Source: Actinomycetota bacterium
GTDB lineage: Bacteria; Actinomycetota; UBA4738; HRBIN12
Direction: 5' to 3'
DNA: 34,539 nt
Assembly: GCA_040902755.1 (NCBI GenBank)
Contig: JBBDWS010000053.1
Location: 1 to 34,539 of the forward strand
In this document: piece after piece, positions 1 to 34,539 of the stretch
Position numbering within the stretch: the stretch's first letter is position 1
Layout of the letters: every line of letters begins with the position of its first letter
Made by a program: the position numbers and the translations under genes
Notes under the pieces: model-generated
Database searches by the model: none
Seen by the model: only the letters and a program-made list of their open reading frames with translations
What the model was told of the DNA's origin: nothing

Positions 1-50
1 TCGAGGATGCGGCGCGCGTCGCTCGGGTCCATGGTTGGGCGAGTCTAGCA

Positions 51-77
51 AGGGGAACTATCCCCTTGAGGGCGGTA
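51..77. repeat. Left terminal inverted repeat (27 bp) of the IS1595-family element
   Basis: Perfect reverse complement of 2707..2733. It contains an internal hairpin aagggga-acta-tcccctt. Confidence 0.85.
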
Positions 78-101
78 CAGGCACGTCCTTCATGCCTCGA
101 C

Positions 102-887
102 CTAGAGGAATTTCCCCAGCACTTCCGCGACGAGGCGTTCGACTTGCCCAACAAACGGAAGCAGATAGGGGCCGTCTTGAACGGCTATTTGTCTGGCCGC
201 ATCGAAGTCCACGCTCACGTCGGGTTTTTGCTCCGGGGGAAACGGCGAGTAGATGTTGATCGATACAGCCTTTGTGTGAGGCTCAAACGGCTCACCCGGC
301 TGGCCGCGGTGAAGGATCTGGGTTCTGGTCCCAAGGGGGCTGCGGAATTCATAGACATGCGGGCGGATCACGGTAACAACCAACTCGCGATGCTTCTCCC
401 GACCGCTCAGCCGAAACAACCTCAACAACACTTTTCCTGGATGGTCCCAACGCCTACCCGTATACGGCTGGAATGGCGAAAGGCGGCGGCATACACCCAT
501 CCGGACACCGGGCAGATGCGTGTTGCACGACTTGTTGATGAAGTGGGAGAAGTTCTTCTCACTGAGGGGGAAGTACACGCTGGTCGAGTCCTTCAACTCC
601 GGCTTGTCTCCGGCCCCGACCAACTCGGCTGGGAGATAGTCAAGCGCGCCCCGGAAGTTGGTCAGGGTGTCTCCCAGCATGAGGCTCCAACGATGCGGCA
701 GCGGGCGCATCGTCTCGACCCAAAAATCGACCGTGTGGTTCTCAATATCGATCTTCCGTCGAAAGGTTACGGGCCGCTCGGAGTCGAGATCGGCCCACAT
801 GAAAATGTCGCGTTTGAGTTCGCGGGCGTGCTTCTGAGCCCACTCAAACTTCGTAAGGGCTCCGCTAAGGTCGAGGCGGGCCACCAT
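102..887 (-). CDS. Hypothetical protein, 261 aa (IS cargo, no family recognised)
   Basis: Track ORF 102..1160 trimmed to the in-frame ATG at 887 (MVARLDLSGALTKFEW...). Third codon positions are G/C-rich. It is co-directional with the transposase and lies inside the TIRs. No convincing SD. Confidence 0.55.
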   Translation of the reverse strand: MVARLDLSGALTKFEWAQKHARELKRDIFMWADLDSERPVTFRRKIDIENHTVDFWVETMRPLPHRWSLMLGDTLTNFRGALDYLPAELVGAGDKPELKDSTSVYFPLSEKNFSHFINKSCNTHLPGVRMGVCRRLSPFQPYTGRRWDHPGKVLLRLFRLSGREKHRELVVTVIRPHVYEFRSPLGTRTQILHRGQPGEPFEPHTKAVSINIYSPFPPEQKPDVSVDFDAARQIAVQDGPYLLPFVGQVERLVAEVLGKFL

Positions 888-908
888 GTCGCGTAGAATG
901 GAGACACG

Positions 909-1076
909 ATGCCGAGTAAGAAGCAAACCGAACCCAAGCAGGAAACCGAGAAGGGCTACAAGATTCCCGTCCCCAAGAAGGACGAGTTCTTCGACGCGCT
1001 GGGGAAGGCTGCCCGAACGCCTAAGCGCCCGGAATCCGAGACAGGAAAGCGTCGAACATCCCGCGACGACCGGTGA
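909..1076 (+). CDS. Candidate small Lys/Glu-rich protein, 55 aa (MPSKKQTEPKQETEKGYKIPVPKKDEFFDALGKAARTPKRPESETGKRRTSRDDR)
   Basis: It is below the ORF-track size cutoff. ATG 909 has GGAG (900..903) 5 nt upstream, third positions are G/C-rich, and the stop is TGA at 1074..1076. It is divergent from the 261-aa gene. Its last 56 nt overlap the transposase 3' end on the opposite strand, which lowers confidence. Confidence 0.3.
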   Translation: MPSKKQTEPKQETEKGYKIPVPKKDEFFDALGKAARTPKRPESETGKRRTSRDDR

Positions 1077-1962
1077 CATCCCGGTTGTTGTAACGGAACG
1101 CGTACTCGTCCAAGTACGACTGCAAGTGCTTGGTGGATACGTTGTGGTAGACGCCACCAAGCCCGCGCTTCACGGTCGCCCAAAAACCCTCAATCGTGTT
1201 GGTGTGGACGGTCCCGCTGACATAGACGCCCTGGGCGTGGTTGACGCGTCCGTGGGTGTATCCGAGCGATTCCAGATCGCGGTAGACGTAAGACTCGTCC
1301 GAGAACACGGTGGACGCGGGAAGGATGCGCTCCTTGGCGTGAGGCATCAGATGGTGCTTCTTCGCGGACTCCGCGACCTGCACCACAACCTTCCCGGTCC
1401 CGCTGGGGCCGCGCTGCACCATCCCGATAACCGGGGTCTTGGTGACAGGGCCAGTCCCCTTGTGGGGGCGCTTCCCTTCGTGCTTCCACTTGTCCTTCCC
1501 GCCGAAGTAGGACTCGTCCACCTCGACGGTTCCGCCCACCATCAAGTCGTCTTGGGACAGCAGGGACCGGATGCGGTTGGCCATGCGCCAGGCGGTCTTG
1601 TAGGTGACGCCCAACTCCCGTTCCATCTGCTTCGCGGAGATACCGCATCGAGTGCTGGCCATGAGGTACATCGCGTAGAACCACAGCTTCAGCGAAGTGG
1701 CCGAATCCTCGAAGATCGTCCCGACCATCGGGTGTACGCGGTGGCCGCAGAACTGGCAGGAATAGGACGGGCGCGACTTCTCCCGATGGTGCTTGGTGAT
1801 CTTGCCGCATGTCGGGCAGAACGCACCATCGGGGTAGCGGAAGCGGTAGAGCCAGTCGAGGCAGGACGCATCGTCGGGGAACTCCCGCTCGAACTCCATG
1901 AGGGAGTAGCGGGATTCGGAAGCCCTCGACCGCTTCGGATTGTTCCGATCCGCCTTCGACAT
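1021..1962 (-). CDS. IS1595 family (ISXO2-like) DDE transposase with N-terminal zinc ribbon
   Basis: 313 aa. Zn-ribbon CPTCG...CQFCGH; motifs VEVDESYFGGK, FSDESYVY, HTNTIEGFWATVKRGLGGVYHNVSTKHLQSYLDEYAFRYNNR are typical of the Zn_Tnp_IS1595 and DDE_Tnp_IS1595 domains. Confidence 0.9.
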   Translation of the reverse strand: MSKADRNNPKRSRASESRYSLMEFEREFPDDASCLDWLYRFRYPDGAFCPTCGKITKHHREKSRPSYSCQFCGHRVHPMVGTIFEDSATSLKLWFYAMYLMASTRCGISAKQMERELGVTYKTAWRMANRIRSLLSQDDLMVGGTVEVDESYFGGKDKWKHEGKRPHKGTGPVTKTPVIGMVQRGPSGTGKVVVQVAESAKKHHLMPHAKERILPASTVFSDESYVYRDLESLGYTHGRVNHAQGVYVSGTVHTNTIEGFWATVKRGLGGVYHNVSTKHLQSYLDEYAFRYNNRDVTGRRGMFDAFLSRIPGA

Positions 1963-2002
1963 GCCGTATATGTACCATACGGCAGTACTGCCGTCAAGTA
2001 CC

Positions 2003-2230
2003 CTAGGCGGTTTCTAGCACCGACTCGGCGGGCAGCGTGCCGATACGCTGGCCCTTGTCGTCGAGCGCGACAACAGCCACTAGTGAAAGCCGACCACGCC
2101 TCTCGCTCACGATCTCGTCGAGAAGCACGCGCAGGCCTGCCCACGTCGTGGCCGAACCCACGTTCGACCCTCCGTGGGCCTCATAGAGCACGTAGCAAGC
2201 GGCGTCGTGAGGGAAGTCCATGTCAGTCAT
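2003..2230 (-). CDS. Hypothetical protein, 75 aa (IS cargo; downstream partner of an overlapping gene pair)
   Basis: ORF track. Its ATG overlaps the stop of the 157-aa ORF by 8 nt (2223..2230), which suggests translational coupling. No recognisable family. Confidence 0.5.
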   Translation of the reverse strand: MTDMDFPHDAACYVLYEAHGGSNVGSATTWAGLRVLLDEIVSERRGRLSLVAVVALDDKGQRIGTLPAESVLETA

Positions 2231-2696
2231 CGTACTCCCGTCTTTCTAGTATCGAGAACACGTCCTCGACCCTTGAGGGGTCTGCCAAATCTTGCGCTGG
2301 CCCCCATATACCCCAGTGCTCACGCTCGGGACCGATCCACCCGCAAGCGTGGCCATCGTCCGGAGACACTCGAAAGCGTGCAATATGGGAGAAGGGCGTT
2401 ATTTCGCCCTTCTTTTCCAGGATTGGGTTGAGAACATCGCGGGCGGTATCCCTCGCGATTCTCTCGCCGGTCCAAGCCGAGAATCCTCGGTACGTGAAGT
2501 GGTCCTCGCGCGGGAACCGATCACGCAACTCGAATTCGGCGGCGAAGTCGTCGGTCAGCGGCGGGTCGTTCCTCACGAAGCGCCAGAACACCAACTCGGC
2601 CACTGGCACCCCTACGATGAAGGGTCCCTCGCGCCACCCGCCTGTCAGTTCCCAGAGTTCGTCGGGGGTAGGGGGCGTGACCATGTGGCTGGTCAT
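2223..2696 (-). CDS. Hypothetical protein, 157 aa (IS cargo; upstream partner of an overlapping gene pair)
   Basis: ORF track (MTSHMVTPPTPDELWELTGGWREGPF...). It starts 11 nt inside the right TIR boundary region. No recognisable family. Confidence 0.55.
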   Translation of the reverse strand: MTSHMVTPPTPDELWELTGGWREGPFIVGVPVAELVFWRFVRNDPPLTDDFAAEFELRDRFPREDHFTYRGFSAWTGERIARDTARDVLNPILEKKGEITPFSHIARFRVSPDDGHACGWIGPEREHWGIWGPAQDLADPSRVEDVFSILERREYDD

Positions 2697-2706
2697 CCTA
2701 GCGACC

Positions 2707-2733
2707 TACCGCCCTCAAGGGGATAGTTCCCCT
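2707..2733. repeat. Right terminal inverted repeat (27 bp) of the IS1595-family element
   Basis: Perfect reverse complement of 51..77. The match stops at both the inner and outer neighbouring bases. Confidence 0.85.
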
Positions 2734-2784
2734 AGCAAGGGGTTTCGGGCCGACCGCCGATCGCGCGTCGCGCGCGGCAGGGAC

Positions 2785-4227
2785 TCAGCCCAAACGGTCT
2801 GCCGGCTCGGCCGGCACGTCGAGCACGAACGTCACGTCCTGTCCCACGCGGACCGACGTCGTGCCGCCTTGCGCCATCGCGACGCCGTTCGCCACGAACA
2901 AGCCGATCTTGCTGCCCGAGCCGGTCCCCGGCGCTCGCGCCAGGAACAGTCGTTCGGCGTCCTCCTGGCTCAGCGTGGTGCCCCGCCGCGAGACCTCCAG
3001 GACGAGCCGTCCGTCGCGAACGGCTCCCTCGACGCGGAGCGGGCCCTCGTTCGTCCACCACACCAGCGCTTCGATGAACGCCTCCAGGACCAGACGAAGT
3101 CGTTCGGGGTCCACGAACGCCTGGACATCCCCTCCTTCCCAGAGGATCTGCGGATGGTCCGGATCGCGCCCCAGTGACTCCGCAACCTGCCCGACGAGCC
3201 TGCCGACCTCGATCCGCTCGGGGAACAGGTCGAGCGAGCCGGCGGCTAGCCGAGCCGCGTCAACGAGCTGTCGCAGGATCGAGTTCAACCGGTCGGTGTC
3301 GTAGACGATCCCGGCCAGCATGAGTGCGCGTTGCTCCTCGGGCATCTGATCCCAGCGGTTGACGAGCGCGTGCCCGAATCCCTTCATCGCGGTAAGCGGC
3401 GAGCGGATGTCGTGGGCCGCCGCCGCGATCACTGTCTCGAGGACGGCACGGCGTCCCTCGCGCTGCTGGCGCGTCCACTCGAACAGGCAGACGGAGGCCG
3501 CCGCCGCGAGGTTGAGCGACTCGGCGCGGCCGACGATCGGAACGCGGACCGTCGCATCGGCGAGCCTGGACACCTCTCGCGGGAGTCCCCACGCCTCGTT
3601 CCCGAACACGAAGACCGCCGGGTCGGCAAGGTCCAGCTCGAACAGGTCCGCGTCCCCCGAAGCGTCCATGGCGAAGATGCGCCGGCCCCCGTCGCGCAGC
3701 TGTGCGATCGCATCCGGGGTTTCGACGTCCCGCACGATCGGAAGGTGGAACAGCGAGCCGGCGGACGCGCGGACCGCCTTCGGGTTGTACACGTCGACGG
3801 AATCGGAGCTGAAGACGACGCCGTCGGCACCCGCGGCGTCGGCCGAGCGAAGGACCGTTCCGGCATTGCCCGGGTCGCGGACCGAGCTCAACAGGGCCAC
3901 GCATCTCGAGGAGGACACGACGGATCCGAGGCCGACGTCCACGAACGGGGAGACTCCGACCAGCCCCTGTGGCGTCACGGTCGATGTCAGCTTGCCCATC
4001 ACCTCGTCGCTCACGTGGACGAGCTCCGCTCCGGCCGAACGTGCGGCATCGACGAGCGGGTGTCCGGGATCGGTGTGGTAGAGGCTGGTCAGGCCATCGG
4101 GGTGGGTGAGGGCTTCGCCGACGGCCTGCGCGCCCTCGACGAGGAACCGGCGCTCGCGTTCCCGGAGCGCTCGCTTCTTCAGGCGCAGGGCGGAAGCGAC
4201 CTTCTCGTTGCGTGTCGACGTGATCAC
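2785..4227 (-). CDS. TrmH/SpoU-family RNA 2'-O-methyltransferase fused to a C-terminal histidine-kinase-like DHp/CA module
   Basis: Track ORF 2785..4302 trimmed to GTG 4227, which has GGAGG 5 nt upstream. N-terminal SpoU motifs: DPGNAGTVLRSA, FVFGNEAWGLP, VPIVGRAESLNLAAAASVCLFEW. C-terminal H-box AAAAHDIRSPLTAMKGF and a GTGSGSKIGL G2-like box. It sits where tsnR/TrmH lies after rplT in actinobacteria. Confidence 0.85.
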   Translation of the reverse strand: MITSTRNEKVASALRLKKRALRERERRFLVEGAQAVGEALTHPDGLTSLYHTDPGHPLVDAARSAGAELVHVSDEVMGKLTSTVTPQGLVGVSPFVDVGLGSVVSSSRCVALLSSVRDPGNAGTVLRSADAAGADGVVFSSDSVDVYNPKAVRASAGSLFHLPIVRDVETPDAIAQLRDGGRRIFAMDASGDADLFELDLADPAVFVFGNEAWGLPREVSRLADATVRVPIVGRAESLNLAAAASVCLFEWTRQQREGRRAVLETVIAAAAHDIRSPLTAMKGFGHALVNRWDQMPEEQRALMLAGIVYDTDRLNSILRQLVDAARLAAGSLDLFPERIEVGRLVGQVAESLGRDPDHPQILWEGGDVQAFVDPERLRLVLEAFIEALVWWTNEGPLRVEGAVRDGRLVLEVSRRGTTLSQEDAERLFLARAPGTGSGSKIGLFVANGVAMAQGGTTSVRVGQDVTFVLDVPAEPADRLG

Positions 4228-4295
4228 ACGTGCCTCCGGGGGCGTCGCCCCGGAGTGGAATCCTAGTGCCCGCGAGGTCGCCGCCTCGCAGGCAG

Positions 4296-4377
4296 GCCTC
4301 AAGCAGCGAAGCGGTAGGCCTTCGTGGGAAGCCTCAAGCAGCGAAGCGGTAGGCCTTCGTGGGAAGCCTCAAGCAGC
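4296..4377 (-). repeat. 35-bp tandem direct repeat (2 perfect units plus a 12-nt partial unit that is the rplT 3' end including its stop codon)
   Basis: gcctcaagcagcgaagcggtaggccttcgtgggaa occurs at 4296..4330 and identically at 4331..4365. gcctcaagcagc recurs at 4366..4377, covering the rplT codons GCT GCT TGA. Confidence 0.95.
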
Positions 4378-4728
4378 CAGGGCGTCCTTCGCCGTCTGGA
4401 CGAGCCGCTCGAACGCGGCGGGATCGTGCACGGCCATGTCGGCGAGGATCTTGCGGTCGAGCTCGACGCCCGCCTTCTGCAGCCCATGCATCAGCTGCGA
4501 GTACGAGATCCCGTTCTGACGGGCGCCGGCTCCGATGCGCGCGATCCACAGCCGGCGGAACTGGCCCTTGCGGTCACGACGGTCCCGGTACGCGTACTGG
4601 CCGGAGTGAAGCAACTGCTCCTTGGCCACGCGATACCGCCGGGAGCGCGCGGCGTAATACCCCTTCGCCTTGCGCAGGACCTCCCGACGCTTCTTCTTCG
4701 CGTGGACCGAACGTTTGACGCGCGCCAT
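4369..4728 (-). CDS. rplT: 50S ribosomal protein L20
   Basis: 119 aa, [38 protein letters not shown]...; full-length match to the L20 family. Confidence 0.97.
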
Positions 4729-4734
4729 CTCCGC

Positions 4735-4923
4735 CTACTTCCCGAGCAGCCGACGGATGTTGGTGCGCTCGGCCCTGACCTCGGCCATGCCCTCGACCCG
4801 CCGCCGGCGGCTGCCCCTCTTCTTCGTCAGAAAGTGGTTCCCGGTCGCCTTGCGGTGAAGGACCTTCCCCGTTCGGGTGATCCGGAACCGCTTCGCCGTC
4901 GCCCGGTGCGTCTTCTGCTTCAT
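4735..4923 (-). CDS. rpmI: 50S ribosomal protein L35
   Basis: Track ORF trimmed to ATG 4923 (MKQKTHRATAKRFRITRTGKVLHRKATGNHFLTKK...), with a purine-rich GGAAGGAAGAGAG upstream. Confidence 0.93.
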   Translation of the reverse strand: MKQKTHRATAKRFRITRTGKVLHRKATGNHFLTKKRGSRRRRVEGMAEVRAERTNIRRLLGK

Positions 4924-4990
4924 CGTTGAAGCTCTCTTCCTTCCATCCTTTGCACGCGAGCCCTCGCCTTGCGAGGCCTCGCGTCGCATG

Positions 4991-5100
4991 GGCCTACCGC
5001 TTCGCACTTGAGCCGGTTCCTTCTCGGCGCGAGAGACCTAGCCTGGACCTACGCTTCGCTGCGAGCCGGTTCCAGAGACTACCGCGTCGCGGGCTGAGGC
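4991..5100 (+). repeat. Three dispersed copies of a CCTAC(C)GC(T/G)TCGC-box unit in the infC-rpmI spacer and the infC 3' end, inverted relative to the rplT tandem units
   Basis: ggcctaccgcttcgcacttgagccggttcc (4991..5020), ggacctacgcttcgctgcgagccggttcc (5045..5073), and the weaker gactaccgcgtcgcgggctgagg (5077..5099). ggcctaccgcttcgc (4991..5005) is the exact reverse complement of 4306..4320 and 4341..4355. Confidence 0.7.
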
Positions 5101-5774
5101 CCCTCCACGCTTCCCTGGGCCTGCGACTGCTCCCGGGCGCCGGAGGCTTCCTGCTCCGCCACGGGGGCTTCGGTTTCCTCCGCCGGCTTGGGGGCGGTGG
5201 CGTCCTCCACCGGTTCGGGGCTCGGCGCCGCCGCCGGCGGTTCGAGGCCCCGCTTCGACGCCTCGGTTCGTTGCTCCATCGCCTTCTTCGTCGGCCCGAT
5301 CACCATCACCATGTTGCGCCCGTCCTGCTTGGGTTGCGCCTCCACGACGGCCGTATCGCCGAGATCCTCAACCAGCCGGTCCAGGATCTTGCGCCCGAGA
5401 TCCGTGTGGGCCATCTCGCGCCCGCGGAACATGATGGTCACCTTGACCCGCGCTCCCGCCGAGAGGAACCGGACGACGTGGCCCTTCTTCGTGTCGTAGT
5501 CGTGCCGGTCGATCTTCGGGCGGAACTTGATCTCTTTGACCTCGACCCGCACCTGCTTCTTGCGGGCCTCCTTCTGGCGGATGTCGCGCTCGTACTTGAA
5601 CTTCCCGTAGTCCATGATCCTGGCCACGGGCGGGTTCGCCTGCGGCGCCACCTCCACGAGGTCGAGGTCCAGCTCTTGTGCTTGCCGGAGCGCCTCCTGC
5701 GTGGAGACGATCCCGATCTGCGACCCGTCGGCACCCACCAGCCGTACCTGCGGCGAGCGGATCCGGTCGTTTAT
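5079..5774 (-). CDS. infC: Translation initiation factor IF-3 (probable non-canonical ATA/ATC start; acidic or Pro/Ala-rich C-terminal tail)
   Basis: The track ORF starts at GTG 5738. The conserved IF-3 N-terminus (RINDRIRSPQVRLVGADGSQIGIV) continues in frame upstream to a TGA at 5799..5801. The only start-like codons there are ATA (5774) and ATC (5762). The 5' coordinate is uncertain. Confidence 0.85.
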   Translation of the reverse strand: MNDRIRSPQVRLVGADGSQIGIVSTQEALRQAQELDLDLVEVAPQANPPVARIMDYGKFKYERDIRQKEARKKQVRVEVKEIKFRPKIDRHDYDTKKGHVVRFLSAGARVKVTIMFRGREMAHTDLGRKILDRLVEDLGDTAVVEAQPKQDGRNMVMVIGPTKKAMEQRTEASKRGLEPPAAAPSPEPVEDATAPKPAEETEAPVAEQEASGAREQSQAQGSVEGPQPATR

Positions 5775-5871
5775 CCGCGGATCAGCCGAGACCCCGCATC
5801 ACCTCCCTATCGAACGAACGGCACCGGGCGTCTCCCCGATGCCGTGACGGAGCACGGTGAACCGTAGCGGG

Positions 5872-5900
5872 AGTATAGGTGCAGGTCGTGGGGGCGTCGA
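5872..5900 (-). promoter_or_regulatory. Putative sigma-70-type promoter of infC (-35 TCGACG, 17-nt spacer, -10 TATACT)
   Basis: On the minus strand: TCGACG (5900..5895), 17 nt, TATACT (5877..5872). The same TATACT -10 box recurs upstream of the rib leader and of mihF. It overlaps the hairpin cgtcgac-cggt-gtcgacg downstream of csp. Confidence 0.35.
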
Positions 5901-5938
5901 CCGGTGTCGACGGGTCGCGACATCCGCGAGGACGGGGG

Positions 5939-6142
5939 CTACAGGGGCTTGACGTTGGCCGCCTGCTTGCCTTTCGGACCGTCGACGACGTCGAACTCGA
6001 CGGCCTGGCCCTCGGTGAGGGACTTGTAGCCCTCGCCCCCGATCGCGGAGAAGTGGACGAAGACGTCGTCCTCTCCTTCCCGCGAGATGAAGCCGAACCC
6101 CTTCTCGTTGCTGAACCACTTCACGGTGCCCTGCTCTGCCAA
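5939..6142 (-). CDS. cspA: Cold-shock protein (CspA family)
   Basis: Track ORF trimmed to TTG 6142, with AGGAGG 5 nt upstream. (L)[33 protein letters not shown] contains the RNP1/RNP2 motifs. Confidence 0.9.
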
Positions 6143-6236
6143 CGGACCCTCCTGTGCCTGGTGCCTGAGCGGCGGGGAGCCTAGCACGGAGGCTCGCGGC
6201 GCTCAATCCTGCTCCGGGTCTACGGCCCTTGCCCGC

Positions 6237-6587
6237 TCACCAATCGGGCTCGAGCGACCGTCCGTAGTCGTCCTCGAGGCGCAAGGTGTCGTCCTCGGTC
6301 GTGTATCCATAGGCGATCTCGAGGACACGGCCCCGCGCCTCCGCCGGGTTCGTGATCCGATGGGTCGTCTCCGCCGAGACCATGAACTCCTCGCCCGGGG
6401 TGGCCTCAACCACCTTGTTGCCGATCTGGAGTATGAGTCCGGCGTCGAGCACCACCCATATCTCGTCGCGCATCTGGTGATAGTGGACGCTCGTCTCTTG
6501 CCCGGGCTCCACCGTGATCACACGGACCGAGCTCGGCTGATTCAGGGCGTAGGTGACGACCTTTCCCCAAGGCTTGTCGATGATCAT
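6237..6587 (-). CDS. Cupin-domain protein (mannose-6-phosphate isomerase type II C-terminal-like)
   Basis: Trimmed to ATG 6587, 4 nt after the ribH stop. MIIDKPWGKV...VEPGQETSVHYHQMRDEIWVV...HRITNP...EDDTLRLEDDYGR matches the cupin_2/ManC C-terminal pattern. Confidence 0.75.
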   Translation of the reverse strand: MIIDKPWGKVVTYALNQPSSVRVITVEPGQETSVHYHQMRDEIWVVLDAGLILQIGNKVVEATPGEEFMVSAETTHRITNPAEARGRVLEIAYGYTTEDDTLRLEDDYGRSLEPDW

Positions 6588-6591
6588 CGGC

Positions 6592-7065
6592 TCAGCGTTC
6601 CTTCGGCAGCTGGTCGAGCACCGACGCCGTCTCCAGCGCGGCCATCGCCGCATCCCAGCCCTTGTTCCCGTGCTTGCCTCCCGCTCGGTCGATCGCCTGC
6701 TCGAGCGTGTCGGTCGTGAGGACCCCGAAGATCACCGGCACGCCGGTGTCCTCGGCTGCCGTTCGGATCCCGAGTGCCGCCTGGCCGGCCACGTGGTCGA
6801 AGTGCGGTGTCTCGCCTCGCACGACCGCCCCGAGACAGATGACGGCGTCGAAGCCACCCGAGGCAGCCAGCCGCCGCGACACGAGCGGAAGCTCGAACGC
6901 ACCCGGCACCCACGCGACGAGGAGGTCGTCCTCGTCGATCCCGTGCGCCCGAAGGCACTCGACGGCGCCCTCCAGGAGCTTGCCCGTCACGAGCTCGTTG
7001 AACCGCGCCACCACGATCGCGAGGCGGCGGCCGCGGGCCAGGAAGTCTCCCCGCACGTCCCTCAT
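6592..7065 (-). CDS. ribH: 6,7-dimethyl-8-ribityllumazine synthase
   Basis: 157 aa, ...IVVARFNELVTGKLLEGA...WVPGAFELP...; ATGA overlap with ribBA. Confidence 0.95.
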   Translation of the reverse strand: MRDVRGDFLARGRRLAIVVARFNELVTGKLLEGAVECLRAHGIDEDDLLVAWVPGAFELPLVSRRLAASGGFDAVICLGAVVRGETPHFDHVAGQAALGIRTAAEDTGVPVIFGVLTTDTLEQAIDRAGGKHGNKGWDAAMAALETASVLDQLPKER

Positions 7066-8321
7066 CGGACCTCCTCGTCGAGCGTATCGAGCCCGCCGAG
7101 CAGGTGGCCGAGCTTCTCTCGCTTCGTCCGCAGGTACTCGATGTTGCGGGCGTTCGGCCGGACCTCGAGCGGCTCGCGTTCCACGATCGACAGACCGTAG
7201 CCCTCGAGGCCGGCCCGCTTGGCCGGGTTGTTCGTCAGCAGGCGCATCGACCGCACGCCGAGGTCGACGAGGATCTGCGCCCCGATGCCGTAGTCTCGTG
7301 GATCGGCCGCGAAGCCGAGCTCGACGTTCGCCTCGACCGTGTCTCGCCCCCGCTCCTGCAGCTGGTAGGCGCGGAGCTTGTGCGTGAGGCCGATCGCGCG
7401 GCCCTCGTGCCCTCGGATGTACAGGACGACGCCGCGACCTTCCGCCCCGACCCGCTCGATCGCCGCCTCGAGCTGATCGCCGCAGTCGCAGCGCAACGAG
7501 CCGAACACGTCACCCGTCAGGCACTCGGAGTGCACGCGGACCAAGATCCGCTCGCCGTCGCCGACGTCGCCCAGGACGAAGGCAACGTGCACGTTCCCGT
7601 CGACGAGGCTCTCGTAGGTGAGGGCCGTGAACTCGCCGTGCTCCGTGGGGATGGATGCCTCGGCCGTGCGCTTCACGAGATGCTCGCGCCGGCGCCGGTA
7701 CTCGATAAGGTCCGCGATCGAGATCATCTTCAGACCGTGCGCTCGGGCGACCCGGACGAGCTCGGGCATCCGGGCCATCGTCCCGTCGGGGTGCAGGACC
7801 TCGCACAGCACGCCGGCCGGGTACCGGCCGGCCAGGCGGGCGAGGTCCACCGTGGCCTCGGTGTGACCCGCTCGCTTCAGCACGCCTCCCTCCTGCGCCA
7901 TCAGCGGGAACACGTGCCCGGGCATCCGGATGTCCTCGGCGCGAAGCTCCGGGTCGGTGATCGCCAGAACGGTCGCCGCGCGGTCGAACGCGCTCGTCCC
8001 GGTCGTCGTACGCCCCTGGATGTCTATCGAGACCGCGAAGGCGGTCCCGTGGCTCTCGTTGTTCTTCGAGACCATCAAAGGGATCCGAAGCTCGTCGAGG
8101 CGCTGCGGGGTCACCGGCATGCAGACGATCCCTCGACCGTGGGTGACCATGAAGTTGAGCGCCTCCGGCGTCGCCCGGTCCGCGGCCAGGACGAAGTCGC
8201 CTTCGTTCTCCCGGTCGGCGTCGTCGACGACGATCACCACCCGCCCCTCTCGGACGTCCTCGAGCGCCTCTTCGATCGTCGCGAACGCGTTCCGATCGAT
8301 CTCGTCCTGCGTGTGGCTCAT
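7062..8321 (-). CDS. ribBA: Bifunctional 3,4-dihydroxy-2-butanone-4-phosphate synthase / GTP cyclohydrolase II
   Basis: Track ORF 7062..8837 trimmed to ATG 8321 (ATGA overlap with the ribE stop). Motifs DRENEGDFV, HTEATVDLARLAG, VRVHSECLTGDVFGSLRCDCGDQL. Confidence 0.95.
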   Translation of the reverse strand: MSHTQDEIDRNAFATIEEALEDVREGRVVIVVDDADRENEGDFVLAADRATPEALNFMVTHGRGIVCMPVTPQRLDELRIPLMVSKNNESHGTAFAVSIDIQGRTTTGTSAFDRAATVLAITDPELRAEDIRMPGHVFPLMAQEGGVLKRAGHTEATVDLARLAGRYPAGVLCEVLHPDGTMARMPELVRVARAHGLKMISIADLIEYRRRREHLVKRTAEASIPTEHGEFTALTYESLVDGNVHVAFVLGDVGDGERILVRVHSECLTGDVFGSLRCDCGDQLEAAIERVGAEGRGVVLYIRGHEGRAIGLTHKLRAYQLQERGRDTVEANVELGFAADPRDYGIGAQILVDLGVRSMRLLTNNPAKRAGLEGYGLSIVEREPLEVRPNARNIEYLRTKREKLGHLLGGLDTLDEEVR

Positions 8322-8905
8322 GCGTCTCTCCCCTCGAGCAACGCTTCCACGTACTTCGCGATCACGTCCACCTCCAGGTTCACGGGGTCCTTCAGTTGGG
8401 CGGACCCGAGGGTCGTCGCCGCCAGCGTGTGCGGGATCAGGGCGACCGCGAACGTGTCGCCGTCGAGCGCGGCCACCGTCAGGCTCACGCCGTCGACGCA
8501 GACGGAGCCCTTCTCGACGAGGTAGCGGCGAAGGTCCTTCGGCGCGCGGATCGTGACCCACGCAGCGCCGTCCTTCTCCGGGGCGACCTCCACGACCTCG
8601 CCCACACCGTCCACGTGACCTTGCACGAGGTGCCCGCCGAGGCGGCTGGCCAACGTGAGCGGTCGCTCGAGGTTCACCGGGTCGCCCTGGGAGAGGCGCG
8701 CGAAGCTCGTCCTGCGAAGGGTCTCCTCGGACACGTCGAACGCGAGGTGGGCGTCCGATCGCTCGACGACCGTGAGGCACACACCGTTCACCGAGACAGA
8801 GGCACCGACCTCCGCGTCGGAGGTCACGGTTCGACATCCCACAGCGAGCCGGGATCCGCCGACCTCGCGCACGACCCCTCGCTCCTCAACGATCCCGGTG
8901 AACAT
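8318..8905 (-). CDS. ribE: Riboflavin synthase (alpha chain)
   Basis: 195 aa, MFTGIVEERG...VNGVCLTVV... with the duplicated lumazine-binding repeat. Confidence 0.93.
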   Translation of the reverse strand: MFTGIVEERGVVREVGGSRLAVGCRTVTSDAEVGASVSVNGVCLTVVERSDAHLAFDVSEETLRRTSFARLSQGDPVNLERPLTLASRLGGHLVQGHVDGVGEVVEVAPEKDGAAWVTIRAPKDLRRYLVEKGSVCVDGVSLTVAALDGDTFAVALIPHTLAATTLGSAQLKDPVNLEVDVIAKYVEALLEGRDA

Positions 8906-9986
8906 CGGCCTCCACCCTCAGATCCTCTCCCACGCGGTCGAACGAGCGCACCCGCAGGCCCACGGCGTTCGCGATCGGCGCGAACCCGCGCCCTCCGAGG
9001 ACGGTCGGCGCATCGGTGCCTCCGACCAGCTTCGGCGCGAGATAGACGACGACCTTGTCGACGAGGCCGTCCTCGATCGCGGCCCAGGCCAGCGTAGGCC
9101 CGCCCTCGAGCAGCACCGCCTGGACGTCCCGCTTCCCAAGGTCCGCAACGAGCTCGCCGAGCGGCACGCGCTCGCTCTCGGGCTCGTAGACGACGACCTC
9201 GGCACCGGCGGCCCTCCACTCCTCGCGGCGCTCCGAAGATGCGAGATCGGTGGTCGCGACGAGCGTCGGCGCGTCCTCGTCGAACAGATCACCGGTCGCC
9301 GGGACGCGCCCCCGCGCGTCGACCAGGATCCGGAGCGGCGCGCGTCCCCGATATCCGGGCAGTCGGACCGTCAGTGCGGGATCGTCGGCGAGCGCCGTCC
9401 CGGCTCCGACCACGATCGCGTCGGAGGACGAGCGCAGACGATGCACGTCGGCCCTCGCCGCCTCGCCCGTGATCCATCGCGACGAGCCGTCGCGGGCGGC
9501 GACCTTGCCGTCGAGCGAGGCGGCCATCTTCCACGTGACGAATGGCAGCCCCGTCCGCACGTGCTTCAAGAAAGCCTCGTTCTGGCGAGCCGCCTCGTCG
9601 CCGAGCGTGCCGAACTCAACCTCGATCCCGTGTGACTGAAGCTTCGCGAACCCACGGCCGTCGACGATGGGGTTCGGGTCGCGCATCGCGGAGACGACGC
9701 GGCCGATCCCCGCGGAAACGATCGCGTCGGTGCACGGGCCGGTGTGGCCGAAGTGGTCGCACGGCTCCAACGAGGTGAACAGGACCGCTCCCCGAGCGCG
9801 CTCGCCGGCCGCCTCGAGGGCCCGGATCTCCGCGTGCGGCGTCCCGGGCCCCTCGTGCCAGCCCTCGCCGGCGACACGGCCATCGGAGGTAACGACGACG
9901 GCGCCGACCATGGGGTTCGGGGACACCAGTCCCCGCCCACGCTCTGCGAGCGAGATCGCCCGCTCGATGTACACCTCGTCGGACAC
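8886..9986 (-). CDS. ribD: Bifunctional diaminohydroxyphosphoribosylaminopyrimidine deaminase / 5-amino-6-(5-phosphoribosylamino)uracil reductase
   Basis: Track ORF 8886..10145 trimmed to GTG 9986 (VSDEVYIERAISLAERG...). Motifs HAEIRAL and LEPCDHFGHTGPC, plus the reductase domain. Confidence 0.92.
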   Translation of the reverse strand: MSDEVYIERAISLAERGRGLVSPNPMVGAVVVTSDGRVAGEGWHEGPGTPHAEIRALEAAGERARGAVLFTSLEPCDHFGHTGPCTDAIVSAGIGRVVSAMRDPNPIVDGRGFAKLQSHGIEVEFGTLGDEAARQNEAFLKHVRTGLPFVTWKMAASLDGKVAARDGSSRWITGEAARADVHRLRSSSDAIVVGAGTALADDPALTVRLPGYRGRAPLRILVDARGRVPATGDLFDEDAPTLVATTDLASSERREEWRAAGAEVVVYEPESERVPLGELVADLGKRDVQAVLLEGGPTLAWAAIEDGLVDKVVVYLAPKLVGGTDAPTVLGGRGFAPIANAVGLRVRSFDRVGEDLRVEADVHRDR

Positions 9987-10051
9987 GTTGGCACCCCGAT
10001 CACGGGGCGCAGGTGGGGAGGGCAGGAGGCGGCAGCAAGCCGCTGCCGGCA

Positions 10052-10186
10052 CCGCCCGTCCTCTCCCATCCCGACTCTCACGGTCGGTCCCGGAATCGCG
10101 CCGGGTCCACCCTCGACCGGCTGCCGAGGGGTTGCGGACTGTCACCGCCGGTGGGGACTTGCACCCCGCCCCGAAGACGAGCTTCG
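10052..10186 (-). promoter_or_regulatory. FMN riboswitch (RFN element) in the ribD leader
   Basis: The minus strand reads CGUCUUCGGGGCGGGGUGCAAGUCCCCACCGGCGGUGACAGUCCGCAACC...GGACCCGGCGCGAUUCCGGGACCGACCGUGAGAGUCGGGAUGGGAGAGGACG. This matches the conserved RFN core. P1 is formed by 10173..10179 and 10057..10063. Confidence 0.9.
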
Positions 10187-10191
10187 GCCCA

Positions 10192-10221
10192 AGTATAGGC
10201 GGCTCTGGGAGAGCGTGGTAA
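10192..10221 (-). promoter_or_regulatory. Putative promoter of the rib operon (-35 TTACCA, 18-nt spacer, -10 TATACT)
   Basis: On the minus strand: TTACCA (10221..10216) and TATACT (10197..10192), just upstream of the riboswitch P1 stem. Confidence 0.4.
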
Positions 10222-10265
10222 GCCGATCGGGGCCGGGGATCGTCAGTGGCGAGGAGCGGGGGCGG

Positions 10266-11201
10266 TCACTCGATCTTGCGGCGGTCCACGGCGTAGGACG
10301 AGCTCGATTCGCGCTTGGCGAACTGCTTCATCTCCGTGGCGACGGCGACCGCCTCGCCGTAGTGCTCGAACATACGGACGTTCGTGGTCGCGATCCCGAC
10401 CGAGACGCCCGCGAGCGGCAGCTTCTGCATGACGCCCTTGCGGTCCTCCACCTCGACGTAGCCCCGCTGGAGGTCTTCCTGTTCGTAGAACTCGTGGATG
10501 CCGCCGTCGAAACGCTCGACGATCCGCTTCGCAACGTCCTCGGCCACCTCCGGCGGAACGACGGCCACGAAGTCGTCGCCGCCCACGTGCCCCACGAACC
10601 CCTCGGAGCCGGCGAACTCGACGACGGCGTCCTGGATGATCCTCGCCGTCGCCTGGATCAGCCGGTCGCCGCGCACGAACCCCTTCTGGTCGTTGTACGC
10701 CTTGAAGTTGTCGAGGTCGCTGTACAGCACGGCGAACGGGCGCTTGTCACGCACTCCCCGCTCGATCTCCTCCTGGATCCGGATGTTGCCCGGGAGTCCG
10801 GTGAGCGGCGAGAGGTTGCGCATCTCCTTGGCCCGGCGAAGCGTTCCCTTCACGCGCGCGAGGAGCTCGATCGGGTCGAACGGCTTGATGATGTAGTCGT
10901 CCGCGCCCGCCGTGAGGCCGAGCACCTTGTCGGTCGAGAGCGCCTTGGCGGTGAGCATGATGATCGAGGCGTTCGCCGTCTGCGGATTGCGGCGCAGGCG
11001 CTGCGCGACCTCGAACCCGTCGATCCTGGGCATCATCACGTCGAGCAGGACGAGGTCGGGCCGGAGCGCCGCCGCGCGTTCGAGCGCCTCCTCGCCGTCG
11101 GTCGCCACCGAGACCTCGTACCCCGCGCTCCGCAGGTTCACCTCGACGAACCGGGCGATGTCGGCGTCGTCGTCGACGACCAGGATCGTCTCGGGCATCA
11201 C
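10266..11201 (-). CDS. Response regulator with receiver and GGDEF-type output domain (signature GGDDF)
   Basis: 311 aa. Receiver motifs ILVVDDD...LVLLDVMMP...MLTAK. Output domain motifs LTGLPGNIR, DLDNFKAYNDQKGFVRGDRLI, HVGGDDFVAV. Confidence 0.9.
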   Translation of the reverse strand: MMPETILVVDDDADIARFVEVNLRSAGYEVSVATDGEEALERAAALRPDLVLLDVMMPRIDGFEVAQRLRRNPQTANASIIMLTAKALSTDKVLGLTAGADDYIIKPFDPIELLARVKGTLRRAKEMRNLSPLTGLPGNIRIQEEIERGVRDKRPFAVLYSDLDNFKAYNDQKGFVRGDRLIQATARIIQDAVVEFAGSEGFVGHVGGDDFVAVVPPEVAEDVAKRIVERFDGGIHEFYEQEDLQRGYVEVEDRKGVMQKLPLAGVSVGIATTNVRMFEHYGEAVAVATEMKQFAKRESSSSYAVDRRKIE

Positions 11202-11336
11202 GCCGTCCCTTCCGGTGGCTCGTCGAGGTGGTCATGAATGGCGTCGGCACGTGGGTCGACGGGCTTTACCGCCGCAGCGGGGTGTGAGGGGTCGGCAGGG
11301 TGCATCGGCCCCATCTGGGCGTTCACGCGCCCAATC

Positions 11337-12731
11337 CTAGCCGCGGGTCGACTCCCGACGGCGGAAGCCGGCCACGAACATCGCGTCGCATCCGTGCCGG
11401 TGCGGCCACAGGCGGATCCGAGGGGCCGGGCCGTCGGGCCCGGGAAGGTCGGCCGGCTCGAGCTCGGCCCCGTGACGCACGATCGCGTCGCAGGCCGCAT
11501 CGGTCTCGGCCCGAGGAAACGTGCAGACGCTGTAGACAAGGAGCCCGCCCGGACGCAGGAGCCCCGCGACGCCGGCGACGATCGCGACCTGAAGCCGCGC
11601 GAGTGCCGAGAGCTCGTCCCTCTGCACACGCCACAGGAGCTCGGGACGCCGTCGCGCGGCCCCGATGCCGGAGCAGGGCGCGTCCACGAGGATCCGGTCG
11701 AACGCACCACCAACGGCCGGACGCCGAGCATCCTGCACCACGACGTGCCCTCGGATCTTCAGCCGGTCCAGGGTGGACCGGACGAGGCCCGCGCGCGGGG
11801 TCGACGGATCGGTCGCGACGAGCGTCCCCTCCGGCCCGAGGAGACACGCGATGTGCGCCGCCTTCCCGCCGGGACCGGCGCATACGTCGATGACCCGCTC
11901 GCCCGGCTGCGGATCAAGCGCCCGCACCACGAAGGACGAGGCCTGGTCCTGCACGGCGAACCAGCCCTCCGCGAAGCCGGGGAACGAGGTCGGCGCCCCC
12001 GCCCGAACGATCAGGGACTCCTCGTGCAGCGCACCGCGCTCCGCGTCGATGCCGGCCTCGCGGAGCACGCGCTCGACCTCGTCGACGCTCGTCCGGCACG
12101 TGTTGGTCCGAAGCGTCGTCGCGCCGTGCTCGCCGAGAGCGTGTGCCGCCGCCTCGGCCTGGTCGCCGAGGAACAGCCGGAGCTCGTGGATCGCCCACGC
12201 GGCGAGTCCCGTCCGGACCGCGACGTCCTCGTCGCCGTCGCCTTCCGGCCAGCGCACACCCTCCCCGACGAGACGGCGAAGCACCGCGTTGACGAAACCC
12301 CGGTGTCGCGGCCCCGCGAGCCCGACCGTCTCCGACACGGCGGCGTGGTCGGGGATCCGCATGAACAGGATCTGATAGGCGCCGAGCCGGAGCAGCGCGC
12401 GAGCCTCCTTCGGCGCGGTGTCGAGGGACCGCTCGAGCAGCGGAGCGAGTGCGTAGTCGAGGGGGATCTTCTTGCGGATCGTCCCGTACGCAAGCTCCGA
12501 CGCGAGCGCCGCGTCCCGCTCGGACAGACCCGACCGCGCGATCGTCCTCGCGAGCGCGAGGTTCGAGTACGCGCCCTCGTCGATAACCCGCCGGATCACG
12601 TCGAGCGCCACCGAGCGGGCCGTGGTCGCCGGTTCGGGCTTCGCGGTGGCTCGAGCACCGGATGGACTCGAGGCCGCTCGCCGACCTCCGGGCGGGCTCA
12701 CCCGAGCTCGCCGGCCGTGGGGCGGGCTCAC
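11337..12731 (-). CDS. rsmB: 16S rRNA (cytosine967-C5)-methyltransferase RsmB/Sun
   Basis: NusB-like N-terminal domain (ALDVIRRVIDEGAYSNLAL) plus DVCAGPGGK, DAPCSGIGA and VYSVCT motifs. GTG start in a GTGA overlap with the fmt stop; an alternative duplicated GTG lies at 12701. Confidence 0.9.
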   Translation of the reverse strand: MSPPHGRRARVSPPGGRRAASSPSGARATAKPEPATTARSVALDVIRRVIDEGAYSNLALARTIARSGLSERDAALASELAYGTIRKKIPLDYALAPLLERSLDTAPKEARALLRLGAYQILFMRIPDHAAVSETVGLAGPRHRGFVNAVLRRLVGEGVRWPEGDGDEDVAVRTGLAAWAIHELRLFLGDQAEAAAHALGEHGATTLRTNTCRTSVDEVERVLREAGIDAERGALHEESLIVRAGAPTSFPGFAEGWFAVQDQASSFVVRALDPQPGERVIDVCAGPGGKAAHIACLLGPEGTLVATDPSTPRAGLVRSTLDRLKIRGHVVVQDARRPAVGGAFDRILVDAPCSGIGAARRRPELLWRVQRDELSALARLQVAIVAGVAGLLRPGGLLVYSVCTFPRAETDAACDAIVRHGAELEPADLPGPDGPAPRIRLWPHRHGCDAMFVAGFRRRESTRG

Positions 12732-13663
12732 CCGAGCCGCTCGTCGACCTCGGGACGGAACCCGTTCACGAAGTCGGCACCCGTCATCCGCTTTCGGCCC
12801 GCGGGAGAAAGCTCCAACGGCCGGAACCCCCCGTCAGCCGTCGCCACGACGATCCCGTCCTTGCTCACGTCGACGATCCGTCCCGGCTCGCCCTCGGCGT
12901 CGACGGCCTCGGCCCGGAAGACCTTCACGCTTTCATCGCGGAACGTCGTCGTCGCGGCCGGCTCGGGCGAGAGCGCGCGGACGAGGTTCACCAGCAGGCC
13001 GGCCGGGTTCGACCAGTCGAGTACACGCTCGTGCAGGGCGAACTTCGGTGCGAAGGTCGCGAGCGAATGGTCCTGGGGTCTCGGCGCGACGGGCCCCGCC
13101 CCGAGCATGTCGATGCTCTCGACGAGCACGTCCGCGCCGATGGCGGCCAAACGCGCACCGAGCGTCCCGGCATCGTCGGCCGGCCCGATGGGCTCCTCGC
13201 GCTGCAGGATCACCGGTCCGGTGTCCAGTCCGCGATCCATCACGATCGTCGAGACCCCCGTGATGTCATGGCCGAGCAGGAGCGCCGTCTGGACCGGGGT
13301 GGCGCCGCGAAGCCGGGGCAACAGCGAGAAGTGCAGGTTCACCGGGGCGATCGTCGGGACGTGCAGGACGGTCGCGGGCAGGATCTCGCCGTACGCCACC
13401 ACCGCGATCACGTCTGGCATCGCTGCAGCGAGATCCTTGAAGCCGGCACCGGTCTTGACGGTCTCGACCTCGGCCAGCGGGAGATCGAGCAGCAGCGCGG
13501 CCTCGGCGACGGACGTCGGCCTCAACTCGTTGCCGCGCCCGGCCGGCTTCGGCGCGGCGGTGATCACGATCGCGATCTCGTGCGGCGATCCGGCGAGCGC
13601 TCGCAGGGACGGCACCGACCAGGCGTCGTTCCCGAGGAACGCGACGCGTAGGGATCTGCTCAC
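12728..13663 (-). CDS. fmt: Methionyl-tRNA formyltransferase
   Basis: 311 aa, ...VAFLGN...VNLHFSLLPRLRGATPVQTALL... Confidence 0.95.
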   Translation of the reverse strand: MSRSLRVAFLGNDAWSVPSLRALAGSPHEIAIVITAAPKPAGRGNELRPTSVAEAALLLDLPLAEVETVKTGAGFKDLAAAMPDVIAVVAYGEILPATVLHVPTIAPVNLHFSLLPRLRGATPVQTALLLGHDITGVSTIVMDRGLDTGPVILQREEPIGPADDAGTLGARLAAIGADVLVESIDMLGAGPVAPRPQDHSLATFAPKFALHERVLDWSNPAGLLVNLVRALSPEPAATTTFRDESVKVFRAEAVDAEGEPGRIVDVSKDGIVVATADGGFRPLELSPAGRKRMTGADFVNGFRPEVDERLG

Positions 13664-13682
13664 GCCGCGAGGATACGCGCGT

Positions 13683-14189
13683 CTAGTGCTCGGGCGGTGC
13701 GTTCATCTCGAGCTCGCGGAGCTGTCGCATGACGTCGCGCCGGCCCTCATCCGTGAGGCGGTCGATGTACAGCATCCCGTTCAGATGGTCCGTCTCGTGC
13801 TGGAAGATGCGCGCGAGGAGCCCCTCGGCTTCCAGGTCGATCGGCCGCCCCTGCAGGTCCCGTCCGCGAAGGCGGACGCGTGAGGCCCGCACGGTCGGAT
13901 GGTAGGGACCCGGGATGGACAGGCATCCCTCTTCGAGGATGTCCTCACCGACGAGGTCGCTCACGATCGGGTTGGCGACGAATCCCGCACCCCCCTCCCG
14001 GTCGTCGTAGACGAAACACGCGGTCGACAGGCCGACCTGGTTCGCCGCCAGACCGACGCCGGGGGCTTCGTACATCGTCTCGAGCATGTCCTCCGCGAAA
14101 CGCCGCAGCGCGGCATCGAACGTCTCGACGGGACGGGTCTGCTCCCGAAGCACGGGATCGCCCAACGTTCGGATCGGCATGAGCGTCAC
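13683..14189 (-). CDS. def: Peptide deformylase
   Basis: Motifs GVGLAANQVG, EGCLSIPG and QHETDHLNG. Start taken as GTG 14189 (GGAG 6 nt upstream, overlapping the priA stop); ATG 14180 is the alternative. Confidence 0.93.
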   Translation of the reverse strand: MTLMPIRTLGDPVLREQTRPVETFDAALRRFAEDMLETMYEAPGVGLAANQVGLSTACFVYDDREGGAGFVANPIVSDLVGEDILEEGCLSIPGPYHPTVRASRVRLRGRDLQGRPIDLEAEGLLARIFQHETDHLNGMLYIDRLTDEGRRDVMRQLRELEMNAPPEH

Positions 14190-14199
14190 ACGTCGCTCC

Positions 14200-16119
14200 T
14201 CACAGGTGCGGCTCGGCCTCAACCCGCGTCACGACGCCCCGCTCCGCAAGTCGGCGGATCGCCGCGCCGAACACGGCGACGTCGCCGGCATCCAAGGCGA
14301 CCAAGCATACCGTCTGCTCTTCCAGCGACGAGACGAGAAGCGTGCGATGCGGCAGCGCCGTCATCTCGTCCTCCAACGATCCGGTCCCGACCACGCGGAA
14401 CACCGGGGCGCCGACCGGGAAGCCCGCGTCGGCCAGCCGGGTCCGTTCCGTTCGCGCGAACCGATCGGGTTTGCCGGCGACGAGCGCTTGGACGGCGTGG
14501 TCGTTCGGCCGATTCGTCTGAAGGACGACGCGTCCAGACGGACCCGCCCATGCCGCGACCTCGGCCCACGCCGAGAGCGTTCGCTCTCGCGCCGCAACCC
14601 CGGCTCGGCGAAGCGAAGCGTCGGCGTTCAAGATCCCGACGAGGTCGAGTCCGAGCGGGCCGAAGTCCTTCACCGCGTCGATCCCGCCGACCACCACTTC
14701 CGTGTCGCCCGGCGGACGAGGCCGGTCGGAAGGTCCGAGCCGCGAGACGGGAACGGTGGCCACTCCCCGAGCCCACTGCTCGACGCGCTCGGCTCCGCCG
14801 CGCGCCACGCCGAAGTCCTCCGCTCCGCACGCGGCGCACCGCCCCCGCGCTTCGCACACGGTGCACCGGATCGACCCCTCCTCGGACCGCAGCATCCCGC
14901 CGCACGACGCGCACGCGGCGGGTTCGCCGCAGGCCCGGCAGACACGGGCCACGCCGTAGCCGCGGATCGGCTCGTACAGGAACGCCCTGCGCGCCTCGCG
15001 GAGCGTGGCGATCAGTCTCGGCGCTCTCCCCTCGGGACCAGGCTTCACGGCCTCGACCCGCGGCCACCGCCGGTCGGAGGTCTCGACGCCGACGTGGGGC
15101 GTCTCGAGGCCCTCGAGCGAAGGCATGACCGACGCGAGGACGGTGACCGCGCCCTCCCGAGTCGCCCGCGCGACCGCGACGTCCCGAACGTGGAAGTAGG
15201 GAGAGCGTTCCTCTCGATGCAGCGCGTGATGCTCGCGCCCGACGAAAAGCAGTCCGAGGTTCGGGACGGGCGCGAAAACCGCCGGCCGTGTCCCGACGAC
15301 GACGCGGTACCGACCGTCCCCGATGTCCAACCACATCCGGTACCGGGACCGCTTGTCACCCCCGAAGAAGCAAGCCACGTCCTCGCCGAACGCCTCCACC
15401 ACCGCCTTCACCGTCGCCGGCACCGGATCCACCTCCGGAACCACCACCACCGCCCCCCGCCCTGAAGCGAGCGCCGCAGCAACGCACTCGACCGCGAGCG
15501 CCGCCTCCTCCCCCGGCCCACTCCGAACCACAAACGTGCCAGCCCCCTCGCTCAGCGCGCCGAGTAGCCGAGCGCCGTTGTTGTACTTGTCCGCGAGAAG
15601 CGGCTGCGCGGCGGATGGAACGGCGGCGTCGTCGCGCAGGGCTGTGGGGCGAGGAGCGAAACCCGACGAACCCATCTCAACCGAGCCCGTCAGGGCGAAG
15701 CGACGAGGGGACCCACCGCCCGGAGCGACGACGCCGGCGTCTTCTTCGGACGCGACGCGCGGCGGATACGACCGCCCGATAACCGAGGCGAGCGGCGCGA
15801 CGTATCGCTCGCCGATCCAGCGATAGAGATCCAGCATCCGCTCGTCGAAGAAGCGGACCCGCGAGACGTGCTTGTGGACCTTCAGCATGCGCGCCGGAAG
15901 GTCGCCGGTCGGACCGAGAACCCAGCCTCGAACGAGCTTGCCGTGGAAGCGCACCTGGACCAACGAGCCGACGCCCGCCCCGAGCTCCTCGGCAAGCTCG
16001 TACGTGAACGGGCGATCGAGCGACAGGAGCGGGCGGTCCACGCAGACCGCGACGGGTCCGGAAAGGACGGCGGCTCCGCGCTCGAGCGTGGGACTAGTCG
16101 AAGGCGCGGCGGAGCTCAT
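14200..16119 (-). CDS. priA: Primosomal protein N' (PriA) homologue with degenerate Walker A/B motifs and an inserted repeat element
   Basis: 639 aa. Cys-rich Zn region [15 protein letters not shown]...[14 protein letters not shown] and C-terminal PriA similarity. GSGKT is replaced by GPGEE, and DEEH by GREH. The start overlaps metK by 26 nt, so the start is moderately uncertain. Confidence 0.85.
15624..15736 (-). repeat. ~113-nt imperfect-palindrome repeat element inside priA (in frame)
   Basis: The core 15639..15718 is 70/80 identical, without gaps, to 24441..24520 in carB. It is flanked by a perfect 12-bp inverted repeat, cggcgtcgtcgc (15624..15635) and gcgacgacgccg (15725..15736). Confidence 0.8.
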
Positions 16120-17281
16120 CCGCGCGGTCGGTCGACTCCCACGGGAACTCCTTGCGTCCGAAGTGCCCGTACGCGGCCGTGTCCTTGTAGATTGGCTTGC
16201 GCAGGTCGAGGTCGCGGATGATCGCCGCGGGGCGGAAGTCGAACGCTTCCCGAACCACGTCGCTCAGCCGCGCGGGGTCGACGTGCTCGGTCCCGAACGT
16301 ATCGATCGCCAGCGACACGGGGTGTGCCGTGCCGATCGCGTACGCGACCTGGAGCTGGAGCCGGTCGGCCAGACCCGCGGCGACGAGGTTCTTCGCGACG
16401 TACCGGGTCATGTACGCGCCCGAGCGATCCACCTTCGTCGGGTCCTTCCCCGAGAAGCAGCCGCCGCCGTGCGGGGCCATTCCTCCGTAGCTGTCGACGA
16501 TGATCTTCCGACCGGTGAGGCCGGTGTCGGCCTTGGGGCCGCCGATCTCGAAGCGCCCGGTTGGGTTGACGAGGATCCGGACGTCGTCTGCGTCGAGCTC
16601 GACCTCTCGAAGGACTGGGTCGATCACTTCGGTCCTGACGTCGGGCGCGAGCAGGGTCTCGACGTCGACCTCTTCGCGGTGCTGTGCGCTGATCAGCACC
16701 GTGTCCACGCGCTTGGGGACACCGTCCTGGTACTCGATCGTGACCTGGCTCTTGCCGTCCGGCCGCAGATACGGGATCACCCCGGCCTTGCGGACATCGG
16801 CAAGCCGCTTGGCCAGGCGATGCGCCATCGCGATGGGGATGGGCATCAGCTCGTCGGTCTCGCGACAGGCAAAGCCGAACATCATGCCCTGGTCGCCGGC
16901 GCCGAGCGTGTCGAGTTGATCCGTCGAGTGACCCTCCCGGTGCTCGAGCGAGTCCTCCACTCCCCGGGCGATGTCCGGCGACTGGTCCTGGATCGAGGTG
17001 ATGACGCCGCACGTGTCGCCGTCGATGCCGAAGTTGGCGTCCGTGTACCCGATCTCGGTGACCGTGTCGCGGACCACTTGGGGGATCTCCACGTAACCGG
17101 AGGTCGAGATCTCGCCCGCGACCATGACCAGGCCGGTCGTCACGAGCGTCTCGCAGGCAACCCGGCAGTTGGCGTCGACCGCCAAGATCGCATCCAGCAC
17201 CGCGTCGGAGATCTGGTCGGCGAGCTTGTCGGGGTGCCCCTCGGTGACGGATTCCGAGGAGAACAGGTAACCGCCGCTCAT
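16094..17281 (-). CDS. metK: S-adenosylmethionine synthase
   Basis: Track ORF 16094..18163 trimmed to ATG 17281 ([31 protein letters not shown]...). Motifs [10 protein letters not shown] and GGGCFSGKD. Confidence 0.96.
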
Positions 17282-17346
17282 GTCGTCGGAGCATAGCAGG
17301 GGGCTCCGACGACCCTGACGAACCCATGATGGCCGGCGTTCGGGAC

Positions 17347-18558
17347 TCAGCGGGCAAGGAGCTTTGCGAGGCGATCGCAGATGGCGCTCGCGAGCTCGGG
17401 CTTGGTCCAGTCGCGCAACGCCTCGTCCTCGCCCGTCCGCGACAGGATCGCCGCGCGATCCGTTTCCGAGCCGAAGCCGGTCCCCTCGCGGCCGACCTCG
17501 TTGGCGACGAGGAGATCGACGCCCTTGCGTTCGAGCTTGCGGCGTCCCTCGGCCTCGATGTCTTCGGTCTCGGCTGCGAAGCCGACGAGGACGCACTCGC
17601 CGCCACGGGCACCGAGCTCGGCGAGGATGTCCGGCGTCGGCACCAACCGAAGCTCTGGGGCGCCGCCCTCCTTTTTGATCTTCGAGCCCGCGGCCGCCTC
17701 GGGACGGAAATCCGCGACGGCGGCGGCCATGACGACGGCGTCGGCACCCTCGGCCGCGCGAAACACCGCGTCGCGCATCTCCTCGGCCGTCGTCACGGAG
17801 ACGACGGCGGGCCCCTCGGGAGGTCCGACGGTGCCCGGTCCGACGACGAGCGTCACATCGGCGCCGCGGGCGAACGCTTCGGCCGCCACCGCGAACCCCA
17901 TCTTGCCCGTCGACCGGTTCCCGATGAAGCGGACCGGATCGATCGGCTCCCAGGTCGGGCCTGCGGTGACGACGACGCGGCGACCCGCCAGATCCCGGCC
18001 ATGCGCGAGGAGCTCCTCGACGACCGCGAGGATCTCCTCGGGCTCGCTCATCCTGCCGATCCCCTCGTCGCCGGCGGCGAGTGAGCCGCGCGTCGGTCCG
18101 ACGATCACAGCGCCGCGTTCGACGAGGGTCGCGACGTTGGACTGCGTCGCGTCGTGCTCCCACATCCCCGTGTGCATGGCCGGCGCCAGGACGAAGGGAC
18201 CGCGCGCCTCGAGCAGCGTGGAGGTCAGCAGGTCGTCGGCGATGCCGAACGCGAGCTTGGCGATGACGTTCGCCGTGGCCGGAGCGACGACGACGACGTC
18301 GGCCTCGTGCGCGAGCCGGATGTGCAACACGCCTGGCTCATCGTCGAAGAGGTCCGTGTACACGCGGTGATCGGAGAGGGCGGCGAAGGTAGCGGGACCG
18401 ACGAATCGCTCGGCCGAGCGGGTCATGACCACGCGGACCTGCGCGCCGCGGAGTCGGAGCAGCCGGGTCAGGATGCACGCCTTGTACGCCGCGATTCCCC
18501 CAGTGACACCGAGCAGGACCCGGCGGCCCACAAGGACGGAGGGTTCGCTCGTGCCCAC
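17347..18558 (-). CDS. coaBC: Bifunctional phosphopantothenoylcysteine decarboxylase / phosphopantothenate-cysteine ligase
   Basis: 403 aa. Flavoprotein domain ([20 protein letters not shown]) plus the CoaB domain (ITAGPT-like [25 protein letters not shown]). Confidence 0.93.
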
Positions 18559-18592
18559 CAGACATCTCCTCCCGCGCCGGACGCCCGGAGGA

Positions 18593-18838
18593 CTACTTGA
18601 TGCCCGCGTCCTCCGGCTGCTCGGCGCTGATCTTGCCCTCGGCGATCTCCTCGAGCGCGATCGAGAGCGGCTTGTTCTTCAGCCCCGTTTCGACGAGCGG
18701 CGGGATGAACTCGGCGCGGCCCTCGCCGAGCTGGTTGTAGTACGAGTTGATCTCTCGCGCGCGCTTGGCCGCGAGGATGACCAGCGTGTACTTCGAGTCC
18801 ACCTGCGCGAGCAGATCGTCGATCTTCGGCTCGATCAT
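18593..18838 (-). CDS. rpoZ: DNA-directed RNA polymerase subunit omega
   Basis: 81 aa, ...[17 protein letters not shown]...; ATGA overlap with the gmk stop. Confidence 0.92.
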
Positions 18839-19440
18839 GGGTGATCGTGTCCTTCAAGCGTTGGGCCGGCATGCGGCCCGGCCGTTCGGTCCGGAGAGCT
18901 CCGGGATGCCTCGATGATAGCAGCGACCTGCGACGATGCGCGCTCGACGTCGTCGTTCACGACGACATGATCGAACCACTCCTGCTGCTCGCGCTCCCAG
19001 TCCGCCTTCGCCAGGCGATCCGCGAGCTTCTGGTCGTCCTCCGATCCCCGGGAGCGGAGCCGCCGTTCGAGCTCTCCGAGCGAGGGCGGGTCTAGGAAGA
19101 TCAACACCGCGTCGGCCATCGCCTCGCGGATCTGCTGGGCGCCCTGGACGTCGATCTCGAGCACGACGTCCTGCTCCGCGGCGAGCGCGTCCTCGACCCA
19201 GGCCCGAGGCGTCCCGTACCGCTTGCCGAACAACTCGGCCCATTCGAGGAGACCACCCTCGAGCACCAGCGCCTCGAACTCCTCGGGGGTCACGAAGAAG
19301 TAGTCCACTCCGTCTCGTTCCCGCAACGACTCCCGGGGAAGACGCGTGGTCACCGAGACGGACAGCTGCAAGCCGGAAACGAGCTCGAGCACACGCCGAA
19401 CGATGGTTCCCTTGCCGACCCCCGACGGGCCGGCGACCAC
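18835..19440 (-). CDS. gmk: Guanylate kinase (5' end uncertain; may start at ATC 19464)
   Basis: P-loop GPSGVGKGT, plus SVTTRLPR and EIDVQGA motifs. The only canonical in-frame start after the mihF stop is GTG 19440, which is 3 codons before the P-loop. The track's ATG 19593 would overlap all of the mihF 3' half. Confidence 0.85.
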
Positions 19441-19471
19441 GAAGAGGGTTCCGCGCCGTTCGATCGCGGGA

Positions 19472-19786
19472 CTACTTCTTGGCGAACTCGGCGAGCACCG
19501 ACTCCCGCTGCTTCGCGCCGAGGCCCCGGACCCGGCGGCTCGCGGAGATGTCGAGCTTCTCCATGATCTTGCGCGCCCGGACCTTCCCCACACCCGGGAG
19601 CGACTCGAGAACCGTGGAGACCCTCATCTTGCCGACCGTGTCGTCGCCCTGTCTGGACAGCACGTCCGTGAGCGTGACCTTCCCGGACTTGAGCTGACCC
19701 TTGAGCTCCGCCCTCTTCCTCCTCGCCTCGGCGGCTTTCTCGAGGGCTTGCTTGCGCTGTTCGTCCGTCAGTACGGGTAGAGGCAT
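19472..19786 (-). CDS. mihF: Actinobacterial integration host factor MihF
   Basis: 104 aa, MPLPVLTDEQRKQALEKAAEARRKRAELK...LPGVGKVRARKIME...; GAAGGAG SD 7 nt upstream. Confidence 0.9.
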   Translation of the reverse strand: MPLPVLTDEQRKQALEKAAEARRKRAELKGQLKSGKVTLTDVLSRQGDDTVGKMRVSTVLESLPGVGKVRARKIMEKLDISASRRVRGLGAKQRESVLAEFAKK

Positions 19787-19824
19787 GACGGCACTCCTTC
19801 AGGTCGGGATCGGGAACGCCGGGG

Positions 19825-19853
19825 AGTATAGTCACGGCCCGCGGCGGCAGCAA
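19825..19853 (-). promoter_or_regulatory. Putative promoter of mihF (-35 TTGCTG, 17-nt spacer, -10 TATACT)
   Basis: On the minus strand: TTGCTG (19853..19848), 17 nt, TATACT (19830..19825), about 40 nt upstream of the mihF ATG. Confidence 0.45.
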
Positions 19854-19884
19854 CGCGTGTCATGCCCGCCACCTGCGGTTTTCC

Positions 19885-20538
19885 TCACCGAACGGATGCG
19901 AGGATCGCGCGCGCGACGCCGGCGGGATCGTTCGACGACGTGATGGGCCGACCGACGACGAGGTAGTCCGCCCCGCGTTCGACCGCTTCCTCCGGCGTCA
20001 GGATGCGAACCTGGTCGTGGCCGTTCGATCCGGCGGGACGGATCCCGGGAACGACGACGTACGGTTCCTCGCCGACGACCTCGCGCACCGTCGACACGTC
20101 CTCGCCCGAGACCACCATCCCGCCCGCGCCCGCCGCCTTGGCCTCGAACGCGAGCGAGGCGGGCGACGCGAGACCCTCTCCCGCGAGGCTCGACAGAACG
20201 GTGACGGCCACCACGACGGGCACGGGATGACCGGCCTCACCCGCTCCGGCTTCGGCGCCGCGCACCGCGGCCGCGATCATCGCCTCGCCTCCGAGCGCGT
20301 GCACGGTGAACATCGCCGCGCCGATCCTGCCGACGTTGAAGGACGCTCGTTCGACGGTGTTCGGGATGTCGTGAAGCTTCAGGTCCAAGAAGACCGGGCC
20401 GTGATCGCGCACCCGCGAGACCGACACGGGACCGTACCCGGTGAAGAGCTGGAGCCCGACCTTGAACATCCCCACCTGGCCCGCCAGACGTTTCGCGAGG
20501 TCCTCGGCGGCATCGAGGTCGGGCAGGTCGAGCGCCAC
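19885..20538 (-). CDS. pyrF: Orotidine 5'-phosphate decarboxylase (5' end uncertain; may start at ATC 20565)
   Basis: Motifs VVALDLPD, DLKLHDIPNTV and VVGRPI. The first canonical in-frame start downstream of the pyrD stop is GTG 20538 (giving M-ALD...). The conserved strand PENPLVV lies upstream of that GTG. Confidence 0.85.
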   Translation of the reverse strand: MALDLPDLDAAEDLAKRLAGQVGMFKVGLQLFTGYGPVSVSRVRDHGPVFLDLKLHDIPNTVERASFNVGRIGAAMFTVHALGGEAMIAAAVRGAEAGAGEAGHPVPVVVAVTVLSSLAGEGLASPASLAFEAKAAGAGGMVVSGEDVSTVREVVGEEPYVVVPGIRPAGSNGHDQVRILTPEEAVERGADYLVVGRPITSSNDPAGVARAILASVR

Positions 20539-20564
20539 GACAAGCGGATTCTCCGGCCGCGGGA

Positions 20565-21524
20565 TCAGGACACGACCTCGGGCTCGGGAACCTCGCCCTG
20601 GATCCGGAGCCGGCCTCGGAGATCGCCTGGCGAGGCGATCCCCTTGGCCTTCAGATAGGCCTGGATCCCGCGGGCGATCTCGACCGGGGCCGACGGGTTC
20701 ACGAGCATGGCGGTGCCGACCTGCACGGCCCAGGCGCCCGCGAGCAGGAACTCGACCGCATCCTCTCCTGTGGAGATCCCCCCGACGCCCATGATCGGGA
20801 CGTCGGGCATCGCGCGGGCGACGCGATAAACGGCGCCCAGGGCGATCGGCTTGATCGCCGGGCCCGACAGACCGCCCACCGGGACGGCGAGCCTCGGCCG
20901 CAGACGGTCGACATCGACCGCGAGCGCGGGCACCGCATCGATCAGCGTGAAGCCGTGCGCGCCGTCTCGCACGCACAACCGGGCGGTCTCGACGAGGTCC
21001 GGGAGCAGCGGCGGCAGCTTCACGAAGACGGGGAGCCGCGAGAGGCGCGACACCGCACCGACCACCTCGTGGATCCGGTCCGGGCGCGCGTAGAACGGCT
21101 CGCCTCCGCGTTCCACGTCCGCTCCGGACAGATACACCTCCAACGCGTCGATGCCCTCGAGGTCGTGCAGCGCGTTCGCGATCCGGATGTACTCCTCGAG
21201 GCTGGAGCCGGCGATCGACACGATCACCGGCAGTTGCGCCTTGCGCAGCCGAGGAAGGTCTTCCGCAACGAACTCGTCCAGGCCGGGGTTCTGCAGACCG
21301 ACGAAGCTGACCATTCCCGAGGCGGTCTCGGCGGCCCTCGGCGTGGGTGCGCCCTTCGACGGCGCCAGCGTCAGAGTTCGCGTGACGACGCCGCCGAGAC
21401 GATGGAGATCCACCAGACCGGGGCCGTCCCGCCGCGTCGCGAGACAGCCCGCCGCGGCCAGCACGGGGTGCGCGAACCGAAGGCCGTTCAGGTCGACGCC
21501 GAGCGAGGACCTCAACCGGGCCAC
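20565..21524 (-). CDS. pyrD: Dihydroorotate dehydrogenase class 1B catalytic-subunit homologue with substituted active-site residues
   Basis: 319 aa. Collinear with PyrD-B (ETASGM, GLQNPG, GGLSGPAIKP, GVGGI, QVGTA), but NISCPN is replaced by YLSGAD and GNP by GAP. Confidence 0.8.
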   Translation of the reverse strand: MARLRSSLGVDLNGLRFAHPVLAAAGCLATRRDGPGLVDLHRLGGVVTRTLTLAPSKGAPTPRAAETASGMVSFVGLQNPGLDEFVAEDLPRLRKAQLPVIVSIAGSSLEEYIRIANALHDLEGIDALEVYLSGADVERGGEPFYARPDRIHEVVGAVSRLSRLPVFVKLPPLLPDLVETARLCVRDGAHGFTLIDAVPALAVDVDRLRPRLAVPVGGLSGPAIKPIALGAVYRVARAMPDVPIMGVGGISTGEDAVEFLLAGAWAVQVGTAMLVNPSAPVEIARGIQAYLKAKGIASPGDLRGRLRIQGEVPEPEVVS

Positions 21525-22380
21525 GCCTTCACGACGGGGAAGCCTTCGGGGGGCGTCGGCGCCATCCGCGGCTCATCCAGCAACCACCGGTCCCACAGGA
21601 TGCGCGCCGGGTTGAACACCGGACCCTCGGTGCACGCGCGGACGTTGTCGTACCCGGAGCCGTCTTTCCGGATCAAGGGGACCGTGCACGTGAAGCACAG
21701 GCCGATGCCGCATGCCATCGGCTCCTCCACCGTGACCTGCGAGGGTATCTGCCGCTCCATGCACAGCTCGGCGATCGCGCGCAACGTTGAGCGATCGGCG
21801 GCCGCGTAGACGACCTGCGCTCGCGTCGACTCGAGCATCGACGGCATCACGTCCAGCACGCTCCCCCGCTCTCCGAGGCTGCCGTCCGACGTCACGATCG
21901 CGATGGTCTGCGACAGACGCTTCCCCTCGATCGGCTTGAACACGTGCTCCTGCGTCTCGGCGCCCACCACCATGTCGACCCGCTTGCCGCGCGCCCGCAG
22001 CTCCTGGGCGAGGAAGTAAAGAGGCGCAGCACCGTGGCCCTCCGCAACTAGGAGGCAGGTGTTGAGCTTGGTCGGATAGGCGAACGCCTTGCCGAGCGGC
22101 CCGATGACGTCGAGGAACTGGTGCGCCTTGATCTCGGCGAGCCAAGCCGTGCCGCGTCCCTGCGGATCGAACACGAACTCCAACGTCCCCGCCCATCCCC
22201 CACGCCGCGACGCCTGATGGATGGAGAAGTGCCGGCGAAGCAGGAAGGCGCGCTCCGGCGGCATCCCGATCGACAGGAACTGACCCGGCCGGACCCGGTC
22301 GGCAAGCTCCGGCGCGACGATCGTGATCGAGTGGTACACCCCGAGATTGCGCGCGTTCAGCACCTCCGCGCGGACCCGTT

Positions 22381-22384
<4 letters not shown>
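21512..22384 (-). CDS. pyrK: Dihydroorotate dehydrogenase electron-transfer subunit (FAD / 2Fe-2S)
   Basis: 290 aa. RRHFSI FAD motif and C-terminal [13 protein letters not shown]...ACTEGPVF cluster cysteines. GTGA overlap with the carB stop. Confidence 0.9.
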
Positions 22385-25769
<3,385 letters not shown>

Positions 25770-25770
<1 letters not shown>

Positions 25771-26918
25771 TAGGACCTCTCCATCAGCGCGCGGAACTCC
25801 TCGAACAGGTAACGGGAGTCATGGGGTCCCGGCGCGGCTTCGGGGTGGTACTGCACGGACATCGCCGGGACCTCGAGGCATCGCAGGCCTTCGAGCGTCC
25901 CGTCGTTCAGGTTCCAGTGCGTGAGCCCCACGGGACCGAACGATGTCTGGGCGAGGCCGTCGTCGACCGGCCATCCTTTCGGATCGACCGCGAAGCCGTG
26001 GTTGTGGCTCGTCACCTCGACGCGACCGGTGCGACGGTCCTGCACCGGCTGGTTCACGCCACGGTGGCCGAACTTCATCTTGTAGGTCCGGCCGCCGAGC
26101 GCCAGCGCGAGCAGTTGGTGCCCGAGGCAGATGCCGAAAACCGGGTACCGGCCGATCAGCCCGCGCGCGGCCGCGATCCCGTACTCGGTCGCCGCCGGAT
26201 CGCCCGGCCCGTTGGAAAGGAACACGCCGTCGACGCCGTCCACCTCGTCGGCCGGGGTGTCTGCGGGCACCACCGTCGCCTCGATGCCCGCGTCGGCGAG
26301 CCGGCGGAGGATGTTGCGCTTCAGGCCGAAGTCGTAGGCCGCGACACGGAACACGCGACCGTGCGCAGTCGAGGCCAGCCCGACGAGCTCCCGCGCGGCG
26401 TAGGGCTCGATCGTCGACACCCCTTTGGCGAGGTCGGCACCCTCCATGCCGGGTCGGAAGCGAGCGCGCTCGATCAGCGAGGCGGGCTCGAGGTCCTCGG
26501 TCGAGATCGCGCACCGCATCGCGCCCCGCTCACGCAGGCGGAGCGTCAGCCGCCGGGTGTCGACGCCCTCGAGGCCGATCACGCCGGCCTCGGCGAGCTC
26601 GTCGTGCAGCGTTCCGGTGGAGCGCCAGCTCGACGCGCGGCGTGATGCCTCACGGACCACGAACCCCGCGACCTGCACCCGACCGGACTCGGGATCCTCA
26701 CGGTTCATCCCGTAGTTGCCCTGGTGCGGCGAGGTCATCGCGACGACCTGGCCCGCGTACGACGGGTCGCTGAGAACCTCCTGGTAGCCCGACATGGCGG
26801 TGTTGAAGACGGCCTCTCCGAACGCCTCCCCCACCGAGCCGAAGGAGTATCCGCGGAACACCGAGCCGTCCTCGAGCGCGAGGAGGGCCGCCCGGCCTTT
26901 CCTCATCTCTGGCGTCAT
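25770..26918 (-). CDS. carA: Carbamoyl-phosphate synthase small (glutaminase) subunit
   Basis: Track ORF trimmed to ATG 26918 (ATGA overlap with the pyrC stop). [23 protein letters not shown]... with the GICLGHQLL catalytic Cys motif. Confidence 0.95.
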
Positions 26919-28206
26919 CGCTGGGCCTTCCCGTCGGCAACGACGAGGTCGCCGCGATACAGCGTGTGGATCACCCGCCCTCGCAGGGTCGTGCCGAGGA
27001 AGGCGCTGTTCCGGCTCTTGGACGCGAAGGGAGGCTCCACCACCCACGCCGCTCCGGGGTCGAACGCAACGAGGTTCGCCTGGCGCCCGGGTTCGATCGG
27101 ACCGCCGTGCCCGGCGGCGCCGAGGATCCTCGCGGGGATCGTGGACATCGCCTCGATCGCCCGGGCGAGGGAAAGCAGGCCCGGGTCGATCAGATGGGTC
27201 AGGACCGCCGCCAGGGCGGTCTCCAGGCCGATCGTGCCGGGCGGCGACTGGTCGAACTCGGCCTCCTTGTCCTCGACCGCGTGCGGAGCGTGGTCCGTGG
27301 CGACGGCGTCGATCGTCCCGTCGGCCAGCGCGAGACGAAGCGCATCGCGATCCTCCGGCGTGCGCAGCGGGGGGTGGACCTTGAAGTTCGTGTCGTAGGT
27401 GCCCAGATCCTCGTCGCTGAAGACGAGATGGTGCGGCGTGACCTCGGCCGTCACGCGCAGGCCCTCGGCTTTGGCGCGCCGAACGATCTCGATCGAGCCC
27501 GCGGAACTCAGGTGACAAAGGTGCAGCCGCCCGCCGGTGAGCCTCGCGACCGCGACGTCACGAGCCACGACGATCTCCTCCGCCTCGCGTGGCTGGCCTG
27601 CCAGGCCGAGCGAGTAGGAGTGGTAGCCCTCGTGCATCTGGCCTCCCTCGGCGAGGGGGCCGTCCTCACAGTGTTCGGCGACCACGATCCCGTCGAAGGC
27701 CTTCGCGTACGTGAGGGCGTTGCGAAGGATGCGAGCGTTCGGCAGGCAGCGACCGTCGTCGCTGAACATGCGGACGCCCGCCTCGACCATCTCGCCGAGC
27801 TCGGCCATCTCCTCGCCACCGAGCCCTCGCGTGATGGCCCCGACGGGGAACACGTCGCAGAGACCTGCTCTCGCGCCGAGGCCGCGCACCTCGTGGATCA
27901 CGGCGGCGGTGTCGGCCACCGGTTCGGTGTTGGCCATCGGCGACACAGCCGTGAACCCGCCGAGGGCCGCTGCGCGGCAGCCGGTCTCGACCGTCTCCTT
28001 ATCCTCGCGACCGGGCTCACGGAGATGCGTGTGCAGGTCCACCAGCCCGGGCGCCAGCACGAGCCCGTCCGCGTCCACGACGGATGCGCCGGACCGAGAC
28101 GCGTCGACGCTCCCGATCACGCCGTCCTCGATCAGGACGTCGGCGACCTCGTCGCGCCCGGAGGCCGGGTCGACGACGCGACCGCCCTTCAGCAGGATGC
28201 GCTCGC

Positions 28207-28210
<4 letters not shown>
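26915..28210 (-). CDS. pyrC: Dihydroorotase
   Basis: Track ORF trimmed to GTG 28210 (GTGA overlap with the pyrB stop). [15 protein letters not shown]...[10 protein letters not shown]...ATDHAPH. Confidence 0.94.
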
Positions 28211-29832
<1,622 letters not shown>

Positions 29833-29962
29833 CCGCCCGCAGGATATCCTCACGCCCTATGAGCTGGCAACGAGCTCATCCGGTCGAGTCAGGCAGTAGG
29901 GCCTACACTTAGGCCATACATCCAGGCCAAGAGCCAGGCCAGGAAGGGTGAGGGTGGAGCAG

Positions 29963-30184
29963 ATGGTCGCCTACAGCGTCGGCCCCTTGGAGATCGCGAT
30001 CGTGGTGGGAATCATCATCCTCTTCTTCGGGGCCAAGAAACTCCCTGAGCTAGCGCGGTCGATCGGCAGGTCCTCCTCCGAGTTCAAGAAGGGCATGTCT
30101 GAGGGCGAGTCCGAGACTGACGTCGCCGGAACGAACGACACCGGCGAGCCGCGCGCAGAGCACAAGGCCGAAACGACGGAGTAG
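29963..30184 (+). CDS. tatA: Twin-arginine translocase subunit TatA/E
   Basis: Track ORF trimmed to ATG 29963. MVAYSVGPLEIAIVVGIIILFFGAKKLPELARSIGRSSSEFKKG shows the TM helix, FGxKKLPE and amphipathic helix. It is the only convincing plus-strand gene. Confidence 0.88.
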   Translation: MVAYSVGPLEIAIVVGIIILFFGAKKLPELARSIGRSSSEFKKGMSEGESETDVAGTNDTGEPRAEHKAETTE

Positions 30185-30186
30185 CG

Positions 30187-30591
30187 CTACCGCTCGGGGC
30201 CCAGCTCGGCGGCCACCTTGCCGAGGATGCCGTTCACGAACCGGCCCGAGTCCTCGGTCGACAGCTCCTTCGCGATCTCGACGGCTTCGCTGATCGCCGC
30301 GGCCGCCGGCACGTCCGGACGATGCATGAGCTCGAACACCGCCAGCCGCAGGATCGTGCGGTCCAGTGATGCCATCCGGTCGAGCGTCCAGTGCTCGGAG
30401 TGCGCCGACAGCACGTCGTCGATCTCGGGGCGGTTCGCGGTGACGCCCTCGACGAGCTCCCCCGCGAACGGGTCGATCTCGCGCCCCGCCGCGTGCCACT
30501 CCGCGAGGGAGAGCTGAGGATCGACCCCAGTGACGTCGGCCTGATACAGCACGTCGATCGCCTGGCGGCGCGCCCGGCGCCGCGACGTCAT
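30187..30591 (-). CDS. nusB: Transcription antitermination factor NusB
   Basis: 134 aa, ...RRARRQAIDVLYQAD...LDRTILRLAVFEL...AISEAVEIAKELS...FVNGILG. Confidence 0.93.
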   Translation of the reverse strand: MTSRRRARRQAIDVLYQADVTGVDPQLSLAEWHAAGREIDPFAGELVEGVTANRPEIDDVLSAHSEHWTLDRMASLDRTILRLAVFELMHRPDVPAAAAISEAVEIAKELSTEDSGRFVNGILGKVAAELGPER

Positions 30592-30595
30592 CGCG

Positions 30596-31159
30596 CTACT
30601 TCACCCGCTCCATGTACGCGCCCGAGCGCGTGTCCACCTTGACGCGCTCTCCCTCCTCGACGAAGAGGGGGACCTGGACGACGTGGCCGGTCTCGAGGGT
30701 CGCCGGCTTCATGGCGTTCGTCCGCGTGTCGCCCTTCACGCCCGGCTGCGTCTGCGTGACGGTGAGCGCCACCGACGCCGGGAGCTCGACCCCGATCGCC
30801 ACACCCTGATGGACGGCGACCTGCGCACTCGTACCCTCGGCCATGTAGTTCGCGGCGTCCCCCACGACAGCGGACTCGACGGGAAGCTGCTCGTACGACG
30901 CCACATCCATGAACGTGAAGTGCTCGCCGTCGCGATAGAGGTACTGCATCTCCTTGCGTTCCACGATCGCGAGCCCGACTTTCACGCCCGCGTTGAACGT
31001 CCGCTCGACGACGCTTCCGGTCTTCAGGTTGCGAAGCTTCGTGCGGACGAATGCACCGCCCTTGCCCGGCTTGACGTGCTGGAACTCGACCACCTGGAAG
31101 AGTGTGCCGTCCAGCTCGAGGGTCATGCCGTTCTTCAGTTCGTTCGTCGAGACGCTCAC
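30596..31159 (-). CDS. efp: Elongation factor P
   Basis: Track ORF 30596..32338 trimmed to GTG 31159 (GTGA overlap with the upstream stop). [44 protein letters not shown]... Confidence 0.95.
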
Positions 31160-32232
31160 AGCACCACCAGTTCCTTGGTCGACCGAGGGATCGGGCGGCA
31201 TCCGTCGGCGGTCACCTCGACCATGTCCTCGATGCGGACGCCCCCGAGGCCCGGAATGTACACGCCGGGCTCGACCGTGACGACCGCGCCTTGGGGCAGA
31301 TCGTCCGGGACGTCCCAGCGCACGCGCGGGGCTTCGTGGATCTCCAGACCGACGCCGTGGCCGAGCCCATGGGGGAACTCCTTGCCCAAGCCCGCGTCCT
31401 CGATCACGCGCCGCGCGGCGAGGTCGACGTCCGCAGCGCTCGCGCCGGCATGCACCGCAGCGATCCCCGCCTCTTGTGCCGAAGCGACCAGATCGCGAAC
31501 CTCGCGGATCCGCGCGTCCGGCTCGCCGAAGGCGACGGTTCGGGTCATGTCCGAGTGGTATCCGTCCACCAGCGCGCCGAAGTCGAGCTTGACCACGTCG
31601 CCCCGGGTCAGCGGCCGGTCCGTGGGGTGGTGGTGGGGCTCCGCCGCGTGCTCGCCGAACGCCGCGATCGTCTCGAAGGCGCGATCGTCGGCGCCCGCTC
31701 GCCGCATCGCGATCTCGAGGTCCAGCGCGAGCTCGCGCTCGGCGATCCCCTCGCGGAGGCCACCGCCGAGGACGACCGAATCGAAGGCGGCGTCTGTCGC
31801 CTCCTGGGCGCGCCCGATCGCTCGCACCTCCTCCGGATCCTTGACGCGGCGCAGCTGCTCGACCTCCGGCCCGATGGGAACGAGCTCCATGCCGTCGAGC
31901 GCGCGTCGCAGGCGCTCCCAGGAACCGTGCGTCACGTCCTCGGACTCGAAGCCGATCCGCGTCATGGCGCGCGCGACGGCCTCCTCGGCGACGGGCGGCA
32001 CCGGCCCGGGATAGATCATCCGCTCGGCGTCGGGGACCTCGTGCCGCGACTGCTCCCGGTAGCGGCCGTCGGTGAAGAACACGGTCGCCTCCGTGCCGAC
32101 CAGCGCCTGCGCGTTCGAGCCGGTGAAGCCGGTGAGATACCGGACGTTCGGAAGACGCGTGACGAACAGCGCATCGAGTCCGAGCTCGGAAAGGCGCTCG
32201 CCCAGGAGCGCCCGCCTCAGCGCGTGATCCAC
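31156..32232 (-). CDS. pepQ: Xaa-Pro aminopeptidase / M24 family metallopeptidase (PepQ-like)
   Basis: Trimmed to GTG 32232 (GAGG about 9 nt upstream; overlaps the aroQ 3' end by 16 nt). Creatinase-like N-terminal domain plus [15 protein letters not shown] and GVRIEDMV metal ligands. Confidence 0.88.
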
Positions 32233-32651
32233 GGCAGCGCCTCGAGGGCCAGGTGATAGCCGCCGGCGCCGGCGCCGGCGATCGTGACCCGGCATGCGGG
32301 CGAGATGACGGAATGGCGACGGAACTCCTCGCGCGCATAGATGTTCGTCATGTGGACCTCGATCGCAGGAAGGCCGGACCCTTCGATCGCATCCCGCAAG
32401 GCGTACGAGTAGTGACCGAGGGCTCCGGGGTTGATCACGACCGATCCCCATCCCTCCCCGGCGGCGGCGAGGAGCCACCCGACGAGCTCGCCTTCGTGGT
32501 CGGTCTGCCGCCAGTCGGTCTCGTGGCCCAAGCGCGAGGCGCGCTCGCCGACCTCGCCCATGATCTCCTCGAGCGTCTGCGACCCGTAGAGATCGGGCTC
32601 GCGCGTGCCGAGCGCACCGAGGCTCGGCCCGAACAGGAACAGGACCCGCAC
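32217..32651 (-). CDS. aroQ: Type II 3-dehydroquinate dehydratase
   Basis: 144 aa, [23 protein letters not shown]...[16 protein letters not shown]...[17 protein letters not shown]. Confidence 0.95.
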
Positions 32652-32684
32652 GCTACGCCCCCGTTCCGTTCCGTGTCATCGTCG

Positions 32685-33767
32685 TCATCGTTGGGCCATC
32701 TCCTCCAGGGTCTTGCGAAGCAGGTCTTCCGGGACGGAGTTCACCACGACCGGCCGGCCGACGTCTTCCAGGAGCACGAACCGCATCCCGCCCTGGAACT
32801 TCTTGTCCATCTGCAGCGCATGCAGGACGTCGTCGGCCGGCGGGATGGCGCCCGCGGTCTCCAGACCGAGCGAGGCAAGCAGGCGGGCATGCCGCGCTGC
32901 GAGCCCGGCCGGCGCGCCCCGCGCCTCCGACAGACGCGCCGCGAACAGCATGCCGACGGCGATCGCCTCGCCGTGCGTTCGGCCGGAGTACGACTCGAGC
33001 CGCTCGAGCGCGTGGCCGAGCGTGTGGCCGTAGTTCAGGATCAGTCGCCGGCCGGTGTCCCGTTCGTCTTCGCCGACGACGGCGGCCTTCGCGCGGACGC
33101 AGCGTGCGACCAGGCGCTCAAGAGCGGGCTCCTCTCGGGAACGAACCGGCGCGGGATCGCGCTCGAGCCCTTCGAGGAGATCGAGGTCCAGGGTGAGCGC
33201 GTACTTCGCGACCTCCGCGAGACCCGAGCGGAAGTCGCGATCGGAGAGCGTTCGAAGGGTCGAAACGTCCGCGAGGACCGCGGCCGGCTGGTGGAACGCT
33301 CCCACGAGGTTCTTCCCCTCGGGAAGGTTCACGGCGGTCTTGCCCCCGATCGAGGCGTCCACCTGAGCGGTCAGCGTCGTCGGCACCTGCACGAGCGGCA
33401 CGCCGCGCATATAGGTCGCGGCCACGAACCCGGCGAGGTCCCCCACGGCTCCGCCCCCGAGCGCGACGACGACGTCGTCACGATGGGCTTCCTGCGTCGC
33501 GAGCTGCCGTTGGAGCGCGGCCATCGTCTGGAGCGACTTCGCCTCCTCCCCCTGGGGGACCCCGAGGTGCACGGACGCGAGGCCTCGCGCGGCCAGGCCG
33601 CGCGTCAGGGGTTCGAGGTACCGGGCCGCGACGGTCGCGTCCGTGACCACGAACGCCCGCTCCGCCCCGGCCAGCTCCGGCAGGTTGGCTCCGGCCTGCT
33701 CGAGAAGGCCGGCCGCGATCGTCACGTCGTAGTCGCGGCCCCGGACCGCGACCCTCACGCGCTCCAA
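32685..33767 (-). CDS. aroB: 3-dehydroquinate synthase
   Basis: 360 aa, ...VVALGGGAVGDLAGFVAATYMRGVPLVQVPTTL...LNYGHTLGHALE... Confidence 0.95.
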   Translation of the reverse strand: MERVRVAVRGRDYDVTIAAGLLEQAGANLPELAGAERAFVVTDATVAARYLEPLTRGLAARGLASVHLGVPQGEEAKSLQTMAALQRQLATQEAHRDDVVVALGGGAVGDLAGFVAATYMRGVPLVQVPTTLTAQVDASIGGKTAVNLPEGKNLVGAFHQPAAVLADVSTLRTLSDRDFRSGLAEVAKYALTLDLDLLEGLERDPAPVRSREEPALERLVARCVRAKAAVVGEDERDTGRRLILNYGHTLGHALERLESYSGRTHGEAIAVGMLFAARLSEARGAPAGLAARHARLLASLGLETAGAIPPADDVLHALQMDKKFQGGMRFVLLEDVGRPVVVNSVPEDLLRKTLEEMAQR

Positions 33768-34255
33768 CGCAGGAGCTCTTTCTCGATCGCCGCCGCGACC
33801 TCCTCCACGGAGCCGCTCGCGTCGACGACGTGCGCTGCGAACTCGCGGTAGAGCGGCTCGCGCTGTTGCTGAAGGCGCTCCAGGTCGCCCTCCTCGCGGA
33901 TCAGCGGGCGGTCCTTCGCGGGAAGGACGCGGTCGCGAAGGACCTCCAGCGGGACGGACAGGAACACCACCTCGCCGGTCGCCCGAAGGGTGATCCGGTT
34001 CGCGGGCTCCAGGACCACGCCGCCGCCGCAGGAGATGACCGAAGGGTCGCGCCCGGCGGCTTCCGTCAGCGCCCCCGCCTCGAGCTCGCGGAAACGCGCC
34101 TCGCCCTCGCGTTCGAAGATCTCGCGGACGGTCGCGCCCGCCGCGCGCTCTATCTCGGCGTCGAGCTCCACGAACGGGACGCCGAGGCGCGCTGCCAGCT
34201 CGGGACCCACGGTGGACTTGCCCGAACCGGGCATCCCCACCAGGTACACGATCAC
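33755..34255 (-). CDS. aroK: Shikimate kinase
   Basis: Track ORF trimmed to GTG 34255 (GGGGG about 7 nt upstream). (V)IVYLVGMPGSGKSTVGPELAARLGVPFVELD... The stop overlaps the aroB start by 13 nt. Confidence 0.9.
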   Translation of the reverse strand: MIVYLVGMPGSGKSTVGPELAARLGVPFVELDAEIERAAGATVREIFEREGEARFRELEAGALTEAAGRDPSVISCGGGVVLEPANRITLRATGEVVFLSVPLEVLRDRVLPAKDRPLIREEGDLERLQQQREPLYREFAAHVVDASGSVEEVAAAIEKELLRWSA

Positions 34256-34368
34256 AACAGACCCCCGAACATGGACCTCATCATAGGGGGGCTCCTGGCC
34301 GCCCCAGGCCGAGCCCCGCGCCGCGGATCGTGCAAGGCGCGACCCAGAACCGTGAGCGCGGTATTGGT

Positions 34369-34399
34369 GAGGGCGGCCCCGCAAGACGGGGCCGCCCTC
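34369..34399 (-). terminator. 13-bp perfect GC-rich hairpin (candidate factor-independent terminator without a U-tract), preceded by a second imperfect hairpin at 34402..34436
   Basis: gagggcggccccg-caaga-cggggccgccctc. It lies about 45 nt downstream of the stop of the partial minus-strand ORF and upstream of aroK. Confidence 0.4.
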
Positions 34400-34445
34400 G
34401 AACCGGCGACCGCTCCCCCCGAGCGCAACCGCCGGTGGTGCGGGT

Positions 34446-34539
34446 TCAGTTCCTCGGGTTCTTGCACAACCTGAAGCTCTGGTCTCCGAACAAGAACCGC
34501 GCGCAGCGTCCGTCGATCTTCACGAGCTTGAAGCTCTCG
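34446..34539 (-). CDS. 3' end of an unidentified gene (partial; ...ESFKLVKIDGRCARFLFGDQSFRLCKNPRN*)
   Basis: The open minus-strand frame enters from the window edge and stops at TGA 34446..34448. It is too short for the ORF track. It has lower G+C than its neighbours and does not resemble an AroC C-terminus. Confidence 0.3.
   Translation of the reverse strand, partial: ESFKLVKIDGRCARFLFGDQSFRLCKNPRN

Follow-up and report, generated by a model that had tools for sequence, protein, structure and literature searches.

Sequence analysis of the window, i.e., of the whole stretch of 34,539 nucleotides considered here, indicates that positions 53..2731 very probably constitute a single mobile unit, namely an insertion sequence (IS) of the IS1595 family of the passenger-carrying ('transporter') kind. 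The unit is 2,679 bp long, possesses perfect 25-bp terminal inverted repeats (TIRs) and is accompanied by an 8-bp target duplication, CTAGCAAG. A preceding sequence-only reading had described an IS1595-family element with extra genes that moved as one unit, and the TIRs together with the single 8-bp duplication around the whole bear this out. The features of the element are as follows:

45..52 (unstranded): left target-site duplication CTAGCAAG, identical to 2732-2739, 8 bp as in 57/66 relatives
53..77 (plus strand): IRR, the TIR at the transposase-distal end, GGGAACTATCCCCTTGAGGGCGGTA, 25/25 against the other arm
102..887 (minus strand): ORF A, 261 aa, passenger of a large uncharacterised family with homologues in the slot of 22/66 relatives
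909..1076 (plus strand): small ORF, 55 aa, basic, a peptide conserved in 64/66 relatives
1021..1962 (minus strand): IS1595-family DDE transposase gene, 313 aa, apparently intact, assigned by Pfam and NCBIfam matches
1986..2002 (minus strand): inner left TIR remnant, GGTA|CTTGACGGCAGTA, without the 8-nt core nnTATCCC, recognised by its layout in comparison with relatives
2003..2230 (minus strand): ORF C, 75 aa, the second member of the D-C pair, homologues with 67-76% identity
2223..2696 (minus strand): ORF D, 157 aa (153 aa if the start is at 2684), the first member of the D-C pair
2707..2731 (minus strand): outer IRL, the TIR at the transposase-upstream end, 25/25 against 53-77
2732..2739 (unstranded): right target-site duplication CTAGCAAG, read directly

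The boundaries follow from the ends themselves. The segment 51-77 (aggggaactatccccttgagggcggta) is the exact reverse complement of 2707-2733, and a repeat search of the window returned inverted arms at 45-77 and 2707-2739 (33 nt, 94%). The 25-nt TIR core is present at only two sites in the window, with 0.00 expected from 100 shuffles, and the IRR agrees with the clade consensus GGtAAtTATCCCtTgac..AnGTA. The direct repeat ctagcaagggg (11 bp), earlier said to overlap both termini, was indeed read at 45-55 and 2732-2742. The duplication is assigned a length of 8 bp because this is the sole length that fits both the symmetric ends and the direct repeat, and 57 of 66 relatives agree; this replaces the minimal duplication agca of ambiguous length that had been proposed before. 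The exact 27-bp inverted repeat claimed at that time stands as a match, but the functional TIR comprises 25 bp, the outer 2 bp being part of the duplication. The empty site implied by the 8-bp duplication is gggcgagtCTAGCAAGgggtttcgggcc, the same as the one predicted by the sequence-only reading; GGGCGAGTCTAGCAAGGGGTTTCGGGCC likewise represents the predicted empty site.

HMM searches clearly place the product of ORF 1021..1962 among the IS1595-type transposases, as first suggested, with matches to PF12762 (DDE_Tnp_IS1595; 1.8e-41, residues 142-292), PF12760 (Zn_ribbon_IS1595; 1.5e-07, residues 29-74) and NF033547 (IS1595 family transposase; 1.1e-60). Of the residues that at least 95% of 66 clade members have in common, the protein retains all, among them the zinc-ribbon cysteines C34, C49, C52, C69 and C72, as well as D149, D222, K265, E286 and R290; E258, the commonest residue at its position (57/66), is also kept. 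The transposase would presumably be active and recognise both 25-bp TIRs. Its closest relatives are 72% (sister element L087) and 63% identical. We take residues D149, D222, E258, K265 (E+7), E286 and R290 (E+4) to fit the ISNwi1 'DDEK + ER4' signature, and the element termini GGGAACTAT (clade consensus GGtAAtTATCCC) to fit the ISNwi1 end pattern ggnnatTAT; the transporter form would presumably correspond to the ISNwi1 group and its passenger-carrying form, 1.75-4.75 kb in size. A canonical IS1595 member is about 1 kb long.

According to the description of the IS1595 family in PMC8101967, the zinc ribbon is missing in the IS1016 group only, and members have a single transposase gene. [quoted passage not shown] The family was treated by Siguier, Gagnevin and Chandler (2009), cited in PMC3129680, and the latter text presents transporter ISs as IS copies with transposition-unrelated passengers, first described for IS1595 (citing Siguier 2009). 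The earlier statement that IS1595 forms with passengers are a recognised kind holds. As in transporter ISs, the passenger genes are located inside the TIRs: ORFs A, C and D all lie within 53..2731, surrounded by a single duplication, and homologues of A and of D-C are found elsewhere without a transposase gene.

A comparison with 95 delimited relatives, 66 from genomes and 29 from viral contigs, puts these passengers into perspective. In all, relatives number about 600 in genomes and 200 in viral contigs. The 95 delimited ones are 1.4-4.8 kb long, with no bare 1-kb IS among them. The elements of the genome set measure 1,895-4,786 bp, the stretch that follows the transposase gene is never shorter than 945 bp, and a perfect 8/8 duplication was found in 57 of these 66; those of the viral-contig set measure 1,420-4,639 bp. 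In Actinomycetota, Chloroflexota, Acidobacteriota and other phyla, the TIR type occurs together with homologous transposase genes and 8-bp duplications, and all 95 relatives contain passenger DNA. The clade is large, widespread and phylum-spanning, and, judging from these sequences, it seems never to occur as a bare IS. The roughly 1.7 kb of cargo estimated in the sequence-only reading does consist of non-transposase genes carried along, but not all of it is exceptional, since every relative has passengers; only the D-C pair is unusual. In a metagenome contig, the sister element L087 (238..3064) ends in the same TIR and is flanked by an 8-bp duplication, ATGATCGT.

The comparison shows a modular plan. 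The transposase gene, the small ORF and ORF A represent the standard body plan of the clade, the downstream slot being always filled with a passenger, and D-C occupies a second, upstream slot; on the transposase strand, the order is outer IRL, D-C, crippled inner IRL, transposase gene, convergent small ORF, ORF A and IRR. Besides A-like genes, the downstream slot of relatives contains genes for a trypsin-like peptidase, DUF3800, Clp-like, proteasome-like and DUF1828 proteins, and an N6-methylase. In PADLOC searches, an NYN protein from the upstream slot of the sister element matched HEC-09 (4.5e-38), the trypsin-like passenger matched PDC-S45 (2.7e-09), and the DUF1828 passenger matched PDC-M24B (2e-10). 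HEC-09 is a published defence candidate that protected against no phage in the assay (bioRxiv 10.1101/2024.01.29.577857). The PDC models represent candidates only. Unlike the passengers of these sister elements, ORFs A, C and D and the small ORF of the window match none of the three models; moreover, no PADLOC model at all matched A, C, D or the small ORF.

Our best guess is that A and D-C are conflict-type genes encoding toxins or anti-phage effectors. A broader proposal, tentative and rather doubtful as a whole, is that the clade may act as a shuttle of conflict genes, in which a slot headed by the conserved small basic protein would receive new genes for toxins or anti-phage effectors through the exchange of cassettes; the A family, which temperate phages also carry, and D-C would then be unrecognised defence or toxin modules, and the small protein an undescribed IS-encoded regulator.

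ORFs D and C overlap by 8 nt (ATGACTGA, ATGA-type), and the C homologues (67-76% identity) are always located directly downstream of a D homologue. Only four homologous loci, making five instances with the window, were found among 5.8 billion proteins. Searches of C and D in Pfam, NCBIfam, PADLOC and PHROGs gave no match, a profile search with D found none among PDB sequences, and D has no relatives in viral contigs; the structure model of D (pLDDT 34.3) is too poor to use. Two small genes overlapping in this manner, always staying together in five loci and found on mobile DNA, might be thought to form a toxin-antitoxin pair stabilising the element or the host replicon. This is a possible reading, yet on balance an unlikely one: none of the four databases links C or D to a toxin or antitoxin family, D also remains without a counterpart among PDB sequences, no DNA-binding domain was detected, and there are so few homologous loci. 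D-C is the unusual extra cargo of the element, and the earlier remark that the cargo ORFs cannot be assigned to a known family is upheld by the HMM searches, in which A, C, D and the small ORF all remained without a match.

ORF A starts at 887, and not at 1160 as read previously. Its product contains the motifs KLxRAxEH, GDxxxNxRxALD(H), FP, QPY and DKH and belongs to a family of 3,278 clusters (profile search, E<=1e-3). A-like genes are found in the downstream passenger slot of 22 of the 66 relatives, in both orientations. Searches with ORF A itself against Pfam, NCBIfam, PADLOC, PHROGs and PDB sequences gave no match; 60 family members likewise showed no match to Pfam and NCBIfam, and nothing in PADLOC except for one marginal match, to DrmC (0.0085). 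HEPN nucleases, with their Rx4-6H motif, were considered for ORF A: R79, within RxALD(H), is invariant in an 18-sequence alignment, and the position R79+4 is occupied by H in most sequences, by Y in the window protein and by Q, N or I in others; HEPN Pfam models did not match ORF A. The structure model based on a three-sequence alignment (pLDDT 38.6) is too poor to use. A-like genes without a transposase gene nearby are present in phages, in one plasmid and at loci L001 and L002; in the Gordonia phages Samba and ZiggyZoo, the A-like gene and one other form a pair that runs in the reverse orientation within the block of tail genes. A search of viral contigs found no relatives of the close A homologues. 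ORF A is among the common occupants of the downstream passenger slot of the clade.

The small ORF converges on the transposase gene, with a 3'-end overlap of 56 nt, and has GGAGA 4 nt upstream of its ATG. The four co-directional minus-strand ORFs listed in the sequence-only reading are present, but this fifth, plus-strand gene (909-1076) has to be added. An iterated profile search revealed the peptide in 64 of the 66 delimited elements, always antisense to the transposase gene, and its codons show third-position wobble (entropy of 1.80 bits at position 3 against 1.45 and 1.31 bits at positions 1 and 2). No match to this peptide was found in Pfam, NCBIfam, PADLOC or PHROGs. One might suppose that ORF A and the small ORF are not cargo but accessory or regulatory proteins of transposition belonging to the IS clade, since the peptide accompanies the 3' end of the transposase gene whatever the passenger is, and every element of the clade contains DNA beyond the transposase gene. 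For the two genes together this is rather unlikely: A-like genes occur in only a third of the genome set, in either orientation, unrelated proteins take their place in the slot otherwise, and phages, the plasmid, L001 and L002 contain A-like genes without a neighbouring transposase gene. For the small ORF alone, an accessory or regulatory role is the guess that we prefer, with ORF A kept as a passenger; the small basic protein might act as a regulator, either of the transposase gene or of the passenger slot next to it. A strict scan found no sigma-70 promoters; as no more than a suggestion, promoter elements may be seen in the TTGAC of the TIR and in a TAGAAT that precedes the small ORF.

The inner TIR remnant is informative as to how the upstream slot may have arisen. 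Its distance to the transposase ATG equals the left-end distance in compact relatives, its layout is that of the left ends of L013, L015 and L009, and it is common to L087 and L007. The stop codon of ORF C (2003-2005) adjoins it, and D-C sits between the outer TIR and the crippled inner TIR, upstream of the transposase gene. At locus L005 (103..1253), D-C lies between GGGAACTATCCCC-type inverted repeats without a transposase gene; the flank of this cassette, on a short contig, is imperfect (7 bp with one mismatch, CTGAAAA / CTGAAGA). At L003, L004 and L006, D-C has no TIR nearby. TIR-bounded cassettes without a transposase gene are known as mobile insertion cassettes (MICs; PMC3129680). The L005 cassette is likewise TIR-bounded and transposase-less, and would provide a source for the upstream cargo, whereas the element of the window has its own transposase gene and has lost the inner end of the cassette. 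In the route that we propose, a transposase-less cassette with the same TIRs would have come to adjoin the IS; loss of the inner ends, where the two met, would then have left no usable pair other than the outer TIRs. The crippled inner IRL keeps, immediately before the transposase gene, the sequence that contains TTGAC. The DDE transposase of the element would recognise the two 25-bp TIRs and would have inserted the 2,679 bp into the spacer after the SpoU/TrmH gene, duplicating CTAGCAAG.

The remnant between C and the transposase gene and the existence of D-C alone as a TIR-bounded cassette in L005 could also mean that the D-C cassette and an ordinary IS are two independent neighbours that still move separately. 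That is improbable, because the remnant is devoid of the TATCCC core, the most conserved part of the clade TIR, no inverted partner for D-C is found beside the remnant, the sole 8-bp duplication that matches lies around all 2,679 bp, and L087 and L007 share the crippled inner end, with a single outer duplication. A single unit with two slots is thus the reading retained here; to our knowledge, neither a two-slot layout with a crippled inner TIR nor a clade-wide convergent small ORF has been described.

Taken alone, the element adds one to the known passenger-carrying ISs, here on an actinobacterial contig from a metagenome, and its wider value comes from comparing the relatives. The clade keeps a small antisense protein that escapes recognition by the four databases searched, and the occupants of its passenger slot vary, with proteases, nucleases and further genes that overlap candidate anti-phage systems. 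Should the cargo be defensive, single-gene defences would have a route of spread in very small transposons, and the slot contents would provide a cheap list of new candidates.

The G+C content of the element is 60.8%, against 69.8% in the remainder of the window, and 292 host windows of equal length all have at least 67.3%; the composition of the element is foreign to the host, as the sequence-only reading, which found the interior richer in A/T than its surroundings of about 70% G+C, had noticed. The idea that the 27-bp repeats belong to a host-wide REP-like family with ordinary host genes in between, named in that reading as a possible objection, has a negligible probability and was rejected, since the 34.5 kb contain no more copies, in many phyla the same type of TIR surrounds homologous transposase genes and is accompanied by 8-bp duplications, and the interior G+C lies outside the host range.

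Genome and metagenome searches with the transposase and the TIR recovered neither a second copy of the exact element nor an empty site, and an exact look-up of the rplT product, made in search of the latter, returned a single 1,083-bp contig; for this reason, mobility is deduced from structure alone. With no empty site recovered, no case was found of the cargo occupying this locus without the transposase gene or TIRs, an outcome that the sequence-only reading would have counted against the element. DNA similarity searches of the whole element against plasmids gave only short stretches of the transposase gene (~70-79% identity). The neighbouring genes are infC, rplT and a SpoU/TrmH methylase gene; the element begins 46 bp downstream of the latter, which comes after rplT, in line with the insertion point originally placed just downstream of rplT-trmH. 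It is inserted within this core translation-gene cluster, and on the other side the start codon of the next ORF is 12 nt away, with the element upstream of it; the insertion may therefore alter host gene expression.

Direct reading of the sequence confirmed that positions 51–77 and 2707–2733 are exact reverse complements, as claimed in the sequence-only reading, and a repeat finder extended the inverted repeat to 33 nt at 94%; the 25-nt core of the terminal inverted repeat (TIR) occurs at only two sites in the whole window, with none expected by chance. The 11-bp direct repeat said to overlap both termini (45–55 and 2732–2742) is also real. Position p pairs with 2784-p in the inverted repeat, and the direct repeat is offset by 2687; with symmetric ends, this allows a duplication of 4, 6 or 8 bp. 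The earlier description of the duplication, minimally agca and ambiguous in length, gives way to 8 bp, chosen from this symmetry and from the duplications of relatives: perfect 8/8 duplications were found for 57 of 66 delimited elements (55 of the 64 delimited in 80 genome loci fetched by a transposase search, the window element, and the sister element L087, found via the TIR in a metagenome contig). L087 (238–3064) shares the TIR, its transposase is 72% identical, and its duplication, ATGATCGT, is 8 bp long; 8 bp is usual for the IS1595 family (PMC8101967). In this solution the window element spans 53–2731, with a TIR GGGAACTATCCCCTTGAGGGCGGTA and the duplication CTAGCAAG; the match is thus exact over 27 bp, but the TIR itself comprises 25 bp, and the two surplus outer bases come from the duplication, because CTAGCAAG starts with CT and finishes with AG. 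The interior contains 60.8% G+C against 69.8% elsewhere in the window, and host windows of the element's length all reach at least 67.3%, which bears out the impression of an interior more A/T-rich than its surroundings of about 70% G+C. The four co-directional minus-strand ORFs noticed earlier are present, but a fifth gene, on the plus strand, had been overlooked. The element contains the following features:

102–887, minus strand: ORF A, passenger gene, 261 aa
909–1076, plus strand: small ORF, 55 aa, basic product; GGAGA 4 nt before the ATG
1021–1962, minus strand: transposase gene
1986–2002: inner TIR remnant, upstream of the transposase ATG; GGTA followed by CTTGACGGCAGTA
2003–2230, minus strand: ORF C, passenger gene, 75 aa
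2223–2696, minus strand: ORF D, passenger gene, 157 aa

The ORF at 1021–1962 had been taken for an IS1595-type transposase, and matches to PF12762 (1.8e-41), the PF12760 zinc ribbon (1.5e-07) and NF033547 (1.1e-60) agree with this. It is full length; none of the residues that at least 95% of the clade share has been lost, and E258, where 57 of 66 elements have E, is likewise present. In the ISfinder table, members of the ISNwi1 group have ggnnatTAT ends and the signature DDEK + ER4, and the passenger carriers among them measure 1.75–4.75 kb. The ends of the window element read GGGAACTAT and its transposase contains D149, D222, E258, K265 and E286–R290; we take both to match the ISNwi1 definition. 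The core of the sequence-only reading, an IS1595-family element with extra genes, is supported, with its ends, gene count and unusual parts corrected, and such a passenger-carrying element is of a known kind: the first description of transporter IS concerned IS1595, according to the passage of PMC3129680 that cites Siguier et al. 2009. The full-length transposase with its conserved residues, the perfect TIRs and duplication and the foreign G+C content fit a recent insertion, and the element is probably mobile; a genome search with the transposase and a metagenome search with the TIR recovered no second copy or empty site.

The 66 delimited elements (1,895–4,786 bp; TIR consensus GGtAAtTATCCCtTgac..AnGTA) come from Actinomycetota, Chloroflexota, Acidobacteriota and other phyla. 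The distance from the transposase stop codon to the distal TIR is at least 945 bp in all 66, and that from the start codon to the proximal TIR is normally just 35–110 bp. A further 29 elements, delimited in viral contigs, measure 1,420–4,639 bp, and in some the layout is mirrored, the passenger lying upstream; among them, the more distant L099, L101, L103, L111 and L126 have 494–747 bp upstream and 95–189 bp downstream of the transposase gene. The argument that a basic IS is about 1 kb, and that the excess is hence cargo, holds for the family generally, but in this clade passenger DNA is the rule (95/95), a bare 1-kb IS being found in 0 of the 95 elements. The 4.8-kb element of locus L026 (119–4904) looks like a nested insertion or a duplicated one: it has the transposase gene and the small ORF in two copies each, plus a 442-aa ORF resembling, by eye, an integrase-type transposase.

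The passenger slots contain A-family genes in 22 elements, trypsin-like peptidase genes in 17 (PF13365, 1.3e-05) and DUF3800 genes in 5, as well as genes for Clp-protease-like, proteasome-like, DUF1828 and DUF433/HTH proteins and an 831-aa N6-methylase protein. PADLOC searches matched the full length of the NYN protein of L087 to HEC-09 (4.5e-38), the trypsin-like passenger to PDC-S45 (2.7e-09) and the DUF1828 passenger to PDC-M24B (2e-10). HEC-09, a published candidate, protected against none of the phages used in the assay (bioRxiv 10.1101/2024.01.29.577857), and the PDC models likewise represent candidates only. Judging by these passengers of sister elements, and not by A or D-C, a role of the slot contents in conflict or defence is plausible.

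ORF A starts at the ATG at 887, and a longer ORF, to 1160, runs into the transposase gene. A word-indexed search of 5.8 billion proteins found two homologues only (63% and 58% identity); an exhaustive profile search yielded 3,278 clusters at E<=1e-3, including 303 at E<=1e-10, and the 22 A-like genes, detected with an iterated profile, occupy the slot in either orientation. In a 60-member alignment, K13, H20, G72, D73, N77, D83, P107, Q140, P141, Y142, D164, K165 and H166 are nearly invariant, and R79 is invariant in an 18-sequence alignment; the window protein retains these residues except D164, replaced by E. Family members gave nothing above noise in Pfam, NCBIfam and PADLOC and no match among PDB sequences. 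The RxALD(H) stretch resembles the HEPN Rx4H motif and A may be a HEPN protein, but in the 18-sequence alignment the H is not conserved, being Y in the window protein. A-like genes also occur with no transposase gene nearby, namely in locus L001, adjoining an XRE-type HTH gene, in a Streptomyces plasmid, and in Gordonia phages Samba and ZiggyZoo, in a reverse-oriented gene pair within the tail-gene block, close to an integrase gene. In Samba (L088, MN096365.1, 3416–4768), gene 32, which is A-like (29% identity across 62% of the query), and gene 33 run against the surrounding tail genes, with a serine integrase gene a few kb away, an arrangement that looks like a moron; reverse-oriented insertions in temperate actinophages are often prophage-expressed. 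On the 1.5-kb contig L002 (5–1269), a small-ORF homologue lies beside a frameshifted A homologue, with a gene other than a transposase gene adjoining them, which shows that the two can co-occur without a visible transposase gene.

The final 56 nt of the small ORF are antisense to the transposase 3' end. Tblastn found it at the same position in many relatives, and with an iterated profile 64 of the 66 elements proved to encode the peptide, invariably on the strand opposite to the transposase gene. The core of this peptide is approximately ..P.t+.eF..LL+KA..P.., and the tail after it is basic and rich in proline. Most elements encode it as a stand-alone ORF of about 40–100 codons, and where the trypsin-like passenger occurs it usually forms the C-terminal tail of that protein, which points to one module, free-standing (as in the window) or fused. 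Examples of the trypsin-like passenger are L045 933–1976 (minus) and L009 1538–2638 (minus), with 15 further elements; most have the peptide tail. As the conserved core does not reach into the transposase overlap, coding constraint on the transposase does not explain it. Mean entropies at codon positions 1, 2 and 3 are 1.45, 1.31 and 1.80 bits, and at conserved residues the third position approaches maximal entropy and the first two are constrained (P, 0.88/0.76/1.94 bits; L, 1.44/0.00/1.82 bits); this wobble pattern indicates selection on the protein, with the reservation that the underlying alignment was made from protein sequence. Our preferred guess is that the peptide regulates the transposase gene or the adjacent slot.

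ORFs D and C overlap by 8 nt, ATGACTGA. Each has two homologue clusters among the 5.8 billion proteins, always as neighbours, D then C; neither matched Pfam, NCBIfam, PADLOC or PHROGs, and a profile search with D found no relative among PDB sequences. The pair fills the 769 bp from the outer TIR to the transposase start, where almost all relatives have 35–110 bp. The stop codon of C abuts the inner remnant, which lies at the usual distance from the transposase ATG and corresponds to the left end of compact relatives (L013, L015) minus the 8-nt core nnTATCCC. The same crippled inner end occurs in L087 and L007 with other upstream cargo (an NYN gene and 369 bp, respectively). Locus L005 contains a 1,151-bp cassette (103–1253) with D-C homologues (57–75% identity) and some 400 bp of further sequence, bounded by GGGAACTATCCCCTCGACGGCGGTA and a near-perfect inverted copy and flanked by CTGAAAA and CTGAAGA (7 bp, imperfect), without a transposase gene; the D-C pairs of L003, L004 and L006 have no TIR nearby. 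From the L005 cassette and the crippled inner end, we propose a fusion in which the upstream cargo would have arrived as a cassette with TIRs of this type, after which the two abutting inner ends would have been lost or disabled. The features of most interest, as leads and not as results, concern the whole clade: its obligatory passenger slot, an antisense small protein that is conserved, a two-slot variant in which the inner TIR is crippled, and passengers that overlap with defence candidates.

Next to the element, the host has infC, rplT and a gene for a SpoU/TrmH methylase, and the right duplication lies 46 bp past the stop codon of the latter. An ATG (32–30, minus) 12 nt downstream of the left duplication opens an ORF (MDPSDARRIL...) that leaves the window edge; the insertion may have displaced the upstream signals of this gene. 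Since the minus-strand IS genes are co-oriented with the host genes, read-through could still reach this ORF. In the product of the gene following rplT (2785–4302, minus), the SpoU/TrmH methylase (PF00588, 9.1e-37, with a substrate-binding domain) is fused at its C-terminus to HisKA (2.1e-09) and HATPase_c (5.3e-06), a combination of an RNA methylase with the core of a histidine kinase. An FMN riboswitch (RF00050, 95.5 bits) was found at 10054–10182 (minus), upstream of a ribD-like gene (8886–10145) and ribBA (7062–8837).

Follow-up and report, generated by a model that had tools for sequence, protein, structure and literature searches.

A predicted rRNA methyltransferase fused in frame to a degenerate OhkA-like histidine kinase module in a class of Actinomycetota

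Described relatives of the two halves

OrrA (SCO3008) is the cognate orphan response regulator of the kinase OhkA in Streptomyces coelicolor; in Streptomyces the pair governs development and the production of antibiotics. The literature that we searched does not identify the signal sensed by OhkA. OhkA, a separate protein of 380 amino acids, contains a PAS domain, and its ATP-binding domain is canonical. It corresponds to SCO1596 (PMC9739842), and pheS and pheT are SCO1595 and SCO1594 (PMC10771440); the identity of the ohkA locus rests on this SCO numbering.

Some proteins derived from histidine kinases act as phosphotransferases with a dead CA domain, among them ChpT (PMC3433190) and PhyT and Spo0B (PMC5898713). 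ChpT of Caulobacter, Spo0B of Bacillus and PhyT of Sphingomonas form dimeric four-helix DHp bundles in which the phospho-His is conserved, flanked by a non-ATP-binding Bergerat-fold domain, and none of them is fused to an enzyme. The SPOUT 2'-O-methyltransferases of the 23S rRNA A-loop include RlmR of T. thermophilus (Um2552; PDB 9H1K/9MUK/4X3L), RlmP/YsgA of B. subtilis (Gm2553; PDB 7QIU) and MRM3. In these enzymes an L30e-like N-terminal domain is followed by the SpoU knot domain, with a catalytic Arg in motif I and a catalytic Ser and Asn in motif III. Here we describe a gene in which an enzyme of this kind, with the same two domains and the same catalytic residues, continues without interruption into a kinase-derived DHp-CA module, which RlmR, RlmP and MRM3 lack. 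We found no description of a TrmH-histidine kinase fusion in the literature searched, in line with the preliminary description, which took this domain combination as not known to have been characterised.

Layout of the fused gene and its methyltransferase half

The gene lies in a window of 34,539 nucleotides, the whole stretch of DNA analysed, from an actinomycetotal metagenome-assembled genome. Its domains, its key codons and the operon genes upstream are as follows.

2785..4227, minus strand: fused gene, 480 amino acids; GTG start at 4227, stop codon 2785-2787
3928..4227, minus strand: L30e-like RNA-binding domain (MRM3-like/SpoU_sub_bind), residues 1-100 (Pfam, Foldseek; described in PMC12123411)
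3457..3927, minus strand: catalytic domain of the SPOUT (SpoU/TrmH) type, residues 101-257, containing motifs I-III (Pfam SpoU_methylase, 8e-37)
3232..3456, minus strand: DHp/HisKA helical hairpin, residues 258-332, with H-box AAHDIRSPLTAMKGF (Pfam HisKA)
3412..3414, minus strand: codon of His272, which aligns with H260 of HK853 and is the phospho-acceptor position
2785..3231, minus strand: predicted pseudo-CA domain (residues 333-480) and stop codon; ATP boxes replaced within a retained Bergerat fold
2986..2988, minus strand: codon of Arg414, in place of the adenine-binding Asp of the G1 box (alignments)
2908..2910, minus strand: codon of Lys440, in place of the second Gly of the G2 box (alignments)
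4369-4728, minus strand: rplT (Pfam), which precedes the fused gene
4735-5007, minus strand: rpmI (Pfam), upstream operon gene
5079-5738, minus strand: infC (Pfam), upstream operon gene

The GTG start is preceded by GGAGG. Pfam places the MRM3-like/SpoU_sub_bind domain at residues 7-91, SpoU_methylase at 111-249, HisKA at 264-330 (PF00512, 37.8 bits, 1.9e-9) and a borderline HATPase_c domain at 373-472 (27.5 bits against a cut-off of 26.4). The junction between the halves contains neither a stop codon nor a linker. In the AF2 model (pLDDT 88.7), the last SPOUT helix (residues 239-257) is separated by a break of two residues from the first DHp helix (260-290), and the second DHp helix spans 297-328. 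Pfam detected no TM segment and no PAS, GAF or other sensor or input domain in the protein. The complete SpoU/TrmH enzyme in the rplT-pheS slot, its direct run into a canonical H-box and DHp region, and the absence of a sensor domain had all been claimed in the preliminary description, and each claim held. That description had missed that the gene lies on the minus strand, that it joins neighbouring genes one of which is an ohkA orthologue, and that the family is class-wide. In the databases, members of the fused family are named simply 'TrmH family RNA methyltransferase'.

The methyltransferase half scores well above the cut-off for SpoU_methylase (PF00588, 126.9 bits against 29.7), and its substrate-binding domain matches PF22435 (51.7) and PF08032 (29.6). 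R117, N121, E211, S237 and N239 are invariant across 40 sequences, and R117, S237 and N239 are the counterparts of the catalytic R128, S236 and N238 of RlmR (PMC12123411). A family profile searched against the PDB recovered 5kzk, RlmP (7qiu), RlmR (9h1k/4x3l) and AviRb at 1e-47 to 1e-53. Foldseek gave TM scores of 0.85-0.89 to RlmR, 5KZK, RlmP and AviRb, with a target-normalised value of 0.89 over 258 columns for RlmR 9h1k. By this match the half is modelled with the SPOUT alpha/beta fold, and the knot is predicted. As judged from sequence and model, an intact SPOUT 2'-O-ribose methyltransferase, dimeric and of the RlmR/RlmP/MRM3/AviRb type, makes up the N-terminal half, and its predicted substrate is most probably 23S rRNA. 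It scored below the equivalog cut-offs both for RlmB (TIGR00186, 114.7 against 160.15) and for NshR/TsnR (NF000477, 71.6 against 425). Identity is 34% to RlmR and 30% to RlmP. By profile and by Foldseek the match to RlmR is about as good as those to RlmP, AviRb, 5KZK and 1IPA, so that specificity for the A-loop is not established.

Descent of the kinase half from OhkA and loss of the ATP pocket

In 20 genomes sampled from other Actinomycetota families we searched genome-wide for the kinase module, and in all 20 the best match lay between rplT (or the SpoU gene) and pheST. The slot kinase is a separate gene beside the methyltransferase gene in 15 of these loci and directly follows rplT in the remaining 5. 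In Streptomyces the slot kinase has the architecture PAS-HisKA-HATPase_c and lies directly upstream of pheS. OhkA and the fused protein therefore occupy the same slot, beside pheS and the rplT-linked SpoU methyltransferase, and they have in common the H-box signature H[ED][IL]RSPLTxxKGF...W. A second OhkA-like copy is absent from the source genome. Position and sequence together identify the kinase half as the positional orthologue of OhkA (SCO1596), an orphan kinase, and the fused gene as the product of two adjacent genes of a translation operon, infC-rpmI-rplT-[MTase]-[ohkA]-pheST. The fused protein differs from OhkA in that the PAS domain is missing, a methyltransferase is attached and the CA domain has lost its N, G1 and G2 residues.

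Fusions also occur with an intact kinase. About 17 clusters (P0184, P0258, P0272-P0286) have the same domain order, SpoU-HisKA-HATPase_c, and the same locus, infC-rpmI-rplT-[fusion]-pheST, and are much rarer than the degenerate fusions. Their ATP boxes are canonical, unlike those of the degenerate clade, and their HATPase_c domains score 90-102 bits. In the tree the degenerate fusions form one clade (support 100/99), whereas the intact-kinase fusions arose separately, at a minimum of three to four places, nested among unfused kinases that their sources label Acidimicrobiia. Repeated separate fusions, some with an intact kinase, suggest that the methyltransferase and the kinase are functionally linked.

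All members of the family share His272, and D273, R275, P277 and T279 are likewise invariant. In a residue-level alignment with HK853, the N-box residues N376, N379 and N380 are replaced by A, E and A, the G1 residue D411 by R414 (DxGxG reads RRGTT), and the G2 sequence GTGLGL reads GSKIGL, which introduces K440. The unfused orthologues have the canonical ENA, DxGxG and GTGLGL. Every member of the degenerate clade has E[ASG], RxGxx and G[ST]K, with the N-box Asn changed to Ala, Ser or Gly. R414 is invariant throughout the clade; K440 is invariant in 40 sequences and is Lys or Arg in more distant members. HATPase_c reaches 27.5 bits here and 107.6 bits in Streptomyces OhkA. Loss of the N-box Asn, where the preliminary description read EAL, and of the G1 Asp had been proposed there from the sequence of this gene by itself, with misalignment named as a concern, and the alignments to HK853 and to the unfused orthologues bear the proposal out. 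The accompanying claim of a surviving G2-like box stands in part: a remnant (G434, G442 and L443) is conserved, but the box is itself degenerate at K440. With the ATP-box residues replaced, autokinase activity is predicted to be lost, and the CA domain is almost certainly a pseudo-ATPase that no longer supports autophosphorylation with ATP.

Between the closest pairs, dN/dS was 0.06-0.08 for the SPOUT domain, 0.00 for DHp and 0.09-0.16 for CA, values that we trust for the three closest pairs only (dS saturates at about 0.8-0.9 under NG86). By this measure the pseudo-CA domain is held under purifying selection and is not decaying. The model is confident throughout it (high pLDDT) except in the lid, residues 431-440.

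Possible roles of the DHp-CA module

We favour, with a probability of roughly 0.55, a model in which an active rRNA 2'-O-methyltransferase has its dimer wired to a phosphatase or phosphotransfer module, resembling ChpT and PhyT, that acts on OrrA. The invariant phospho-acceptor His, H-box and DHp surface, under strong purifying selection, suggest that the DHp module may still perform phospho-His chemistry or response-regulator docking. Its role would then be that of a phosphatase, of a phosphotransferase working in both directions or of a partner that sequesters, on the pattern of ChpT, Spo0B and PhyT. Because the last SPOUT helix runs almost directly into DHp helix 1, the only plausible input is the state of the methyltransferase dimer, which could be free, bound to SAM or SAH, or engaged on rRNA or pre-50S particles. 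This state would be relayed as a change in DHp conformation. The preliminary description had likewise preferred a phosphatase, phosphotransfer or dimerisation role over autokinase activity, a preference that the evidence favours and that still involves interpretation. One feature counts against a phosphatase or phosphotransfer role: the residue at H+4 is Ser, in the fused protein and in unfused OhkA orthologues, as opposed to the Thr or Asn of the textbook HisKA phosphatase motif.

The likeness to ChpT, Spo0B and PhyT is one of mechanism only, a DHp domain with its His beside a degenerate CA-like domain. These proteins show no detectable sequence relationship to the fused family; none is among the 98 PDB sequences that the family profile matched, nor among the PDB matches of the kinase module. 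They descend from other kinases, whereas the module described here appears to descend from OhkA. The ATP pocket of ChpT is closed by extra helices, and that of the fused protein has been altered by point substitutions instead.

The likely target is an OrrA orthologue. The source genome encodes one (G000:C67:22402-23058) that is 72% identical to OrrA, its paralogues reaching at most 49%. It has REC and GerE domains, retains the receiver residues DD, D, T and K, and adjoins the ribosome hibernation factor gene hpf. In four families outside the class, the arrangement hpf-orrA-secA was found in 6 of 11 loci (hpf-orrA in 7, orrA-secA in 9), and in our sample of the phylum 75 of the 77 OrrA-positive genomes outside the class also carry an OhkA-like kinase. 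We compared the five canonical positions of kinase-regulator specificity (HK853 268, 271, 275, 294 and 297), which read A, G, A, G, Y in the fused protein and S, G, T, T, A in Streptomyces OhkA. One is identical and two are conservative, a partial match that does not demonstrate that the partnership with OrrA has been retained. A dead kinase would also leave OrrA in this class without an evident source of phosphate, a point against this model.

We also considered an orphan REC-GGDEF gene in the window (10266-11201, minus strand) as a partner. Within the class the gene is syntenic, with 60-98% conservation, and its occurrence does not follow the fusion cleanly: it is retained in lineages of family f7 without the kinase module and absent from one genome (G015) that has the fusion. 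The gene is thus not supported as a partner, though it could still play a part in a relay.

A competing explanation is that the DHp-CA module is a purely structural, non-signalling part of the methyltransferase, either a dimerisation clamp or a platform for RNA or the ribosome that works through Arg414 and Lys440, with His272 kept for structural reasons. We regard this as rather unlikely. In its favour, all ATP-binding residues have been lost, two invariant basic residues stand in their place, and basic substitutions in the former pocket would suit a new ligand or RNA equally well. The module is dispensable where the methyltransferase persists: it has been lost cleanly in genus g12, with genomes of 1.3-1.6 Mb, and in several genera of f7. 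OrrA disappeared together with the module in g12, whereas 4 of the 6 f7 genomes without the module retain it. Coupling between methyltransferase and kinase is thus not obligatory, and the survival of OrrA in these lineages, like the specificity residues that partly depart from OhkA, would fit a structural role. Against such a role, no other stretch of the protein is as conserved as the H-box (H272, D273, R275, P277, T279 and G283), where dN/dS is 0.00, and the H-box residues are solvent-exposed catalytic ones, not part of the core. SPOUT enzymes dimerise unaided, as the RlmR dimer illustrates. The independent fusions with fully active kinases further argue that what has been selected is a link between a methyltransferase and a signalling kinase.

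It is very improbable, in our judgement, that the protein is still an autokinase that binds nucleotide non-canonically or uses another phosphodonor, with the methyltransferase as its sensor. The Bergerat fold is retained overall and modelled with confidence, HATPase_c lies slightly above the Pfam cut-off and the G2 remnant is conserved. However, no member of the clade retains the Asn that binds Mg, the Asp that binds adenine or the Gly of the lid, and the model is least confident in the lid. The boxes are still canonical in sister fusions and unfused orthologues, which indicates that the changes are specific and complete.

There is next to no chance that the gene is a recent pseudogene or a product of an assembly or sequencing frameshift that joined two genes. 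The preliminary description had raised the possibility of a frameshift, and the window is a MAG contig, but conservation across related genomes rules an artefact out. The fusion is uninterrupted in 147 of the 151 genomes of the order, and in 91 of 91 of high quality; the class, an uncultured one, consists of this single order. Its slot is constant in the order, infC-rpmI-rplT-[fusion]-pheST, with infC-rpmI-rplT upstream in every related locus. The frame is open throughout in 56 of 58 species loci, the matches listed include 120 full-length homologues of about 480 amino acids, and members with an intact frame share 45-95% identity and stem from a wide range of studies and assemblers. Purifying selection acts on all four domains. 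At one related locus (L058) there is indeed a frameshift, but rplT and pheT are fragmented there too, which marks a poor assembly; apparent splits of the gene in two other genomes (G039 and G130) are contig ends.

The phosphotransfer model that we favour invites a broader proposal, that in all Actinomycetota the OhkA-OrrA pathway takes its physiological input from the rplT-linked rRNA methyltransferase, and that in this class what is left of the pathway is a phosphatase or phosphotransfer switch with a dead kinase, wired permanently to the enzyme. The proposal, which we consider speculative and rather doubtful, draws on the kinase being adjacent or fused to a predicted 23S rRNA 2'-O-methyltransferase in a translation operon and on orrA lying beside hpf. 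The repeated, independent fusion of OhkA with the methyltransferase is a 'Rosetta stone' argument for joint function, and the position of orrA beside hpf offers a second tie to the ribosome. If the proposal is true, OhkA-OrrA would report on ribosome maturation, sensed through unmethylated 23S rRNA or pre-50S particles that occupy the methyltransferase, or through SAM/SAH. The state of the ribosome would thereby be passed to a transcriptional programme, in Streptomyces to WblA, development and antibiotic production. This could be addressed at the bench in a tractable model, by asking whether SCO1597 interacts with OhkA and whether methyltransferase occupancy or SAM gates the balance of kinase and phosphatase activities. 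The fused clade appears to record the step from an active kinase to a pseudo-kinase, with the intact-kinase fusions on the same tree, and it would show that, in nature, an enzyme can act as input domain to a phosphotransfer module derived from a kinase. Collectively, these observations suggest that ribosome modification is tied, in a way not described so far, to a developmental two-component pathway.

The fused gene and its conservation

The gene lies on the minus strand, and its reading frame, its Pfam assignments and its place after rplT bear out the preliminary description of a SpoU methyltransferase that continues, in one frame, into HisKA and CA-like regions. Its features are as follows.

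2785-4227, minus strand: fused ORF of 480 aa, with a GTG start at 4227 and a stop codon at 2785-2787
Residues 7-91: MRM3-like/SpoU substrate-binding domain (Pfam)
Residues 111-249: SpoU_methylase (Pfam, 8e-37)
Residues 264-330: HisKA (Pfam, 1.9e-9)
Residues 373-472: HATPase_c (Pfam, 27.5 bits, just over the threshold of 26.4)

The sequence GGAGG stands six bases ahead of the start codon, and rplT, rpmI and infC lie upstream on the same strand. A protein search listed 120 homologues, nearly all of full length (462-490 aa, 67-95% identity; two entries are truncated) and all with the identical domain set; where a source name is given, it is almost always merely "TrmH family RNA methyltransferase." Among 58 MAG loci drawn from one-genome-per-species contigs, the frame is unbroken in 56, with one of the remaining two cut by a contig end and the other in a generally frameshifted assembly. 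Across the window's order, which is the only order of its class, the fusion occurs in 147 of 151 genomes, including all 91 of high quality, at identities down to 45%. These counts exclude the frameshift or assembly error that had been raised as an alternative, and the fusion is not an artefact. In the frameshifted locus, L058:6001-7432, the fused gene, rplT and pheT are each split over several frames, which most likely reflects poor assembly accuracy and not a pseudogene.

Several features of the surrounding DNA were also recorded. Between rplT and the fused gene, starting at the rplT stop codon, a 35-bp unit is repeated perfectly in tandem (2.3 copies, 4296-4377); about 73 nt are missing at this place in L001, a close relative. 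An IS1595-family element (45-2739) has terminal inverted repeats of 33 nt (45-77 and 2707-2739, 94% complementary), a transposase gene (1021-1962, minus strand) encoding a DDE_Tnp_IS1595 domain and a Zn ribbon, additional ORFs without Pfam matches, and a G+C content of 0.59-0.62 against 0.70 outside. It is inserted about 45 bp 3' of the fused gene's stop codon, separating the gene from pheS; the contig ends directly past the element, and the site is empty in L001, which is 95% identical. The 16S rRNA methyltransferase gene rsmB, fmt, priA and the SAM synthetase gene metK stand in tandem at 11337-18163 (minus strand), upstream of riboflavin genes, and the region is therefore rich in translation- and SAM-related genes.

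An intact methyltransferase and a degenerate kinase core

The methyltransferase half is intact. R117, S237 and N239 are invariant in the fused family and are the counterparts of the RlmR catalytic residues R128, S236 and N238 (PMC12123411), and RlmR is also the Foldseek match of the N-terminal half, with a TM score of 0.89. This half falls under the NCBIfam cutoffs for both RlmB and NshR/TsnR. The closest solved relatives are 5KZK, RlmP/YsgA (Gm2553), 1IPA, RlmR (Um2552) and AviRb; the target is therefore likely 23S rRNA, although their similar scores single out no nucleotide.

The ATP-binding residues of the CA domain are lost throughout the fused clade. Unfused orthologues have canonical N (ENA), G1 (DxGxG) and G2 (GTGLGL) boxes; in every member of the fused clade, the N-box Asn is replaced by Ala, Ser or Gly and the G1 Asp by an invariant Arg (R414). 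An HMMER alignment to the structurally characterised HK853 gives identical box correspondences, so the degenerate N and G1 boxes described earlier are upheld. The GTGSGSKIGL stretch taken to be a remaining G2-like box is not intact, as the second Gly of the canonical G2 box is also replaced, by Lys (K440) and in distant members by Lys or Arg.

The catalytic domain is thus almost certainly dead, yet it is not decaying. Sequence pairs further apart than the three closest (dS 0.09-0.23) are saturated; in those three, dN/dS was 0.00 in the DHp, 0.06-0.08 in SPOUT, 0.09-0.16 in the pseudo-CA domain and 0.21-0.24 in the N-terminal domain. The phospho-His site is under strong constraint, with H272, D273, R275, P277, T279 and G283 invariant in the fused family and Ser at H+4. 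An AF2 model of the protein is confident (pLDDT 88.7). In it, two residues separate the final SPOUT helix (239-257) from the first of the two DHp helices (260-290 and 297-328), and a Bergerat-type domain comes next, modelled least well in its lid (431-440). The C-terminal half matches HK853 (Foldseek TM 0.78). The main rival to a reading in terms of phospho-signalling is that the DHp-CA module has been re-used for structure or RNA binding alone.

OhkA, OrrA and the history of the fusion

The kinase module alone was searched against 301 genomes across the phylum. For 20 genomes of other families the best match was retrieved, and every one maps to the interval from rplT (or the SpoU gene) to pheS/pheT; the SpoU gene is present in 15 of these loci and missing in 5. 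In Streptomyces, a SpoU methyltransferase (308 aa) is followed by a 380-aa cytoplasmic kinase of PAS-HisKA-HATPase_c build (HATPase_c 107.6 bits) and then by pheS-pheT; in some lineages a free-standing DHp-CA protein of about 230 aa lacks the PAS domain. Because the Streptomyces slot kinase adjoins pheS-pheT, and because OhkA is SCO1596 (PMC9739842) and pheS and pheT are SCO1595 and SCO1594 (PMC10771440), the slot kinase is OhkA. The matches in other families occupy this slot. The window's gene is thus two adjacent genes fused into one, a conserved union that joins an intact methyltransferase of the SPOUT rRNA type to an OhkA-orthologous DHp-CA core.

A representative search with Pfam scans found further SpoU-HisKA-HATPase_c proteins (about 17 clusters) with canonical ATP boxes, such as P0184 (HATPase_c 102 bits) and P0258 (HATPase_c 90 bits), in the same infC-rpmI-rplT-[fusion]-pheST slot. 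Two separate examples from other lineages, L134:5001-6527 and L136:5001-6560, have kinases labelled Acidimicrobiia as their nearest unfused relatives; the L136 gene overlaps pheS by 4 nt. A maximum-likelihood tree of the DHp-CA region unites the degenerate fusions in a single clade (support 100/99), and the intact-kinase fusions take at least three to four positions among unfused kinases, mostly Acidimicrobiia by source label.

Within the window's order, genus g12, whose genomes measure 1.3-1.6 Mb, lacks the kinase module, as do several genera of family f7; in these, pheS/pheT follow SpoU at once or a few kilobases downstream.

L123-L131: module-less loci, in two groups within the order (genomes G046, G035, G097, G073, G055 and G027; genomes G138, G142 and G066)

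Since SpoU stays where the module is lost, the module is accessory to the enzyme.

The window's genome also encodes an intact OrrA. In a Streptomyces genome, the gene three positions past lpqB (mtrAB-lpqB cluster) agrees with where orrA (SCO3008) is published to lie; it adjoins hpf and encodes a regulator with REC and GerE domains. The window's genome carries an orthologue of this regulator that shows 72% identity (paralogues, at most 49%) and keeps every receiver active-site residue.

G000:C67:21868-23064 (L145:4869-6065): hpf (ribosome hibernation factor, S30AE) and, 30 nt 3' of it, the gene of the OrrA orthologue (REC and GerE); secA comes after these

The hpf-orrA-secA order recurs in 6 of the 11 loci checked (hpf-orrA in 7, Streptomyces included; orrA-secA in 9), across four families outside the class. 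OrrA orthologues occur in 99 of the 301 genomes; outside the class, an OhkA-like match (1e-17 or better) was found in 75 of 77 OrrA-positive genomes versus only about 12 OrrA-negative ones, a raw count that ignores kinship. OrrA is missing in g12, yet it is kept in 4 of 6 f7 genomes without the module. An orphan response regulator with GGDEF output is encoded at 10266-11201 (minus strand, between ribD and rsmB). Its identity across the class, 60-98%, exceeds the conservation of the fusion protein, and in every genome checked its gene is found 6-7 kb from the fused one. It too is absent from g12; in the genomes of the class that were checked, its presence does not track the module.

A literature search found no paper describing the SpoU/TrmH, HisKA and HATPase_c architecture. 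Dead CA domains in kinase-derived proteins are known from ChpT (PMC3433190) and from PhyT and Spo0B (PMC5898713), a feature that the fused protein appears to share. That neighbouring genes have fused more than once strongly supports a joint function of the methyltransferase and OhkA. By the precedent of ChpT, PhyT and Spo0B, the DHp-CA module may act on OrrA as a phosphatase, phosphotransferase or sequestering partner, and the methyltransferase dimer would be its input.

Follow-up and report, generated by a model that had tools for sequence, protein, structure and literature searches.

The window analysed here, a 34,539-nt stretch of DNA from an Actinomycetota bacterium, raises the question of why two unrelated genes, priA and carB, should share a GC-rich palindrome of ~120 bases inside their reading frames. 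The two copies are identical at 97 of 115 positions. The original prediction had singled out an 80-nt core common to both, and this match was exact: positions 15639-15718 and 24441-24520 agree at 70 of 80 positions without a gap, with identical runs of 22 and 22 nt (plus 7). Random pairs of 80-mers from the window gave a mean of 23 matches and a maximum of 45 (200,000 draws). The perfect 12-bp inverted repeat described for the priA copy (15624-15635/15725-15736) was verified, as were longer imperfect arms, which span 29 nt at 86% in the priA copy (the outer stem arms in Table 1) and 32 nt at 84% in the carB copy (24421-24452/24512-24543). Folding bore out the palindrome, as both copies beat 200 dinucleotide shuffles on either strand (z -3.5 to -5.6). 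By nhmmer, these are the only two copies in the window, and the same priA insert is present in a contig from an independent Logan assembly (L001, SRR27977660). The conserved arm at 15639-15660 is identical in the priA and carB copies as well as in the copies L003, L007, L008, and L012.

Table 1. Positions of the element copies, their arms, and their host genes in the window.
Feature	Position	Strand	Remarks
Host gene priA	14200..16119	-	639 aa; insert between 3' DNA-binding domain (residues 25-115) and helicase core (from about residue 183)
Host gene carB	22381..25770	-	1129 aa; insert before oligomerisation domain (residues 454-533)
Type A palindromic element, priA copy	15620..15740	-	In frame; PriA residues about 128-168
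Type A palindromic element, carB copy	24421..24543	-	Orientation and frame as priA copy; CarB residues about 411-449
priA-copy outer stem arm 1	15620..15648		Pairs with 15712-15740; variable among copies, complementarity kept
priA-copy outer stem arm 2	15712..15740		Partner of arm 1
priA-copy conserved arm GGGCTGTGGGGCGAGGAGCGAA (+ strand)	15639..15660		Coding strand TTCGCTCCTCGCCCCACAGCCC, giving FAPRPTAL; direct repeat 2
priA-copy conserved arm GTCAGGGCGAAGCGACGAGGGG (+ strand)	15689..15710		Coding strand giving PRRFALT; direct repeat 1; GCGAAGC at 15695-15701
carB-copy conserved arm	24441..24462		GCGAAGC at 24458-24464
carB-copy conserved arm	24491..24512		GCGAAGC at 24497-24503

The inserts lie at domain boundaries in both PriA and CarB. 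The PriA translation that had been proposed proved exact. The segment lies between the 3' DNA-binding domain (3'BD) and the helicase core, and the carB insert directly follows the site that corresponds to residue about 404 of E. coli CarB. Both copies are read in the same frame, host reading frames remain open in every copy, and the inserts add 25-40 residues to PriA, CarB, and CarA. PriA residues 130-169 form the sole internal segment with an AlphaFold2 pLDDT<50, and the ~39-residue PriA insert is predicted to be a disordered loop between the 3'BD and helicase domains. The insert peptide had no Pfam domain match. Because this in-frame palindromic insertion is shared by unrelated genes at the nucleotide level, it does not reflect protein homology, as the original prediction had argued.

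Comparison with relatives, which are uncultured Actinomycetota MAGs, placed these two copies within a larger set. Alongside type A (about 115-123 nt), there is a shorter homologous derivative of about 84-90 nt, type B. Taken together, the two types account for inserts at one shared priA linker, at one shared carB linker, and at a carA loop that is filled in some lineages only. The element occurs in either orientation at one site and is in frame throughout; in other lineages, copies are degenerate, partly deleted, or absent. All close PriA orthologues (84-91% identity) and all CarB orthologues at about 93% identity carry the insert at the same site, which points to long vertical inheritance and rules out that the element entered this genome recently. 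Inheritance is vertical within the window's clade, and similarity is slightly higher between orthologous copies than between paralogous copies. PriA homologues include inverted type A (P0024/L012), type B both forward and inverted, and degenerate, deleted, and empty sites. The majority of CarB homologues have no insert, and types A, B, inverted B, and one deleted form are scattered patchily among the others. In carA, an inverted type B lies in frame in L019 and a different palindrome occupies the same loop in L020; the window's own carA has no insert. One copy (L015) has lost 39 nt through an in-frame deletion between internal direct repeats, another (L016) has decayed, and the inverted form P0024 was found on three contigs from different samples. 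Many orthologues lack the insert, and where the element is inverted at a shared site, the peptide it encodes is unrelated.

Additional copies, on which the idea of a repeat family hung, were found in the form of a third host gene, carA, and of type B in relatives. By sequence comparison, the priA and carB copies are members of a small family of repeats, which has inserted into carA as well. All known host sites fall inside one syntenic stretch of about 12 kb (the carA-carB...priA cluster), and a scan of 317 kb of syntenic sequence gave three host sites and no intergenic copy. In priA and carB, respectively, the window has types A and A and L017 has B and B. We rejected the idea that the two genes always change in concert, as L018 combines type A in carB with type B in priA. 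The SVEM and LLET centre haplotypes, considered as a sign of gene conversion, need nothing beyond ordinary descent in the PriA tree.

The stem and loop of the element have evolved in different ways. The outer stem of ~27-30 bp drifts in sequence and retains its complementarity, with a family consensus of roughly GGCGGGGTCGTCGC.../...GCGACGACCCCGCC. Across 27 stem pairs, 12 have changed on both sides and 93.8% of cells are paired; none of 500 shuffles reached the observed values, and slid controls gave 1-3 pairs. Type B stems follow the same covariation pattern. Stem mismatches (4 G-U vs. 7 C-A) show no strand bias, and wobble-pair asymmetry was dropped as a discriminator between RNA and DNA on this account. 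A conserved central hairpin was also ruled out, being present in the window priA copy only and dependent on G-U pairs.

The stem closes a loop of ~60 nt with two direct repeats around CGCTYCGC (GCGNAGC on the opposite strand). Every copy has 1-3 GCGNAGC-type motifs on one strand of the loop, a motif type that is common in GC-rich DNA (the window has 1.56 per kb on each strand). Motifs of the form SCGNAGS lie at fixed positions on one strand of the element only and vary almost exclusively at N, which encodes F or S (TNC codons) in 44 of 46 cases. In the priA arm at 15639-15660, the word reads GCGAAAC instead of GCGAAGC. Synonymous sites in orthologous copies are conserved at 15/16 against a background of 0.49 and at 17/22 against 0.38, exceeding the host background in both genes (P about 2e-4 each). 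The loop is conserved above host synonymous sites even in an inverted copy with a different peptide. An ancient protein-level segment had been expected to appear in all close orthologues with ordinary codon-level divergence. The segment is indeed present in all of them, but ordinary divergence is excluded because synonymous sites inside the element are unusually conserved. Judged by these substitutions, the element is conserved as DNA rather than as protein.

Scans of sequence collections added few copies. The exact 20-nt arm is absent as a real element from 185,579 GTDB species genomes, where a single Halomonas match to the right arm was dismissed as chance. A metagenome scan added only three further copies, all in carB; other matches (L004, L005, L006, L009, L010, and L011) were unrelated GCGAGGAGCGAAG-type simple repeats. 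When the forward peptide was searched exhaustively by HMMER against 1.84 billion representatives, no other host protein appeared, only translations of CRISPR arrays. A 40-aa profile run against 5.8 billion proteins gave 2 candidates, neither significant, with a word index too coarse for so short a query. There was no relevant match in plasmids, phages, or IMG/VR, and Rfam 15 gave only chance-level matches at the element (E>1), with an FMN riboswitch as the sole match in the whole window. The tentative family link to the rplT/infC box did not survive, as only CGCTTCGC, an 8-9-mer, is shared; that box was set aside as a separate, lineage-specific intergenic insertion. No direct repeat that could be a target-site duplication lies beside any aligned copy, no transposase is linked to the element, and a RAYT (IS200/IS605-type Y1) gene is absent from the 20-kb loci.

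Several explanations could account for a conserved hairpin in coding linkers. One is a nucleic-acid signal that serves the host, in which purifying selection maintains a stem-loop, with two or three GCGNAGC-type mini-hairpin motifs in its conserved loop, for its structure as single-stranded DNA or RNA, and the linkers merely house it. It could serve priming or replication restart, act as a site for a recombinase or a nucleoid protein, or signal the processing or pausing of mRNA. A covarying stem around an invariant loop is the classic signature of a structured element, and the synonymous conservation in both genes fits the same pattern. So do the 49/49 identical arm positions between the window and the inverted L012 copy, whose priA genes share only 71% nucleotide identity, and the one-stranded, fixed placement of SCGNAGS with its variation mostly at N. 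Type B cores are likewise 96% identical across genes and deep lineages: those of L018 priA and L019 carB match at 48/50 positions and have different outer stems, and the two hosts share just 78% identity in CarB, with synonymous sites that have reached saturation (identity 0.60). GCGNAGC mini-hairpins are also reported to be stable and to occur at single-strand initiation sites (PMC13037366). However, such a signal is dispensable, being absent from most CarB and many PriA orthologues, and some copies have decayed or lost 39 nt. The element also stands in either orientation relative to transcription, its stem lacks a G-U vs. C-A strand bias, it has no Rfam match, and there is no known reason for it to lie inside coding sequence. 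We regard a host signal as rather unlikely. Quite unlikely, too, is a history without mobility, in which one ancient insertion or duplication seeded the carA-carB...priA cluster, ectopic gene conversion followed, and quasipalindrome template switching has mechanically preserved the hairpin symmetry. The confinement of known sites to ~12 kb would fit, as would vertical inheritance in the window's clade, the closer likeness of orthologous copies, and the matched types in the window and L017; the L015 deletion between direct repeats shows that slippage-type events occur. Yet the mixed types in L018 do not fit, an initial insertion is still needed at each of three sites, and the carB and carA sites are occupied only patchily. 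Conversion within a genome also cannot yield near-identical cores between lineages with saturated synonymous sites, and, since only this genomic region was sampled, the apparent clustering may reflect ascertainment.

Selection on the peptide itself is very improbable. Under this explanation, PriA and CarB would be under selection for the ~39 residues as a functional linker or interaction motif, and PRR[FS]ALTG and G[FS]APRPTALR do persist in PriA orthologues with as little as about 72% identity. Still, the inverted copies and their unrelated peptide largely refute it, and it is synonymous positions that are conserved, whereas the non-synonymous F/S position varies. The segment is also predicted to be disordered, matches no Pfam domain, and tolerates both deletion and absence. 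An assembly artefact or chimera, with the repeat collapsed or misjoined in metagenome assembly, is barely credible. Inverted repeats can confuse short-read assemblers, but the same inserts appear in independent Logan, JGI, ENA, and NCBI assemblies, long open reading frames are preserved throughout, and the inverted P0024 form comes from different samples.

We think it probable that these copies represent a small family of GC-rich, hairpin-forming repeats that entered genes in frame and have been carried since in an uncultured Actinomycetota clade. The best reading is of a non-autonomous palindromic element that resembles the Rickettsia palindromic elements (RPEs) and is tolerated in inter-domain linkers. 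Copies may have reached new genes by mobilisation in trans or by ectopic copying, and the survivors would be in-frame, stop-free insertions in flexible linkers of essential genes. Recombination between the inverted arms, or template switching there, could have caused the in-place flips and the apparent compensation in stems, as could selection on the pairing itself. Whatever moves or maintains the element probably recognises its conserved loop, which would explain why intact cores are conserved across lineages and others have decayed.

Some observations sit uneasily with a mobile element. The hallmarks of transposition, a target-site duplication and a linked transposase, are missing, and a classical MITE would show the opposite of the variable ends and conserved interior seen here. 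Copies are sparse, with three host sites and few copies in collections, and significant synonymous conservation would not be expected of a dead insertion. An unlikely variant goes beyond tolerated junk: the loop, with two or three GCGNAGC-type mini-hairpin motifs presented on a long covarying stem, would be under purifying selection in essential genes as a single-stranded signal, for example for priming or replication restart, or as a handle for a dedicated recombinase or HUH-type enzyme. Such a signal could switch strand by in-frame inversion and would have been repeatedly installed at a few linker sites.

Precedents for in-frame palindromic repeats include RPEs, intragenic REPs, and QMITE1 (PMC10969869, PMC3733652, PMC5896051). 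Such repeats have mainly been described from Rickettsia and some Proteobacteria, and the present family extends them to high-G+C environmental Actinomycetota, in core replication and pyrimidine-synthesis genes. The original prediction knew of no equivalent in high-G+C actinobacteria, and the literature searched held no actinobacterial case of an in-frame palindromic insertion. The relatives also provide a natural experiment, with one linker site seen empty, forward, inverted, partly deleted, and decayed, and the conservation of the loop at the nucleotide level offers a possible route to the enzyme or function that underlies such elements, RPEs included. In practice, inserts in PriA, CarB, and CarA can mislead annotation, alignment, and marker-gene phylogeny in MAGs.

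Among known systems, correction or inversion of quasipalindromes by intramolecular template switching is an established mutational mechanism. It would yield paired, seemingly compensatory arm changes and in-place spacer inversion without selection, but leaves the conserved non-palindromic loop and the presence in three genes unexplained. REPIN-RAYT systems offer another comparison, alongside intragenic REPs. Intragenic REPs, tagged GTAG or CGTC, are palindromic repeats found inside genes, many of them in replication and repair genes, and some lie within small target palindromes; CGTC REPs have no dedicated transposase, and REP families persist over long times through vertical inheritance (PMC3733652). 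By contrast, REP units are 20-40 bp long, high-copy, and mostly extragenic, with conserved stems and a terminal tetranucleotide, whereas our element is 84-123 bp long with variable stems. By the published tag criteria (PMC3733652), it has no GTAG, and the CGTC found in most type A stems does not mark a fixed terminal position. The likeness to GCGNAGC/GCGNNAGC mini-hairpins (PMC13037366) is limited to the 7-mer in the loop.

Intragenic bacterial MITEs that create in-frame fusions, such as QMITE1 of Coxiella (PMC5896051) and the ERIC/RU elements (PMC2759123), are likewise small, non-autonomous repeats with inverted ends and open frames within ORFs. However, numerous copies of those families are intergenic, and terminal inverted repeats and/or target-site duplications can be recognised in them, whereas the ends of our element have a loose 14-bp consensus and are its most variable part, with the interior conserved. 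Of the original label, "MITE/RPE-like," the second half fits better; strict MITE membership is not supported, given the lack of a target-site duplication, the variable terminal inverted repeats, the lack of a known transposase, and the low density.

The closest resemblance is to RPE-1 to RPE-10 of Rickettsia (Ogata et al. 2000), as far as these are relayed in PMC10969869 and PMC3733652. In those accounts, RPEs are palindromes of about 100-150 bp that form a long hairpin, comparable to the folding scores and the 27-pair covarying helix seen here. They likewise lie in frame in unrelated housekeeping genes, as ours does in priA, carB, and, in L019, carA; both have a predicted extra loop compatible with the protein fold and no known transposase. 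Sequence homology to RPEs is unlikely because the base composition is 69% G+C. As relayed there, RPEs also occupy dozens of host sites in Rickettsia, whereas our element has been seen at three so far, with no intergenic copies in 317 kb of syntenic sequence, and has a high-G+C, apparently free-living Actinomycetota clade as its host. Its sites hold different subfamilies in both orientations, and its loop is more conserved than its stems.

The palindromic repeats in priA and carB matched at 97 of 115 positions without gaps (15624-15738 vs. 24426-24540). The 80-nt core on which the original prediction rested was confirmed at 70 of 80 identical positions, including two 22-nt runs of identity (the conserved arms), whereas 200,000 random draws of 80-mer pairs from the 69% G+C window gave a mean of 23 matches and a maximum of 45. 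On either strand, the fold of each copy was better than those of all 200 shuffles. The host genes are long ORFs encoding PriA (639 aa, identified by Pfam 3'BD and PDB PriA matches) and CarB (1129 aa); the two copies are on the coding (minus) strand and share one reading frame (...PRRFALTG...). In either orientation, the element has no stop in the frames that its hosts use; one forward frame does contain a conserved stop. By nhmmer, there was no third copy within the window; an independent Logan contig carried an identical priA insert.

Positions of the element and of other features in the window and in loci of relatives or metagenomes
Feature	Sequence	Positions	Strand	Remarks
Palindrome arms, priA copy	window	15620-15648/15712-15740	minus	imperfect palindrome
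Palindrome arms, carB copy	window	24421-24452/24512-24543	minus	imperfect palindrome
Four boxes CCTACCGCTTCGC(T/A)GC	window	4306-4348; 4998-5059	minus; plus	inverted orientation around rpmI-rplT
FMN riboswitch RF00050	window	10054-10182	minus	95.5 bits, upstream of riboflavin genes
33-nt repeat CTAGCAAGGGGAACTATCCCCTTGAGGGCGGTA	window	45-77; 2707-2739		opposite orientation, 2.6 kb apart
Inverted repeat, 5' part of priA	window	15929-16004		13-14 bp, ~47-nt loop
Inverted repeat, 5' part of priA	L014	10116-10191		13-14 bp, ~47-nt loop
Type A minus 39 nt	L015 carB	1618-1691		in frame
Extra ~27-nt segment	L018 carB	11230-11256		in frame, peptide VAERRSGGV
Inverted type B plus hairpin	L019 carA	9690-9839		adjoining 14-bp-stem hairpin at 9800-9831
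Different palindrome	L020 carA	9750-9815		17-bp stem
14-nt tandem array GGCGAGGAGCGAAG and arm-like intergenic stretch	L005; L009	9465-9562; 1600-1690		array of 7 copies

Relatives were read within the syntenic carA-priA region, and the PriA homologues compared came from uncultured “Actinomycetota bacterium” MAGs and metagenomes. The insert occupied one and the same position of the linker in every close PriA relative (84-91% identity) and in lineages at 72-74% identity. In other homologues, the element was degenerate or partly deleted, and one entire subclade had a short, unrelated linker instead. In P0024, a homologue with 71% identity, the element was inverted at the same site: the copy in its locus (L012) lies on the opposite DNA strand and, once flipped, was identical to the window priA copy at 100 of 115 positions, with both conserved arms intact. 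Many other PriA proteins held the shorter type B palindrome (~84-90 nt), forward or inverted; its two stems and its CGCTTCGCTCC repeat are homologous to those of type A.

The carB site was patchier. Most CarB homologues at 78-84% identity lacked the insert, and the site otherwise held type A, type B, inverted B, or a copy shortened in frame by 39 nt. This deletion (L015, CarB of 1116 aa) falls exactly between the two internal CGCTTCGC direct repeats, which fits slippage between them. A search of metagenomes for two core words added three genuine copies, each in the orthologous carB position of a relative whose CarB is ~93% identical to the window's, and a scan of GTDB species genomes for the same arm yielded no real element; both scans used exact-word matching and so missed diverged copies. 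One relative (L018) combines a type A carB copy with a type B priA copy, indicating that the two sites are not simply evolving in concert. The element family is old.

The carB linkers of L016 (GGGGCCGGCGGCGACCCCGCCGGCTTGGGG) and L012 have no full element but retain smaller pieces, either a short palindrome (GCCGGCGG CGACC CCGCCGGC) or fragments of the form CTGCGGGCGGTG...GGGCCTTCGCTC. Such pieces may be what a lost element left behind or may represent a palindromic target. The extra segment in L018 carB lies directly upstream of type A and may represent a partly duplicated end of the element.

The same nucleotide sequence also occurs in a third unrelated gene. In L019, carA contains an inverted type B in frame, and L020 has a different palindrome in the same loop, also in frame. 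This insertion loop follows ...DPxxW, and CarA is ~40 residues longer in both lineages; the window's carA has no insert. Across 317 kb (window plus syntenic loci), profile searches found copies at the priA, carB, and carA sites only and none in intergenic sequence.

The stems and loop evolved differently. The type A outer helix comprises 27 pairs; a comparison of nine copies showed changes in both partners of 12 pairs, with 93.8% of cells paired. None of 500 shuffles reached the observed values, although these ignore phylogeny; sliding the partner by 1-3 columns, a control that does not, left 1-3 such pairs. The type B stem behaved in the same way. Mismatches (G-U in four cells, C-A in seven) had no strand bias, so pairing is not assignable to one RNA strand.

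By contrast with these variable stems, the non-palindromic loop is the most conserved part of the element, beyond what the protein level accounts for. Across five CarB orthologues, the third position was invariant in 15 of 16 same-amino-acid codons inside the element, compared to 48.9% outside (n = 855, P = 1.9e-4); across four PriA orthologues, it was 17 of 22 compared to 37.7% (n = 395, P = 1.9e-4). Window and L012 priA share 71% nucleotide identity and a synonymous third-position identity of 0.54, and yet all 49 of 49 arm nucleotides are the same in the two copies, which encode different peptides. Similarly, the type B cores of L018 priA and L019 carB are identical at 48 of 50 positions while their outer stems are unalike; between these two loci, CarB proteins share 78% identity and synonymous sites are saturated. 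In the loop, the direct repeats carry the motif GCGNAGC (or CCGAAGG) at fixed positions and on a single strand, against a motif background of 1.56 per kb per strand. Variation within the arms is greatest at the motif's N, where 44 of 46 peptide sites have F or S (TNC codons). DNA mini-hairpins of unusual stability, which have been reported at single-strand initiation sites (PMC13037366), share the consensus GCGNAGC, a resemblance in sequence that we regard as a lead.

In the host proteins, both inserts fall at domain boundaries. AlphaFold2 modeled the window's PriA (58-sequence alignment) well, with a mean pLDDT of 87.8, and the insert (residues 130-169) was the sole internal segment below 50, with no secondary structure; the peptide is thus predicted to be disordered. 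It separates the 3' DNA-binding domain (25-115) from the helicase core (from ~183). Without it, only ~27 residues of this PriA (14200-16119) would lie between them, so PriA of the window's clade seems to lack the winged-helix domain that E. coli PriA has. In CarB, the insert follows the equivalent of E. coli residue ~404, ahead of the oligomerisation domain. The inverted repeat in the 5' part of priA, conserved in two genomes, covers codons for YELAEE / HGKLVR and may merely reflect conserved protein sequence.

The evidence best supports a family of RPE-like, non-autonomous palindromic repeats that entered flexible linkers of housekeeping proteins without disrupting the frame and has been inherited since, with members that at times flip in place, drop internal sequence by slippage, decay, or vanish. 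Two subfamilies, each in more than one gene, occur in both orientations with a patchy distribution. Spread to new genes would have required a putative trans-acting enzyme or ectopic copying, and flips and paired stem changes could arise by recombination or template switching between arms. The conserved loop is probably the site recognised by whatever activity mobilises or maintains the element. The chief difficulty for this reading is that selection seems to keep orthologous copies in place, which would not be expected of a dead selfish insertion. Alternatively, the element may have a host-level nucleic-acid function, or it may persist in partnership with an enzyme, as has been proposed for REPINs and RAYTs. 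The RPE-like family remains our preferred reading.

Other repeats were also present. The box pair downstream of rplT forms a 35-nt tandem repeat, and that in the infC-rpmI spacer lies 54 nt apart with a duplicated GGAACCGGCTC. The close relative L014 has neither of these blocks, indicating lineage-specific intergenic insertions. A tentatively predicted family link between these boxes and the priA/carB element did not hold, as nothing but CGCTTCGC is common to them. The relatively A+T-rich CTAGCAAGGGGAACTATCCCCTTGAGGGCGGTA copies are 94% complementary, with a small hairpin inside each. The FMN riboswitch was the window's sole Rfam match at gathering score, and no Rfam family matches the element. 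The 14-nt array belongs to an unrelated lower-G+C metagenome organism; an intergenic stretch of the same organism, arm-like at both ends, was judged a simple-repeat coincidence.

Compared to known systems, the element shows a functional resemblance to RPEs and to intragenic REPs of Proteobacteria. Many intragenic REPs lie within replication and repair genes, some sit inside small target palindromes, and CGTC-class REPs have no dedicated transposase (PMC3733652). However, a REP unit spans 20-40 bp, compared to 84-123 bp here. Of the predicted “MITE/RPE-like” character, the RPE-like part is upheld by in-frame palindromes in unrelated genes, while strict MITE membership is not supported: no target-site duplication flanks the copies, and the ends are variable. 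The literature searched contained no actinobacterial counterpart. This family is unusual in that the same sites are used repeatedly, inversion preserves the reading frame, and the loop is conserved while the stems vary.

Follow-up and report, generated by a model that had tools for sequence, protein, structure and literature searches.

We found that the pyrimidine operon of the 34,539-nucleotide window, that is, the whole stretch of DNA analysed here, contains a pyrK-pyrD gene pair that is very probably orthologous to the class-1B, NAD-dependent dihydroorotate dehydrogenase (DHODH) normally encoded in the same operon slot, and that has probably lost that enzyme's job. The products of the two genes, hereafter PyrK' and PyrD', are best described, with considerable confidence, as a complex that bears its cofactors and has no substrate sites, which was displaced as DHODH and has been retained for a putative redox-relay or scaffold role.

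The pair is placed between carB and pyrF, and the upstream operon block pyrR-pyrB-pyrC-carA spans positions 25770..29696 of the minus strand (Table 1). The overlap of pyrK' with carB measures 4 nt; that with pyrD' measures 13 nt, but shrinks to 4 nt if pyrD' starts at TTG 21515. Translation from GTG 21524 gives a protein of 319 aa, and translation from the TTG, which overlaps the stop codon of pyrK as TTGA, gives one of 316 aa, the same length as most homologues; the TTG is likely the true start. The plus strand of the same interval is also free of stops but the reading has no PyrD motifs, so the gene was assigned to the minus strand. The start of pyrF is uncertain, being either GTG 20538 or a codon further upstream that abuts the pyrD' stop.

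Table 1. Genes of the pyr operon in the window, with the basis of their assignment
Feature	Positions	Strand	Basis and remarks
pyrR	29139-29696	minus	Pfam Pribosyltran
pyrB	28207-29142	minus	Pfam OTCace_N/OTCace
pyrC	26915 to about 28200	minus	Pfam Amidohydro_1/DHOase; inner start approximate
carA	25770 to about 26900	minus	Pfam CPSase_sm_chain/GATase; inner start approximate
carB	22381..25770	minus	Upstream gene; 1129-aa ORF; 76-85% identical pieces in a relative
pyrK' (PyrK homologue)	21512..22384	minus	Profile and residue alignment
pyrD' (class-1B PyrD homologue with degenerate dihydroorotate/orotate site)	20565..21524	minus	Homology and residue-by-residue alignment
pyrF (OMP decarboxylase)	19885..20538	minus	Downstream gene; PF00215, 162 bits

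The predicted fold of PyrD' was intact (pLDDT 80.5), and its best PDB matches in Foldseek were the PyrD subunit of Lactococcus lactis DHODB (TM 0.85-0.89). The protein passed the NCBIfam equivalog NF005574 with 304.5 bits (cut-off 269), although this score was 63 bits lower than that of a canonical relative; it scored 191 bits with PF01180 and 264.2 bits with TIGR01037, slightly under the cut-off of 270. It was not a member of NF005741 (PRK07565; 72.2 bits, cut-off 303), and it scored 115.5 bits with NF004862 (cut-off 220) and 119.5 bits with NF006183 (PreA; cut-off 335), the latter in an alignment that reached no further than position 318 of the 422-position profile. Profile searches detected no Fe-S domain in PyrD' of the kind of the C-terminal 4Fe-4S ferredoxin domains of PreA.

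The initial annotation had claimed that this PyrD-1B homologue lacks the catalytic cysteine and the orotate-binding asparagines. HMMER alignments to the solved structures of L. lactis DHODB (1EP1 and 5UE9) and DHODA (1JUB), which had no gaps around any motif, bore out this claim and restored no Cys or Asn to the active site. With DHODB numbering first and that of the window PyrD' second, the catalytic base Cys135 corresponds to Gly134, in a loop that reads Y-L-S-G-A-D where the canonical one reads N-I-S-C-P-N; Pro136 corresponds to Ala135, the Asn of GNPTPR to Ala59 (GAPTPR), and all four pyrimidine-binding asparagines are substituted (Asn72 by Ser73, Asn132 by Tyr131, Asn137 by Asp136 and Asn197 by Asp196). 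These readings, including the Ser in front of GLQNPG and the Asp in place of the I-N-T Asn, agree with those made originally. The Lys of VKATT, which had been listed with the changed residues, is indeed substituted but not simply lost, because the V-T-R of VTRTL aligns with M-V-K and Lys48 thus corresponds to a conservative Arg49. An Arg in place of Lys48 could still contact a carboxylate. The FMN-binding motifs were correctly reported as retained: ETASGM, GLQNPG, GGLSGPAIKP, GVGGI and VQVGTA are all kept, and the FMN-binding Lys170 is present as Lys169. From the retained phosphate/ribityl motifs and this lysine, PyrD' is predicted to hold FMN. Several of the residues that contact the isoalloxazine are the same Asn and Lys that PyrD' has lost, and for this reason its FMN affinity or potential may be altered.

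The changed positions are 100% conserved in 99 representatives of canonical PyrDB clusters, the Cys base included, and the altered pattern, whose distribution had been suggested as a check, was found again in 154 relatives of PyrD'; judged from these alignments, the substitution pattern is far beyond chance. When the 35 family-invariant sites (each at least 93% conserved in the 99 canonical representatives) were followed in the 154 clade members, 23 were kept and seven were lost, the latter being exactly K48, N72, N132, C135, N137, N197 and T198, all of them substrate or catalytic sites. Among the FMN sites, Lys169 was 100% conserved in the clade, S220, G221, G248, G249 and G270 at least 99%, and G218 78%. 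The former catalytic position was hypervariable (A 35%, G 22%, S 22%, also C and T), with Ser in about a fifth to a third of the clade and Cys in some members, and positions 59, 131 and 134 varied freely inside the window's family. Several of the new residues were conserved in the 154 near relatives (Asp136 99%, Asp196 94%, Arg49 94%, Ser/Thr73 91%), and Ser133 was 80% conserved in the clade. The conservation of Asp136 and Asp196 goes beyond what pure decay would leave and may reflect a new ligand.

PyrK had been described as intact, which held in part. The four 2Fe-2S cysteines (225, 230, 233 and 251) are present in PyrK' and invariant in the family, conservation on the FAD side extends to R51, G76/G78 and P96-L97-G98, and the window protein reads RHFS at the RxxS motif, whose Ser54 is conserved at 71% in the family (T79 at 85%). 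The description did not hold for the NAD motifs, which are degenerate: the NAD-binding GGGxG loop (GGGIG) reads AEGHG, with G115E, and the Y-x-C-G-P motif reads YAAAD, with C195A, G196A and P197D; M200 of the NAD motifs is lost as well. The changes G115E and C195A were common to all degenerate families, and degenerate and canonical groups were separated in the PyrK tree (SH-aLRT 100%).

The second, class-2 pyrD that the initial annotation had proposed to look for was found in the window's genome as a class-2-type gene with an intact site. This second DHO_dh gene (181.6 bits) adjoins a pyrE-like gene, and its product has the motifs GNPRPR, MTNAMGLPNPG, LNASCPN and CSNT and an N-terminal domain of the membrane/quinone type. 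Its base is Cys, where Ser would be usual for class 2. The protein reached none of the NCBIfam equivalog cut-offs (234 bits where 267 are required), and a homologue search with it matched only close relatives of the same lineage. The scan of genome contigs covered at least 600 stretches.

The co-occurrence of this gene with the degenerate pair was surveyed in 61 genomes of the order (families f1-f8), all of them MAGs, so that the absence of a gene has to be read statistically. The class-2-type gene was present in f1, f2, f3 and f6, all with degenerate PyrD, and absent from f5, f7 and f8, where PyrD reads K-L-N-N-S-C/S-P-N-K-N and was the only strong DHO_dh match; in the single f4 genome PyrD was degenerate and the class-2-type gene was not found. 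Ser-for-Cys class-1B enzymes exist in the sister family f8 and in other phyla. The association between the class-2-type gene and degenerate PyrD was strong in the 61 genomes (Fisher p = 3.6e-9), the class-2-type DHODH being detected in 44 of the 49 genomes with degenerate PyrD, with five misses as against 4.5 expected from incompleteness. An independent set of 17 Actinomycetota genomes gave class-2-type matches in 3/3 genomes with degenerate PyrD and in 0/14 with canonical PyrD. The pocket reads T/I/V-S-S/H-N-A-C-P-N/S in f2 and R-V/S-S/T-N-C-C-P-S..H in f6, and in deeper members of f1 position 196 is Gly or Ala and position 73 is Trp.

The degenerate pair is under purifying selection as strong as that on the flanking carB and pyrF genes and shows no decay. 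In close pairs, which were used alone because dS saturates under the strong GC3 bias (plateau ~0.6-0.8), dN/dS was 0.057-0.106 for pyrD' and 0.07-0.13 for pyrK' in the window's family (0.05 in one f2 pair), and in the same genome pairs it was 0.04-0.19 for carB (C-terminal part) and 0.04-0.17 for pyrF; off-frame reading of neighbour genes, which served as negative control, gave an omega of about 1-3. The pyrD' gene was kept in 123 of the 124 genomes of the class with at least 90% completeness, and pyrK lay immediately upstream at 57 of 59 sampled loci, the exceptions being one truncated remnant and one locus cut at a contig end. The rate ratio PyrD'/PyrK' was about 1.35 in degenerate families versus 1.02 in canonical ones. 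Truncated or frameshifted matches, which may be assembly errors, were found in a few relatives (G029, G080, G123 and G125). G029 (f1), in which pyrK is absent and pyrD' is reduced to its C-terminal third, was considered as a natural loss and rejected; an assembly problem is probable because its carB, situated on a separate contig, is split over several frames and ends at residue 752.

These dN/dS values, together with the conservation of 23 of the 35 invariant sites and of all Fe-S cysteines across a whole class, argue strongly against a decaying relic whose frames would be kept open only by translational coupling along carB-pyrK'-pyrD'-pyrF, the amino-acid sequence being irrelevant. The overlapping stop/start junctions, the higher rate of PyrD' relative to PyrK' and the damaged matches would agree with such a relic, which nevertheless seems highly improbable to us. 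It is scarcely more credible that PyrD' is still the cell's DHODH, or a second one (e.g. anaerobic), with Ser133, Asp136 or Asp196 as base. PyrD' does exceed the NF005574 cut-off, the position in the pyr operon is kept, Ser133 is largely conserved, Arg49 could stand in for Lys48 and class-1B enzymes with Ser for Cys are known. However, TIGR01037 and the distance from the canonical relative point the other way, and the DHODH with an unusual mechanism, which had originally been considered as one of three options, has become unlikely because all the substrate-binding residues are gone, because the catalytic position varies freely within a strongly constrained clade, because the PyrK' partner is without NAD motifs and because the same genome, like most of the related ones with a degenerate PyrD, encodes an intact class-2-type DHODH. 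The degeneration tracks this class-2-type DHODH, the f4 genome apart, and never occurred where PyrDB was the sole DHODH.

A neofunctionalised enzyme deserves more weight, although we regard it as doubtful. Its remodelled FMN pocket (Arg49/Tyr131/Asp136/Asp196) would bind a new small-molecule substrate, the acidic pair being suggestive of a compound that bears an amino group or a cation, and PyrK' would swap electrons with a non-NAD partner. The near-invariant new residues at 49, 73, 136 and 196, the strong purifying selection on the pair and the retention of all cofactor sites are consistent with this. On the other hand, the pocket differs between lineages (f2, f6 and deeper f1) that all retain the pair under selection, positions 59, 131 and 134 are free to vary in the family and the base residue is not conserved; with a pocket that is non-uniform and has no conserved base, no single form of it seems to explain why the pair is retained.

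We thus prefer the displaced complex without substrate sites, and the two other original options, a pseudo-enzyme retained with PyrK and a repurposed flavoprotein, both stand and are jointly supported by the evidence. A class-2-type DHODH encoded elsewhere in the genome, which from its intact active-site residues probably does the actual pyrimidine step, would have taken over dihydroorotate oxidation in one large branch of this class of uncultured actinobacteria. The two-subunit enzyme would then have been stripped of both substrate sites. Loss of the NAD site in PyrK would have come early, as its two changes shared by all degenerate families suggest, and the dihydroorotate site of PyrD would have eroded step by step, the residues lost differing between families, while the residues holding FMN, FAD and the 2Fe-2S cluster would have stayed under strict constraint. 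The pair should still fold as a PyrK2PyrD2-like flavo-iron-sulfur complex carrying its cofactors, and its retention appears to depend on a role for which either the cofactor chain or the complex as such is required. It may relay electrons to new partners or acceptors, or it may serve as a scaffold or a regulatory subunit that is expressed together with the pyrimidine genes; we lean slightly to the redox relay, because all three cofactor sites, and not the fold alone, are conserved. More tentatively, PyrK'/PyrD' might be a previously unrecognised flavo-iron-sulfur oxidoreductase or electron relay, derived from DHODH-B after its displacement and still co-expressed with the pyrimidine genes, with the FMN pocket rebuilt (Arg49, Tyr131, Asp136, Asp196) and the NAD site rebuilt for another donor or acceptor. 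In such a rebuilt complex, electrons could come from or go to the lineage's own class-2 DHODH, which is unusual in being of the Cys type.

As far as its sequence can tell, the pair combines features by which a pseudoenzyme is recognised, namely catalytic and substrate residues lost in a conserved homologue, purifying selection and long retention. The lineage offers a natural experiment in enzyme displacement, with a perfect DHODH-B site where this enzyme is the sole DHODH and both substrate sites lost beside the class-2-type enzyme. The displaced DHODH-B was not deleted and is constrained like carB and pyrF, suggesting a second role for the PyrK/PyrD flavo-iron-sulfur complex as relay, scaffold or regulator. 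The JGI name of PyrD' is 'dihydroorotate dehydrogenase (NAD+) catalytic subunit', and this name and the passing of NF005574 would lead metabolic reconstructions to credit these soil Actinomycetota with a DHODH linked to NAD and able to work anaerobically, which they probably lack. Nor does the choice of Cys or Ser as base strictly define the class: in this lineage, Cys is found in a class-2-type enzyme and Ser in class-1B enzymes.

Our literature search on degenerate PyrDB/PyrK found no description of such proteins. The nearest analogue is the group of fungal class-1A DHODH-like dihydrouracil oxidases, whose substrate is dihydrouracil; they carry a DHODH annotation, occur beside a class-2 DHODH and fail to rescue pyrimidine auxotrophs (PMC10395836). 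Their catalytic Cys is present, in an active site that is highly conserved (PMC10395836), whereas the pyrimidine site of PyrD' is gone. The DHOD-like family NF005741/PRK07565 shares with PyrD' a DHOD fold without the catalytic Cys, but it is a separate, old family; the window's genome also has a member of it (448 bits), encoded downstream of a pyruvate:ferredoxin oxidoreductase gene. NfnA, the sulfide dehydrogenase SudB, AsrB and the dihydropyrimidine dehydrogenase PreT/PreA, which appeared among the NCBIfam and PDB neighbours, repurpose PyrK-type FAD/2Fe-2S proteins and DHOD-type FMN barrels for electron transfer outside DHODH. They differ from PyrK'/PyrD' in keeping their nicotinamide sites or the catalytic Cys/Asn; the scores obtained here (PreA and NF004862) were far under the cut-offs of those families, and the context of PyrK'/PyrD' is purely that of a pyr operon.

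With the class-1B PyrDB-PyrK heterotetramer of L. lactis (1EP1-1EP3, 5UE9, 5KSW) and the PyrD/PyrK of Bacillus subtilis, the pair shares the fold (37-38% identity), the FMN phosphate/ribityl motifs and Lys170, the pyrK-pyrD order between carB and pyrF, the four 2Fe-2S cysteines and the FAD-side residues. In contrast to these enzymes, PyrD' is without Cys135, Asn72, Asn132, Asn137 and Asn197, has Arg for Lys48 and is not the genome's sole DHODH, and PyrK' is without the GGGxG and CGP NAD motifs.

A precedent for the scaffold role is PyrC', described by Schurr et al. in 1995 and reportedly an inactive dihydroorotase-like subunit that is needed for the assembly of the Pseudomonas aspartate transcarbamoylase. 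It is likewise a dead copy of a pyrimidine-pathway enzyme under selection, the chemistry being done by another protein. It differs in fold and in pathway step, and its structural role is demonstrated, whereas that of PyrK'/PyrD' is hypothetical; unlike PyrC', PyrK'/PyrD' consists of two subunits with three redox cofactor sites conserved.

Alignments made with HMMER between PyrD', the class-1B PyrD homologue of the pyr operon, and the L. lactis enzymes DHODB (class 1B; 1EP1, 5UE9) and DHODA (class 1A; 1JUB) showed no gaps through any motif, and bore out the core claim of the initial annotation that the catalytic and substrate site is substituted while the FMN motifs are kept. The changes, in DHODB numbering, were Lys48 to Arg, Asn72 to Ser, Asn132 to Tyr, Cys135 to Gly, Pro136 to Ala, Asn137 to Asp and Asn197 to Asp, as well as Asn to Ala in GNPTPR; Lys170, ETASGM, GLQNPG and the FMN phosphate motifs GGLSGPAIKP, GVGGI and VQVGTA were retained. 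The active-site Lys is changed, as had been proposed, but it is substituted by Arg rather than lost. The ten diagnostic positions read exactly KNNNSCPNKN in 118 of the best 150 50%-identity cluster representatives from a search of 1.8 billion proteins, the exceptions among these 150 being the query and its nearest clusters. In a comparison of 99 canonical PyrDB representatives with 154 sequences from the clade of the query, 35 sites showed at least 93% conservation in the canonical set; of these, the clade kept 23 at 90% or more, kept 5 in part and lost 7. The lost sites were exactly K48, N72, N132, C135, N137, N197 and T198, that is, the dihydroorotate/orotate and catalytic site. The position of the former base was hypervariable in the clade (n = 154; A 35%, G 22%, S 22%, also C and T), and Asp136 (99%), Asp196 (94%) and Arg49 (94%) were newly conserved in the near clade.

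The partner subunit, PyrK', had been described as intact. This held for its four cluster Cys (225, 230, 233 and 251) and RHFS motif, but not for the NAD-binding loop GGGIG, which reads AEGHG, nor for the Y-x-C-G-P motif, which reads YAAAD. Compared with 76 canonical sequences, the 34 PyrK sequences of the window's family kept every Fe-S Cys and the main FAD-side residues, and lost G115 (to Glu, 94%), C195 (to Ala, 94%), G196, P197 and M200, which make up both nicotinamide-nucleotide motifs. The PyrD and PyrK comparisons therefore indicated that both old substrate sites were specifically removed and the three cofactor sites preserved. PyrK' is also longer than L. lactis PyrK at its C-terminus, by about 30 residues; this tail holds a motif (10 residues, then ..WPg) conserved in the window's family, the region being shorter and unconserved in the canonical sister families, and could provide a new interaction surface.

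The gene block around pyrD' is typical of actinobacteria and contains, all on the minus strand, pyrR, pyrB, pyrC, carA, carB, the pyrK-like and pyrD-like genes and pyrF, followed by genes for an S13-like H2TH protein (in the mihF position), gmk, rpoZ, coaBC, metK and priA (coordinates are collected in the table). The carB, pyrK' and pyrD' genes overlap one another by a few bases, and pyrF, whose start is provisional, lies close behind the pyrD' stop. An alternative TTG start of pyrD' at 21515, overlapping the pyrK' stop codon as TTGA, gives a protein of 316 aa, as long as most homologues. PyrD' scored 191 bits against PF01180, above the cut-off of the NCBIfam equivalog NF005574 (304.5 bits, cut-off 269) and just below that of TIGR01037 (264.2 bits, cut-off 270). 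Its AlphaFold2 model (pLDDT 80.5, pTM 0.83) had the PyrD subunit of L. lactis DHODH-B as nearest structure (TM 0.85-0.89). Elsewhere in the window, an FMN riboswitch ahead of ribD extends over the opening codons of the longest ribD ORF, so the real start must be further downstream, and an ordinary-looking receiver-GGDEF gene is flanked by the rib leader region and rsmB/fmt.

Features of the window and of related contigs
Feature	Position	Strand	Remarks
pyrD'	20565-21524	-	single ORF, 319 aa from GTG
pyrK'	21512-22384	-	PyrK homologue
PyrK' C-terminal tail	21512-21600	-	
pyrD'/pyrF junction	20538-20567	-	ambiguous; first canonical pyrF start GTG 20538, 27 nt after pyrD' stop
FMN riboswitch	10054-10182	-	RF00050, 95.5 bits
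ribD ORF	8886-10145		RibD_C and deaminase domains
Receiver-GGDEF gene	10266-11201	-	response-regulator receiver fused to GGDEF
Class-2-type DHODH gene	C132:39930-40954 (window's genome)		L002/L117; relatives L118-L146
Third DHOD-fold gene	C11:84-944 (window's genome)		L003; NF005741, 448 bits
carB of G029	C10:32820-34961		split over several frames, ends at residue 752

A second pyrD, whose presence had been suggested as a check, was found on another contig of the window's genome (a MAG of 2.05 Mb, 88.5% complete) as a strong DHO_dh match of class-2 type. Its product has the N-terminal helical domain of class 2 (MGWYR..FFALPPE.AH) and an intact site (GNPRPR, MTNAMGLPNPG, LNASCPN, CSNT), with Cys as the base where class 2 normally has Ser; LNASSPN occurred in 1 of 30 relatives. 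It scored under all class-2 cut-offs (best NCBIfam 234, cut-off 267; TIGR01036 180, cut-off 200). A 34-codon stretch of the gene is masked as N, and a pyrE-like gene (96.7 bits, cut-off 106.8) adjoins it head-to-head. Judged from its sequence, this enzyme, itself divergent, is probably the working DHODH of the genome. Ser in place of Cys was observed in otherwise canonical class-1B PyrD (K-L/N-N-N-S-S-P-N), both in family f8 (L159, L161, L164), where it is the sole DHODH, and in other phyla (L018, L020, L044, L058); together with the Cys-base class-2-type protein, this indicated that neither a Cys nor a Ser base strictly defines the class. The third DHOD-fold gene, a weak DHO_dh match, belongs to a separate family ('dihydroorotate dehydrogenase-like protein'), has the loop ELNVYFIAAD without Cys and comes immediately after a pyruvate:ferredoxin oxidoreductase-type gene. 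Several relatives also gave weak matches resembling it.

The phylogenetic spread of the variant was followed in the window's genome and 60 relatives (61 genomes of one order, all MAGs), 59 of which had an operon PyrD homologue. The pyrK gene was directly upstream at 57 of these 59 loci, the others being a truncated remnant and a locus cut at a contig end. The 59 active sites were degenerate in families f1, f2, f3, f4 and f6 and intact in f5, f7 and f8 (K-L-N-N-S-C/S-P-N-K-N), in which the operon PyrD was the only strong DHO_dh match. The class-2-type gene was present in f1, f2, f3 and f6; the search of the 61 MAGs did not find it in f5, f7 and f8, nor in the one f4 genome. Every family bearing it has a degenerate PyrD, each in its own way: R-V/S-S/T-N-C-C-P-S-K-H in f6, T/I/V-S-S/H-N-A-C-P-N/S-K-N/G in f2, and loss of the whole site in f1 and f3. 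The association was strong (Fisher p = 3.6e-9), and the gene went undetected in 5 of the 49 degenerate-clade genomes, with 4.5 misses expected from incompleteness. Among the matches listed in a contig scan, 17 Actinomycetota genomes formed an independent sample, with a class-2-type match in 3/3 with degenerate PyrD and 0/14 with the canonical site. The PyrK tree parted the degenerate from the canonical group (100% SH-aLRT). G115E and C195A were common to all degenerate families and the PyrD-site losses varied by family, suggesting an early loss of NAD coupling, with the dihydroorotate site eroding progressively afterwards.

This order is the only one in the window's GTDB class, and the gene was kept in 123 of 124 genomes of the class at least 90% complete. 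In G029, an f1 genome, pyrF is preceded at locus L174 (contig C18) by no more than the C-terminal 94 residues of pyrD', pyrK is missing, and carB is broken on another contig; given this carB, misassembly or indel errors are probably responsible, rather than natural loss of the pair. Half-length matches were also seen in G080, G123 and G125.

Nei-Gojobori dN/dS values, calculated from genomes of close relatives taken in pairs (dS about 0.07-0.7; distant pairs were saturated and left out), were 0.057-0.106 for pyrD' and 0.05-0.13 for pyrK', like those of carB (C-terminal part, 0.04-0.19) and pyrF (0.04-0.17) in the same pairs; off-frame reading gave about 1-3. The rate of PyrD' evolution relative to that of PyrK' was about 1.35 in degenerate families and 1.02 in canonical ones, which fits a freed pocket inside an otherwise constrained protein. 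These data therefore argue that the pair is no decaying relic kept open by translational coupling, an explanation that we regard as very improbable. The data show orthology and synteny of the pair with DHODH-B; both substrate sites are lost, the cofactor sites are preserved, purifying selection is strong, and degenerate PyrD strictly co-occurs with another, intact-site DHODH. That PyrK'/PyrD' still acts as a DHODH is very unlikely, and we consider it highly probable that it is a displaced, non-DHODH complex retained by selection.

Dihydroorotate oxidation would be carried out by the class-2-type enzyme, and the displaced PyrK'/PyrD' would still assemble as a flavin and iron-sulfur complex, kept for a role needing neither dihydroorotate nor NAD. 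It would either relay electrons with new partners or act as a scaffolding or regulatory component whose expression goes along with that of the pyrimidine enzymes. Because the pocket differs among lineages that all keep the pair, retention does not seem tied to one new small-molecule site, and that all three cofactor sites are strictly conserved speaks mildly for a redox role rather than for a scaffold alone. That the displaced complex has a genuinely new function, catalytic or as a relay, is possible but rather doubtful.

PyrD' is by descent a member of the DHOD fold and the PyrDB lineage; since the catalytic features that define class-1B DHODH are missing from it, it does not belong among the enzymes of that class. 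Full-text literature searches turned up no account of a degenerate PyrDB/PyrK pair. Fungal class-1A-like dihydrouracil oxidases are misnamed DHODHs that coexist with a class-2 enzyme; unlike PyrD', they have both Cys and active site preserved (PMC10395836). NfnAB, SudAB, AsrB and PreTA reuse PyrK-like and DHOD-like modules, indicating that such parts can serve other redox chains; scores against these families lay far under their cut-offs. The best functional analogy comes from within the same pathway: PyrC', an inactive dihydroorotase-like subunit, is needed for the assembly of Pseudomonas aspartate transcarbamoylase.
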